Below are positions 1 through 56,453 of a stretch of 56,453 nucleotides of DNA, in pieces. This DNA is from Chiloscyllium plagiosum (lineage: Eukaryota). Position 1 is the first letter of the stretch, and each line of letters starts with the position of its first letter. The stretch covers positions 71,452,087-71,508,539 of the forward strand of contig NC_057718.1 in the NCBI RefSeq assembly GCF_004010195.1, read 5' to 3'. The position numbers were made by a program, and so were the translations under genes. The notes under the pieces are model-generated. The model searched no databases and was not told the origin of the DNA. It worked only from the letters and a program-made list of their open reading frames with translations.

Positions 1-1686
1 GAGCCACAGAAAATGGGGGAGATACTAAATGAATATTTTGCATCAGTATTTACTGTGGGAAAGGATATGGAAGATATAGGCTGTAGGGAAATAGATGGTG
101 ACATCTTGCAAAATGTACAGATTACAGAGGAGGAAGTGCTGGATGTCTTGAAACGGTTAAAAGTGGATAAATCCCCAGGACCTGATCAGGTGTACCCGAG
201 AACTCTGTGGGAAGCTAGAGAAGTGATTGCTGGGCCTCTTGCTGAGATATTTGTATCATCGATAGTCACAGGTGAGGTGCCGGTAGACTGGAGGTTGGCT
301 AATATGCTGCCACTGTTTAAGAAGGGCGGTAAAGACAAGCCAGGGAACTATAGACCGGTGAGCCTGACGTCAGTGATGGGCAAGTTGTTGGAGGTAATCC
401 TGAGGGACAGGATGTACATGTATTTGGAAAGGCAAGGACTGATTCGGGATAGTTAACATGGCTTTGTGAGTGGGAAATCATATCTCACAAACTTGATTGA
501 GTTTTTTGAAGAAGTTACAAAGAAGATTGATGAGGGCAGAGCAGTAGATGTGATCTATGTGGACTTCAGTAAGGTGTTTGACAAGGTTCCCCATAGGAGA
601 CTGATTAGCAAGGTTAGATCTCATGGAATACAGGGAGAACTAGCCATTTGGATACAGGACTGGCTCATAGGTAGAAGACAGAGAATGGTGGTGGAAGGTT
701 GTTTTTCAGACTGGAGGCCTGTGACCAGTGGAGTGCCACAAGGATCGGTGCTGGGCCCTCTACTTTTTGTCATTTACATAAATGATTTGGATGCGAGCAT
801 AAGAGGTACAGTCAGTATGTTTGCAGATGACACCAAAATTGGAGGTGTAGTGGACAGCGAAGAGGGTTACCTCAGATTACAACATGATCTGAACCAGATG
901 GGCCAATGGGCTGAGAAGTGGCAGATGGAATTTAATTCAGATAATTTGGGAAAGCAAACCTTAGCAGGACTTATACCCTTAATGGTAAGGTCCTAGGTAG
1001 TGTTGCTGACCAAAGAGACCTTGGAGTGCAGGTTCATAGCTCCTTGAAAATGGAGTCGCAGGTAGATAGGATAGTGAAGAAGGCGTTTGGTATGCTTTCC
1101 TTTATTGGACAGTGTATTGAGTACAAGAGTTGGGAGGTCATTTTGCAGCTGTACTGGACATTGGTTAGGCCACTGTTGGAATATTGCAAGCAATTCTGGT
1201 CTCCTTCCTATTGAAAAGATGTTGTGAAACTCAAAAGGGTTCAGAAAAGATTTACAAGGATGTTCCCAGGGTTGGAGGCTGAACAGGCTGGGGCTGTTTT
1301 CCCTGGAACGTCGGAGACTGAGAGATTTACAAAATTATGAGGGGCATGGATAGGATAAATAGACAAAGTCTTTTCCCTGGGGTCGGGGAGTCCAGAGCTA
1401 GAGGGTTTAAGGTGAGAGGGGAAAGATATAAAAGGGACCTAAGGGGCAACTTTTTCACGCAGAGGGTGGTATATGTATGGAATGAGCTGCCAGAGGATGT
1501 GGCGGAGGCTGGTACAATTGCAACATTTAAGACGCATTTGGATGGGTATATCACTAGGAAGGATTTGGAGGGATATGGGCCAGGTGCTGGCAGGTGGGAC
1601 TAGATTGGGTTGGGATATCTGGTCGGCATGGACGGGTTAGACTGAAGGGTCTGTTTCCATGCTATAGATCTCTATGACTCTATAAC
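1..1686 (+). mobile_element. CR1-clade LINE, 3' part (ORF2 reverse transcriptase, decayed) with intact 3' tail
   Basis: ORFs 13-456 and 466-996 give KSPGPD, PGNYRPVSLTS, GVPQGSVLGPLLF and FADD. Ends in a TCTATGACTC-type tail that abuts the ERV gag. Confidence 0.95.
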
Positions 1687-1689
1687 TGA

Positions 1690-2944
1690 TTAGTTTCTAT
1701 GTCTTGCCCTGTTTCCAGTCTCCATTTCTTTAACTGTTTCTCCAAGTAGGCAACTTTCTTCAAGTGGATCCCCTCTCAGAGCCTGCGGGTCGATTTTGGG
1801 TGGGTAATAGTGTCTTAAGGCCTGCCATACATTGTGTCTCACTTGATCAAACTCAACCCCATCAATCATTGGATTGTCTGCCACATTTTTCAAACGGGCT
1901 CGGACCATTATTTCCTTTAACTTCGGGAGCCCTACCAACCTCACGAGCAGTGCCTTCAAGTCTCCTAGAGCCAGCAATCGCTCTGTGGTTTCATCTTCAA
2001 AAGCCCTGATCCACTTTTCTGCTCCCTCATGTAAACTGGACAGCGCATTCTTCAGCCGTTCCAGATCCTGAGTTCCCCAAGGAATGTATTGTGGGTTTCT
2101 CCCCTCTTTTATAAGGAGCGGTTGCATCCTTCCCTGTTGGCCCTTTTTCCCTTTATTAACACTACTTCTCAATAAATCACCCTTGGGCTCCGAGTATGAT
2201 GCTATTTCTAATTCCTCCCATTCTTTAGGTACTGGGGCCTTTTTCTTTCCTTGTCTCTCATCATCCCTTTCTGCTTGTTTTGCGTCACTTTCACAGCTTT
2301 TCTCTTCAGCCCTCCTTTCATATCGCAATGAGTATTCCTCAATTGCTTTTTGCTCCCTTAGCCCACGCAGCACACTAATCTTATTTTTCAGTTTTTCTTG
2401 CTCTCATTGTATAGCTTCTATTGGTCCTGCCTGTCTCTTTTCTCTCTTCCTCTTCTTTCCCTCAGTTCATTTTTGTCTTCCACACTCCCATCCCATTCTA
2501 ACTGTCCCTCTATTTCTACTGTTCCCTATATTTCCTGAAACTGCTTCAATGCCTCTTCATTCGAGTAGGGAGGAGGTCTATTCAACTTCTCCACATCTGG
2601 GTATAGAGGGGGTGCTGATTCCTGCTTTTCTGTTTCCCGTAACTGCTCAGCTTGTTCTTTTGCAACTTTCCTAGTCACCACAGGTGCCTAACAAGCTACC
2701 TTCAGTTCCTCATCCTCTTTCCTTAAAAGTTTCAGTATTTCCATCTTCTGCTCCATTTTGGCTTATAGTTCTTAATTAATCCTTCCATCTCATTGCACAT
2801 ATGTATATCAAAAGTACCTTCTTTTGGCCATTTAGTTAATAAATCCCCAGTTCTTTTTCCCCATTTCTCAGAAATCTTTACAATATCATTTCTTGCCACT
2901 GGAAATTTCTTACTGATTATCTCAACTGCAGTCCCTTTATCCAT
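1690..2944 (-). pseudogene. gag: Endogenous retrovirus gag, disrupted (matrix and capsid portions)
   Basis: ORF 2732-2944 has WPKEGTFD (class I matrix WPxxGTF motif). ORF 1690-2373 has YIPWGTQDL...WIRAFE...LGDLKALL, resembling fish epsilon-like capsid. Lies downstream of a PBS and LTR. Confidence 0.8.
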
Positions 2945-3426
2945 CCTACGATATATTTCAGTCCAACTAATGTATTATCTTAGTTCTCATAAATCACTTT
3001 CTCATACCATGCAAGTCCGGTGATTTGTTCAATAGTATAAGCAATTCCTAACTTTATAACTTACAATTGTCGCTTACTAATCTATCAATTTCTAAACGTC
3101 CTCAATTGCAGGTAGTTAATACAAACAATCTATTCTCATTCATTCAGCCTAAACCAATCTAACACTGCACCTTCAAAATGCATCAATCACTAACGGTTTC
3201 TTGAGAAATTTCTCTCTCAAAAAAACTCTCTTAAATTCTTACAGTGCAAAATAAAATCAAAATACCCTTGGATCTCGAGCTCCAGGGAAACAAAACACAA
3301 ACGTTTAACCACCAACAAACAATTATGCATACAAATCAGATCACAATGATTAAACTATAAACACTCTCTTTCTCTCACACGCACACAGAAACATTCTGCA
3401 AGCCACAGCTGTTCTCTCTCTCTCAT

Positions 3427-3450
3427 ACATACACACACACACACACACAC
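3427..3450. repeat. (CA)n microsatellite in ERV leader
   Basis: acatacacacacacacacacacac. Confidence 0.9.
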
Positions 3451-3679
3451 GAACTCAGCCATAAATCAATCTCTCTCAGCCAGAACCTTACTTAAACAGA
3501 CTCTTTGTTCATTTCCAAAATGTAATTTTCTTACAGACCTTATCTAAAACACTTAACAGTCTAGTAACACTGTAACACTATGGCTATTCTCTGTTATTTT
3601 ACTTTTAATCATCCACTATCAATCTGCCGGCTTTCTAAACAGGTCTATTAGCGCTTCCAGTAAAACAATTTCCCTTTAT

Positions 3680-3826
3680 TTATTCTGCCCTATCTACCTA
3701 TAGAATCTTATAAAACATTTACCCCTTCTTTATTCTGCCCTATCTATAGGGTCTTATATTTCTGCCCTATCTATTTATAGAGTCTTATATTTCAGCCCTA
3801 TCTATCTATCTATAGGGTCTTATATA
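3680..3826. repeat. Degenerate tandem repeat (TTCTGCCCTATCTA...TCTTATA, about 4 units) in ERV 5' leader
   Basis: Core ttctgccctatcta occurs three times, with a fourth variant ttcagccctatcta. Confidence 0.85.
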
Positions 3827-4159
3827 CACCATGTGGAAGTTTGACACAACAATTGTATTTTCTATTCTTACTCACCCCTTACCCCACTGCGCAGTTTTCT
3901 TAACCAATTCTCCACGTCTCCTTCAGCAGCAATTTACCCCTCGCCTTTGGACCTTGGGTCGGACAGACCCTCCGGCAGGTTCCCGCACCTCTGAGTCCCC
4001 AAGGACCACTCAAAGCCAACAGAATATAGTCCGAATTCACAGCAAAAATGCTAACCTTTTTTTGTTGGGTACCCTTATTCTGTCAGTCTCAGGAATGCCC
4101 CTAGTGGACCAAGAAGCGCCCTGTTACTGCTGCCCTCTGTCCAGGTGGGTCTCTGCACG

Positions 4160-4177
4160 ACCCTGCTTGCAGTGCCA
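4160..4177 (-). promoter_or_regulatory. Retroviral primer-binding site, probably tRNA-Ser
   Basis: Minus strand TGGCACTGCAAGCAGGGT, 4 nt after the LTR end (...CCACAACA). It equals TGGCGCTGCGAGCAGGGT with two CpG-to-CpA changes, resembling the complement of tRNA-Ser 3' ends. Confidence 0.65.
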
Positions 4178-4181
4178 AATT

Positions 4182-4841
4182 TGTTGTGGAGAAAATATAG
4201 AGAACCACCAGGAGACGCAGAGAGTTCTTCAAGAAGTAGGTCTTTTATTTGCAAACAAAAAAACGTGACACTGAGAAAGCAGATGCTTGAATGCCCATGA
4301 ACCTCAGGGTCCGTGGATTCTTATTTTTTTTATCATGTTTCTGTTAGCTTAGTAGCATGTCCAACTATATCAATCAAAGTAACTCACTCGAGTTACACAA
4401 TAAACCATTGATGTTAGTTCCCATTATCTCTTCAGTTGTACATTCTGTTTAATGTTATTGTAATGTCACGGTTAGATATTTATTGCTAACTTTGCTACAG
4501 TGATCTTCCATCGCAGACTAACCTGTCATGATAGATATTTAGCTATTCCATCTATTACAATAGTCTCTTGTCTCTACTAACTATTAATTAGATATTTTAA
4601 TGTCACGTCCCAAATATTTATTGTCCCAATTCTGTCATAATAACACTTAACAGAGAAACTTGCTTTATTACTTGTGTTATCTCATCTCGCCATAGTGACC
4701 TTTCAGCCTTAATCTTACTTTGCTAATTGGTGTAAGAATGTTCCACTATGGTTATCCCATCCTGCCTTCCACAGAACACAGATTGCCAGCGGTCTTCATG
4801 CTTTAACCCTTCCCATGCTTTCATGCTCTTTATTTTCCATA
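4182..4841 (-). mobile_element. ERV 5' LTR (family A); outer boundary approximate
   Basis: Ends in CA next to the PBS, with AATAAA at 4244-4249 on the minus strand. Imperfect terminal inverted repeat (tgtggagaaaata / tattttccata). Confidence 0.65.
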
Positions 4842-5009
4842 TCTGCTGGATTGCTTGAGAAGGAATTGTTTTTAAATCAGTTGTTCAGCTACTGGTTGAT
4901 TTTATTTAAATGTTTAATATTTTAAAAGAAGTTTTGTATGCCAAATGTAATTCTTGGGTAAGGAAAGGTAGTTTATTTTATATCTAAGGTGCTATTGAAA
5001 GCTGCTTCT

Positions 5010-5645
5010 TTTTAGGCTTAATGTGATTGAGTAATAGGGCAGGGCAAGTGGCTGAAGTTATGGTAGGGGAACACTTTGGGTCTAGCGATCATAATACTAT
5101 TAGTTTTAAAATATTTATGCAAAAGGATTAGTCATCCATAAAAGTTAAAGCTTTTAATTTAAGTAAAGCAAATTTTAATGGTATGAGACAAGAACTTTCA
5201 AAAATTGATTGGAGGTGACTATTCAAGGTAAAGGGATATCTGGTAAGTGCGAGACATTCAAGAGTGTGATAACGAGAGTTCAGTATCTTTATTTCAGAAA
5301 GGACCCTTGCAGAGACATTTGTATCATTATAACGACTGGTGAGATGCCAGTTGACTGGGGAGTAGTTAATGTTGCGCCTTTGTTTAAGATAGGATGTAAG
5401 GAAATCCTGGGAACTATATACCTCAGAGTCTGACTTTGGTGGTGGGTAAGCTGTTGGAGGGGATTCTGAAAAATTGAATTTATATGCATTTGGAGAAGCA
5501 AGGAATGATCAGGGATAGTCAGTATGGTCTTACGCAAGGGAAATCATGTCTCTCAAATTTGAGGAAACAACCAAAATGATTGAGGGCAGAGTGGTAAACA
5601 TTTTTTACTTTGACTTTAGCAAAGCCTTTGACAAGTTTCCACATA
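5010..5645 (+). mobile_element. Degraded, internally deleted CR1 fragment
   Basis: Similar to ORF2 segments of other copies (WxVVNVAPLFK, DFSKAFDK). Confidence 0.85.
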
Positions 5646-5710
5646 GAATCATAGAATTCCTACAGTGTGAAAACAGACCCTTTGACTGAACAATTCCACA
5701 CCAACACTCG

Positions 5711-5918
5711 TCATGATTTGGAGATGCCGGCGTTGGACTGGGTGTACATAGTTAAAAATCACACAACATCAGGTTATAGTCCAACAGGTTTATTTGGAAG
5801 CACTAATGTTCAGAGCTAGTTGTACAACCACCTGATGAAGGAGCAGTGCTCTGAAAGCTAGTTCTTCCAAATAAACATGTTGGACTATAACCTGGTGTTG
5901 TGTGATTTTTAACTTTGT
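5711..5918. mobile_element. Penelope pLTR-derived fold-back element with a minimal hammerhead-like core
   Basis: About 75-bp inverted arms plus an about 31-nt extension on the left. Degenerate 13-bp TSD (acaccaacactcg 5698-5710 / acactgacacttg 5919-5931). Confidence 0.75.
5829..5863 (+). ncRNA. Minimal type I hammerhead ribozyme-like motif
   Basis: cac CTGATGA A GGAGC agt GCTCT GAAA GC TA gt: CUGAUGA and GAAA cores, 5-bp stem II (one G-U), palindromic AGCU stem III, UA cleavage site. Confidence 0.65.
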
Positions 5919-6863
5919 ACACTGACACTTGGAAGAGTAATCCACCCAGAGCCATTCCTCTGCCCTATTATCTTATATTTACCCCTAACTAATGCACCTA
6001 ATCTACACATCCCTGAAGGCTATGGGCAATTTAGCACAGCCAATTCACCTAACCTGCACATCTTTTGGGTTTGGAAGAGATTTACTATGGTGTTGCTAGG
6101 AGTGAAGGGTTTGAATTATAAAAAAACGCTGAATAATCTGGTACCTTTTTCACTGGAGCTTAGGAAGTTGAGGTATGAGCTTTCAGGGAATTCAGCCCCA
6201 GCCTATTCAGCCTCTTCCTATAGCTGAAACTCTCCAACTCTGGCTATATCCCTCCAAATCCTTTCAAGTTTCACAACATCCTTCCTATCGGAGGGAGACC
6301 AGAATTATATACAACATTTCAAAGTGGCCTAGCTAATGTCCTGTATAGCCGCAACATCAACTCTCAACTCTTATACTCAATGCTCTGTCCAGTAAAGGAA
6401 AGCATATGAAATGCCTTCTTCATTATCCTATCTATCTAAGACTCCACTTTCAAAGATCTATGAACCTGCACTCCAAGATGTCTTTGTGCAGCAATGCTCC
6501 CCAGGACCTTACTATTAAGTGCCTAAGTCCTGTCCTGATTCGCCTTTCCAAAATGCAGCCCCTCACATTTATCTACATTGTGAGAATTTGGTCAGATCCA
6601 GTTGGACTCAGAGGTAACCTATTTGCTGTACACTACATCTCCAATTTTGGTGTCATCTGCAAACTTACTAACTATACATCCAAATCATTTATATAAATGA
6701 TGAGAAACAGTGGACCCAGCACTGATCCTTGTGGCACACAACTGGTCACAGGGCTCCAGCCACAGAAGCAACCCTCCACTACCAGCCTCTGTCTTCTACC
6801 TTCAAGCTGAAAATGTGTTGCTGGAAAAGCGCAGCAGGTCAGGCAGCAACCAATGAGCAGGAG

Positions 6864-6899
6864 AATAGACGTTTCGGGCATGAGCCCTTCTTCAGGAAT
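6864..6899 (-). ncRNA. Minimal hammerhead ribozyme-like motif (minus-strand arm)
   Basis: Minus strand: attc CTGAAGA A GGGC tcat GCCC GAAA CGTC tatt. Confidence 0.6.
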
Positions 6900-7120
6900 G
6901 AGGAAAGTGTGCCAAGCAGGCCAAGATAAAAGGTAGGGAGGAGGGACTTGGGGGAGGGGTGTTGGAAATGTGATAGGTGGAAGGAGGTTAAGGTGAGGGT
7001 GATAGGCCGGAGTGGTGGTGGGGCCGGAGAGGTCAGGAAGAAGATTGCAGGTTAGGAAGGTGGAGCATTTTCAATGCCCCTCCCTACCTTTTGACTTAGC
7101 CTGCTTGGCACACTTTCCTC

Positions 7121-7156
7121 ATTCCTGAAGAAGGGCTCATGCCCGAAACGTCGATT
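7121..7156 (+). ncRNA. Minimal hammerhead ribozyme-like motif (plus-strand arm)
   Basis: attc CTGAAGA A GGGC tcat GCCC GAAA CGTC gatt: CUGANGA/GAAA core, 4-bp GC stem II, palindromic ACGU stem III, GUC site. Confidence 0.7.
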
Positions 7157-7453
7157 CTCCTGCTCATTGGATGCTGCCTGACCTGCTGCGCTTTTCCAGC
7201 AACACATTTTCAGCTCTGATCTCCAGCATCTGCAGTCCTCACTTTCTCCTTCTACCTTCGAGACAGTTTTGTATCCAAATGGCTAGTTCTTCCTGTATCT
7301 ATGTGATCTAACCTTGCTAACGAGTCTAGAATGAGGAACCTTATCGAATGCCTTACAAAACTCCATATAGATCATGTCCACCGCTCTGCCCTCATCAATC
7401 CTTTTCGTTACTTCTTCAAAAATCTCAATCAAGTTCATGAGACATGACTTCCT

Positions 7454-7725
7454 GGCAATACAGTGAATCAGTGGTTAGCACTGCTGTCTCACAGCGCCAG
7501 GGACCTGGGTTCAATTCCAGTCTCAGGCGACTCTCTGTGTGGACTTTGCACATGCTTCCTGTGTCTGTGTGGATTTCCTCTGGGTGCTTCGGTTTCCTCC
7601 CATAATCCAAAAGATGTGCAGGTCAGGTGAATTGGCCATGCTAAATTGCCCATAGTGTTAGGTGCATTAGTCAGGGGTAAATATCAGATAGGGGAATGGG
7701 TCGATGTGGACTTGTAAGGAATCTA
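7454..7725 (+). mobile_element. HE1-type V-SINE
   Basis: tRNA-like head (CAGTGGTTAGCAC...GGTTCAATTCC) and V-domain (gtgtggactttgcaca...ggtttcctcc). Confidence 0.9.
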
Positions 7726-8879
7726 CTCACAAAGCCATGTTAACTACCCATCAGTCCTTGCCTTTCCAAATACATGTAAATCCTCTGTCAGGATTCCCTC
7801 CAACAACACTGATGTCAGGCTCACTGGTCTATTGTTCCCTGGCTTTTCCTAATCAATAGTGGCATCACGTTAGCAAACTTCCAGTCTTCTGCCACCTCAC
7901 CTGCAACTATTGATGACCTAAATATGTCAGCAAGAGGCCCAGCAACCACTTTCCTAGCTTCCCACAGATCTAGCCGATCAGGTCCTGAGGGTTTATATCC
8001 ACTTTTATATGTTTTAAGACATCCAGCATCTCCTCCTCTGTAACATGGATATTTTTCAAGGTGTCATTATTATTGCCCCACATTCTGTTTCTTTCGTGTC
8101 CTACTCCACAGTAAACACTGATGCAAAATACTCACTTAGGAGCTCCCCATCTTCCACACATAGGCTGCCTTGTCGATCTTTGAGGAGTTCTATTTTCTCT
8201 CCCTAGTTACTCTTTTGGCCTGAATGTATTAATAAAATCTGTTTGGATTCTCCTTAAACCCGACTTGCCAAAGTTACCTCATGTCCCCTTTTTGCCCTCC
8301 TGATTTTCCTATTACTAAGGATTCACTCCATCTTGACTGTCTATAGCTGACATGTGTTTCCTTCTTTTTCTTGACCAAAACCTCAATTTCTCAAGAGATC
8401 CAGTAATGCCTACACCTGCTAGCCTTGCCTTTCGCCCTAACAGGAATATACTGTCTCTGGACTCTTGTTATCTCATTTTTGAAGGCTTCTGATTTTCCAG
8501 CCATTCCTTTACCTGCAAACATCTGCACCCAATCAACTTTTGAAAGTTGGTCTTCCTCCAATTTAGAACTTTTAGATCCTGTCCATATTTTTCCATAGAA
8601 TTATGGTCACAGGCCCCAAAGTGCTCCTCCACTGACACTTCAGTCACATACCCTGGCTTATTTCCCAAGAGTAGGTCAAATTTTGCACTCTGTAGTAGGT
8701 ACATCCACATACTGAATCAGAAAGGTTTCTTGCACCCCATAGGGTTATGTAAAGACTTGGAAAGTTAAAATCCCTAACCATAACTTTTTCTTACAGATAA
8801 CTGCAATCTCCTTACAAATTTGTTTCTCAATTTCTCCCTGACTATTTGAGAGTCCATAGTACAATCCCAGTAATCATTA

Positions 8880-9045
8880 ATATAGTTTCAATGTTTAAGA
8901 GATATTTGGGCAAGTACTTGAATAAAATATTTGGAGATATATAGGCCAAGCCCAGACAAGTGGGTCTAGTTTAGTTTGGGGTTATAATTGACACGGACTG
9001 GTTAAACCCAAAAGTTTGTTTTCGTGCTGTATGACTCTAAGACTC
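8880..9045 (+). mobile_element. CR1 3' tail fragment
   Basis: ...ttcgtgctgtatgactctaagactc tail. Confidence 0.7.
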
Positions 9046-9519
9046 AAAGATGGTTAGTCTATCAGAGAATGATTAGTGTTGGAGATTGTTTTTGAACTGT
9101 ATTTTCTGGGAGAAGAGCTTGACTGCTGATGACAGGATGAAGATTAGAAAGCTTTCTGACTGAGTAGAAAGTTGTGTTGGAAGCATTACTACCTTTACTT
9201 GAGTGAAATGCAAACATGACCCTGATCGATGTCTCATGAAAAGAAACCAAGTTATCTACATCTATACCTGTGGAACAATGCATCATGAAAACCATTTAAG
9301 TAATCGGGCCAATTTCTTTAAGTTTTTGTTAATTAACCCTTAAATGTGAAACTGGATCAATGCTAATGGGAATATAAAACATTTTTAATGTGAATCCCAG
9401 TCATTGTGAACCTGACTCCATCTGAAATGGAATCTGAATTCATCAAGTTTACTTTGACTCAGATTGTGATAGGAATAAATAATTATTGTAATTCATGCAA
9501 AGATTCCTTAAATGAGCCA

Positions 9520-9970
9520 TTGACAGTCAACCCTTTTAGGGAGGTTCCTTAATTCATCACTGCCAACTCATACTTCGTACCCTCATAGTCCCCTGCATTT
9601 AGATTCTGTACTCTAATTTTGGATTTAGCTTCTTTACTCTCCATCTTAATTAATTTAGCCATAGTTATAATTTATGGTCATTCTTCCTCAAGGGAGCCTG
9701 TACTAGTCTACGATAGCTTGTCCAACCTACATATAGCATCACGCACAATGACAGTTTAACTCTTACTATGTCTCTAATTGCCTGTTTAATGCCTTCCCTT
9801 ATATCTTCGCTACTGTTTGATGACCTATTTACAACATCCACTAACTTATATTGCCACTTATGTTTATGCCCATCCACACAGATTCCACATCGTGATTTTC
9901 CAAGTCAATAGCCTTCCTCACTACTGCATTGATTTTATCCTTTAGAAACAACACTACCCCCACCTCATTT
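9520..9970 (-). mobile_element. Old CR1 endonuclease-region fragment
   Basis: Minus strand GVVLFLKDKI...VESVW resembles the APE endonuclease region. Confidence 0.6.
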
Positions 9971-10500
9971 TCACATTTGGGCATAATTTTAAGGTGATTG
10001 GAGGAAGGTTTAGAGGAGATGTCAGAAGTAGATTCTTTACCACAGAGTGGTGGGTGGGTGAAATGCACAGCCAGCAGTGGTAGTAGAGTCAGACAATTAG
10101 GGACACTTAAGCAACTCTTGGTTAGGCACATGAATGATAGGACAATGAAGGATATGTAGGTTAGTCTGAGCTTAGAGTAGGATAAAAGGTTGGCACAACA
10201 TTGGAGAGCCAAAGGGCCTAGAGAACATAGCACAGAACAGGCCCTTTGGCCCATGAAGTTGTGCCGAGGATTAATCCTAATGTAAAATAAAATAACTTAA
10301 CCCCTCAATTCACTGCTATCCATGTGTATCCATAGTCGCTTAAATGTCCTTAATGAGTCTGCTTCCACCACCACTGGCAATGCATTCCATGCATTCACAA
10401 CTCTCTGCATAAAGAACCTTCCTCTGACGTCCCCTCTATACCTTTCTCCTAATATCTTAAAACTATGACCCCTCATGCCAGTCAGTTCTGCCAATACCAG
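9970..10500. mobile_element. Two CR1 3' ends joined tail-to-tail (plus 9970-10220, minus 10221-10500)
   Basis: Both show the FKV.G.R.RGDVR.RFF C-terminal and 3'UTR pattern in opposite orientations. Confidence 0.8.
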
Positions 10501-11890
10501 CAATGTTGACTAGGCCAATATCTCCAGCATCAAGGCACTGACCATCCTTGAGTGGCTACAATAGCACATAATCCACAAGACCGATACAAAACCCCACCCT
10601 CCCCCTCCACACCAAAGTAGGTGCTCTACTCCTAGTTTCAAAACAGTAAGTGAGCCCCAGCTGAACAGAGGAAGAGCTTCAGTGATACCCTCAAGGCCTC
10701 ACTGGTGAAGTGCTGCATTCCCACAGATACTTTGGAATCACTGGCCCAAGACTGTCCAAAGTGCAGGAGGAGCATCTGGGAAAGTAGGTAAATTTGAAAG
10801 TTGGTGAGCACTTTAGCGATATGTTATGTTATGTTTACAATAGCAATGGGCAGAGATAGGTATGTACTGGGGGAAAGGAAATTATGATGAGATTAGGCAA
10901 GTTTTAGGATGCATAGGATGGACACACGTGAAATATGGAGCTTATTCAAGGAACAGCTGCTGTGGGTCCTTGCTAAGTATGTACCGATCAGGCAGGTAGG
11001 TAGTTATCGAGAGAGGGAGCCATGGTTTACTAAAGAAGTTGAAGATCTTGTCAAGAGAAAGGAGGCGGCTTATGTGAGGATGAGGTGTGAAGGCTTAGTT
11101 AGGGGCTTGAGTGTTATAAGTTAGCCAAAAAAGGTCTAAAGAGACGGCTAAGAAGAGCCAGGAGGGGACATGAGACGTTTTTGGCAGATAGGTTCAAGGA
11201 AAACCCGAAGGCCTTCTATAGGTATATCAGAAATAAAAGAATGACTAGAGTAAGATTAGGGTCAAAGACAGTAAAGGGAAGTTGTGTGTGGAATCTGAGG
11301 ACATGGGGAAGCGCTTCATGAATACTTTTCAATCAGTATTCACATTGGAAAAGGGCAATGTTAGTGAGAATATGGAGATACAGGCTACTAGATTAAATGG
11401 GATTGTGGTTGACAAAGAGGAGGCTTTAGCAATTTTGGAAGATTTGAAAATAGATAGGACAGATATCAGGGTTAGTTTCTTTACTCAGAGTCATAGGGGC
11501 ATGGAACGGCCTAGTTGCAACTGAAATAGACTCGCTGACGTTAAGGCTATTTAAGTAGGCATCAGACACACATATGGATAATAATGCAATGGTGTAGATT
11601 AGATGGGCATCAGATTAATTTCACATGTTAGTGCAACATAGAAGGCTGAAGGGCCTATAATGCACTGTAACATTCTATGTTCACCTCAAAACCTACCATT
11701 GGGAAAAGCTGGAAGCCAAGCAACAACAGCGAAAGGAGCACAGAGCCACCATGAAGCCTCACCCACTGCATCCTGTGACCATCTTCTGCCCCAGGTGAAA
11801 CAGAACCTGTAGTAGCCGCATAGGAGTTTGAACATAGGATGCACCCTCAGAGTGGAAGATAGTCATCCTTGTCCGTGAGAGACCGCCAAT
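10500..11890 (+). mobile_element. RTE-clade LINE 3' fragment interrupted by a CR1 (10790-11682)
   Basis: Translates to QRKSFSDTLKASLVKCCIPTD..ESLAQD before the CR1 and CP.....C.SRIG after it, typical of the RTE C-terminus. Confidence 0.65.
10790..11682 (+). mobile_element. Internally deleted CR1 (second subfamily)
   Basis: Colinear with 28720-29435, then jumps at gatag (about 11453) to the 3' end. Tail tgtaacattctatgttc. Confidence 0.85.
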
Positions 11891-12067
11891 GAATTAAATG
11901 AACGTGATCATATGCGCATTAAGGCACAATGCCATTAGACTAGTCTTTCTAACCTTGGTCACCTCAGTTTTATTTTGCACTTCAGCCTCATTTGTTTCTT
12001 GCCTCGTTATTTCTGCTTCTGCCTTCTTTTTCTTTCTATCCTTTTTTCTCCTTCTCAGTCTCCATAT

Positions 12068-12228
12068 TCAGGTTAGGTGAATTGGCTATGCTAAATTGCC
12101 CGTAGTGTTAGGTGCAGGGGTAAATGTAGGGGAATGGGTTTGGGTGGATGTGCTTCGGCGGGTCGGTGTGGACTTGTTGGGCCGAAGGGTCTGTTTCCAC
12201 AATATAAGTAATCTAATCTAATCTAATT
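12068..12228 (+). mobile_element. 5'-truncated HE1 SINE
   Basis: caggttaggtgaattggc...ggacttgttgggccgaaggg...(aatct)n tail. Confidence 0.9.
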
Positions 12229-12648
12229 TAAACTAAAAATTCAGATTTCCACTACATTCCCCTGCCAATGTAGTTCAAATCTCGCTAGCAGTCTGGCAGG
12301 ATAAAGTTATGTGGTCTAACATTACTAATGACTTTGCTGTGTACATGTTTGTTGACCTAATGATTATTGTTCAAGCACCACTGCATCCCTTATAGTGCAT
12401 GTGCAAAGTTGTAAGTGGCCAGAACAACTTGAAGGGCACAAAGTATACTATCAGCAGCTGAACGATTATTCAGCGTCTGGCATCCTGTTAAGATTGCAGA
12501 GTGAACGGAACTGTGAGGTGTTGTAGAGTTGCAATCCGAGTGCGATGAGTTGTGCTGTATGATCATTTGGCAAAGAGCAAATGTTTATTTGGAGAGCTGC
12601 TGTGGCAGACTCCTCAGAGCTGGAACTTTTAGACAAATCAGGACAACA

Positions 12649-12796
12649 GGGTGGCACGATGGCTCAGTGGTTAGCACTGCTGCCTCACAGTGCCAAAGAC
12701 CAGAGTTCGATTCCAGCCTCGAGCAACTGTCTGTACATTCTCCCTGTGTCTGTGGGTTTCCTCCTACAGTCCAATGATGTGCAGGTTAGGTGAATT
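12649..12796 (+). mobile_element. HE1 SINE 5' half (continues at 17242)
   Basis: tRNA-like head through caggttaggtgaatt, then interrupted. Confidence 0.9.
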
Positions 12797-15700
12797 AGAG
12801 TCATAGAGAGGTACAGCACAGAAACAGTCCCTTTGGTCCAACTCGTCCATGCTGACCAGCTATCCCAACGCAATCTAGTCACACTTGCCAGCAGCTGGCC
12901 CATATCCCTCCAAATCCTTCTTAGACATATACCCATCCAAATGCCTTTTAAAAGTTGCAATTGTACTAGCTTCCACCACTTTCTCTGGCAGCTCATTCCA
13001 TACACGTACCATCCTCTGCGTGAAAGAGTTGCCCCTTAGATCCCTTTTATATCTTTCGCCTCTCAACCTAAACCTATGCCCTCTGGTTCTGGACTCCCCC
13101 AACCCAGAGAAGAGTCTTTGTCTATTTATCCTATCCATGCCCCTCATGATTTTATAAACCTCTATCAGGTCTCCAATGCTCCAGGGAAAACAGCCCTAGC
13201 GTATTCAACCTCTCCCTCCAAGCTCAAATCCTCCAAGCTCAAATCCTCCAAGCCTGGCAACATCCTTGTAAATCTTTTCCGAACCCTTTCAAATTTCACA
13301 ACACCTTTCTGATAGGAAGGAGACCAGAATTGCACGCAATATTCCAAAAGTGGCCTAACCAATGTCCTGTACAGTCGCAACATGACCTCCCAACTCCTGT
13401 ACTCAATACTCTGATCAATAAAGGAAATCCCCAAACGCCTTCTTCACTATCCTATCTACCTGCAACTTCACTTTCAAGGAGCTGTGAACCTGCACTCCAA
13501 GGTCTCTTTGTTCAGCAACACTTGCTAGGACCTTACCATTAAGTATAAGACCTGCTAAGATTTGCTTTCCCAAAATGCAGCACCTCACGTTTATCCAAAT
13601 TAAACTCCATCTGCCACTTCTCAGTCCATTGGCCCATCTGATCAAAATCCCATAGTAATCTGAGGTAACCCTCTTCACTGTCCACTACACCTCCAACTTT
13701 GGTGTCAGCAGCAAACTTACGACCTATACCTCTTATGCTTACATCCAAATCATTCATATAAATGATGAAAAGTAGTGGACTCAGCACTGATCCTTGTGAC
13801 ACTCCACTGGTCACAGGCCTCCAGTCTGAAAAGCAACCCTCCACTACCACCCTCTGTCTTTTACCTTTGAGCCAGTTCTGTATCCAAATGGCAAGTTCTC
13901 CCTGTATTCCATGAAATCTAAACTTACTCACCAGTCTCCCATGGGGAACTTTGTCGAACGCCTTACTCAAGTCCATATAGATCACATCTACCACTATTGC
14001 GTCATCAATCTTCTTTGTTACTTCTTCAAAAAACTCAAACAAGTTTATGAGATAGGATTTCCTACGCACAAAGCCATGTTGAGTATCCCTGATCAGTCCT
14101 TGCCTTTCCAAATATATGTACATCCTGTCCCACAGGATTCTCTCCAACAATCTGCCCATCACCGAGGTCAGGCTCCATGGTCTATAGCTCCCTGGCTTGT
14201 CCTTACCACCTTTCTTTAACAATGGCACCACATTAGCCAACCTCCAGTCTTCCAGCACCTCACCTGTGACTATCGATGATACAAATACCTCAGCAAGAGG
14301 CCCGGCGATCACTTCCCAACTTCCCACAGAGTTCTCGGGTACACCTGATCAGGTCCTGAGGATTTATCCACTTTTATGCATTTCAAGACGTCCAGAACTT
14401 CCTCCTTTTTAATATGGACACTTTTCAAGATGTCACCATCTATTTCGCGACTCTATCTTCCATGTCCTTTTCCAACAGTAAATACTGTGGCAAAATACTC
14501 GTTCAGTATCTGCCCCATCTTTGAAGGGCCCTATTCTCTCCCTAATTACAATTTTGTCCCTAATGTATTTGTAAAAACCCTTTGAAATCTCCTTTACTCT
14601 ATTTGACAAAACCATTTCATGTCCCCTTTTTGCCGTCCTGATTTCCCTCCTAAGTATACTCCTACTGTCTTTATACTCTAAGGATTCACTTGATCTATCC
14701 TGTCTATACCTGACATGTGCTTCCTTCTTTTTCTTAACCAAACCCTCAAATTCTTTAGTCATCCAGCATTCCCTATATCTACCAGCCTTTCCTTTCACCC
14801 TAAAGGAATATACAGTTCCCTGGACTATCGTTATCTCATTTCTGAAGGCTTCCCATTTTCCAGTTGTCCCTTTACTTGCAAACATCTGCGCCCAATCAGC
14901 TTTTGAACGTTCTTGCCTAATACCATCAAAATTGGCCTTTCTCCAATTTAGAACTTTAACTTTTAGATCTGGACTATACTTTTCCATCACTATTTCAAAC
15001 TAATAGAATTGTGATCGCTGTCCCCAAAGTGCTTTCCCATTGACACCTCTGTCACCTGCCCTGCCTTATTTCCCAAGAGTAGGTCAAGTTTTGCACCTTC
15101 TCTAGTAGGTACATCCACATACTGAATCAGAAAATTGTCTTATATACACTTAAATTCCTCTCAGTCTAAGCCCTTAACACCATGGCAGTCCCACTCTATA
15201 TTTGGAAAGTTAAAATTCCCTACCATAACTACCCTATTATTCTTACAGATAACGGAGATCTCCTTACAAATTTGTTTCTCAATTTCCCTCTGACTATTAG
15301 GGGGTCTATAATACAATCCCAAAAAGGTGATCATCCCTTTCTTATTCCCCAGTTCCACCCAAATAACTTCCCTGGATGTATTTCCGGGAATATCCTCCCT
15401 CAGTACTCAGTAATGCTATCCCTTATCAAAAATGCCACTCCCCCTCCTTTCTTGTCTCCCTTTGTCCTTCCTTAGCATTTGTATCCTGGAACATTAAGCT
15501 GCCAGTCCTGCCCATCCCTGAGCCATGTCTCTGTAATTGCTATGATATCCCAGTCCCATCTTCCTAACCATGCCAAGAGTTCATCTGCCTTCCCCGTTAG
15601 GCCTCTTGCATTGAAATACACTGTAAATGCAGTTTAATTTATCCGTCCTACCTTGTTCTCTGCTTTGTCCCTGCCTGTCCTGTTTGACTCACCTTTGTTT

Positions 15701-17238
15701 TCAACTGTATCAGATTGAAATCTTTCCTCCCTATCTCTCTGGGTTCCACCACCCCTCTCCCCTCCCCCCTCACCTTAATAGTTTAAATCCTCCTGAGCAA
15801 CTCCAACAAATCTCCCTGCCAGCATATTTGTCTCCTTCCAATTTAGGTGCAATCTGTCCTTCTTGTACAGGTCACTTCTACCCCAAAACATTTCCAATGA
15901 TCCAAAAATGTGAATCCTTCTCCTGTACACCAGCTCCTCAGTCATGCATTCATTGGCTCTATCCTTCTATTCCTGCCCTCACTAGCTCGTAGCACCGGGA
16001 GTACCTCCTTTTAAAATTCCTGCCTAACTCTGTCATCTCCCTTCATATGTACTTGGTTCCAATGTTTACAATGACCTCCTGCTGCCTCCTCTCCCCCTCG
16101 AGAACATTCTGCATCCTTGATCCTGACACCAGGGAAGCAACACACCATTCTGATCTTTTGCTGCTGGCCACAGAAACGTCTGTCTGTACCTCGAACTAGA
16201 GAGTGCCCTAATACAATTGATCGCTTGGAACCAGACATACCTCTCATTGCATGAAACCAGAAACTCAATACCAGAAACTTGGCTGGTTGTGCTACGTTCC
16301 CCTGAGAATCCATCACCGCCCTACATTTTCCAAAACAGCATACTTATTTGAAATGGGAATAGCCACACAATGCTCCTGCAATAGCTGCCTACCTCTTACC
16401 TTTTCTGAAGTTAACCCATCTATGTGACTGTATCTGAGACTTTTCTCCCTTCCTATAACTGCCATCCATCACATCCCCTTGCTCTTGTAAATTCCTCACT
16501 GCCTCTTCAACCGACTCATTTGATCTGATGGGATTCGCAACCAATGGCATTTATTGCAGATATCACCCTCAGTAACCCATAAATTCTCCCGAAATTCCCA
16601 CATCCGACAAGAGGAGATATCACTCTACAAAGGGCCATTTTTGCTTCTTTCAAGCTACAGACCCAGAAAATAGCACTGTCTTATTCCTCTACAAAAACAC
16701 TGCTCCAGGTTAAATTAATACTTATGTTTTAAGTTTAATCAAGAGACATAGCTCAATAAAACATATAATCAAGAAAGAACTCACTGCTGCAGACTTATTT
16801 TAAGGCCATGCTTAAAATCCACTTATCTGCTTCTGTGCTGTGACCTCTCCCAGACAGGTTCCTCCAAAATCAGTTGTGAATTTCATTGTCTTTTCATTTT
16901 CCTAGGCGCACTCCAATGTCCAGCGATACATGAATTCAACAGCAAAGGCAGTAACTGCTAACTCTGTCAGTTAGCAATGTGGGTTTCTTCCTCTTTCTCC
17001 CTCCTACTCTGACCTCACTATGTGCTGCCTTAGTCTGTTTTCTCAGTTTTAAAAGTGCTGTTGTTTTGATTTCCTTTTTTCTCCAAAGTTCCAAAACAAC
17101 GCAACAGCATATAAAACAGTAATTGCTGCTCCTGGAATTCGAGGAAATCACCTCCAACACCTAAAATCCCTAAAAAAAAAATGGAGCAGCTCTTACAGCC
17201 AGAAATCTTTCCCGTCCTCAATTTTGGATTACCCAGAA
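12797..17238 (-). mobile_element. Apparently full-length CR1 LINE (about 4.4 kb; 5'UTR, ORF1 with SGNH esterase, ORF2 EN-RT), decayed
   Basis: 5' end TTCTGGGTAATC is shared with the copy at 55416. ORF1 has SIVLGHSLVRG...CCFPG; the endonuclease has YRPP and GNFNFPNI; RT ORF 13539-14327; 3' tail present. Confidence 0.92.
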
Positions 17239-17241
17239 TCC

Positions 17242-17403
17242 TTGGCCATGCGAAACTGCCCATAATGTTCAGGGATGTGTAGGTTAGATGCATAGTCAGG
17301 GGTAAATATAGGGTAGGGGAATGGGTTTGGGTGGGATACTCAGAGGGTGCGTGTGGACTTGTTGGGTCGAAGGGACCGTTTCCGCATTGTAAGGATTCTA
17401 AAT
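17242..17403 (+). mobile_element. HE1 SINE 3' half
   Basis: Resumes at ttggccatg exactly where the 5' half stopped. Confidence 0.85.
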
Positions 17404-17854
17404 CAAAAAAAAAAGCAATTAAGAAACATTCAAAAGTTTCTTCATACTGGGTCAGCATTGAAAAATCATCTATTAGCCCACAATGAAATCTACAATGACA
17501 GTGAGTACTTGTTGGTCAAGTTCATAGAACTGCCCCAGCATTTCTGATGATAGCAACCTCATTGCCGTACAACACCCAAAACCACTTCCACTCTTAGAAC
17601 AGAAGACAGTAGGAATGTTTGGCTTCTTAGTGGTGCCAAAATGGGAAAGAAACACTACTGTGCTTGGCACTGTTCCTGATGATTTTGCTTCCATGTTGGC
17701 ATGGAGCACTCTGGCTCATGTCCAATTCAATGCCATGAAGATAATGTGGAACTTCCTTTCTGACAGTCAGCCAACATTTGTTGCTGGGATGGAACTTGTT
17801 TAGATAGGGTTTAAAATCAATACAAAAAATCGTAAGTCTGGATGTTTTCAAATA

Positions 17855-17860
17855 TTTAAT
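17855..17860 (-). terminator. Candidate SOD2 polyadenylation signal (ATTAAA)
   Basis: About 75 nt after the stop codon, followed by a U/GU-rich tract on the minus strand. Confidence 0.4.
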
Positions 17861-17933
17861 GATTTAAACATGGAGCAGAAAGCTGAAAACTGTTTAACAA
17901 ACTTGATTTGATAAACATTTTTTAAAATACTAC

Positions 17934-18079
17934 TCATTTCATGGCAGCTTTCAGTCTCTCTCCTACATTCTCCCAGTTGATAACATTCCAGATGGCTTTT
18001 AGATAGTCACCCCGTACATTCTTGTATTGCAGATAGTACGCATGCTCCCACACATCAATTCCAAGAAGGGGAATTAGAC
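17934..18079 (-). CDS. SOD2: SOD2 exon 5 (last coding exon)
   Basis: ttcag|GT CTA ATT...: (G)[47 protein letters not shown]. Contains the DVWEHAYY signature; 146 coding bp, phase 1. Confidence 0.97.
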
Positions 18080-18605
18080 CTGAAACACGTGAAAGGACAG
18101 CTTCAGTCAATCTATTCAAAAAACTTCGCATTAGCAGATTTTCAATAATTTCAGATGCAAATCCTTTACAGAAACAAATGTCATTGCATACGTATTTGTA
18201 AATATATGAGAAACAGGATTTGAAAAGCTAACTCCCAATGAAGAGGCACACTGGACCAAAAAGCCACTGCGTGTGGCGTCCTTTTCATCAGCATGGTAAA
18301 TTATAGGCTGTTATTTCTATCACGAGGCACAGAAATACCAGGCATCATTCAAAGGAAAATATAACAGATAAATAATAAATGCCAGTAATAAAAGACTGTT
18401 ATGGGTCAGGACTTTTATCAGGAAGACAATATTATTAATACAATATAAATGAAAGAGTGGGAGCTTATGAAATATGATATAATGACAAAGATCCCTTGAG
18501 TATGCTTTTTTGATAATTTGATTACTAACACAGCTGTAATGTCCCAATCCAAAAGTTTTAAATACTTCTGAATCCTATCCAGAGAGAGAGAGACGGAGAG
18601 AGAGG

Positions 18606-19105
18606 NNNNNNNNNNNNNNNNNNNNNNNNNNNNNNNNNNNNNNNNNNNNNNNNNNNNNNNNNNNNNNNNNNNNNNNNNNNNNNNNNNNNNNNNNNNNNNN
18701 NNNNNNNNNNNNNNNNNNNNNNNNNNNNNNNNNNNNNNNNNNNNNNNNNNNNNNNNNNNNNNNNNNNNNNNNNNNNNNNNNNNNNNNNNNNNNNNNNNNN
18801 NNNNNNNNNNNNNNNNNNNNNNNNNNNNNNNNNNNNNNNNNNNNNNNNNNNNNNNNNNNNNNNNNNNNNNNNNNNNNNNNNNNNNNNNNNNNNNNNNNNN
18901 NNNNNNNNNNNNNNNNNNNNNNNNNNNNNNNNNNNNNNNNNNNNNNNNNNNNNNNNNNNNNNNNNNNNNNNNNNNNNNNNNNNNNNNNNNNNNNNNNNNN
19001 NNNNNNNNNNNNNNNNNNNNNNNNNNNNNNNNNNNNNNNNNNNNNNNNNNNNNNNNNNNNNNNNNNNNNNNNNNNNNNNNNNNNNNNNNNNNNNNNNNNN
19101 NNNNN
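18606..19105. other. Assembly gap (500 N), preceded by a GA-rich repeat
   Basis: Run of N. Confidence 1.
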
Positions 19106-20599
19106 AAAACCCTCTATCTCCATCTTGAAAGGGAGATCCCTTGCACTTGGGTAAGACAGGTAACCTGGGTGGTGAAATACATGATAGGATTTGTTCTCAT
19201 TTCTCAGTTTCCACAGATGTCTGGATTGTCCAAGACACACTGAAGCAATGTCCTAGGGGTATCTCTGCACAAAATGAATTGGAGTGAGCGAGCTGTCGCA
19301 ACCAGTGTTAAATCAGTTGCCCACATATGCTATAAAGGGCTCCTTTATATTCACAAAGACAATAGAAGACCTATGTATCAAGACTAATGCCATGTTAATG
19401 TGTCGTCTCAACATTGCTGGCTTGTCACCACTTACCACTTGAGGAAGCCATTGACGTTTGATTTATGTCAAAAGCAATCCAGAAGCCATCATATCTCATC
19501 TGTTTTTAATGAATTCATGAACTTAGCAACTCGTGCAGTTGAGTTCAATCCCAACGACCCATAAAGGGGTCAAGTAGAAAGTGCTGCTACGGGGTCTCCT
19601 TGAGATCCAGCTTTTGCTTACATCTTCATTAGTTTCAGTGAGAAAATGCATCTCTAACGGAATGACCACTAACCTTCCAGCCCTTGTCTTTATCTCACAT
19701 ATGTTAAAATATTGCTTATTGGAAACTAATGAGACTCACTTTGCCACCTCTGGGAATGCCCACCAGTTTATATGCGACTCAGGCACTGAAGGGTCACAAG
19801 TGTGCCTCTCTCAGGGCCAAGGAACCGGGGAGCAGAAATGTTGCCTACCAAGAAGTCACAGACCAATTGTTCATTCGAATGGACTGCTGCCAACTATATG
19901 TGACCCAAGATTGTGAAGCAGGGCAGGGCAGGGCAGGCCATCGTGGAAAGGGCTTTTCCAGGTAAGGATCACAGTGAGAAAACTGGAAGGGTCAACTGCA
20001 AGGGTAGAGAGATGCTGTCAATGACTATGCCATTCCTGTTGTTGTCTCTCTTAATTAGGCATGGAGCACCATCAAATGACCCTGCCCAGACTCCCAGGTC
20101 ACCACAAGGCAACCTCACACATTTACCTGCCATGCACACCATACATTAACAGGTTAACCTGCCACTGGGTTGACATCTGTGAATGTGGAATTAATAAATC
20201 AATTCATTCATTCTCCAGTTACCTGGTACGAAGTTGACCACAGGCCATCTAAACCGGACTTCATTCTGTTGAAGGTAGGATTCTGGGATGCCACATCCTA
20301 CCTCATTAAATGCCCATCATTTTCTGGCACTTGCGTTGTACAACTTATTTCCAATTTATCAGCCCAAAATTGGATGTTGTTCAAGTCTTGCTGCTTCAGT
20401 ATCCGAGTCAATGTTACCGATTGTTGCGCAATCAACAAATACTCCTCCTTCTGATGTCACAATAGAGGGAAGGTGAAGCAGCTGAACATAATTATCCAGA
20501 AACAATAATTGGCCTTCAGTGAGCACAAATCAGCTTTTGCGCTAGGTAGGAGTACAACCAGTGGCAGATTTTCCCCAATTTCAACTGATTCCCTGACTG

Positions 20600-21780
20600 C
20601 TAGAAACTATACAAACATCGGAAAGAGGTAGACTGCCATTCAAGCCTATTCCATCATTATGATCATAGCTAATTATCCAATTCAATAGCACGTTCTTGCT
20701 TTTCAGCCATCTTCTTTAATGCCTTTGACTTCAAGTACTATAATGAACACCTTCTTGAAATCATACAATGTTTTCACCTTAAATGCTTTCTGTGATAGCA
20801 AATTCCAAAGGCTCACCACTCTTTGGGTGATTAAATTCTAACTTATCTCAGTCCTGAACGAAAACCGAAAGATGCTATAAATCAAACAAAGAAGTTGCTG
20901 GAAAAGCTCAGCATTTGTAATGAGAAATCAGAGTTAATGTTTTGGGTCCACTGATTTCTCTTCACAGATCCTGCATAACTTGCTGGGCTTTTCCAGCAAC
21001 TTCTATTTTTGGTTAAGTCCTGAATGATTTCCCCACATCCTTAAGCTGTGACCCCTGGGTCTGGATTCACCGGTCTTCAAGAATATCTTTTCTGCATCTA
21101 GTCCTGTTAGAATTTTATAGGTTTCTGAGATCCCTTTCATTCTTCTGAATGCCAGTGAATATGATCCTAATTAACTCAATCCCAAGCATCAGTCTGGTAA
21201 ACCTTTGCTTTACTCTGTCTATAGCAAGAACATCCTTCTTCAGATAAGGAGGGCAAAGCTGCACACAATATTCTAGGTGTGGTCTCACGAAGAACCTGCA
21301 TAAGGGCAGCAAGACATCTCTGCTCCTGTACTCAAATTCTAACTATGAAGGCCAACATCCCTTTGGGTGCATCACTGTCTGCAACTACATGCTTTAGTGA
21401 CTGATGTAGAAGGACACCCAGCTATCATTGCATATCCCTTCTCTCAGCTTGGAGCCTGTTTTTGCTCCCAAAGTAGATATCCTTGTATTTATTCACATTA
21501 TACTGCATTTGCCACACATTTACCCAATCACTCAAGTTTGTCCAAATCAAACTGGAGCACTTCTGCAACCTCTAACAGCTCACCCTGCCATCCAACTTTG
21601 TCTCATTTGCAAATTTAGGGGTATTACCATTTAGTTTCCTTATTTAATCATATGTTTATATTGTGAATAACTGGGGTCCTAACACCCCTTTAATCACTGA
21701 CTGTAATTAGGAAAAAGGTACAATAATCCTTCTGATTCCTGTCTGCCAACCAGTTTTCTAAACATCGCAATAAATCTTGA
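20600..21780 (-). mobile_element. Old CR1/L2-type LINE 3' fragment
   Basis: ORF 21115-21312 VRPHLEYCVQL..PYLKKDVLAIDRVKQRFTRL. Confidence 0.85.
20861..21015. mobile_element. Small Penelope pLTR-derived fold-back element
   Basis: Inverted arms gaagttgctggaaaagc / gcttttccagcaacttc. TSD agtcctgaacg (20850-20860) / agtcctgaatg (21016-21026). Confidence 0.7.
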
Positions 21781-21782
21781 AT

Positions 21783-22084
21783 CGGTGGCTCAGTGGTTAG
21801 CACTGCTGCCTCACAGCACCAGAGTCCCAGGCTCGATTCCAGGACTGGGTGACTGTCTGTGTGGAGTTTGCACATTCTCCCCGTATCCGCATGGGTTTCC
21901 TCCGGGTGCTCCAGTTTCCTCTCACAGTCCAAAGATGTGCAGGTCAGGTGAATTGGTCATGCTAGATTGTCCATAGTGTTAGATCAGTGGGAAATGGGTA
22001 TGGGTGGGTTACTCTTCGGACGGTCGGTGTGGACTTGTTGGGCCGAAGGGCATGTTTCCAAACTGTAGGGAATCTAATCTAATC
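21783..22084 (+). mobile_element. HE1-type V-SINE
   Basis: A/B-box head, V-domain and (aatct)n tail. Confidence 0.93.
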
Positions 22085-22205
22085 CCACGCACTTTAGTTT
22101 CACATACTAACCTCAGAAGGATTTTGACAAATCCATAAGAAAGTCCAAATAAACCACATCGATTTGATGAGTAAGATTCTCGAAGAATTCGAGTAGATGT
22201 GTCAA

Positions 22206-25200
22206 ATCAGAGAGTAAATTCTTTTTGATTATATATATTTTATTTAGATCTGTCTCTTGATTAAATTTTAAAACATATAACTTAGGTACTCAGTTAGCTT
22301 GGAGCAGTGTTTTTTTTTAAATAGCAATAAGACTGTGCTATTTTCTGGGTCTGTAGGTTGTTAAGGTGCAAAGATGGCCTTTCTCGAGTGATGTGCTCTT
22401 ACTGTCTCATGAGCGAGATTAGGGAGCATTTCCACGTTACTGATTATTATATCTGCAGCAAGAGTTTGGCTATGAATCCTATCAGATCACATGGATTGGT
22501 GGGAGTGGCAGTTTGAGGCAATGTGGAATTTACAGGAGCAAGAAGATGTGATGGATAACAGTTATAAAGGGAGATAAACTGCAGATACAGTCAGGTAGAT
22601 GCATTACCTCCAGGAAAGGTAGGAGAAGGAGACAGGTAGTGCAGGAACCTCCTGTGTGGTTATCCCCATCTCAACAAGTATGCTGTTTTGGAAAATGTAT
22701 GTGGTGATAGACTCTCGGGGGAATGTAGGACAAACAGCCAAGTTTCTGCTATAGAGAGTAATACTAAAGTAATGAAGGATACATCAGGTTCCAAGCGATC
22801 GACTGTGATAGGGGAATCTCTAGTCAAAGGCACAGACAGATTTCTGTGAACAACAGTGAGAAATAAGAACGCTGTGTGTTGCCTCCCCTCCTGCCAGGAT
22901 CAAGGGTATCTGAGAGAGTGCAGAATATTCTCAATGGGGAGAGGGACCAGCAGGAGGTTGTTGTTCCAACGTGTTCAACAATACAGGAAGGGAAAAAGAA
23001 TGAGATTCTGAAGGGAGAATATAGGAAGTTGACAGGATTTTAAAATGGAGGCCAGTGAGGGTGGTAATATGTGGATTACTCCTGGTGCTATAAGCTGGTG
23101 AGGGTAGAAATAGGAGGATAGAGCAGATGAATGTGTGGCTGAGGAGCTGGTCAGGGAAAAGGGTTCACAATTTTGGATCATTCAAATCTCTTCTGAGCTA
23201 TGAGTGACAGATTGCACCCGAATTGGAAAAGGACTAATATACTGCAGCGAGATTTGCTAGAGTGCTTGGGAGGATTTAAACTAGTAAGTTGGCGTTGGGG
23301 TGGGGGCGGTGACAGTGCAGAGAGATAATGAGGAAAGAGACCAGTCTGAGACTGATACAGTTGGGAAAAAAGGAGCAAGTCAAACAGTCAGGGCAGGTAG
23401 GAACAAGACAGAATGAGGTCGGCTGATAAAGTAAACTGCATTTATTTCAATGCAAGATGCCTCACAGAGAAGGCAGATGAACTCAGGGCATGGTTAGGAA
23501 CATGGGACTGGGATATCATAACAATTACAGAAAACGTGGCTCAGGAATGGATAGGATTGGCAGCTTAATGTTCCGGGTATAGATGCTACAGGAAGGATAG
23601 AAATAGACGTAGAACTGAGAAATAAGAAAGGGATGATCACCTTATTGGGATTGTATGAGAGACCCGACCCACCTCCACCACCCACCCACCCGAGTGGTCA
23701 GCAGGAAATTAAGAAATAAATTTGTTGGGAGATCTCAGCTATGTCAGAATAATAGGATTGTTATGGTAGGGGGTTATAACTTTCCAAACATAGACTGGGA
23801 CTGCCAATGTTAAAGGTTTAGATGGAGAGGAATTTGTTAAGTGTGGACAAGAAACTTTTCTGATTTAGTATGTGGATGTACCTGCTAGAGAAGGTGCAAA
23901 ACTTGACCTATTCTTGGGAAATAAGGCAGGGCTGGTGACGGAGATGTCAGTGGTAGAGCACTTTGGGGTAAGCAACCATAATGCTATTAGTTTTAAAATA
24001 GTGATGGATAAGGATAGACAGGATCTAAAAGTTCTAAATTGGAGGAGGGAAAATTTTGATGGTATCAGATAAGAGTTTTGGGACCATTGCTGTTTGCCAT
24101 TTTTATAAATGACTTAGACGTAGGCATAGATGGATGGATTAGTAAATTTGCAGATGTCACTAAAGTTGGTGGAGTAGTGGACAGTGTGGAAGAATGTTAC
24201 AGGTTGCAGGGGGACTTGGATAAACTGCAGAATTGGGCTGAGAGGTGGCAAATGTGAGGTGATGCACATTATGAAGAATAACAGGAAGGCAGAGTACTGG
24301 GTCGACGGAAAGATTCTTTGTCGTGTGGATGTGCAGAGGGATCTTGGAGTCCATGTACATAGATCCCTGAAAGTTGCCACCCAGGTGGATAGTGCTGTTA
24401 AGAAGGCATACGGTGTGTTAGGTTTCATTTGTAGAGGGATTGAGTTCCGGAGCCGCAATACCATGCTAAAACTATACAAATCGCTAGTGCAGCCACACTT
24501 GAAATATCGTGTACAGTTCTGGTCCCCATATTTCGGGAAGGATGTGGAAGCATTGGAAAAGGTGCAGAGGAGATTTACCAGGATGTTGCCTGGTCTAGAG
24601 GGAAGGTCTTATGAGGAAAGGCTGAGAGACTTGGGTCTTTTCTCATTGGAAAGGTGGCGGCTAATGGGGGATTTGATAGAGACACACAAGATGATCAGAG
24701 GATTATATAGGGCAGACAGTGAACGTATTTTTTCTAGGATGATGATGTCAGCTTGTACGAGGGGGCATAACTACAAATTGAGGGGTGATCGATTTAAGAC
24801 AGATGTCAGAGGCAGGCTCTTTACGCAGAGAGAGTGTGGTAAGGGCATAGAATGCTCTACCTGCTAATGTAGTCAACTCAGCCTCCCTAGGGAGATTTAA
24901 ACAATCCTTAGATAAACACATGGATCATTTTGGGATAGTGTAGGGGGACAAGCTGAAGATAGTCCACATGTCGGCACAACATCAAGCGCCAAAGGGCCTG
25001 TTCTGCGCTATATTGTTCTATGTAACTTTCAAAAGTTGACTAGGGTCAGATGTTCACAGGTAAAGGGACGGCTGGAAAATGGGAAGCCTTCAAAAATGAG
25101 ATAACAGGAGTCCACAGGCAGAATATTCTTGTTAGGATGAAAGGCAAGGCTGGCAAACGTGGGGAATGCTGAATGACTAGAGAACTTGAGACATTGATCA

Positions 25201-26990
25201 ACAACAAAATATGTCAGGCAGACAGCAGAGATCGAGTGAATCATTAGAAACATATAAAGACAGTAGGAGTACACAAGAGGAGGGTCAGGAGGGCAAAAAT
25301 GGGACAACAGATAGCTTTGGCAAATAGGGTTAAGGAGAATCCCAAGACAAAAGAGTAATAGTGATAGAATAGGGCTCCTCAAAGATCAGCAAGGCTTCAT
25401 TTTACCATGGAAAAGTACATAGAAGATATGGAATGTGGGGAAATAGAAGGTGACACCTTGAAAAATGTCCATATTACAGAGGAGCAAGTGCTGGATGTCT
25501 TGAAATGCATAAAATAATCCCCAGGACCAGATCAGGACTAGAGCTCTATGGGAAGCGATTGCTGGCCTCTTGCTGAGAGATGTGAGTCATCAATAGTCAC
25601 AGCTGAAGTGCCGGAAAACTGTAGATTGGCTAACGTGGTGCGACTATTTAAGAAAGGTGGTAAGGACAAGCCAGGGAACTATAGATGGTTCAGCCAGACA
25701 TCAGTGATAGGCAAATTAGTGGAGGGAATGACGAGGAACAGGATTTGTGTGTATCTGGAAAGGCAAGGACCGATTAGGGATAGTCGACATGGCTTTGTGC
25801 GTGGGAAATCATACCTCACAAACTTGATTGACTTTTTTGAATTTACAAAGAGGATTGATGAGGGCAGGTTGTGATCTATATGTAAGGCGTTCTACAAGGT
25901 TCCTCATGGTAGACTAAGGAGCAAGATTTGATCACATGGAACACTAAGAACTAGCCCTCTGGATACAGAAATGGCTCGAAGGTAGAAGACAGAGGGTGGT
26001 GGTGGTGGAGGGTTGCATTTCAGATTGGAGGCCTGTGATCAGTAGTGTGCCGTAAACTTCGTTGCTGGATCCACTGATTTGGATGCAAACATGGGAAGTA
26101 AGTTTGCAGATGATGCCAAAATTGGAGGTGTAGTGGACAGAGAAGAAAGGTTAACTCAGGATCTTGATCAGATGGGCTGAGGAGTGGCAGATGCAGTTTA
26201 ATTTAGATAATGAGAGGGGCTGCATTTTGGAAAGCTAAGTCAGGACTTATACACTTAATGGTAAGGTCCTGGAGAGTGTTACTGAACAAAGATCTTGGAG
26301 TGCAGGTTCATAGTTCCTTGAAAGTGGAGTCACAGGTGGATAGTACAGTAAAGAAGGTGTTTGCAATGTTTTCCTTTATTGGTCACAGTATTGAGTATAG
26401 GAGTTGGGAGGTCATGTTGCAGCTGTACAGGACATTGGTTAGGCTACTGCTGGAATATTGTGTGCCATTCTGGTGTTCCTCCTATAGGAAGGATGTTGTG
26501 AAACATGAAAGGGTTCAGAAATGATTAGCAAGGATGTTGCCAGGTTTGGAGTGTTTCAGCTATAGTGAAAGGCTGAATAGGCTGGGACTGTTTTCCCTGG
26601 AGCGTTGGAGGCTGAGAGTTATACACAGAGGTTTATAAAATCATGAGGCGCATAGATAGGGTAAATAGACAATGTCTTTTCCCTTGGGTAGGGGAGTCCA
26701 GAACTAGAGGGATTAGGTTTAGGGTGAGAGAAAAGATCTAAAAGGGACCTAAGGGGGCGACTTTTTCACACAAAGAGTGGTGAGTGAATGGAATGAGCTC
26801 TCAGAGAAAGTGATGGAGGCTGGTACAATTACAACATTTGAAAGGCATCTGGATGGTTAAAGGAATAGCAAGGGTTTACAATGATATGGGCCAACAGATA
26901 GCAAGTGGGACTAGAGTAATTTAGGATATCTGGCTGGCATGGACAAGTAGGATTGAAGGGTCTGTTTCCATGCCATACATCTCTAGACTA
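22206..26990 (+). mobile_element. Near full-length decayed CR1 (part of 5'UTR, ORF1, ORF2, tail) with a nested CR1
   Basis: ORF1 start atggcc at about 22374, endonuclease CIYFNAR at about 23435, RT 25548-26524, tail at about 26990. Confidence 0.9.
24075..25023 (+). mobile_element. 5'-truncated CR1 of another subfamily nested in the host CR1
   Basis: Host sequence ggtatcagataaga|...|aactttcaaaagttg resumes after a ttctatg tail. ORF 24184-24867 is an RT C-terminus. Confidence 0.88.
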
Positions 26991-27062
26991 AGTGTGATTT
27001 CCCTTTCATAAATCAGTTATTAAATCTTTTAATGTCATAGTCAAATGCTGCCTTTATGTTAA

Positions 27063-27203
27063 GATTAGATTACATTACAGTGTGGAAACAGGCCCTTCGG
27101 CCCAACAAGTCCACACCGACCCGCCGAAGCGAACCCACCCATACCCCTACATTTACCCCTTACCTAACACTACGGGCAATTTAGCATGGCCAATTCACCT
27201 GAC
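27063..27203 (-). mobile_element. 5'-truncated HE1 SINE
   Basis: Near identical to 35596-35733. Confidence 0.9.
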
Positions 27204-27525
27204 CCTTAAGGAAATCACTCATTTCACCTTTTGTCCATGTTCAGACGAAATCCCCAATGAGATTAGAAGCTGAATGGCCCTGGAAGAACCCAAGTGGATC
27301 ACTTCTGTCACTTTCTGATTATCATGAGCAGGCTGCTGGAACAATAATTGGTCTAGTTGGACTTGTTCTGTATTTTGTGGACAGGATGTACATGCATTGG
27401 AGAGGTACTAGAACTGCTTGACTTAAGGCACAGCTAATTTTGCCACTAGCTAGAAGTCAGTTCTCAGACAAATTGCTCTATGATTATGGATGCAATATAT
27501 TTCATGAGCTATTTTAAGTGGTCAA

Positions 27526-27741
27526 GTTGTATGTGTATGGAATGAGCTGCCAGAGGAAGTGGTGGAAGCTGGTACAATTGCAACATTTAAAATGCATTCA
27601 GATGGGTATATGAATAGAAAGGGTTTGGAGGGATATGGGCAGGGTGCTGGCAGGTGGGACTAGATTGGGTTGGGATATCTGGTCAGCACGGACGGGTTGG
27701 ACCGAAGGGTCTGTTTCCATGCTGTACATCTCTATGACTCT
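27526..27741 (+). mobile_element. CR1 3' end fragment
   Basis: Near identical to 1470-1682. Confidence 0.9.
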
Positions 27742-28103
27742 AAATGAGATTGTTTTCAATTGGCATGTTTTGTTAACTCCACTACTTAACTCTAGCCACT
27801 TAAACCTATTAAAAATCTTTATCAATAAAACCAGAAGTGCAGATGCTGTAAAAATCAGAAACAAAAAACAGAAATTGCTGGAAAAGCTCAGCATGTCTGG
27901 TAGTATCTGCAAGCTGGAAGTACAGAACTGCAGCGAGACGCTCAGAACCGAACACAACACTCCAATGCAGCCCAAAATAATGTATTATAACCTATTTACT
28001 TTTGTACTCCATATTGCTATATAAAAGTTCATGCACCTTTGGAGCCACTCTGCTGCCCTCATGATTTGAGCAAGTATCTCTGCTGAACTTTCAGCTCAAG
28101 TTT

Positions 28104-30935
28104 CAGGGACGCAAGATGGCACTGGCAAGCAAGAAATTGTTTTGAAGTGTGTCTACTTCAACGCCAGGAGCATTCGGAATAAGGTGGGTGAATTTGCAGC
28201 ATGGGTTGATATGTGGAACTTCGATGTTGTGGCCATTTCAGAGACATGGATAGAGCAGGAACAAGAATGGTTGTTGCAGTTTCCAGGAATTACATGTTTC
28301 AGTAAGAACAGAGAAGATGGTAAAAGAGGGGGAGGTGTGGCATTGTTGGTCAAGGACAGTATTACAGTTGCAGAAAGGATGTTTGGGGACTCGTCAACGG
28401 AGGTAGTATGGGCTGAGGTTAGAAACAGGAAAGGAGAGGTCACCCTGTTGGGAGTTTTCCAAAGGCCTCCGAATAGTTCCAGAGATGTAGAGGAAAGGAT
28501 AGTAAAGATGATTCTCGATAGGAGTGAGACAGACAGGGTAGTTGTCATGGGGGACTTCAACTATCCAAATATTGACTGGGATCACTACAGTAAGAGTACT
28601 ATAGATGGGTCAGTTTTTGTCCAGTGTATGCAGGAGGGCTCCCTGACACAGTGTGTAGACAGGCCAACTCGCATTAGATTTGGTACTGGGTAATGAGCCC
28701 AGCCAGGTGTTAGACTTGGAAGTAGGTGAGCACTTTGGTGATAGCGATCACAATTCTGTTATGTTTACTTTAGTGATAGAAAGGGATAGGTGTGTACCAC
28801 TGGGCAAGAGTTACAACTGAGGGAAAGGCAATTACGATGCGATTAGGCAAGATTTAGGAAGCATAGGATGGGGAAGGTAACTGCAAGGGATGGGCATATT
28901 AGAAATATAGAGCTTATTCAAAGAAAAGCTCCTGAGTGTCCTAGATACGTATGTACCTGTCAGGCAGGGAGGAAGCTGTAGAGCACGGGAGCTGTGGTTT
29001 ACGAAGAAAGTGGAATCTTTCGTCAAGAGGAAGCCGGCGGCTTATCTTAGGATGAGGTGTGAAGGCTCAGTTAGGGTGCTTGAGGGTTACAAGGTAGCCA
29101 GGAAAGACCTAAAAGAGAGAGCTCAGAAGAGCCAGGAGGAGACATGAGAAGTTTTTGGAGGACAGGATCAGGGTAAACCCTAAGGCTTTCTATAGGTATT
29201 CAAGGAATAAAAGAATGACAAGAGTAAGATAAGGGCCAATCAAGGATAGTAGTGGGAAGTTGTGTGTGGAGTCAAAGGAGATAGGGGAAGCACTAGATGA
29301 ATATTTTTCAACAGTATTCAGTCTAGAAAATGACAATGTTGTCGAGGAGATTACTGAGATACAGGCTACTAGACTAGGTGTGATTGAGGTTCACAAAGAA
29401 GAGGTATTAGAAATCCTGCAGAGTGTGAAAATAGATAAGTCCCCTGGGCCGGATGGGATTTATCCTAGGGTTCTCTGGGAAGCCAGGGAGGAGATTGCCG
29501 AGCCTTTGGCATTGATCTTTCAATCGTCTTTATCTACAGGAATAGTGCCAGAAGACTGGAGGATAGCAAACGTGGTTCCCTGTTCAAGAAGGGGAGTAGA
29601 GACAGCCTTACTTCAGTTGTTGGTAAAGTATTGGAAAAGGTTATAAAAGAGATAGGATTTATAATCATCTAGAAAATAATAATTTGATTAGGGATAGTCA
29701 GCACAGTTTTGTGAAGGATAGGTCGTGCCTCACAAACCTTATTGAGTTCTTCGAGAAGGTGACCAAACAGATAGATGAGTGTAAACCGGTTGATGTAGTG
29801 TATATGGATTTTAGCAAGGCGTTTGATAAGGTTCCTCACCGTAGACTATTGTACAAAATGCAGAGGAATGGTATTGTGGGAGATATAGCAGTTTGAATCA
29901 GTAATTGGCTTGCTGAAAGAAGACAGAGGGTGGTGGTTGATGGGAAATGTTCATCCTGGAGTCCAGTTACCAGGGGTGTATCGCAAGGGTCGGTGTTGGG
30001 TCCACTGCATTTTTATAAACGACCTGGATGAGGGCGTAGAAGGGTGGGTTAGTAAATTTGCAGATGACACTAAGGTCAGTGGAGTTGCGGATAGTAACGA
30101 ATGATGTTGTAGGTTACAGAGAGATATAGGTAAGCTGCAGAGCTGGGCTGAGAGGTGGCAAATGGAATTTAATTCGGATAAGTGTGAGGTGATTCACTTT
30201 GGTCAGAGTAACCGGAATGCAAAGTACTGGGCTAATGGTAAGATTCTTGGTAGTGTAGATGAGCAGAGAGATCTCGGTGTCCAGGTACACAGATCCTTGA
30301 AAGTTGCCACCCAGGTTGACAGGGTTGTTAAGAAGGCTTTAGCTTTTATTAATAGAGGGATCAAGTTCCGGAACCATGATCCCTGCTGCAGCTGTACAAA
30401 ACTCTGGTGTGGCCGCACTTGGGAGTATTGTGTACAGTTCTGGTCACCGCATTATAAGAAGGATGTGGAAGCTTTGGAAAGGGTGCAGAGGAGATTTACT
30501 AGGATGTTGCCTGGTATGGAGGGAAGGTCTTATGGAGGAAAGGCTGAGGGACTCCAGGCTGTTTTCGTTGGAGAGAAGTTTGAGAGGTGACTTAATAGAG
30601 ACATATAAGATAATCAGAGGGTTGGATAGGGTGGACAGGGAGAGCCTTTTTCCAAGAATGGTGACAGCGAGCACAAGGGGACATAGCTTTAAATTGAGGG
30701 GTGATAGATATAGGACAGATGTCAGAGGTAGTTTCTTTACTCAGAGTAGTAAGGGTATGGAATGCTTTGCCTGCAACGGTAATAGATTCACCAACTTGAA
30801 GTACATTTAAGTCGTCATTGAACAAGCATATGGACGTACATGGAGTAGTGTAGTTTAGATGGGCTTCAGATTGGTATGACAGGTCGGCGCAACCTCGAGC
30901 GCTGAAGGACCTGTACTGCGCTGTAATGTTCTATG
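28104..30935 (+). mobile_element. CR1 ORF2 (EN + RT), frameshifted, with 3' tail
   Basis: KCVYFNARSIRNK, ISETW, GDFNYPNIDW, KSPGPDG and KFADDTK. Tail tgtaatgttctatg. Confidence 0.95.
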
Positions 30936-31592
30936 AACTTCCTCAACTAATCCATACTTTTCTAAAAAGTGTTGCAGTGTAATATGTGTAATTCTCCATT
31001 CCTCTCGCATCACCTCCAAACAACTGGTATCAACCCCGTATCAAAGAAGGATTAGAAGATTAATGTTACTGTCGCTACAATCGCCACCTTTGCTTCCCTC
31101 AGCATCCTATCTGACCCTCAGCATCCTATCAACTTTAAATAGTCAATCTTTCTCATTTCTTTTAAACCATCCAGTCCCACATCGTTTTCATTATGATTTT
31201 GGCAGAAGTTTCATCCTTGGTAAAAACAGATTCAAAGTACTCATTCAATACCTTAAATGAATGCTTACGTCTCAATTTTAGTCCCTGGTGGCACCCCCCT
31301 CCCCCTCTTCTTTTCAGATATCCTTCTGTTTATCTGTACACAAACAAGAACATTTATGGTCTTTGTTTTGGATTACCTTAATGCACAAGACGTTTTACAG
31401 CAAAAAAAATGTTTTAATGCCCAAAAATATATAATGCAACCATAACCAACACAGAATTTAGCAGGGTACAGCAGTCTTCTATTGATTCCAAATTGTATTT
31501 CATACAGGTAAAATTTCAAATTAACATTTTTGCTGTATTTGATAGATTTGAACAAAAAAAATTTCAGATCAAATTACATACTTCAAACTCAC

Positions 31593-31709
31593 CTGCAGGT
31601 TCTCCTCCACCATTAGGAGACAGATTTGTCCAGAAAATTGAGTGATTAATATGACCTCCACCATTAAATCGCAGTGCTGGTTGCAGAGCCACTTGAGTTG
31701 TCACATCAC
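31593..31709 (-). CDS. SOD2: SOD2 exon 3
   Basis: ttcag|GT GAT GTG...CCT GCA G|gtgag: (G)[38 protein letters not shown](G), 117 bp. The GGGH motif is MnSOD-type. Absent from the ORF track. Confidence 0.97.
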
Positions 31710-32439
31710 CTGAAATACATGCAATAGATTTTTGCTGTTTTGCAGAAGTTGTTCAACATTTGGAAATATATTTAAGTACAAGGACAATCTTTTCACTATA
31801 GTATTTAAATTTTCTTTTGCTCAAACCTGCAATTCTTTCTGGCACATTCAAAAGCTGGTGTGTACATTCAGTGATGTCACTGTTCCTATAAACTCTTTAA
31901 AATAAGATCTTCTATTTATATAATTCCCTATTCTTCCTACAAGGAAGGTAAAATTTCATTTGCCCATTTTGTTTAACTGTCTTATTATTTTCCTGCTTAC
32001 CTTTTTGTGTTTGTGTTGCGCAGTGTGCAGAATTAAAAATTATGCCCTGCATTGCCAGACCCAAATCATTAATATATGTTCAAAACAGAAGCGATCCCAA
32101 CTCTATGACACATTACATATTCATCCATTCTGTAAAACCACCAGTTGCCATTACTCTGCTTTATCGCTCTCAGCCAATTCATATCCATGGAGATTCTGCA
32201 TATTGATTATACAAGTTCCAATTTTGCTAATACATCTATACATGGTCATTCTTCAAACCTTTCCTGAAGTCTACATTTTTCTACATACAATATTCATCAG
32301 TCCTCCCCATTCCTACAAAGTAGTTAAACAACATTCACTATTAACAAATCCCTGCGGACTTTCACTAATGCATAATTTACTAGTCGCTGATTTATTTTAT
32401 CATGGACTAAAACCTTAAAAGTTTGCTCACTAATTACAT

Positions 32440-34035
32440 TTTAACCTTGTGCAGGCGACCAATCTCCTGCACATCTGTCCTCTCTTCCCTCCCACAATAG
32501 GAATAGAGTTTCCTTTGTCTTTACCTTCCATTCCAATAGCATCCGCCCCAGAAGAACAACCACCATCATTTCCGCCACCTCCAGACACATTCTCTTCCCT
32601 TTCCTTGTCCGCCTTCCGCAGGGACTGTTCCCTCCAGGACACCCTGGTTCACTCTTCTTTGTCTCCTAACATCCCCTCCACAGCCCGTCACTTTCCCCTG
32701 CAACTAAAGGTATAACACCTACCCAGTTATCTCCTCAGTTTCCAATGGCCCAAACAGACCTTCCAGGTGAAGCATGACTTTACCTGCACTTCTCACAATT
32801 GAATCTACTACATTCACTGCTCACAATGTGGTCTTCTGTACACTGGGGAAAACAAAGTGTAGACTGGGTGACCGCTTCACAATACGTCTACATTCTGCCA
32901 GCAAAAATAAAGACCCTGAGCTTCCAGTGGCCTGCCACTTTAACACACCATGTTGTTCCCTAGCTGAGATATTAAAGAGTTAATTTGTTCTGCTGACCTG
33001 CAAGAAATTGGATATCCAAAAGGCAGGGTGTTATGTTTCTCTGTCTTGCAGGTATTGCTGTCACTTATTATTCAGAGTACAAAATTTACATTGCCATCTC
33101 CTATCATTCAGAAGCCAATTTACATTGTCATCTCCCGCTATTCAGAATCAAAAAGAACATTACAGTTAGAGTTTTGACTACTCCCGATTTGCAACAGATT
33201 TGACCATTAAGGGATGATTGTTTCTGGAGATGGTCAGGTCACTGCATTGTGTCTGGAGTAACAAGCGATTGTGAGGGGGGGGGGGGGGGGTTGTGGCTGA
33301 GTGTTGGCTTGTAGGCATTACTAACTAATATAAAGACTTTGTATAAAGGAAGGACTGTTTCCTTTGATCAGAGAGAGCTTTGATAACTCCACAAGCCCTG
33401 TGGTGTGTGTTAGATGTTCCTTCAGAAAGTTTGTACCGTACAGTGCTTAATAAAATTTTGCTTATTCACAGAAGTTGACTTGTTGCAGTTGCATCAAACA
33501 TGTTAGAATCTCAGGAAAAATAACTTAACATAGCCAACACCTATCTCGGGCTTGCTGCAGTGCTCCAGCAAAACTCAGCACAAGCTGGAACACTTTCTAC
33601 TTGGGGACCCAGTAGCCCTCCAGATTCTATATAGAGTTCAATAATTTTTGGGCCTAAATTCCCCCATGTCCTAGCCACAACCCCGCCCCACCACCCTCTT
33701 CACACACACCAGGCCTTGTTATCACAAGTCTGCTACTAGTACACACTACCTAGTAGCTCCAAACTAGTAGCTGTTAATAGCTATTACTCTCCCAGCCAGA
33801 TCAGTACAGGCTCCTTTGTCTGTCCAACTGTTCTTTTCTTTGGGCTCTAGCCCTTCCTAACATTTACTCCTTACCCTCTTCCCTCACCTTATCCTCTGCA
33901 TATAAACCAACATGTTCCTAGCCACTATCAGTTCTAAGGATGGGTCATCGTACCCAAAACATTAACTTTGATTTCTCTTCATAGATGCTGCCAGACCTGA
34001 ACCTCTCCAGCAACTTCTGTTTTTGTTTCTGATTT
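32440..34035 (+). mobile_element. Penelope-like element 3' part (GIY-YIG endonuclease remnant and pLTR) containing a solo LTR
   Basis: IHCSQCGLLYTG / TKCRLGDRF...LPVACHFN. pLTR-like end ...gatgctgccagacctg...ccagcaacttctgtttttg. Confidence 0.8.
32965..33530 (+). mobile_element. ERV solo LTR (family B), 566 bp
   Basis: TG...CA ends, perfect 4-bp TSD TAGC (32961-32964 / 33531-33534), AATAAA near 33449. Both ends resemble the LTR at 50950-51490. Confidence 0.9.
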
Positions 34036-34082
34036 TCAGCTTTTGTACATTTTATTAAAATTGTTTATTAACACAGTTATCG

Positions 34083-34590
34083 GAAGAATGTTGTGAAACT
34101 TGATAGGATTCAGAAAAGATTTACAAGGATGTTGCCTGGCTTGGAGGTTTTGAGTTATAGGGAAAGGCTGAATCGGCTGGGACCGTTTTCTCTGAAGTGT
34201 TGGAGGCTGAGGGGTGACCTTATTGAGGTTTATAAAATCATGAGGGGCATGGATTGGAAAAATAGACAAAAGTCTTTTCCCTGGGGTGGGGGAATGCAGA
34301 ACTAGAGGGCATAAAGTTTAGGGTGAGAAGGGAAAGATATAAAAGGGACCTAAGGGGCAACATTTTCACAAAGAGGATGGTGCATGTAAGGAATAAGCTG
34401 CCAGAGGAAGTGGTGGAGGCTGGTACGATTGCAGCATTTAAGAGCATCTGGATGGGTATATGAACATGAAGGGTTTAAGAGGGATATGGGCCAAGTGCTG
34501 GCAAAGGGGACTAGATTAGATTAGGATATCTGGTCTGCATGGAAGAATTAGACCGAAGGGTCTGTTTCTGTGCTGCACATCTATGACTAT
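34083..34590 (+). mobile_element. CR1 3' fragment
   Basis: IQKRFTRMLPGL...RGDLIEVYKIMRG and tail. Confidence 0.92.
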
Positions 34591-35595
34591 GCAGTTCACA
34601 GAATCACAATTGTTGTACTCATATGGAGAGGACTAACCTATCGTGTAGGTGTCAGTGCTCCATGGTAGCAATTTACCTAGCATCATCTCGCACTTTCTCT
34701 CTGTAGCCCTGCAGACTCTCTGAAGATGATAATCCAATTTTCTCTTGAATGCTACAACTAAACCCTTTTCCAAACTCCAGACAGCGCATTCCAGAACATA
34801 ACCACTTACTGTGGTAAATGTTTTTTGCCACGTTATTGTATTTATTGTGCCAATTGCTCAAATAGGTGTCCTCTTATCCTTCCACCAATAGGAACATGTA
34901 TTCCCTTTGTAGCCTATCCAGACTGCATTTGTACTCCATGACCCTATTAACAAACAGGAGGTGCTGTTTTATTAACCATTCTCTTAACTAGTCAATGATT
35001 TATCTTCAATGATTTCTGTACATTTGTAAAGAAATCCTTTCCAACTGTAGCAGGGAAGACAGATTCTCATAAACATACATTCAGTCCAAGAGTTGTTGGG
35101 TAGTAATATTCAATTCAGCTCTACATTTTGGGCGGTGCTTGTTACAACAATTTCAACAGGCCACTCAGGACAACGGGGCTGTCACTGAAGAGCAGTCTTG
35201 GGAACACAAGTATTGGAGAAAAAGGACAGATACATATTAATTGCACAGTAGGGCTGCTAATTTTTAAGAAGGCAGCTGAAGAGTCAAAAGCAATCAGATG
35301 GGCTGTGTTTTTAGAATAAACTCAGGACAAAGTTCTCAGGAGCTATGAACTGGGAAAGGTCAGCAGCTGCATGGGGATGGGGGTGGGGGAAAAGAGTTGA
35401 AGGGGCTTGGAAGCTAGCCAGCATTAATGTTCAAATGCAGCTGTGACAAAGGAATTTGAAAAGCTACAAGTAGTATTTTAGGTTAGGTGAAGCGAGCAGC
35501 CAGTGAAAAGTTGGAGTTGTGCTTATGGAGTATTATTTTCAGAGTCCAGAGAAGGAAACAGGCTAATCTCGTTCTATTTGCCAGCATGTGGCCTA

Positions 35596-35902
35596 TAGAT
35601 TACATTACATTACAGTGTGGAAACAGGCCCTTCGGCCCAACAAGTCCACACCGACCCGCCGAAGCGCAACCCACCCATACCCCTACATTTACCCCTTACT
35701 ACGGGCAAATTTAGCATGGCCAATTCACCTGACCTGCACATCTTTTGGACTGTGGGAGGAAACCGGAGCACCCGGAGGAAACCCACGCAGACACGGGGAG
35801 AGCGTGCAAACTCCACACAGTCAGTCGCCTGAGGCGGGAATTGAACCCGGGTCTCTGGGGCTGTGAGGCAGCAGTGCTAACCCACTGTGCCACCATGCCG
35901 CC
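35596..35902 (-). mobile_element. Young full-length HE1 SINE
   Basis: Intact head with CpGs retained, V-domain and tail. Inserted in a CR1 tail with short cctata-like repeats on both sides. Confidence 0.95.
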
Positions 35903-36955
35903 TATATCCTTCTAAATCCTTCGTGTTCATATACCCATCCAGATGCCTTTTAAATGTTGCAATTATACCAGCCTCCACCACTTCCTCTGGCAGCTCATTG
36001 AGTGAAAATGTTGTCCCTTAGTTCCTTTTAAATCTTACCGCTCTCACCTTAACCCATGCCCTCTAGTTTTGGATTCCTTCATCCCAGGGAAAAAGACTGT
36101 CTATTTACCCAATTTATTCCCCTCATGATTTTACAAACCTCCATAAGGTCACCCCTCAGCCTCCAATGCTCCAAGGAAAACAGCCCTAGTATATTCAACC
36201 TCTCCCTATAGCTCAAATCCTCCAACCCTGGCAACATCCTTGTGAAACTTGAAAGGGTTCAGAAAAGATTTACAACATCCTTCCTATAGGAGGGAGACCA
36301 GAAGTAAACACATTATTCCAAAAGTTGCCAAACCAATGTTCTGTACAGCTGCAACACTGCCTACCAACTCCTATACTCTGACCAATAAGGCCTTCTTCAC
36401 GATCCTATCCACCCGTGATTCTACTGAAGGAACCGTGAACCTGCACTCCAAGGTGTCTTTATTCAGCAACACTCCCTAGGACCTTACCATTAAGTGTATA
36501 AGCCCTTCCAGATTTGCCTTTCCAAAATGCAGCATCTCATATTTATCTAAATTACATGCGATATCGGCCCATTAGATCAAGATCCCGTTGTACTCTGAGG
36601 TAACCTTCTTTGCTTTCCACCACACCTCCAATTTTGGTATCATCTGCTAACTTACCTCCATGTTCACATCCAAATCATATAAATGAAGAAAAACAGTGGA
36701 CCCAACACCAATCCTTGTGGCATACCACTGGTCACAGGGCTCCAGTCTGAAACACAACCTTCCACCACCATACCCTGTCTTCTACTTTCCAGCCAGTTCT
36801 GTATCCAAGTGCCCCTGTATTCCATGTAATCTAATCTTGTTAACTAATTTACCATGAGGAAATCTGTCAAATGCCTTAGTGAAGTCTAAAAATATCATAT
36901 TCACCATTCTACCCTCACTAATCCTCTTCATTACTTCAAAACAAAACTCAAGTTG
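35903..36955 (-). mobile_element. Degraded CR1 3' part
   Basis: Colinear with 38565-39670. Confidence 0.88.
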
Positions 36956-37669
36956 ATGACATTAAGGATTTTGCAATTCTTCAGTTACTTGGCTTGAACT
37001 TCCAAAAGTTGGACAGAGATAGGGTGGAGATTGAAAGCTTGACCACTTCCAGAAATATTCTGGAAGTGCAGAGGGGCCTGGGTTAGACTCCATCTCTGGC
37101 TGCATGTCTCCAGGCACCACCCAATGTCCCTGTGAGAACTGCAGTCCAGGTACCCTGTTAAAAAGGCTCTTTGCCATGTGGATGAATTAGTGAGGTAAAA
37201 TGCAGGTGTGTGAAACTCTTGACTAGCCCTTTGGGGTCTAGCTTGCCATGGCAGCTGTCAAACTGTTCATTGAGGCATCCAGATGATTTTCACAGAATTC
37301 ATTGCACTTATGCAATTTGAGTAATGAGGGCCATTGCATTCCATATGCTTGTCTGCTACTGGTGCTGCTCTTTCCTGTGCATTTGATCGAAATCCCTGAT
37401 TGCAAACACAGCTCTATAGGGTGAGCAGGTGGCAGGTCTCCAGCAGTCCTTTGAAGGCCAGTTGTCTGGACTATTTCTTCCTCAGCCAGGTACAGAGCTC
37501 TCACTGGGAGGTGCTCAACATAGGACTTGTCGGTTTGCAGGAGGCGCTTTTGCTAATGTTTTTTCTGAAGCCTCCAACCCCTCCTTCTCAGAAGTTGACA
37601 GTAGGGGTAATAGAGCTCTACAAAAGGAAAAAGACCTTTTGGCCTGGCACAACAGCACCAATTGGAAAT

Positions 37670-38110
37670 AACAATCTATTCTAATCTCATTTTCCAGCAC
37701 TTGGCCCAAAGCTTCGTATGCCTTGGCATCACAACTGTACACCTAAATAATAGCAAGAGTTTGTCTCTACCACAATTACAGACAGCAAGTTCCAGATTCG
37801 TCCCACCTTTGGGTTAAAAAAAACTTTTCCTCACATCTCTAAACCTTCTGCTCCTTACCTCAAGTCTATGCCTTCTTTATCATTGATACGTTCACTAAGG
37901 GGGAAGGTTTCTTTCTGTCTATAACCCTCAATTTTATACCTAGCAATCACCTCTCCTCTTACTATCTCCTATTCTAAAGGAAAACAATCCCAAACACTCT
38001 TCATGACTGAAACACTCCAGCTCAGGCAGCATCCTTGCAAATCTCCTCTGCACCCTTTTCAGTGCTATCACATCACTCTTATAATGGATTCCAGAATTAC
38101 ACACAATTGT
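37670..38110 (-). mobile_element. Old CR1/L2-type 3' fragment
   Basis: DVIALKRVQRRFARMLPEL...LGLFSF. Confidence 0.75.
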
Positions 38111-38438
38111 CTTGCTATGACTGTTAGGTTCCCTTCTTGAGATTCTTACAAGTTTGATGCAACTGCAATATGCCAACTTCTGTGAACAGCCACAATTTAA
38201 GTGATCCTCCAAAAGCTTGTACTTGCTTAACACTCTTCATGATTTTTGTGGAGCGTGTCAAGCGAGGCTCCTCGGACAAGGGAACTGTCCTTCCTTTATA
38301 TAGGGTTTTATATCACAGTCATGCACACAAGACAACTCCTTGCCGTTCCCCCAAAGTCACTTGTCACCCAAAAACAATGTAAAGTGATTAGTCTGTTTCT
38401 GGAAACAATGTGTGATGAGGTTATTCCTTAAACTGCAG

Positions 38439-41188
38439 CATAGAGTCATCGAGATGTACAGCATGGAAACAGACCTTTCGGTCCAACCAGTCCATGCCGA
38501 CCAGATATCCCAACCCAATCTAGTCCCACCCGCCAGCACCCGGCCCATATCCCTCCAAATCCTTCATATTCATATACCCATGCAAATGCCTCTTAAATGT
38601 TGCAATTGTACCAGCCTCCACCACATCCTCTGGCAACTCATCCCATACACGTACCACCCTCCTGTGTGAAAAAGTTGCCCCTTAGGTCTCTTTTATATTT
38701 TTCCCCTCTCACCCTAAACCTATGCCCTCTAGTTCTGGACTCCCCGACCCCAGGGAAAAGACTTTGTCTATTCATCCTAGCCATGCCCCTCATAATTTTG
38801 TAAACCTCTATAAAGTCACCCCTCAGCCTCCGATGCTCTAGGGAAAACAGCCCCTGTTCAGCCTCTCCTGATAGCTCAAATCCTCCAACCCTGGCAACAT
38901 CCTTGTAAATCTTTTCTGAACCTTTTCAAGTTTTGCAACATCTTTCCGATTGGAAGGAGACCAGAATTGCACGTAATATTCCAACAGTGGCCTAACCAAT
39001 GTCCTGTACAGCCGCAACATGACCTCCCAACTCCTGTACTCAATACTCTGACCAATAAAGGAAAGCATACCAAACGCCACCTTCACTATCCTATCTACCT
39101 GCGACTCCACTTTCAAGGAGCTACAAATCTGCACTCCAAGGTCTCTTTGTTCAGCAACACTCCCTAGGGCCTTACCATTAAGAGTATAAGTCCTGCTAAG
39201 ATTTGCTTTCCCAAAATGTAGCACCTCGCATTTATCTAAATTAAACTCCATCTGCCACTTCTCAGCACATTGGGCCACCTGGTCCAGATCCTGTTGTAAT
39301 CCGAGGTAACCCTCTTCGCTGTCCACTACATCTCCAATTTTGGTGTCATCTGCAAACTTACTAACTGTACCTTTTATGCTCGCACCCAAATCATTTATGT
39401 AAATGACAAAAAGTAGAGGACCCAGCACCGATCCTTGTGGCACTCCACTGGTCACAGGCCTCCAGTCTGAAAAGCAACCCTCCACCTCCTCCACCACCAT
39501 CACCTTTGAGCCAGTTTTGTATCCACGAGATCTAACCTTTAGTCCATGAGATCTAACCTTGCTTATCAGTCTCCCATGGGGAACCTTGTCGAACGCCTTA
39601 CTGAAGTCCATATAGATCACATCTGCTGTTCTGCCCTCATCAATCACCTTTGTTACTTCTTCAAAAAACTCAATCAAATTTGTGAGACATGATTTCCCAC
39701 ACACAAATCCATGTTGACTATCCCTAATCAGTCCTTGCCTTTCCAAATACATGTACATCCTGTCCCTCAGGATTCCCTCCAACAACTTGCCCACCACTGA
39801 GGTCAGGCTCACCGGTCTATAGTTCCCTGGCTTGTCTTTACAGCCCTTCTTAAACAGTGGCACCACGTTTGCCAACCTCCAGTCTTCCGGCACCTCACCT
39901 GTCACTATCGATTATACAAATATCTCAACAAGAGGCCCAGCATCACTTCTCTAGCTTCCCACAGAGTTCTTGGGTACATCTGATCAGGTCCTGGGGATTT
40001 ATCCACCTTTAACCTTTTCAAGACACCTAGCACTTCCTTGTCTGTAATCTGGTCATTTTGCAAGATGTCACCATCTATTTCTCTCCAGTCTATATATTCC
40101 ATATCCATTTCTACAGTAAATACTGATGCAAAATATTCATTTAGTATCTCCCCCATTTTCTGCAGCTCCACACAAAGGCTGCCTTGCTGATCTTTGAGGG
40201 GCCCTATTCTGTCCCCAGTTACCCTTTTGTCCTTAATATATTTGTAAAAACCCTTTTTTCCTTAATTCTATTTGCCAACGCTATCTCATGTCCCCTTTTT
40301 GCTCTCCTGATTTCCCTCTTAAGTATACTCCTACTTTCTTTATACTCTTCTAAGGATTCACTCAATCTATCCTGTCTATACCTGACATATGCTTCCTTCT
40401 TTTTCTTAACCAAACCCTCAATTTCTTTAGTCATCCAGCATTCCCTATACCTACCAGCCTTCCCTTTCACCCTGACAGGAATATACTTTCTCTGGATTCT
40501 TGTTATCTCATTTTTGAAGGCTTCCCCATTTTCCAGCCGTCCCTTTACCTGCGAACATCTGCCTCCAATCAGCTTTCGAAAGTTCTTGCCTAATACCGTC
40601 AAAATTGGCCTTTCTTCAATTTAGAACTTCAACTTTTAGATCTGGTCTATCCTTTTCCATCACGATTTTAAAACGAATAGAATAATGGTCGCTGGCCCCA
40701 AAATGCTCCCCCACTGACACCACAGTCACCTGCCCTGCCTTAATTCCCAAAATTAGGTCAAGTTTTGCACCATCCACATACCGAATCAGAAAATTGTCTT
40801 GTACACACTTAAGAAATTCCTCTCCATCTAAACCCTTGACACTATGGCAGTCCCAGTTGATGTTTGGAAAGTTAAAATCCCCAACCATAACTACCCTATT
40901 ATTCTTCCAGATAGCTGTGATCTCCTTACAAGTTTGTTCCTCAATTTCCCTCTGACTATTAGGGAGTCTATAATACAATCCCAATAAGGTGATCATCCCT
41001 TTCTTATTTCAGTTCCACCCAAATAACATCCCTGGATGTATTTCCGGGAATATCCTCCCTCAGCACAGCTGTAATGCTATCCCTTATCAAAAATGCCACT
41101 CCCCCTCCTCTCTTGCCTCCCTTTCTATCCTTCCTTAGCATTTGTATCCTGGAACATTAAGCTGCCAGTCCTGCCCATCCCTGAGCCA
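38439..41188 (-). mobile_element. Relatively young CR1 (EN-RT), 5'-truncated; 355-aa RT ORF at 38838-39905
   Basis: Full set of RT motifs (QHGF, DFSKAFD, PQGSVLGP, KFADD) and 3' tail. Confidence 0.95.
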
Positions 41189-43569
41189 TCATTTACAGAA
41201 TATGATTAGATTGTCACATCTTGCCTGCAAAACAGAAAACAAACACACCTCCCTGGGTGATCCAATTTCTTACATGCCAGTAGAACAAATTAACCCTTTA
41301 ACATCTCATTCCCTCCCCCAACAATATGCACATGATAAGGGGCATAACAGGACAAAATAACTAAAAATATAAAAACTCCACAAAAGGTCACGAAATTCTT
41401 AGAAGAGGTGGAGATGATGACCCCTTTTTCTAACTAATGATCTTTCGGTCTTGACACTCAGCTCACCCCAGCACCCCACTGTTTGGAAAAGCGCCTTTGG
41501 CAACTTACAAGAGGCTAAATACAGTTGTGACTTGAATGACTTCATTCATTCCCATTACAAATGAAAATGGGCACATGGTACTTCTACCTTCCTCTACTCT
41601 GCCTGGTGGTCACCTATGCTCTGCCTGTTCAATCCGTACCTGTGGTGTGACCACCTCACTGAATGTGCGATCCATAATCTGCTTAGAATCACGGATGCTC
41701 CAAAATGCACTTCATCAGTAGCTGCAGTTGGGCATTCTTCCGCACATGTTTTTACCAGGCAACTGAAACTTCAGTGATTTGCCACATTATCGGAGGAGGA
41801 TATCACAGATGTGAGCTCTGCTGCCATGACTCCTTTTAAGCACCTTTACAACTCTCTTTTCTAGTAAGAATGTAAGAATACTGCTAACTTCTTTTGAACT
41901 AGCTGTACTTACCCTACTTTGCTTACTTATAGTTCTTTATTATATTGGGCCTGACTTTCAGTTGTTCCTGTTGTTTCTCATTTAATTTTTATTCTTCTAA
42001 AAATCACAACCGAATGAATACACCACCAGTGATGTCATTGGGAAAACAACAAGCAGACCGCTGAAGCTGCAGCTATTAAACTAGGACTCCTTTCTCTCAG
42101 TTGAAGCTGAAGAATATAGTCCTGCATACCTTAAAACCTGAAAAAGGATTCACAAGCTTTGATAACAAAAAAGGTATTGGGAAGGAAACGAATGCAGTGG
42201 GAAAACTCGCAAAGCCCTACAGCAAAAAAAAACCCTTCAAAAGCTCAAAGCAACCTGGACTTAAAAAGACTCAGCCCATAATCTACCAAGGCAGATTCTA
42301 TTCTGGAAAATGACTTGTCCAATATTAGTGGAAAGAAACTAGAATTAACATGGGAGTGGGGTCACAATCTGACGGTGCTGAACTCAATATTAAGTCCAGG
42401 AGGTTGTAAATTGCCCAGCCGAAAGGAGGAGATTCGTTCCTCCAGCTTGTGTTGTGATTTGCTGGATCTGCAAATTCCAGTTCATGGTTTTCAAGAAAAG
42501 GTATTTACGTGAAATGTGTTATGAAACATCTTTATACCTTTTAAGTTGATAAATAGAGTTCAATTAAATGTCGGGATCAGCCAATGGCATTGAATCACAA
42601 ACCAAAACAAATAATGTTAAGTTGTACATTCACAATGTGAAAATTTTGCAAAGTAAGGCACTGAATTTTATAAACCAAAATACAGAAGGATATTGCTACA
42701 GACAAGTGATTACAGGATTTACAGCTTAAAGTTCTGAAAAGTAAATCAGATGAAATGTTGAAATGAGAACAAAAGAACGGACAGGTCCTTTGGTAAAATT
42801 AAATTCTAACTTCTTCCACTGCAAGGTATGTGCACAGGGTGAGAAAACAGACAATTGAACGCTGACCAAATCATATCCGCGCAAGAGAAAAAAGAACGTG
42901 CATCTCATGATTATAGTGGGATCAGAAACAAATAACACATTCAATCTTCCTCAGTCACAGACCTTAAGACAAAAAAAAGGTAATATAATACTGACAACAA
43001 GTATAAAAGAAACAAACTCATCGAGCAAAAACCTAAGATGTGGAACAGATCAATACCATTATTAAACAATAACTTTTTTACTTGGAGGTACAAAGCTTAA
43101 TGCTGGAAAAAGGACACATGTTGCGAACTGTTTCATCACTAAACAACGGGATACAATCATTAGAATACCATGTCACAAAGAAAACAACAAGTTACACTGC
43201 AAGAGGAAAGGATACTGAATGGTTGGCAAATAATTGTTATGCCATGGAGAATGTACCAAGAACAATTATTTGCAGAGCTTGTAAAATGCAAACAAGGCAA
43301 GCCTTACACAATCATGAGCAATTGCCAATCAATCAGCACTATTCGCCTGCAGTAAAAATTGTAGCGCCCTTTAATATTCTCATGATTCTGTCCTGATGGG
43401 AGCAAGACAAAAAAAAGCTTTGTTGAAAGAACCCTTTCTCAGCAGTGACGATATTTAAAGGCCATTATTCCACTCCTGCAAGTAGTACAGATTTTGAAAA
43501 AAACATCTTGCAGTATTCCTCTCTGGTTAGCTAATTCATAAGTTGAATCACAGATCTTGTATACAGTTA

Positions 43570-43695
43570 AATTCAAAAAGCAGATGCTAGAAATCACAAT
43601 GACACATAAATTGCGGAAAGTGCTTAACAGGTCTGGCAGAACGTGTTGGAGAAACGCAAATTAACATCTTGGGTCCAGTTATCCATCCTCAAGAC
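43570..43695 (-). mobile_element. Degenerate Penelope pLTR remnant about 40 bp from the SOD2 exon 2 donor
   Basis: gcagatgctagaaatc...caggtctggcag...ttaacatcttgggtccag resembles other pLTR arms. Confidence 0.5.
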
Positions 43696-43732
43696 AGATC
43701 AGCAAATTTCTGTTTTTGTTGCATATGCTTAC

Positions 43733-43935
43733 CTTTGGCCAAAGCCTCAGCATACTGCTCTTCTGTGATATTTAAGTTATTAACATAGGTAGCATGATGC
43801 TTGTTATGGTGCAGCTGCATTATTTCCGCACTAATGTGTGGCTCCAATGCACCATAGTCAAAAGGAAGATCAGGCAGTGTGTGTTTTTGTCTGGAGGCTA
43901 AACAATGAAAAGCTGTAGAAATTTTGGAGAAACAT
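43733..43935 (-). CDS. SOD2: SOD2 exon 2
   Basis: tgcag|A TGT...GCC AAA G|gtaag: (R)[67 protein letters not shown](G), 203 bp. Confidence 0.97.
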
Positions 43936-44021
43936 CTGCATGAAAAAGACAAGTGAAAGTTAGCCAAAATAAAAACAGATTTTCAATGCATGTTAAATTT
44001 TGAAACCATTGACAGTTATGG

Positions 44022-44521
44022 NNNNNNNNNNNNNNNNNNNNNNNNNNNNNNNNNNNNNNNNNNNNNNNNNNNNNNNNNNNNNNNNNNNNNNNNNNNNNNN
44101 NNNNNNNNNNNNNNNNNNNNNNNNNNNNNNNNNNNNNNNNNNNNNNNNNNNNNNNNNNNNNNNNNNNNNNNNNNNNNNNNNNNNNNNNNNNNNNNNNNNN
44201 NNNNNNNNNNNNNNNNNNNNNNNNNNNNNNNNNNNNNNNNNNNNNNNNNNNNNNNNNNNNNNNNNNNNNNNNNNNNNNNNNNNNNNNNNNNNNNNNNNNN
44301 NNNNNNNNNNNNNNNNNNNNNNNNNNNNNNNNNNNNNNNNNNNNNNNNNNNNNNNNNNNNNNNNNNNNNNNNNNNNNNNNNNNNNNNNNNNNNNNNNNNN
44401 NNNNNNNNNNNNNNNNNNNNNNNNNNNNNNNNNNNNNNNNNNNNNNNNNNNNNNNNNNNNNNNNNNNNNNNNNNNNNNNNNNNNNNNNNNNNNNNNNNNN
44501 NNNNNNNNNNNNNNNNNNNNN
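44022..44521. other. Assembly gap (500 N) in SOD2 intron 1
   Basis: Run of N. Confidence 1.
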
Positions 44522-44673
44522 AGGGGGACGGGTTTGTAGGGGAGAGAAAATGGGCCTTCGGATGGTTTTGGGGGTGAACGAGTCAGTGTGCGAAAAGTGT
44601 TTGAATCGGCTTCCCGAAGGCTTTATCCAATATGAACATGATTGTTTAGGAGAGTAACAAATGTCGCACTCAC

Positions 44674-44702
44674 CTTTGAAGATGACTGAGCTTGTTTAAC
44701 AT
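44674..44702 (-). CDS. SOD2: SOD2 exon 1 coding part (start of mitochondrial transit peptide)
   Basis: ATG TTA AAC AAG CTC AGT CAT CTT CAA AG|gtgagt = MLNKLSHLQ(R). Phase 2 joins exon 2 in frame, giving a 26-aa acid-free presequence before KHTLP. Confidence 0.85.
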
Positions 44703-44788
44703 ATTCAGACTTTAGTGAATACTGGAGAATGTTGAAAGACAAGCACAACACTTGATTCAATGCTTGTAATTATGCAACCCAACGTCCT

Positions 44789-44801
44789 TGACCTTTGAAC
44801 T
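44789..44801 (-). promoter_or_regulatory. Nuclear-receptor DR1 element AGTTCA-A-AGGTCA in SOD2 proximal promoter/5'UTR
   Basis: Consensus DR1 (also contains AAAGGTCA) 87 bp upstream of the ATG. Minus-strand CCAAT motifs lie at about 44838-44850. Confidence 0.5.
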
Positions 44802-44989
44802 CAGATCCAACCATTTCTGTTTTGAGTTGAACTTTTTATTGGAAATTGGTTGTGAATTCAGAAATTACCGCAAAAATAAGACAAATGTTTGTCTTGGAAT
44901 ATTTATTCTTTAAAATTTCACAAGCATTAATCTCGATATTCCGTCCGTTTTGAGATTTTTCTGCAGGACATAAACTTAAGTGGCTCTTT

Positions 44990-45900
44990 CTCCAACCCAA
45001 AGGTAAAAGGTTTATTTTTGTTGTGCGGTTGCGTGTGTTACTCCGCTTACAATCCCACTACTGAGTTTTGAAGTACGTGTTTCCTTCCCGTAACGCATCT
45101 TAGATTTCTTGACGTGATAACGGCCGTGGTGGTGGCTTCTGCTAGGTTGCTTTGAATTTTACCCAGCGTAAGTAAGCATTCAGTGCTTTCAATGCGGCGG
45201 TGTTTGATTTTTCGAGGAAGTCTGGTGAGTGAGCTGGCTGGCTTGTGGGCGCGGCTGTACGTAAGCACACGTCGGTCAGATTCAGAGCTAGTAGGCCGGA
45301 GACTGGCGGCGCCATTTTATGTAGAATTTTCTATTCTCCCAAACAACGAATTAGGTCAGAAAAAGGGATACATCTCTGAAGAGCTGGTCATCCAGGCCCC
45401 ACCTCACACCCGGGGCCTTGCAGTCAGGCTCACGGTTTGTGTTTTTGTGCATAACATTTTAATTAGTATCTGCAGTTTCTAAAACTGGCGGTAGTAAGTG
45501 TTTTCCCTTGTTATACGCGTGCACTTATTTTAAATGACACTGAGCACGTTTTTTTGCTTGTACTGCTTAAAAAAAAAGCTCGAACCAGATAATGCATGCC
45601 GACCCCTTTTAATTAGGTCATCCGATAGGATGAGCTTGTTTGTAAGGCGGTAAGTTGTTGGGCCTACTAGATTTTACAGTCGCGGAAATGGAATCGTTTA
45701 GGATGGGATTTAATCGTGATTCCTCACAAAAATGAAAGGATTGGGCTTGTGTTACGAACGGTCGGAAGCTGTTTCCATGCTGTAGAACGGAAGCCGCCTT
45801 TTATGTGCGAAATGAACTAAAGGATTTCTTTCCCCCAAATCGACACTTATCGATTGTCACGGCGGTGATTGAGTAGACATGTTTTGTCTGAGATTTGAAG
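44990..45900. promoter_or_regulatory. CpG-rich promoter region, probably bidirectional; candidate non-coding first exon(s) of a plus-strand gene
   Basis: CpG density well above the flanks and repeat-free. TGACGT at about 45110, YY1-like GCGCCATTTT at about 45309-45318, and plus-strand donors GTAAGT (45168) and CTG|GTGAGT (45225). Confidence 0.6.
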
Positions 45901-46584
45901 ACGTTGAGAATTTCTTGGGATAACTGATTCTACTTTTGAGCTATAGAGTTATTTTGTATAAATTTACCTTTGCGTAGATAGTATTTATATAAAAAATCTT
46001 GCTCATTAAAGTCTATGTCACCTTTATGCTACGGAAAGTGGCTGGTATTTTAGGCTATTTTTCGTCAAAAGTTGAAATAAAGTAGAATGAAAAGCTTTGA
46101 TCACTGCAATATTCATTGCTGCAGTGTGCCTTTTGTTTCAATTCCCTTCTGAATACACTTTGTATTTAGTTGATCACAACTGAGAAAGGAAAACAAACTT
46201 TACAAAGTGGGCACAAAATAAATTTGTTGCAAGATTGTTGTCACGTAAGAACGTTTGAGAAAATCATGAAAGTTGGGTTTTGTGATGTTCAGTTGCACTC
46301 CAGTTTGAAATCAGTGTTTGGTCAAAATTCAATAAGAAAATCTAACCACTTGTGGTCATCAAGATATTCATCTGAAATTGTTTCATCACAAATTGTTGAA
46401 TGAGTTTCTTTGTAAACTGCCTCAGTTTTTCTTAAAATCACATCCTAATAGATGATGATACCAGGATTGTGGGATACATACTTAAGGTTTGGGCATGGGA
46501 TGAAGAATTGTTTTGCAAGATAGATTAGGCTACTTTCTGGATAGTCTGAAGTTGGATGTCTTGATGGTTCAATGGATAGATCTT

Positions 46585-47202
46585 AAAAATGCACCAAACT
46601 AGTGCAGAAAATAATCAAAAAGGCTAATGGAATTAAAGGCAAATTTATGCCTCGATGACTTTAATGTAAACACTCATTCGTTATGCTGAGCGGTAGAAAA
46701 CACTGATTAGGCCCCATTTGGAGTACTGAGATCTGGAAACAAGGGATTTATTGGCACTGGGAGAGTACAGTATAGTTTTACAAGAATGATGCCTGGACTT
46801 CAGGGGTAAAGTTATGAGGAGAGATTAGGGCTGTTTTCTCCAGAATTTACAAGATTACATGGTGATCTGATTGAAGTCTTCAAGGTATGAATAGGAAAAG
46901 ACAGAGTAGGCAACAATAAATTTTTGGACTGCTTGGAGTTTCTTGAATTGGGGCCAGACAATTCAGGAAAGATGTTAGGAAGCACTTACATGCACAATGG
47001 GTGATGGAGGTTTGGGACTCTCTTCCACAAATGGCAGTGAAGCTCGATCATTTACCTTTAAATCTGAGACATTTTGTTCAGCAAAGGTATTGAGATATGG
47101 ACCAAAAACAGATTTATGCAGTTGGAGTTAAGCCACAGATAGCCATTAACTTGTTGAAAGGCAGAAGACACTTGGGGCTGAATGGCCTGTTCCTGTCTCT
47201 AT
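46585..47202 (+). mobile_element. Old CR1/L2-type 3' fragment
   Basis: ttacaagaatgatgcc...gatctgattgaagtcttcaag...gctgaatggcctgttcctgt tail. Confidence 0.75.
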
Positions 47203-48118
47203 GTACTTTCTGTCTACACAGGTGGTAGAAGAGGAGACAATGGCTCCAAAAGGACATTGAATAGCCCTTTGAGTGAAATAAGCTTAAGGACATACGAGGA
47301 CAGATTAGGATCTTGGACTGATCAGATTCGTCTTGATGAGCTTGACTGGCCTCGCTTCTGTGCATAAGGATGTGTACTTGTGTGTCAACAGGTTGTAATG
47401 ACGTTACAAACTAAACTCAAGAATTTAGAGCTGGCATTTCACATGATAATGTCAATTTTTAATAACAGCGTTGGTTCTAATGGTACTGCAAGAACATAAT
47501 TAGGCTTAAGTGAGCAGTTGAAGTGGGGAGCATGTTGTTCTTATATGTTTATAAGTATTATTAACCATTTTTTCTCTAAATCAAATCTCCTTTGGAGAGG
47601 ATGACAACAAATCCATCTCATGGGTTGCATGAATGATGGTGAAATTCATTTGAGATGCGAAACTCCAGAATTTTCTGCGCTCAGATAGTCCACAGATTGA
47701 AAATTAAGTCTGAAATCTAATAATCTCAGTGCCGTACTGTTGTGTATCATTGACCAGTGTTTCTCAAGAAATAATGTACATTCATGAATCCAAATTACTC
47801 ATCAGTAAAAGTACCCTTCATATTTTCAATGTGGTTCTTGCCCCACTTGGCGAAGAAACCAACCGTAGTTAAAAAGCTCAAACTCTGTCCGAAAACTCTA
47901 TTGAACTACAAATTCTTGGATCTGTATCTTTCACTATCCAACTCCTAGCAAAATGATTCCCTCCTGTTTGCATCTTCTCAGTAGGCATTTCTCCTGGTAA
48001 TAAGCTGATGTGTTTAACAGTTTACGTAGATAGGTGATTTCATCTGCTTATGTTTTTATACATACTTTATTGCACTAATGTAGATGTTTCCTGTCTTATT
48101 CACATTTCAATGCTGCTG

Positions 48119-48845
48119 GCTATAGTTTGAAGTAGACCGGCAGGAGGCTGGAAGAACACAGCAAGCCACGAAGCATCAGGAGGTGCAGAAATCGATGTTT
48201 TGGGTGTAACCCTTCAGGACTGGGGGTGGTGTGGGGGGGAGATAAAGTGGGAGGCGGAGGCAGGGTGTTGAAGTGACCCAGGTTGGGCTAACAAGTCAAA
48301 AGGTGTGGTGCTGGAAAAGCACAGCCGGTCAGGCAGCATCCGAGGAGCAGGAGCAGGACGCTGTCTGAGACTGTGCTTTTCCAACACCACACATTTTGAC
48401 TCTAATCTCCAGCATCTGCAGTCCTCACTTTCGCCTTGATTAGAAACAAAAAAAATGCAGATGTTGGAATCCAAAGTAGACAAGCAGGAGGCTGGAAGAA
48501 CACAGCAAGCCAGGCAGCTTCAGGAGGTGGAGAAATCGATGTTTTGGGTGTAACCCTTCAGGACTGGGGGTGGTGTGGGGGGGAGATAAAGTGGGAGGCG
48601 GAGGCAGGGTGTTGAAGTGGGGATAGGTGAAGACAAGTAGAGGGTACAACATGGTTGGTTGATGGGGGAATGAATCCAGTTGTTGGCAGGGAGCTGTGGA
48701 AGGGAGGCGGATGGGGAAGGAAGTTATTTGAAATTGGAGAACTCAAAGTTGAGTCCTCCAGGCTGTAGGGTGCCCAGGTGGAAGTTAAGGTGTTGTTCTT
48801 CCAACAGGAGCTGTGGTTTGTTTTGGCAATGGAGGAAGCCAAGGC
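48119..48845 (-). mobile_element. Tandem Penelope pLTR copies (about 48132-48276 and 48473-48618) with a fold-back element between (about 48294-48438)
   Basis: About 145-bp near-identical direct repeats with a degenerate CTGA..GGG TTAC ACCC AAAAC motif on the minus strand. Confidence 0.75.
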
Positions 48846-49892
48846 TGGCCTTCAGACCCTGGCTTCTTTCCTTCCAATAGACCCATCCAGTCTCCCTCCA
48901 CCAATACCCTCCTCTACCTCGCCGAACTGCTCCTCACCCACAATAACCTTTCCTTTAAATCTTCCCATTTCCTCGAATCAAGGACTTGGCCATGGGTACC
49001 CGGATGGGCCCCAGCTATGCTTGTTTCTTTGTCAGCTATATCGAACAGTCCCTGTTTAGTACCTGCACTGTACCCCAACTTTTCCGCAGTTACATCGATG
49101 ACTGCATCGGGTGCAGCGTCCTGCACCCAGGGCTGAACTGGAGCAGTTCATCGATTTCGCCCACAACTTCAACCCCACCCTCAAATTCACTTGGTCCATC
49201 TCAGACACCACCCTTCCCTTTCTTGTCCTCACCATTTCCATCTCCGGCGACGGTCACCAGATGGACGTATACTACAAAACTGCAGACTCCCACCCAGTAT
49301 CCTGCAAGAACTCCATCCTGTTCTCCCAATGCCTCCGCCTCCACCACATCTGCTCAGCGAGGAGACATTCCACTCACAAGCATCCCAGATGTCCACCTAT
49401 TTTGAACAACTTGCTTTTCCTCTCACTGACATCCAGACAGCCCTCTGCCACACCACCTCCATTCCCCATTCCACCGCTCTAAACCACCCCTGCCAACGCA
49501 ATAAAGATCGAGTCCCCTTTGTCCTCACCTACCACACATAGTCTTTGCATCCAACGCATAATCCTTAAGTACTTCCATCAACTTCAAATAGACTCCACCC
49601 CCAAGAATATCTTCCCCTCCCTACCCCTCTATGCCTTCTGCAAGGACCGTTCCCTCTGATAGTCCTTGGTTCACGCCACCCCTGCCACTGAACGCCCAGA
49701 TACCTTCCCTGCAACCAGAAAAGATGCAAAACCTGCCAGTACACCCCCTCCCTCACCTCCATCCAGGGCCTGATGAAAAGCTTTCACCCAAAATGTAGAT
49801 TTTCCTGCTCCTCGGATGATGCCTGACCTGCTGTGCTTTTCCAGTGCCACACTGTTGACTCTGATCTTCAGCATCTGCAATACTCACTTTTG
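48846..49892 (+). mobile_element. Penelope-like element RT fragment and pLTR
   Basis: MAMGTRMGPSYAC...RSYIDD, LPFL, VYYKTADSH, SQCLRLHHICS. The pLTR begins cctgatgaa at about 49769. Confidence 0.9.
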
Positions 49893-49899
49893 CGATGTG

Positions 49900-50440
49900 A
49901 TGATAAGGCCTGGCATGTAGGGTTTGTGGGTAAGGACATGGAAGGAGGTGATCTGGACTGGACATTGAGGCCAGAAGGTTGTGAGGCTCCCAAGCAAAAA
50001 ATTAGGTGTTTTTCTTCCAGCTGGTGCCGAGCAAGACATGGTGGAGTGTTGAAATAGCATGCAACCGGAAGCTTGGTAGACTTTCAGGACAGAATGTTGG
50101 TGTTTTGCAAAATAGTCACCCAGTCTTGTGCTTAGTTTCCCCAGTGTTGAGGAAACCACATTGCAAGCAGTAAATGAAGTGCAGGTAAATTGTTACTCCA
50201 AGTGGAAAGTGTGTCTGTGGCCATGGATAGTGAGGAGGGATGAAGTAAACTAGCAGGTGTTACACCATCTGAGATTGCATGGGAAGGTGCGGAGAGAGAT
50301 TGGGAGTGGAGGAGGAGTGGGCTAAGGGATCGTAGGTTTGAATGAGGGGGACCCAATTGCCGTTTTGGGAGGGAAGAGAAGAGGGGGAGGGCCCTATGAA
50401 CCATAATGAGGAACCCTGGATTGAGCAAGCAGGTAGGCCC
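49900..50440 (-). mobile_element. Degraded Penelope GIY-YIG-region fragment
   Basis: Similar in reverse to 32500-32950 (TLGK..TRLGDYF). Confidence 0.65.
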
Positions 50441-50949
50441 CTTATCGAAGTTGCTATTGGAACATGTGGCAGGGACTGGGAGAATGGAATAGAGTGTTTA
50501 AGGAAACGGGGAGTGAGGACTGCAGTTGAACACTGTTTTAAAAGATAATGGAGAAAAACAATAAGTGCTTTAGTAGTTGTGATCATGCTATTCTTTTTAA
50601 ATAGTGAATTGCATGATTGAAATGTTTTAAGCATTCTGAAGTGTCCCTATTTAAGGAAAAATAAAGTTTCATTTGAGGATGTTTGGAGAAGGTTCACTAG
50701 GGTGATCCCTGGTGTAGAGGTCTTATGTCTAAATGCTAAACTGTAAGAAGTTTAGAAGAATTTGGAATTATTTCATTGAAACATACAGGATTCTTAAGGG
50801 GCTTGACAGAGTAGACATGAGGTTGTTCCGATTACAGGAGATTGTCGGACCAGAGACCACAGCCTCTGAATGAATGGAAGAGGCAGTGGCTTGGTGATAT
50901 TATTAGTAGACTATAATATCAGAGACCCATGTAAGATTCTGAGGAACCA

Positions 50950-51490
50950 TGTTTTAAGTTTTTTTTCTCTCCTGAGGTCCTTACACACTTGATGTGAACA
51001 AGCAAAATTTATTAAACACTATACAGTACAAACTTTGGAGAAACCTTTAAACACATCTCGCAGGGTTTACGGGGTCGTGGCAAAAGCTCTCTGAACGAAG
51101 GAAACAGTCCTTCCTTTGTACAAAATCTTTACATTGCAGTTAGTAATGCCCAAAAGACAAACCACAGCCATTCCCCCACAGGCACATGCCATTCAAGACA
51201 CAATGCAGTGACCACCGCTCTCCAGAGACAATGTAATGCAAATCATCCCTCAATGGTTAAATCTGTTGCAAAGTGTTTTTTTGTGACTCTAGGGGAGTAG
51301 TCAAATTCCAACTGTAATGTTCTTACTGATTTCTGAAAAGGGGATAAGAATGTAAATCATTCCTGAACGGCAAGGAAATTGCCATGTAAACCTCCCACAT
51401 TTCACCTTTAAGACCAAGACATACCATCTTATCCCTGGGGCATTCAATTTCTTGCAGATCAGAAGAGCAACATAACTGTTTAATACCTCA
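50950..51490 (-). mobile_element. ERV 3' LTR (family B)
   Basis: Starts TGAGGTATT directly after the PPT AAAAAGGAGGGAA (51491-51503). AATAAA at about 51008-51013; ends ...CTTAAAACA. Confidence 0.85.
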
Positions 51491-51509
51491 TTCCCTCCTT
51501 TTTATCATT

Positions 51510-53059
51510 TCATGATAACCACCTAGATGGGGGATGAGAAAGGCGCTTCCAATTTATTCATAAGAATCTTACAGTCAGTACTTAAGCAAGTTATTGACGC
51601 ACAACATACTTTGATTATAACAACAAAAATCACTAGCCCAAGTTCCTCCCAGTAGCCATCCAAGCCAGCCATCTTAGGGCCTGGTCCAAAATTAACAGTT
51701 GGTTCCGAATAAACTCAATGGCATGGGTTATGATGTATGATTCATCTGTAACCTGGGTGATGTATCTGTCCCTCACAGTTGTACCCCAACCACCCCACTG
51801 GGCCAATAGATAGTCTACTGCATATCTGGTCTGTTGTGCCTTAACTTTGCCAATTCCTGATTAACTGTATCCAGTCTCCTGAGATGGTTAACCCACAAAT
51901 GAGGTAATTTAGGTGTTTTGCTGTCATCGTTCCCGCTGACCCCCCCCCAAGGGACAGCATCCCCAGGAACGTGTAGCTAAGGGAAGAACCTAGAGTCACT
52001 GGGTCCTTTCATTCTGCACAAAACTCTTGACTAATAGCTCTGGTTACTATTTTGTAAGGGGTAGGTGCCTTCTGAGGGCTCCTACTGTCCCTACAGCAAC
52101 AGGATGGGGAGATTGGGGTGGCTGTAGTAAGGGTCCCATTGAAAAGGAACACAAACCTTTATTTGGCCCGGAAGCATTTCACTGCTTGGTTATTGGCAGT
52201 CGCAAACTGTTTACATCTCAGTTTCTCTCCTAATTGGAGTTTTCTCCTGATCCGATCAGTTGGTAGTCATAAAAAGGATATGGCCAAAAGGCCGAGCTGA
52301 CATGTGTTCCATTGCAATATCCACAAATGAACTGCCTTCCTGTAGTAACATTTAAGCACCCTTCCTTGTCACAGGTGCGGGTGAATATTCCATTGCTCAC
52401 CTGGCAAAGCCTGCGGGCGCATTGTTTTTGCGTATAAGAGGTATTTGTGGGAACGAAAGCATAAGTACAGCCCCACCCGCCGTCCTGAGAAAGTGGATAG
52501 CTCATGGGATCATAGCAAGTTGTACCTCTGTAGCTAGGGGGCTAAATCTGTCAGCTCTACGCACAGTCCCAATGTCATCCTTTTAAACTTCCCGCTTTGA
52601 CCTACATGGGGCACCTGAAGTATCTATGTGAATAGGCTGGGGGGGGAGGGGGGGAGTTCACCCAGAAATGGGTACAAATAACACCTCTATGGACTGGACA
52701 AGTGGGTAACGTACAGTTCAATTACCATGGAGAAAGTAAGGACTGCAGATGCTGGAGATCAGAGCTGAAAAATTTGTTGCTGGAAAAGCGCTGCAGGTCA
52801 GGCAGCGTCCAAGGAGCAGGAGAATTGACGTTTCAGGCATAAGTCCTCCTGAAAAAGGGCTTCTGCCCGAAACGTCGATTCTCCTGCTCCTTGGATGCTG
52901 CCTGACCTGCTCTTTTCCAGCAACACATTTTTCAGTTCGATTACTATGCAAACGTATATGAGTCTTATAAAACAAATTGTCCTCTAGGCCTAACATTGTG
53001 ATGGCGGCCATGATACCGCAGAATGCAAGTGTCGTCTTTAGACCGTCTGAGGGGCCCAT
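51510..53059 (-). pseudogene. env: ERV env, disrupted
   Basis: Signal-peptide-like start MGPSDGLKTTLAFCGIMAAITMLG, Cys-rich SU (52230-52505), KIVTR/AI putative cleavage region, immunosuppressive-domain-like QQTRYAVDYLLAQWGG (51790-51836), and a hydrophobic TM segment. Confidence 0.8.
52730..52932 (-). mobile_element. Compact Penelope pLTR fold-back element inserted in env
   Basis: Same family as 6804-7248 in the opposite orientation. TSD cagttcaattaccatg (52714-52729) / cagttcgattactatg (52933-52948). Confidence 0.85.
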
Positions 53060-55412
53060 TGTCTAGACAGTCAGGTGGAGCCAGTGACTCTGGCCTTGGA
53101 CTTTTACTGCTGTTGGCATCTGCAGTTGCACCTGGAACTGTCCTTTTTACCGGTGGAATTGCCCCAAGCTTGGACAGTCTTTAATTAGCATAAGTTCTCC
53201 TGTTTGTAGTCTGGGGCTCACTCTGGCTGTCTGAATCTTGATCTGTCAGTGGTCCGAAGGCATGCTTGACCTGTGAGTGGAGAAACTTTAGGGACAATGT
53301 TAGCTGCTGAAAGTATCTCTGTATTTCCTCTCCCAAAACATTTACGTCTGCATGGTTGGGTGGGTTGGTCTGTGTTTGCATCCCTAGGGGTCCATCTGGG
53401 TCGGCCATAAATTATTTCGACTGTGTGTGGTAATCCTCGTGATACATGGCTAAAAGTAGGACCTTCAATCAGTTGAGGCCTGTTTCAGACATTATCTTAG
53501 TTTGGTTTTAAGAGTCTTGTTCACTCTTTCCAGTATTCTTGCCGCCTGAGGGTGGTAAGCGCAACAGAATTGCTGCTGGATATCACACATAGCTCGTTGA
53601 TTTTCCCTACACAGTGGGGGCCATTGTCTGAACTAAGATGCCGAGGCACTCCAAATCTCGGTATGATCTCTGTCAGGAGTAATTTTACCACCGTTGAGGC
53701 TTTATTATTAGTGGTCGGAAAGGCTTCAATCCATCTTCTAAATACGCCACTAATAACAAGACAATGCTTATAACAATGTATGCACGGCAATTCAATGAAA
53801 TCAAGCTGGATGCCTTTGAATGGACCACCAGGCAAGTGTGTTCTCCCTGTTACATAGCACACCCCTTGACCAGCATTGTTTTGCTAGCATGTTAAACATG
53901 ATCTGACACGCTTCTGGGCTGCCTCGGCCAGTCCGGTGTGTCATCAGGTACGCAATATGATATTACTCATTCCCTCCTTGCCAAGATGGTATCAGCATGA
54001 AGACAGACAGAAAAAAAAACCCACACTGCAAACTGACACAGCAGTGAACCTGCATAGTTATTGCTTTTGCTGTTTGAATTCATGTATTGTTGGACATCAG
54101 AGTGCGTCAGGGAAGTTAACAAACAGTGAAAATCACAGTTTATCAGCATTGGTAATAAAACATCAGGTGTACATACCTGGCCAGCTGGGGTGATCCAGAG
54201 GCCTTTTGATGCAGAGTGCGAACACCCATGCATCTTCCATATTTGTTTTTCTGGGTCGGGGTGCCCCCCTGAAAACACTGCACAGTGACAATGTCTGGTA
54301 TGCATGTTGTTTTTGAGGCAGATGATCGATGTAGTGCCTGCTGGTTCCCAGAGGACAATAGAATTGAGAGCTGTTGCCGCATCTCTGGCAGCTCGATCAG
54401 CTCTGGTATTGCCATTACTGATGTCTGTATTGTCCGTTACATGGGCAGCACACTTGATAATGGCCATTGCTTGGGGAGGAGGATGGCTTTGAGAAGATTT
54501 TGGACATGCAGTGAGTCCTGAATAGGTGTCCCTGAAGAGGTCAGAAATCCGCGTTTTGATGATAGCTGGCCAAAGTTGTGCGACATGCCAAAAGCATACT
54601 GCTCGTCCATGTATAGATTTACTGATTTTCCTGTGGTCAGGACACAAGCCCATGTTAGAGCAAAGAGTTCTGCTTTCTGAGCAGATACTGGAGGATCGAA
54701 GGAGGGCAATTCTAAGGTGTCTGTGTGGTTCATGCTGCGTATTTTGAAAGGGGCACTCCTAAGGGTGATATGGAAGAACTGCTGTCCACAAAGAGGGTAA
54801 AATCTGGTGTGGGTAATGGGGTGTCTACAAGGTCTGGTTGAGGGGAGGTTAAGAAGTAGTTGTGCAAAAGGAAATCATGGTGGGGGGGTGGGGTTCTGAG
54901 AGCTCCTCTGGAGGGGTACACAGTTGAGCAGGCGGAGAAGGTCAGGGGGGTTATTGAGTAGGGCTACTTCGTAATGGCTAAGTCAAGCTTGTGTAAGGTG
55001 TTGGGTCTGATGGGAAGTTAGGAGGGCTACAATGGCATGTGACGAATAGATAATCGGCTTTTTGGAGAGTAATATTGAAAATGGCCATGACGAGAGTAGA
55101 TAGCTGGGAGAATTTGTCAGCAGGGTGGGAGGTCCATGGTGACAGGGTCAAGGCTTGGCTCTTGTGATCCTTGTGGGTTTGGGTTAAAGCAACAGTTGCA
55201 CAGTCCTCTCGGATACATGCATACAACTGGAAGAGCTTGTCTTCCGAGTGTTGGGCTCTTGCCAGGGCCGTTTTTAATTCAGTGAAAGCTAACTTTTGTT
55301 CTTTTAGTGTGAAGGTGTTTGAAGCCTTGTTTGAGGCCAAAGAGGTTAATTGGTTGGTGAGTAATTTTATGTTAGGGAGCCACTATCGGCAGTAGTTAAC
55401 TAGGCCCAAAAA
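53060..55412 (-). pseudogene. pol: ERV pol (RT thumb/tether, RNase H, integrase), disrupted; 5' part cut off by a CR1
   Basis: FLGLVNYCR, LFVDSSS, SAQKAELFALT, IIKCAAH, GNTRADRAA, QLDFIELP...WIEAFPT...IIPRFGVP..LSSDNGPH; class I (gamma/epsilon-like) style. Confidence 0.92.
53999..54140 (+). mobile_element. Isolated internal CR1 5'UTR segment inserted in ERV pol
   Basis: Similar to about 55655-55790. Flanked by a 9-bp direct repeat tatcagcat (53990-53998 / 54141-54149). Confidence 0.8.
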
Positions 55413-55415
55413 CTG

Positions 55416-56453
55416 TTCTGGGTAATCGAAGATGGAGGACGGGAAAAATTTCTGGCTCTAACAGGCTGATCTTTTTTTTTGAGGTATTTTAGGTATTGGA
55501 GGTGATTTTCTCGAATTCCAGGAGCAGCAGTTACTGTTTATATGCTGTTGTATTGTTTTGCAAATTTGGAGGAAAAGAAAGTCAAAACAGCCATTTTAAA
55601 ATTGAAAGGGAACAAACAAAGTAAGCACATGGTGAGGTCAGTGCAGGAGAGAAACTGAGGGGAAAAAAACCCACGCTACAAACTGACAGCATTGAACCTG
55701 CACAGTTACTGCCTTTGCTGTTTGAATTCCTGTATCGCTGGACATTGGTGTGCATCAGGGAAAATTAACAAGCAGTGAAATTCGCAACTAATCTTGGAGG
55801 ATCCTGTTTGGGAGAGGTCACAGCACAGAAACAGATAAGTGAGTATTTTTGTATGGCCTTACAGTAAGTCTGCAGTAGTGAGTAGAGTGGGTTCTTTCTT
55901 GATTATATGTTTTATTGAGATAGGTCTCTTGATTAAACTTAAAAGTATAAGCCATAAGTATTAATTTAACCTGGAACAGTGTTTTATAGAGGAATAAGAT
56001 GGTGCTATCTTCTTGGTCTGTAAATTGAAAGAAGCAAAAATGGCCTTTAGTGGAGTGATAAGCTGTTCTTGTCGCATGTGGGAGTTTAGGAAGAGTTTAC
56101 ATGTTACTGAGGATTATATCTGCAATAAATGCTGTTCGTTGCGAATCCTATCAGATTGAATGGATTAGTTGGAGAGACAGTTGGAGGCAATGAGGAATTT
56201 AGAAGAGAAAGGGGATGTGATGGATGGCAGTTATTGGAAGGGAGAAAAGTTGCAGATACAATCACATAGATGAATTAACTCCAGGAAAGGTAAGAGAGGG
56301 AGGCAGGTAGTGCAGGAGTCTTCTGTGGCTATCCCCATTTCAAACAAGTATGCTGTTTTGGAAAATGTAGGGGGTGATGGATTCTCAGGGGAAGGTAGCA
56401 CGACCAGCCAAGTTCTGGTATTGAGACTGGCTCTCATGCAATGAGGGGTACAT
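55416..56453 (+). mobile_element. 5' end of a CR1 LINE (5'UTR and ORF1 N-terminus), runs off window
   Basis: Matches the reverse complement of 16250-17238. ORF1 from 56040 reads MAFSGVISCSCRMWEF...YICNKC (Cys motif) with internal stops. Confidence 0.92.

Follow-up and report, generated by a model that had tools for sequence, protein, structure and literature searches.

Degraded LINE reverse-transcriptase frames crowd the window analysed here, a stretch of 56,453 nt from Chiloscyllium plagiosum. An iron/manganese superoxide dismutase gene has exons at 43689-43982 and 17934-18227 (minus strand), and an LTR-type retroelement has left broken integrase and pol-like frames (Pfam rve) at 53521-55382 on the minus strand. 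About 12 kb downstream of the last superoxide dismutase coding exon there is a hairpin of two inverted arms with a hammerhead ribozyme motif near its centre. The parts of this hairpin are listed below, together with three hairpins of a second, unrelated family and the remnant of a Penelope-like retrotransposon (PLE) in the same window:

5698-5710, plus strand: left copy of the target-site duplication (TSD), 13 bp, inside a common host repeat, identical to the right copy at 10 of 13 positions
5711-5741, minus strand: one-sided tail of PLE type, 31 nt, its outer end 93 nt beyond the predicted hammerhead cut
5742-5816, minus strand: long (tail-bearing) arm, an inverted 5'-truncated pLTR copy
5817-5823, plus strand: centre filler of 7 nt, an inverted copy of 5824-5830 (6 of 7 positions)
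5824-5922, plus strand: short arm, a 5'-truncated pLTR copy, beginning 8 nt ahead of the hammerhead core
5829-5863, plus strand: minimal type I hammerhead, stem I 5829-5831/5861-5863 with its third pair broken
5870-5910, plus strand: polyadenylation signal region, with AATAAA at 5870-5875, the poly(A) site at 5887-5890 and a GU/U-rich stretch at 5894-5910, as established at the level of the family
5919-5931, plus strand: right TSD copy, which overlaps the arm end by 4 nt at its start (microhomology)
6804-7248, 52730-52931 and 48304-48432: hairpins of the second family, each with a one-sided tail
48864-49784 (frame to 49890): degraded PLE reverse-transcriptase ORF with a CxxxxCxxC linker

The two arms pair over 75 nt each (5742-5816 with 5848-5922) and match at 68 of the 75 positions, and the fold z-score of 5711-5918 was -12.2. 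Between the arms lie the 7-nt filler and then the 5' half of the hammerhead; the long arm starts within stem II and lacks CUGAUGA. The 31-nt tail is present on one side of the hairpin only, and its sequence was the continuation behind 5922 of other family copies in all four runs examined. Thus, the long inverted arms and the one-sided extension described in the initial annotation were both borne out. The same annotation had named a 208-bp hairpin retroelement. The hairpin itself is real, and its length is 208 or 212 nt because 5919-5922 (ACAC) is common to the arm and the TSD. However, there is no fixed unit of 208 bp, since the hairpin centres vary among copies. Strand switches made up 12 of the 15 joints listed (30 more exist) and fell at 12 different coordinate pairs; the inner end lay within 5824-5833 in 11 of these 12, in a stretch that cannot show joints further upstream. 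As a single case, the long arm carries three adjacent substitutions at 5806-5808, exactly at the palindromic helix III site.

The family was single-copy in the 56,453-nt window. At 16 viral-contig and 3 metagenome-contig loci the matches were just 16-37 nt long, and a family copy was seen in none of the 19. In sequencing runs it was very abundant: 58,999 and 44,471 contigs in two DNA runs, a further 7,894 contigs, and 2,098 of 12.96 million reads in RNA. Four of the 24 listed runs were matched to 5795-5955 at 80% likeness, and variants were taken from the best 40 of 67 rows. The contigs and reads were chosen for likeness to this copy, and none of them establishes this particular locus.

The 13-bp TSD is degenerate, as had been claimed, and its support by match score is within chance: the 13-mer scores 4, a value that 33 of 294 random placements also attained, and 14 of 294 attained the best score, 5. 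However, the host repeat gave a clearer answer. The window holds five uninterrupted host-repeat copies; each contains the homologous 13-mer once, and four of them continue straight into GAAG, which also follows the 13-mer at the right junction. The three positions at which the TSD copies disagree are all of CpG type. We accepted the TSD on these three grounds.

The hammerhead core is complete in its letters. C3 to A9 correspond to 5832-5838, an extra A follows at 5839, and G12 to A15.1 correspond to 5853-5856 (GAAA), followed by GC. Stem II has 5 bp (5840-5844/5848-5852) with the loop between, and the palindromic AGCU at 5856-5859 (15.2-16.2) allows a dimeric helix III, with U16.1 at 5859 and H17 at A5860. 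The predicted cut after A5860 is correctly placed. A strict hammerhead descriptor found two matches in the window (at 5832 and 7125) and none in 100 dinucleotide shuffles. No hammerhead family was reported by an Rfam search with E up to 1, which we take to reflect the limits of the models for minimal hammerheads and not as evidence against the motif. The description of the core as intact holds for its letters only: in the stems, the pair 10.1-11.1 is G-U and stem I is left with two pairs, the G found at 5863 in 74-83% of family sequences being a T here.

The motif agrees well with the minimal hammerheads (min-HHR) of metazoan PLE pLTRs, for which covariation and several families in one genome have been reported (Cervera and De la Pena, 2014; PMC4209133). 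It is of type I, it has CUGANGA, GAAA, UH and the unpaired extra nucleotide between 9 and 10.1, it is palindromic at 15.2-16.2, it lacks a loop 3 and its helix I is short, so the earlier reading as a PLE-type pLTR end with a palindromic helix III matches that description. Most min-HHR are solo copies from truncated PLEs, and pairs lie 100-700 bp apart on opposite strands (PMC4209133). Stem II has 5 bp here versus 7-8 bp in the Schistosoma families (PMC4209133), and this copy has G-U and a 2-bp stem I whereas min-HHR usually have G10.1-C11.1 and a helix I of 4-5 bp; the C at 5852 and the G at 5863 that are common in the family give G-C at 10.1-11.1 and a 3-bp stem I. In the parts of PMC4209133 consulted, sharks are not named among the min-HHR hosts.

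The architecture of the whole insertion is also known from PLEs. An endonuclease-bearing (EN+) PLE unit has an adjacent inverted 5'-truncated copy and a tail of 30-40 bp at one end (PMC8557442), and units with a 31-bp tail, TSDs of 8-10 bp and junction palindromes have been described (Arkhipova et al., 2013; PMC3846280). The hairpin shows the adjacent inverted truncated copy, the one-sided tail of 30-40 bp and the short TSD. Like the units in PMC3846280 and PMC8557442, it consists of head-to-head truncated copies with a 31-nt tail, a short TSD and a junction palindrome. It is unlike them in having only about 100 nt per arm, with neither an ORF nor a direct pLTR, and its TSD is 13 bp versus 8-10 bp in the rotifer examples (PMC3846280).

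The closest functional comparison is PAc, a Poseidon element of Anolis carolinensis (Frangieh et al., 2024; PMC11167929). Its hammerhead cuts at +26, and reverse transcription starts at +111-118, which is 85-92 nt past the cut, with two internal starts that bracket the tail. Both strands are cut and extended by the PAc protein, a predicted dimer; its template is uncut RNA, with no RNA ends seen at the cut site, and initiation in vitro is reported to occur without homology (PMC11167929). In our hairpin, as in PAc, the tail would lie between two internal starts at a similar distance from the cut, and the template was likely uncut. The PAc ORF begins in stem II, whereas here the ATG in the hammerhead core meets a stop at 5859-5861. 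Two further features set the hairpin apart from PAc: the poly(A) site used within the stretch from the cut to the starts of reverse transcription, and the microhomology of the short arm to the target.

The second family repeats this spacing in an unrelated sequence. The arms at 6804-7248 were said to be unlike those of the hairpin, and indeed no BLAST similarity was found between them. The distances from the cut to the arm end and to the tail end are 62 and 93 nt in the hairpin and 63 and 96 nt at 6804-7248. Clear TSDs of 14-16 bp flank 6804-7248 and 52730-52931, and no TSD was found at 48304-48432. A stretch of about 75 nt occurs twice around the last of these, at 48200-48275 and 48545-48620. 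At all three TSD-bearing hairpins (5919-5922, 52933-52935 and 6804-6806) the short-arm end and the TSD have 3-4 nt in common, one of the three cases being counted with the undecayed TSD copy.

A pLTR of the second family is joined, at its hammerhead core, directly after the degraded PLE reverse-transcriptase frame. This ORF is 62% identical to ray proteins with reverse-transcriptase or GIY-YIG domains, both Pfam matches being below the cut-off, and these ray proteins are the closest relatives of the PLE remnant in the window. Pfam gave no match in the three frames of the ORF itself, and the ESM Atlas offered a lead, PF26215, on 28% of one cluster. Craig et al. (PMC8557442) described a zinc-finger-like linker in Neptune and Nematis; in our own reading, the CxxxxCxxC motif is that linker. 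Endonuclease remnants lie at 49958-50288 and 48658-48840, on the strand opposite to the reverse-transcriptase frame. No reverse-transcriptase or endonuclease ORF linked to the hairpin's own family, which has a single copy in the window, was found, and the clade and enzyme of that family are for this reason read from its architecture.

Taken as a whole, we consider the hairpin to be very probably (roughly 0.85) a 3' end (pLTR) of an endonuclease-bearing PLE, inserted as a dead-on-arrival copy. It consists of two head-to-head, 5'-truncated copies of one end piece, likely made from uncut RNA during insertion, and its hammerhead, which would be inherited from the source element, is predicted to be masked. 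The RNA template was likely uncut because both arms extend past 5860. For such an insertion, we infer the order of priming, the enzyme and any cleavage. The PLE protein would nick both target strands 13 nt apart, and each free 3' end would prime reverse transcription inside the RNA. One priming event would occur where the tail ends, 93 nt beyond the cut of the hammerhead; the other, perhaps aided by the 4-nt microhomology, would lie 31 nt further in and thus 62 nt beyond the cut. In its microhomology to the target, the short arm resembles L1 twin priming. Both cDNAs would then stop near the front of the hammerhead and be joined through the 7-nt templated filler. The hammerhead would be selected in replicating source elements and would work there either as a dimer or together with the PLE protein; in inserted copies it would decay neutrally.

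The main rival shares the PLE origin and differs in the mirror arm, which would come from snap-back self-priming of one cDNA or of an antisense template. The filler at 5817-5823 fits it: as an inverted copy (6 of 7), it would allow the locus to be a former perfect palindrome that lost 17 nt from one arm, and junction palindromes are interpreted as self-priming by Arkhipova et al. (2013; PMC3846280). However, the tail-bearing arm is longer by 31 nt, the outer ends correspond to the two internal starts of reverse transcription in PMC11167929, and the short-arm ends share nucleotides with the TSD in every one of the three hairpins. We therefore regard snap-back as rather unlikely and prefer two priming events on an uncut template.

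A second alternative is that the hairpin is a non-autonomous unit, retrozyme-like or MITE-like, which is copied whole and whose RNA is processed by the hammerhead. The very high copy number in the two DNA runs and the narrow zone of inner ends, 5824-5833 in 11 of the 12 strand switches listed, would agree with this, and animal retrozymes do come from PLE ends (bioRxiv 10.64898/2026.07.22.740005). Non-LTR retrozymes consist of head-to-tail tandem units with at least two hammerheads and have been reported from one chondrichthyan genome (Li et al., bioRxiv 10.64898/2026.07.22.740005). The hairpin resembles them in being non-coding, in its type I hammerhead and in its kinship with the PLE pLTR. 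However, it has a single complete core without a head-to-tail tandem, its centres vary among copies, many reads continue upstream of 5824 (537 RNA reads in that direction), and the hammerhead fold is masked in the full hairpin. Copying as a whole unit is thus improbable. Retrozyme identity in the strict sense was rejected by definition, the hairpin having one complete core and an inverted arrangement. A MITE or foldback DNA transposon was rejected as well: symmetric inverted repeats and a fixed unit would be expected, and what we found was the 31-nt asymmetry and the variable centres.

The masking was computed. To force the hammerhead fold in the whole hairpin (5711-5922) costs 15.7 kcal/mol, and the pair probability of stem II is 0.0 in the whole hairpin versus 0.39-0.46 in a single arm. 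The dimer fold of this copy with helix III has -13.7 kcal/mol versus -22.0 kcal/mol for the best cofold, about 8 above the minimum. When transcribed whole, this copy is thus predicted to be locked out of the hammerhead fold by its mirror-image arm. In one poly(A) library no read ends were listed at 5860; the test is a weak one, since a 3' product would measure some 30 nt before its poly(A). That host selection kept the hammerhead of this copy as an active ribozyme at the locus is the least credible of the alternatives: all core letters are present and G12 and H17 are unchanged, but an untouched 13-nt core is expected in an arm with only some 4 differences from the family majority over 99 positions, the changes include the loss of stem I pair 3 and the G-U at 10.1-11.1, the fold is masked, and the dimer fold lies above the best cofold.

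Family variation allows selection in source elements and in individual copies to be considered separately. Loop II was variable at all three positions. H17 was changed to U in 8-18% and to C in 1-7% of the family, with G below 3% in both DNA runs. G12 was changed to A in 10-17% of family sequences, similar to G5848 at the neighbouring CpG (8-14%). At 5852, C was present in 44-66% of family sequences, giving a G-C pair at 10.1-11.1, and at 5863 the G in 74-83% (third stem I pair) was accompanied by A in 14-22%. This A, together with a subfamily loose-end consensus with T at 5829, suggests a possible swap from C-G to U-A, with no linkage of the two changes seen in single reads. Preferential conservation of CUGANGA/GAAA, which the initial annotation had set as a test, was not seen: in run X1, of the 11 invariant core positions one varied at 3% or more, and of the 59 arm positions downstream eight did (21 of the 24 places listed, counted by hand), and G12 was variable. 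At the CpGs of stem II and loop II (5852/5853), T exceeded A (34-56% versus 10-17%) in reads that are biased toward the T-bearing copy and in a stretch that holds no control CpG; this excess would fit selection on source elements.

The stem differences between the families, GGAGC/GCUCU against GGGC/GCCC, had been called compensatory. They are not: the G-U is a one-sided CpG-type change, C being the letter at 5852 in about half of the family, and a stem comparison across two families without sequence similarity is no covariation. The wobble at 5852 may predate the insertion and not reflect decay in place, because both arms share the T. Selection on the ribozyme fold, as proposed earlier, thus finds weak support for source elements and fails for individual copies, in which G12 is so often changed. 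The fold was likely kept in the sources, since two unrelated families share the core and the spacing and since the family variants are compatible with the fold.

The poly(A) site was seen in the RNA of the family. In run X21, 239 and 320 reads (559 in total) leave at 5887 and 5890 into poly(A), and the read depth in the poly(A) direction drops from about 1,120 to 410 in this one library. The site lies 12-15 nt past AATAAA and about 30 nt past the predicted cut, in DNA that is not rich in A. AATAAA itself starts 9 nt beyond the predicted cut, ahead of the two inferred priming sites; ATTAAA replaces it in 27-49% of family sequences. The long arm carries its AATAAA at 5794-5789 (minus strand). 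In the hairpin, the signal is predicted to be fully paired on either strand and, in single arms, to be largely open. No RNA with the exact hairpin stretch was listed and no listed piece spans 5795-5955, so the poly(A) result holds at the family level. In the second family (6804-7248), no AATAAA was found between the cut and the tail. In the literature searched no description of a poly(A) site for a PLE pLTR was found, and one may be in print; the parts of Kojima (2018) and Schostak (2008) consulted hold nothing on hairpins or polyadenylation.

A more speculative reading, which we hold to be less likely than not, is that 95 nt of this family would contain, one after the other, the hammerhead, a functional poly(A) site and two starts of reverse transcription. 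Only RNA that escapes both cleavage and polyadenylation would then be copied, and the abundant stubs would seed poly(A) sites in the genome. In fold-back copies, pairing of the arms would silence both the poly(A) signal and the ribozyme in either direction, and these copies could be the tolerated form.

The hairpin is one more copy of a class of element described from 2013 to 2024. A genome with so many copies makes selection on PLE hammerheads in source elements only a testable proposition. Furthermore, polyadenylation between the cut and the priming sites would limit the RNAs that can serve as template, and stubs with such a site would give host transcripts many alternative 3' ends.

Follow-up and report, generated by a model that had tools for sequence, protein, structure and literature searches.

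The 445-bp insert at positions 6804-7248 of the stretch of Chiloscyllium plagiosum DNA analysed here (56,453 nt, hereafter the window) is most probably a one-off, dead-end insertion, made by the reverse transcriptase (RT) and GIY-YIG endonuclease of a Penelope-like element (PLE), in which two truncated copies were joined head to head; we put the probability of this reading at about 0.85. That the insert derives from a PLE is, judged from its anatomy, highly probable. Since its layout is one already described for PLEs, and hence already known, the insert is one more example of a described insertion product, with modest value as a fossil of PLE integration. The features discussed below are collected in Table 1, and published systems are cited from portions of the papers named.

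Table 1. Features of the insert, its target and related repeats in the window
Feature	Positions	Strand	Basis or description
Host: decayed LINE RT sequence, split by the insert	6300..7453	-	Empty-site copies, flank identity
Left target site duplication	6793..6803		Perfect over 11 nt; 14 nt (to 6806) if one CpG-type mismatch is allowed
Tail-less, inverted, 5'-truncated copy of the repeat end, 259 nt	6805..7063	-	Alignment; joint 6942/7079 in 3/3 DNA runs; in run X12, a loose end of the family behind 7063
Core of a minimal type I hammerhead, without the first pair of helix I	6868..6895	-	T in place of G behind the predicted cleavage site
"Spacer", for the most part unpaired: upstream sequence of the family, part of the tail-less copy	6942..7063	-	DNA-run tables
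Head-to-head junction of both copies	7063..7066		Depth trough 7062-7073; loose end behind 7063
Tailed copy in direct orientation, truncated 5', 184 nt; 16 nt deleted close to its inner end	7065..7248	+	Alignment
Core of a minimal type I hammerhead, with CUGAAGA, one extra A, a stem II of 4 bp, GAAA and palindromic ACGU for helix III	7125..7152	+	Sequence; features compared with PMC4209133
33-nt tail, on one arm only	7216..7248	+	Alignment; family loose ends at ~7217 and 7249/7250
Right target site duplication	7249..7259		11 nt perfect
Third inverted insertion, related end	48294..48437		Tail on one arm, turn downstream of hammerhead, no core
Decayed RT-coding element with Penelope-like motifs, ending in hammerhead-plus-tail module	48880..49893	+	Sequence; Atlas neighbours
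Second inverted insertion, same repeat end	52729..52938		Tail on one arm, turn inside hammerhead, 16-nt near-duplication with 2 mismatches

The insert and its target site

The insert lies within a decayed LINE RT remnant and is bracketed by a perfect 11-nt target site duplication (TSD), as a first-pass annotation of this DNA had reported; a perfect match of this length would be expected by chance with a probability of ~1e-4 in a 20 x 20 search. The match reaches 14 nt if it is continued to 6806, with one G/A mismatch at a CpG and a 2-nt overlap with the element end. Six other LINE copies span this site, and in four of them GAG directly follows the TSD position; a decayed CpG is therefore the likely origin of the A at 6804, and the duplication may be as long as 14 nt. 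The true TSD is 11-14 nt. The empty site is crossed by these six copies in the window at 67-83% identity, and the flank of the insert is 76% identical to 38962-39485, whose open reading frame (ORF) matches RVT_1 at E 7e-31. We take the host LINE to be CR1-like. The target is not AT-rich.

A 132-aa open frame at 6672-7070 (minus strand) was considered as a gene and rejected, as it runs from the element into the LINE RT. With the element part of this frame, 2 of 34 candidates matched, both isoforms of one shark gene model that carries a piece of the same repeat, and a search of 1.84 billion representatives gave one weak, multi-stretch match at 29% identity. In two FUBP3-like isoform models of C. 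plagiosum, the terminal residues are a translation of part of the repeat end (82% over 34 aa), which may be either an exonisation or an annotation artefact. Elsewhere in the window, decayed LINE RT and endonuclease fragments occur at 457-996, 13539-14348, 24178-24867, 28070-30810 and 38838-41008, and pieces of a broken retrovirus-like or LTR-element pol lie in 53521-55382 on the minus strand (integrase core rve, E 6e-9; RNase H, E 8e-6). A 237-aa open frame at 1690-2403 (minus strand), presumably gag-like by eye, had no Pfam match. Two assembly gaps of ~500 N lie near 18600-19100 and 44020-44520.

Two truncated copies joined head to head

Alignment of the two halves showed that one repeat end is present twice in the insert, as 5'-truncated copies that meet head to head. 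The arms (6805-6941 and 7079-7215) are 137 nt long and 96% identical, with 5 mismatches, and their homology continues inward to 7065 across a 16-nt deletion. The inverted arms of about 140 bp that had been noted in the first pass are thus real, but they are not terminal on both sides, as 33 nt lie outside the right arm. The internal junction it had placed at about 7065-7077 likewise exists, although we locate the turn at 7063-7066. Homology at the junction is at most 2 nt, possibly a GC microhomology, and a long palindrome is absent.

To compare the insert with its family, three DNA runs and one RNA run (of 24 listed) were aligned to 6942-7300 at 85% likeness. The DNA runs contain at most 51% of the words of this region and probably come from relatives, and a family confined to the source genome could go unseen in them; depth summed over them does not equal copy number. 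Results showed the strand-change joint 6942/7079 in all three DNA runs, and the spacer is therefore the normal upstream sequence of the family. Substitutions at 6989, 7016 and 7024 within the spacer are private to this copy, and 48 contigs of run X12 run past 7063 with other letters. The spacer is absent from the tailed arm and the tail is absent from the spacer-bearing arm, so that neither arm is a full copy of the other. Loose ends of contigs accumulated at 7249/7250 (1231, 1389 and 1750 + 1014 contigs) and behind 7206 (422, 473 and 467 contigs), all among the 18 of 1182 loose ends listed; those behind 7206 begin with 11 letters similar to the end of the arm and then become AT-rich, with little agreement among contigs. 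These pile-ups are consistent with two 3' ends, the second near 7217, and we infer that the repeat family ends at ~7217 as well as at 7249/7250.

Differences between the arms are unevenly spread, with 8 in the inner 35 nt and 2 in the outer 116 nt, at a cut-off chosen post hoc and with 3 of the 8 fitting CpG decay. Between 7065-7098 and 6922-6972, the 8 events include a 16-nt deletion between short repeats. A general rule that inner arm ends are more diverged was discarded, as the effect was significant in this insert only (p = 1.0 and 0.38 in the other two inverted copies). A simple insertion model leaves the excess of inner changes unexplained, and later gene conversion of the stem would give this pattern, as might be expected if the inverted structure arose after insertion, by inversion or hairpin repair. 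Such an origin, or one from two independent insertions, is nevertheless hardly credible, given that a single TSD brackets both arms and that the one-tail layout is found in three of three inverted copies and is standard for PLEs. Both arms also carry an A at 7166, where C makes up 89-94% of family depth and A at most 2-5%; none of the four other window copies covering 7166 has it. Since the two arms share this rare A, they come from one source or were homogenised later.

The repeat end and Penelope-like elements

The insert itself is without an ORF for a PLE-type RT or a GIY-YIG endonuclease. An end at 49769-49890, however, is 79% identical over 122 nt to 7124-7245, and it closes the decayed, frameshifted RT element at 48880-49893. 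This element reads MGTRMGPSY, YIDD and C-X4-C-X2-C, the first two of which we take to be RT motifs. No GIY-YIG was seen in it; from just past C-X4-C-X2-C the sequence jumps to the hammerhead-plus-tail module, and the endonuclease region is apparently missing. Among Atlas neighbours, look-alikes of the decayed RT scored 0.96, with 28% of members carrying PF26215 in one set, and 0.92, with RVT_1 on 13-21%; these are leads from part-proteins. Pfam gave no match in three ORFs or three read-through frames of the decayed RT, word-indexed protein searches with pieces of it gave none among 1 and 18 candidates, and PDB sequences gave one chance match only (E 0.14). A full-length parent carrying this exact end was not found.

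The link of the repeat end to a Penelope ORF through its protein is thus no more than suggestive, and the PLE assignment rests mainly on anatomy: an inverted, 5'-truncated copy placed head to head, a 33-nt tail at one end, a short TSD and a hammerhead in the pLTR. The first-pass annotation had suspected that the insert looks like a MITE and is nonetheless derived from a retroelement linked to Penelope, and the head-to-head copies and the one-sided tail, which fit the PLE layout, agree with that view.

Hammerhead cores and predicted RNA folding

The two hammerhead cores noted in the first pass were both recovered by pattern search. They are identical over 28 nt, lie on opposite strands with a gap of 229 nt between them, and are the sole strict-pattern matches in the window. 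The core features of the minimal hammerhead (min-HHR) are all present, i.e., CUGANGA, GAAA and UH, an extra base 9/10.1, G10.1-C11.1 and a palindromic 15.2-16.2, whereas helix I falls short of the 4-5 bp of the min-HHR. In the plus copy, helix I consists of C-G, U-A, U-U and A-U; its first pair is missing in the minus copy, where the base after the predicted cleavage site is T, as compared with G at 7153 in the plus copy. The weak stem I and the altered base had been pointed out before, and in isolated fragments the predicted pair probabilities were at most 0.001 for helix I and 0.79-0.97 for stem II. Since a variant with a four-pair helix I (7155 T>A) accounts for only 1.6%, 0.2% and 12% of depth in the three DNA runs, a weak helix I is the family norm.

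As the copies stand head to head, the antisense arm is transcribed before the core in both directions. In the full RNA predicted from either side the core is paired, with a mean unpaired probability of 0.001, and stem II has a pair probability of 0.000 in both transcripts. Read-through RNA from either side is therefore predicted to bury the ribozyme in a hairpin, which bears out an earlier suggestion to this effect. The minimal hammerhead requires a second copy on the same strand, and those of PLEs are given as inactive as monomers and weak as dimers in the relevant portion of PMC4209133. Since the second copy here is antisense and is transcribed first, self-cleavage of the insert RNA would be unlikely. 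No Rfam family matched the window at gathering score; with E up to 10, the region 6780-7270 gave five matches far under the gathering scores, none of them a hammerhead, and these were set aside as hairpin or chance matches. From the single RNA run, 0 reads aligned from ~6% of the run, a figure that is no measure of expression.

The predicted hairpin is a strong one (z = -22.8; duplex ~ -299 kcal/mol), and a duplex of this strength would suit an insert co-opted by the host as a regulatory hairpin that acts through double-stranded RNA, editing or small RNAs. The annotation of a related end inside a shark FUBP3-like protein model also indicates that such ends can enter gene models. We consider co-option the least likely of the readings weighed here, as the insert is located in a decayed LINE within a repeat-rich window and its private substitutions are like those of a neutrally decaying copy.

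An amplifying family or a single event

The first-pass annotation proposed that the insert is a retrozyme-like unit that amplifies as such, and it held that a unique junction in every copy, together with a catalytically inactive RNA, would count against this. The results largely agree with this second outcome. The spacer and junction occur once in the window, and three inverted copies of this or a related repeat end have three different junctions, with the turn upstream of the hammerhead, inside it, or downstream of it with no core left. In all three the tail is on just one arm, and the end point of the other arm is shared. Of the two arms, the one without the tail extends further 5' in three of three copies of this end; as a rule for all such stubs this was dropped, because by eye it held in only one of two from other families. 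The near-TSD of the second inverted insertion overlaps the tail-less end by a few bases, and a TSD of the third was looked for and not found.

Similar structures lie nearby. At 48130-48619, the third, hammerhead-less stub is flanked on each side by a direct copy of another repeat end (146 bp, 96%); these copies have a decayed hammerhead-like motif on the minus strand and resemble a partial tandem of a second family. An inverted stub of a different family at 5712-5922 has 75-nt arms (91%); its right arm bears a hammerhead-like core with another stem II, and only its left arm is extended by what looks like a tail. A stub of a third family at 20848-21025 is flanked by a near-duplication of ~10-11 nt, and again a tail-like extension is confined to the left arm, which in this case exceeds the other in length.

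In the related runs the end module is highly repeated, as 96,635-133,695 contigs aligned per DNA run. Depth in the junction bin (7062-7073) was nevertheless 2.3%, 3.5% and 2.3% of that in the left-hand bin, and 5.8%, 14.7% and 11.5% of that in the right-hand bin, which is itself lowered by the private deletion of this copy; part of the residual depth is due to contigs with an end in the bin. Among the 24 pieces listed, out of 344,389, none spanned the junction. Among the 15 of 137 joints listed, 5 were strand changes at scattered places in the arm and 2 were "go-back" joints in tandem, of the kind seen in partial-tandem pLTRs. Metagenome, genome and viral contig collections gave no match to exact DNA patterns taken from the arm.

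MITEs are recognised by inverted repeats at both termini and by many copies of uniform structure. In this insert, by contrast, the tail lies outside the right arm, the unit is single in the window, and the junction falls in a depth trough in the three related runs. A fixed, amplifying 445-bp unit is not supported. A non-autonomous, retrozyme- or MITE-like palindromic family, transcribed and re-inserted as a 445-nt unit, would account for the clean TSD, the 96% identity of the arms and the strong predicted hairpin, and the DNA runs probably come from relatives. We nevertheless regard such a family as very unlikely: to the single occurrence and the trough must be added that neighbouring copies turn elsewhere, that the ribozyme is predicted to be fully paired, and that same-strand tandem hammerheads, the mark of non-LTR retrozymes in the portions of PMC7229834 and 10.64898/2026.07.22.740005 cited here, are absent. 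Slightly less likely still is a young family limited to the source genome, whose head-to-head product would itself be mobile, as a palindromic retro-MITE carried by PLE proteins, with its ribozyme silenced by the antisense arm and freed only when transcription starts in the spacer. If this were true, a private, amplified, fixed junction would represent a new kind of non-autonomous retroelement.

A proposed mechanism of insertion

A single insertion by PLE proteins, the reading we favour, might have proceeded as follows. The PLE protein would make a staggered cut of 11-14 nt in the LINE remnant, and each freed target 3' end would prime a cDNA. On the bottom strand, synthesis would start at the outer RT site, so that the tail is copied and 184 nt are kept; on the top strand, it would start ~33 nt further in, with 259 nt kept. 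The two truncated cDNAs would then meet at 7063-7066, where they share no more than 2 nt. The two hammerheads would be passengers of the pLTR, and their placement on opposite strands would preclude a dimer. Since neither arm contains the other, two separately primed cDNAs are likely, and we rate the odds of this two-primer step as somewhat better than even. Work on an Anolis PLE offers a precedent for several of these steps: as described in part of Frangieh et al., 2024 (PMC11167929), the protein cuts and extends both target strands in vitro, RT starts at two sites bounding the tail, and insertion is unaffected in hammerhead mutants.

The same identity could also be reached by self-priming, in which one nascent strand, perhaps on an antisense template, folds back on itself and the endonuclease resolves the intermediate and leaves the tail. 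Such a fold-back has been proposed for the inverted junctions of PLEs (portions of PMC3846280 and PMC8557442), the rare A at 7166 in both arms fits the copying of one arm from the other, and the excess of inner-end changes could reflect an error-prone restart. We think it the less probable route, and a doubtful one, on the layout of the insert. Fold-back of a tailed cDNA on sense RNA would put the spacer on the tailed arm, whereas here it is on the tail-less arm, and fold-back of a tail-less cDNA would give no tail. In addition, the tail-less arm reaches further 5' in every copy of this end, and the junction, with no more than 2 nt of homology, is without a long palindrome. A hybrid route, with fold-back plus a short second cDNA, is possible. 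A literature search, with most subscription papers outside its reach, found no paper that uses the term "twin priming" for the inverted ends of PLEs among the 14 it listed.

The insert may be of use for understanding how PLEs integrate. The split of spacer and tail between the arms fits two RT start sites, one used on each target strand, and a spacer on the tail-less arm with the tail on the other is hard to obtain from one fold-back. A shark-type genome contains such stubs by the thousand, and counts of arm lengths, shared rare alleles and junction microhomology over them could separate two-primer insertion from self-priming.

Comparison with known systems

In PLEs, an inverted 5'-truncated copy often adjoins the 5' end, and a tail of 30-40 bp is often present at one end only (part of Craig et al., 2021, PMC8557442); copies that lie between inverted pLTRs and have TSDs of 9-10 bp and a 31-bp tail have also been described (part of Arkhipova et al., 2013, PMC3846280). 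The insert resembles the EN+ PLE unit, as portrayed in these portions, in its head-to-head inverted copy, its tail at one end (33 nt here and 31 nt in A. vaga Pen2a), its short TSD, its insertion into a non-LTR retrotransposon and its strong 5' truncation. It differs from that unit in having no ORF body and only ~260 and 184 nt of the end, from the published PLE unit in a junction without a long palindrome, and from rotifer PLEs in a TSD of 11-14 nt rather than the 8-10 nt given for them in the sources cited. A linker of the form CX2-5CxxC upstream of the endonuclease is described for Neptune and Nematis, and as absent from Penelope/Poseidon, in the part of PMC8557442 used here; a stretch that would fit this form, C-X4-C-X2-C, was seen only in the related decayed element at 48880-49893.

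Dual minimal hammerheads 100-700 bp apart on opposite strands were reported in 2014 (Cervera and De la Pena, PMC4209133, in part). The cores in the insert are like the min-HHR of metazoan PLE pLTRs in core, extra base 9-10.1, G10.1-C11.1, palindromic 15.2-16.2 and lack of helix III. They differ from the S. mansoni min-HHR, which has 4-5 bp in that portion of PMC4209133, in that helix II has 4 bp and helix I, which is weaker, meets a U-U mismatch after 2 pairs. Sharks go unmentioned in that portion. Non-LTR retrozymes consist of head-to-tail tandem units with a hammerhead in each and form circular RNA, according to parts of Cervera and De la Pena, 2020 (PMC7229834) and Li et al., 2026 (bioRxiv 10.64898/2026.07.22.740005). 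The insert is like them in being non-coding, hammerhead-bearing, PLE-related and a few hundred bases long, and unlike them in that its two motifs lie on opposite strands rather than in same-strand tandem. With the Poseidon element of Anolis carolinensis (PAc), as covered by the same portion of Frangieh et al., 2024, the insert would have in common, as far as the proposed mechanism goes, a tail delimited by two RT start sites, the cutting and extending of both strands, and a dispensable hammerhead; unlike the insert, PAc favours targets rich in AT, and its hammerhead lies at the start of the ORF.
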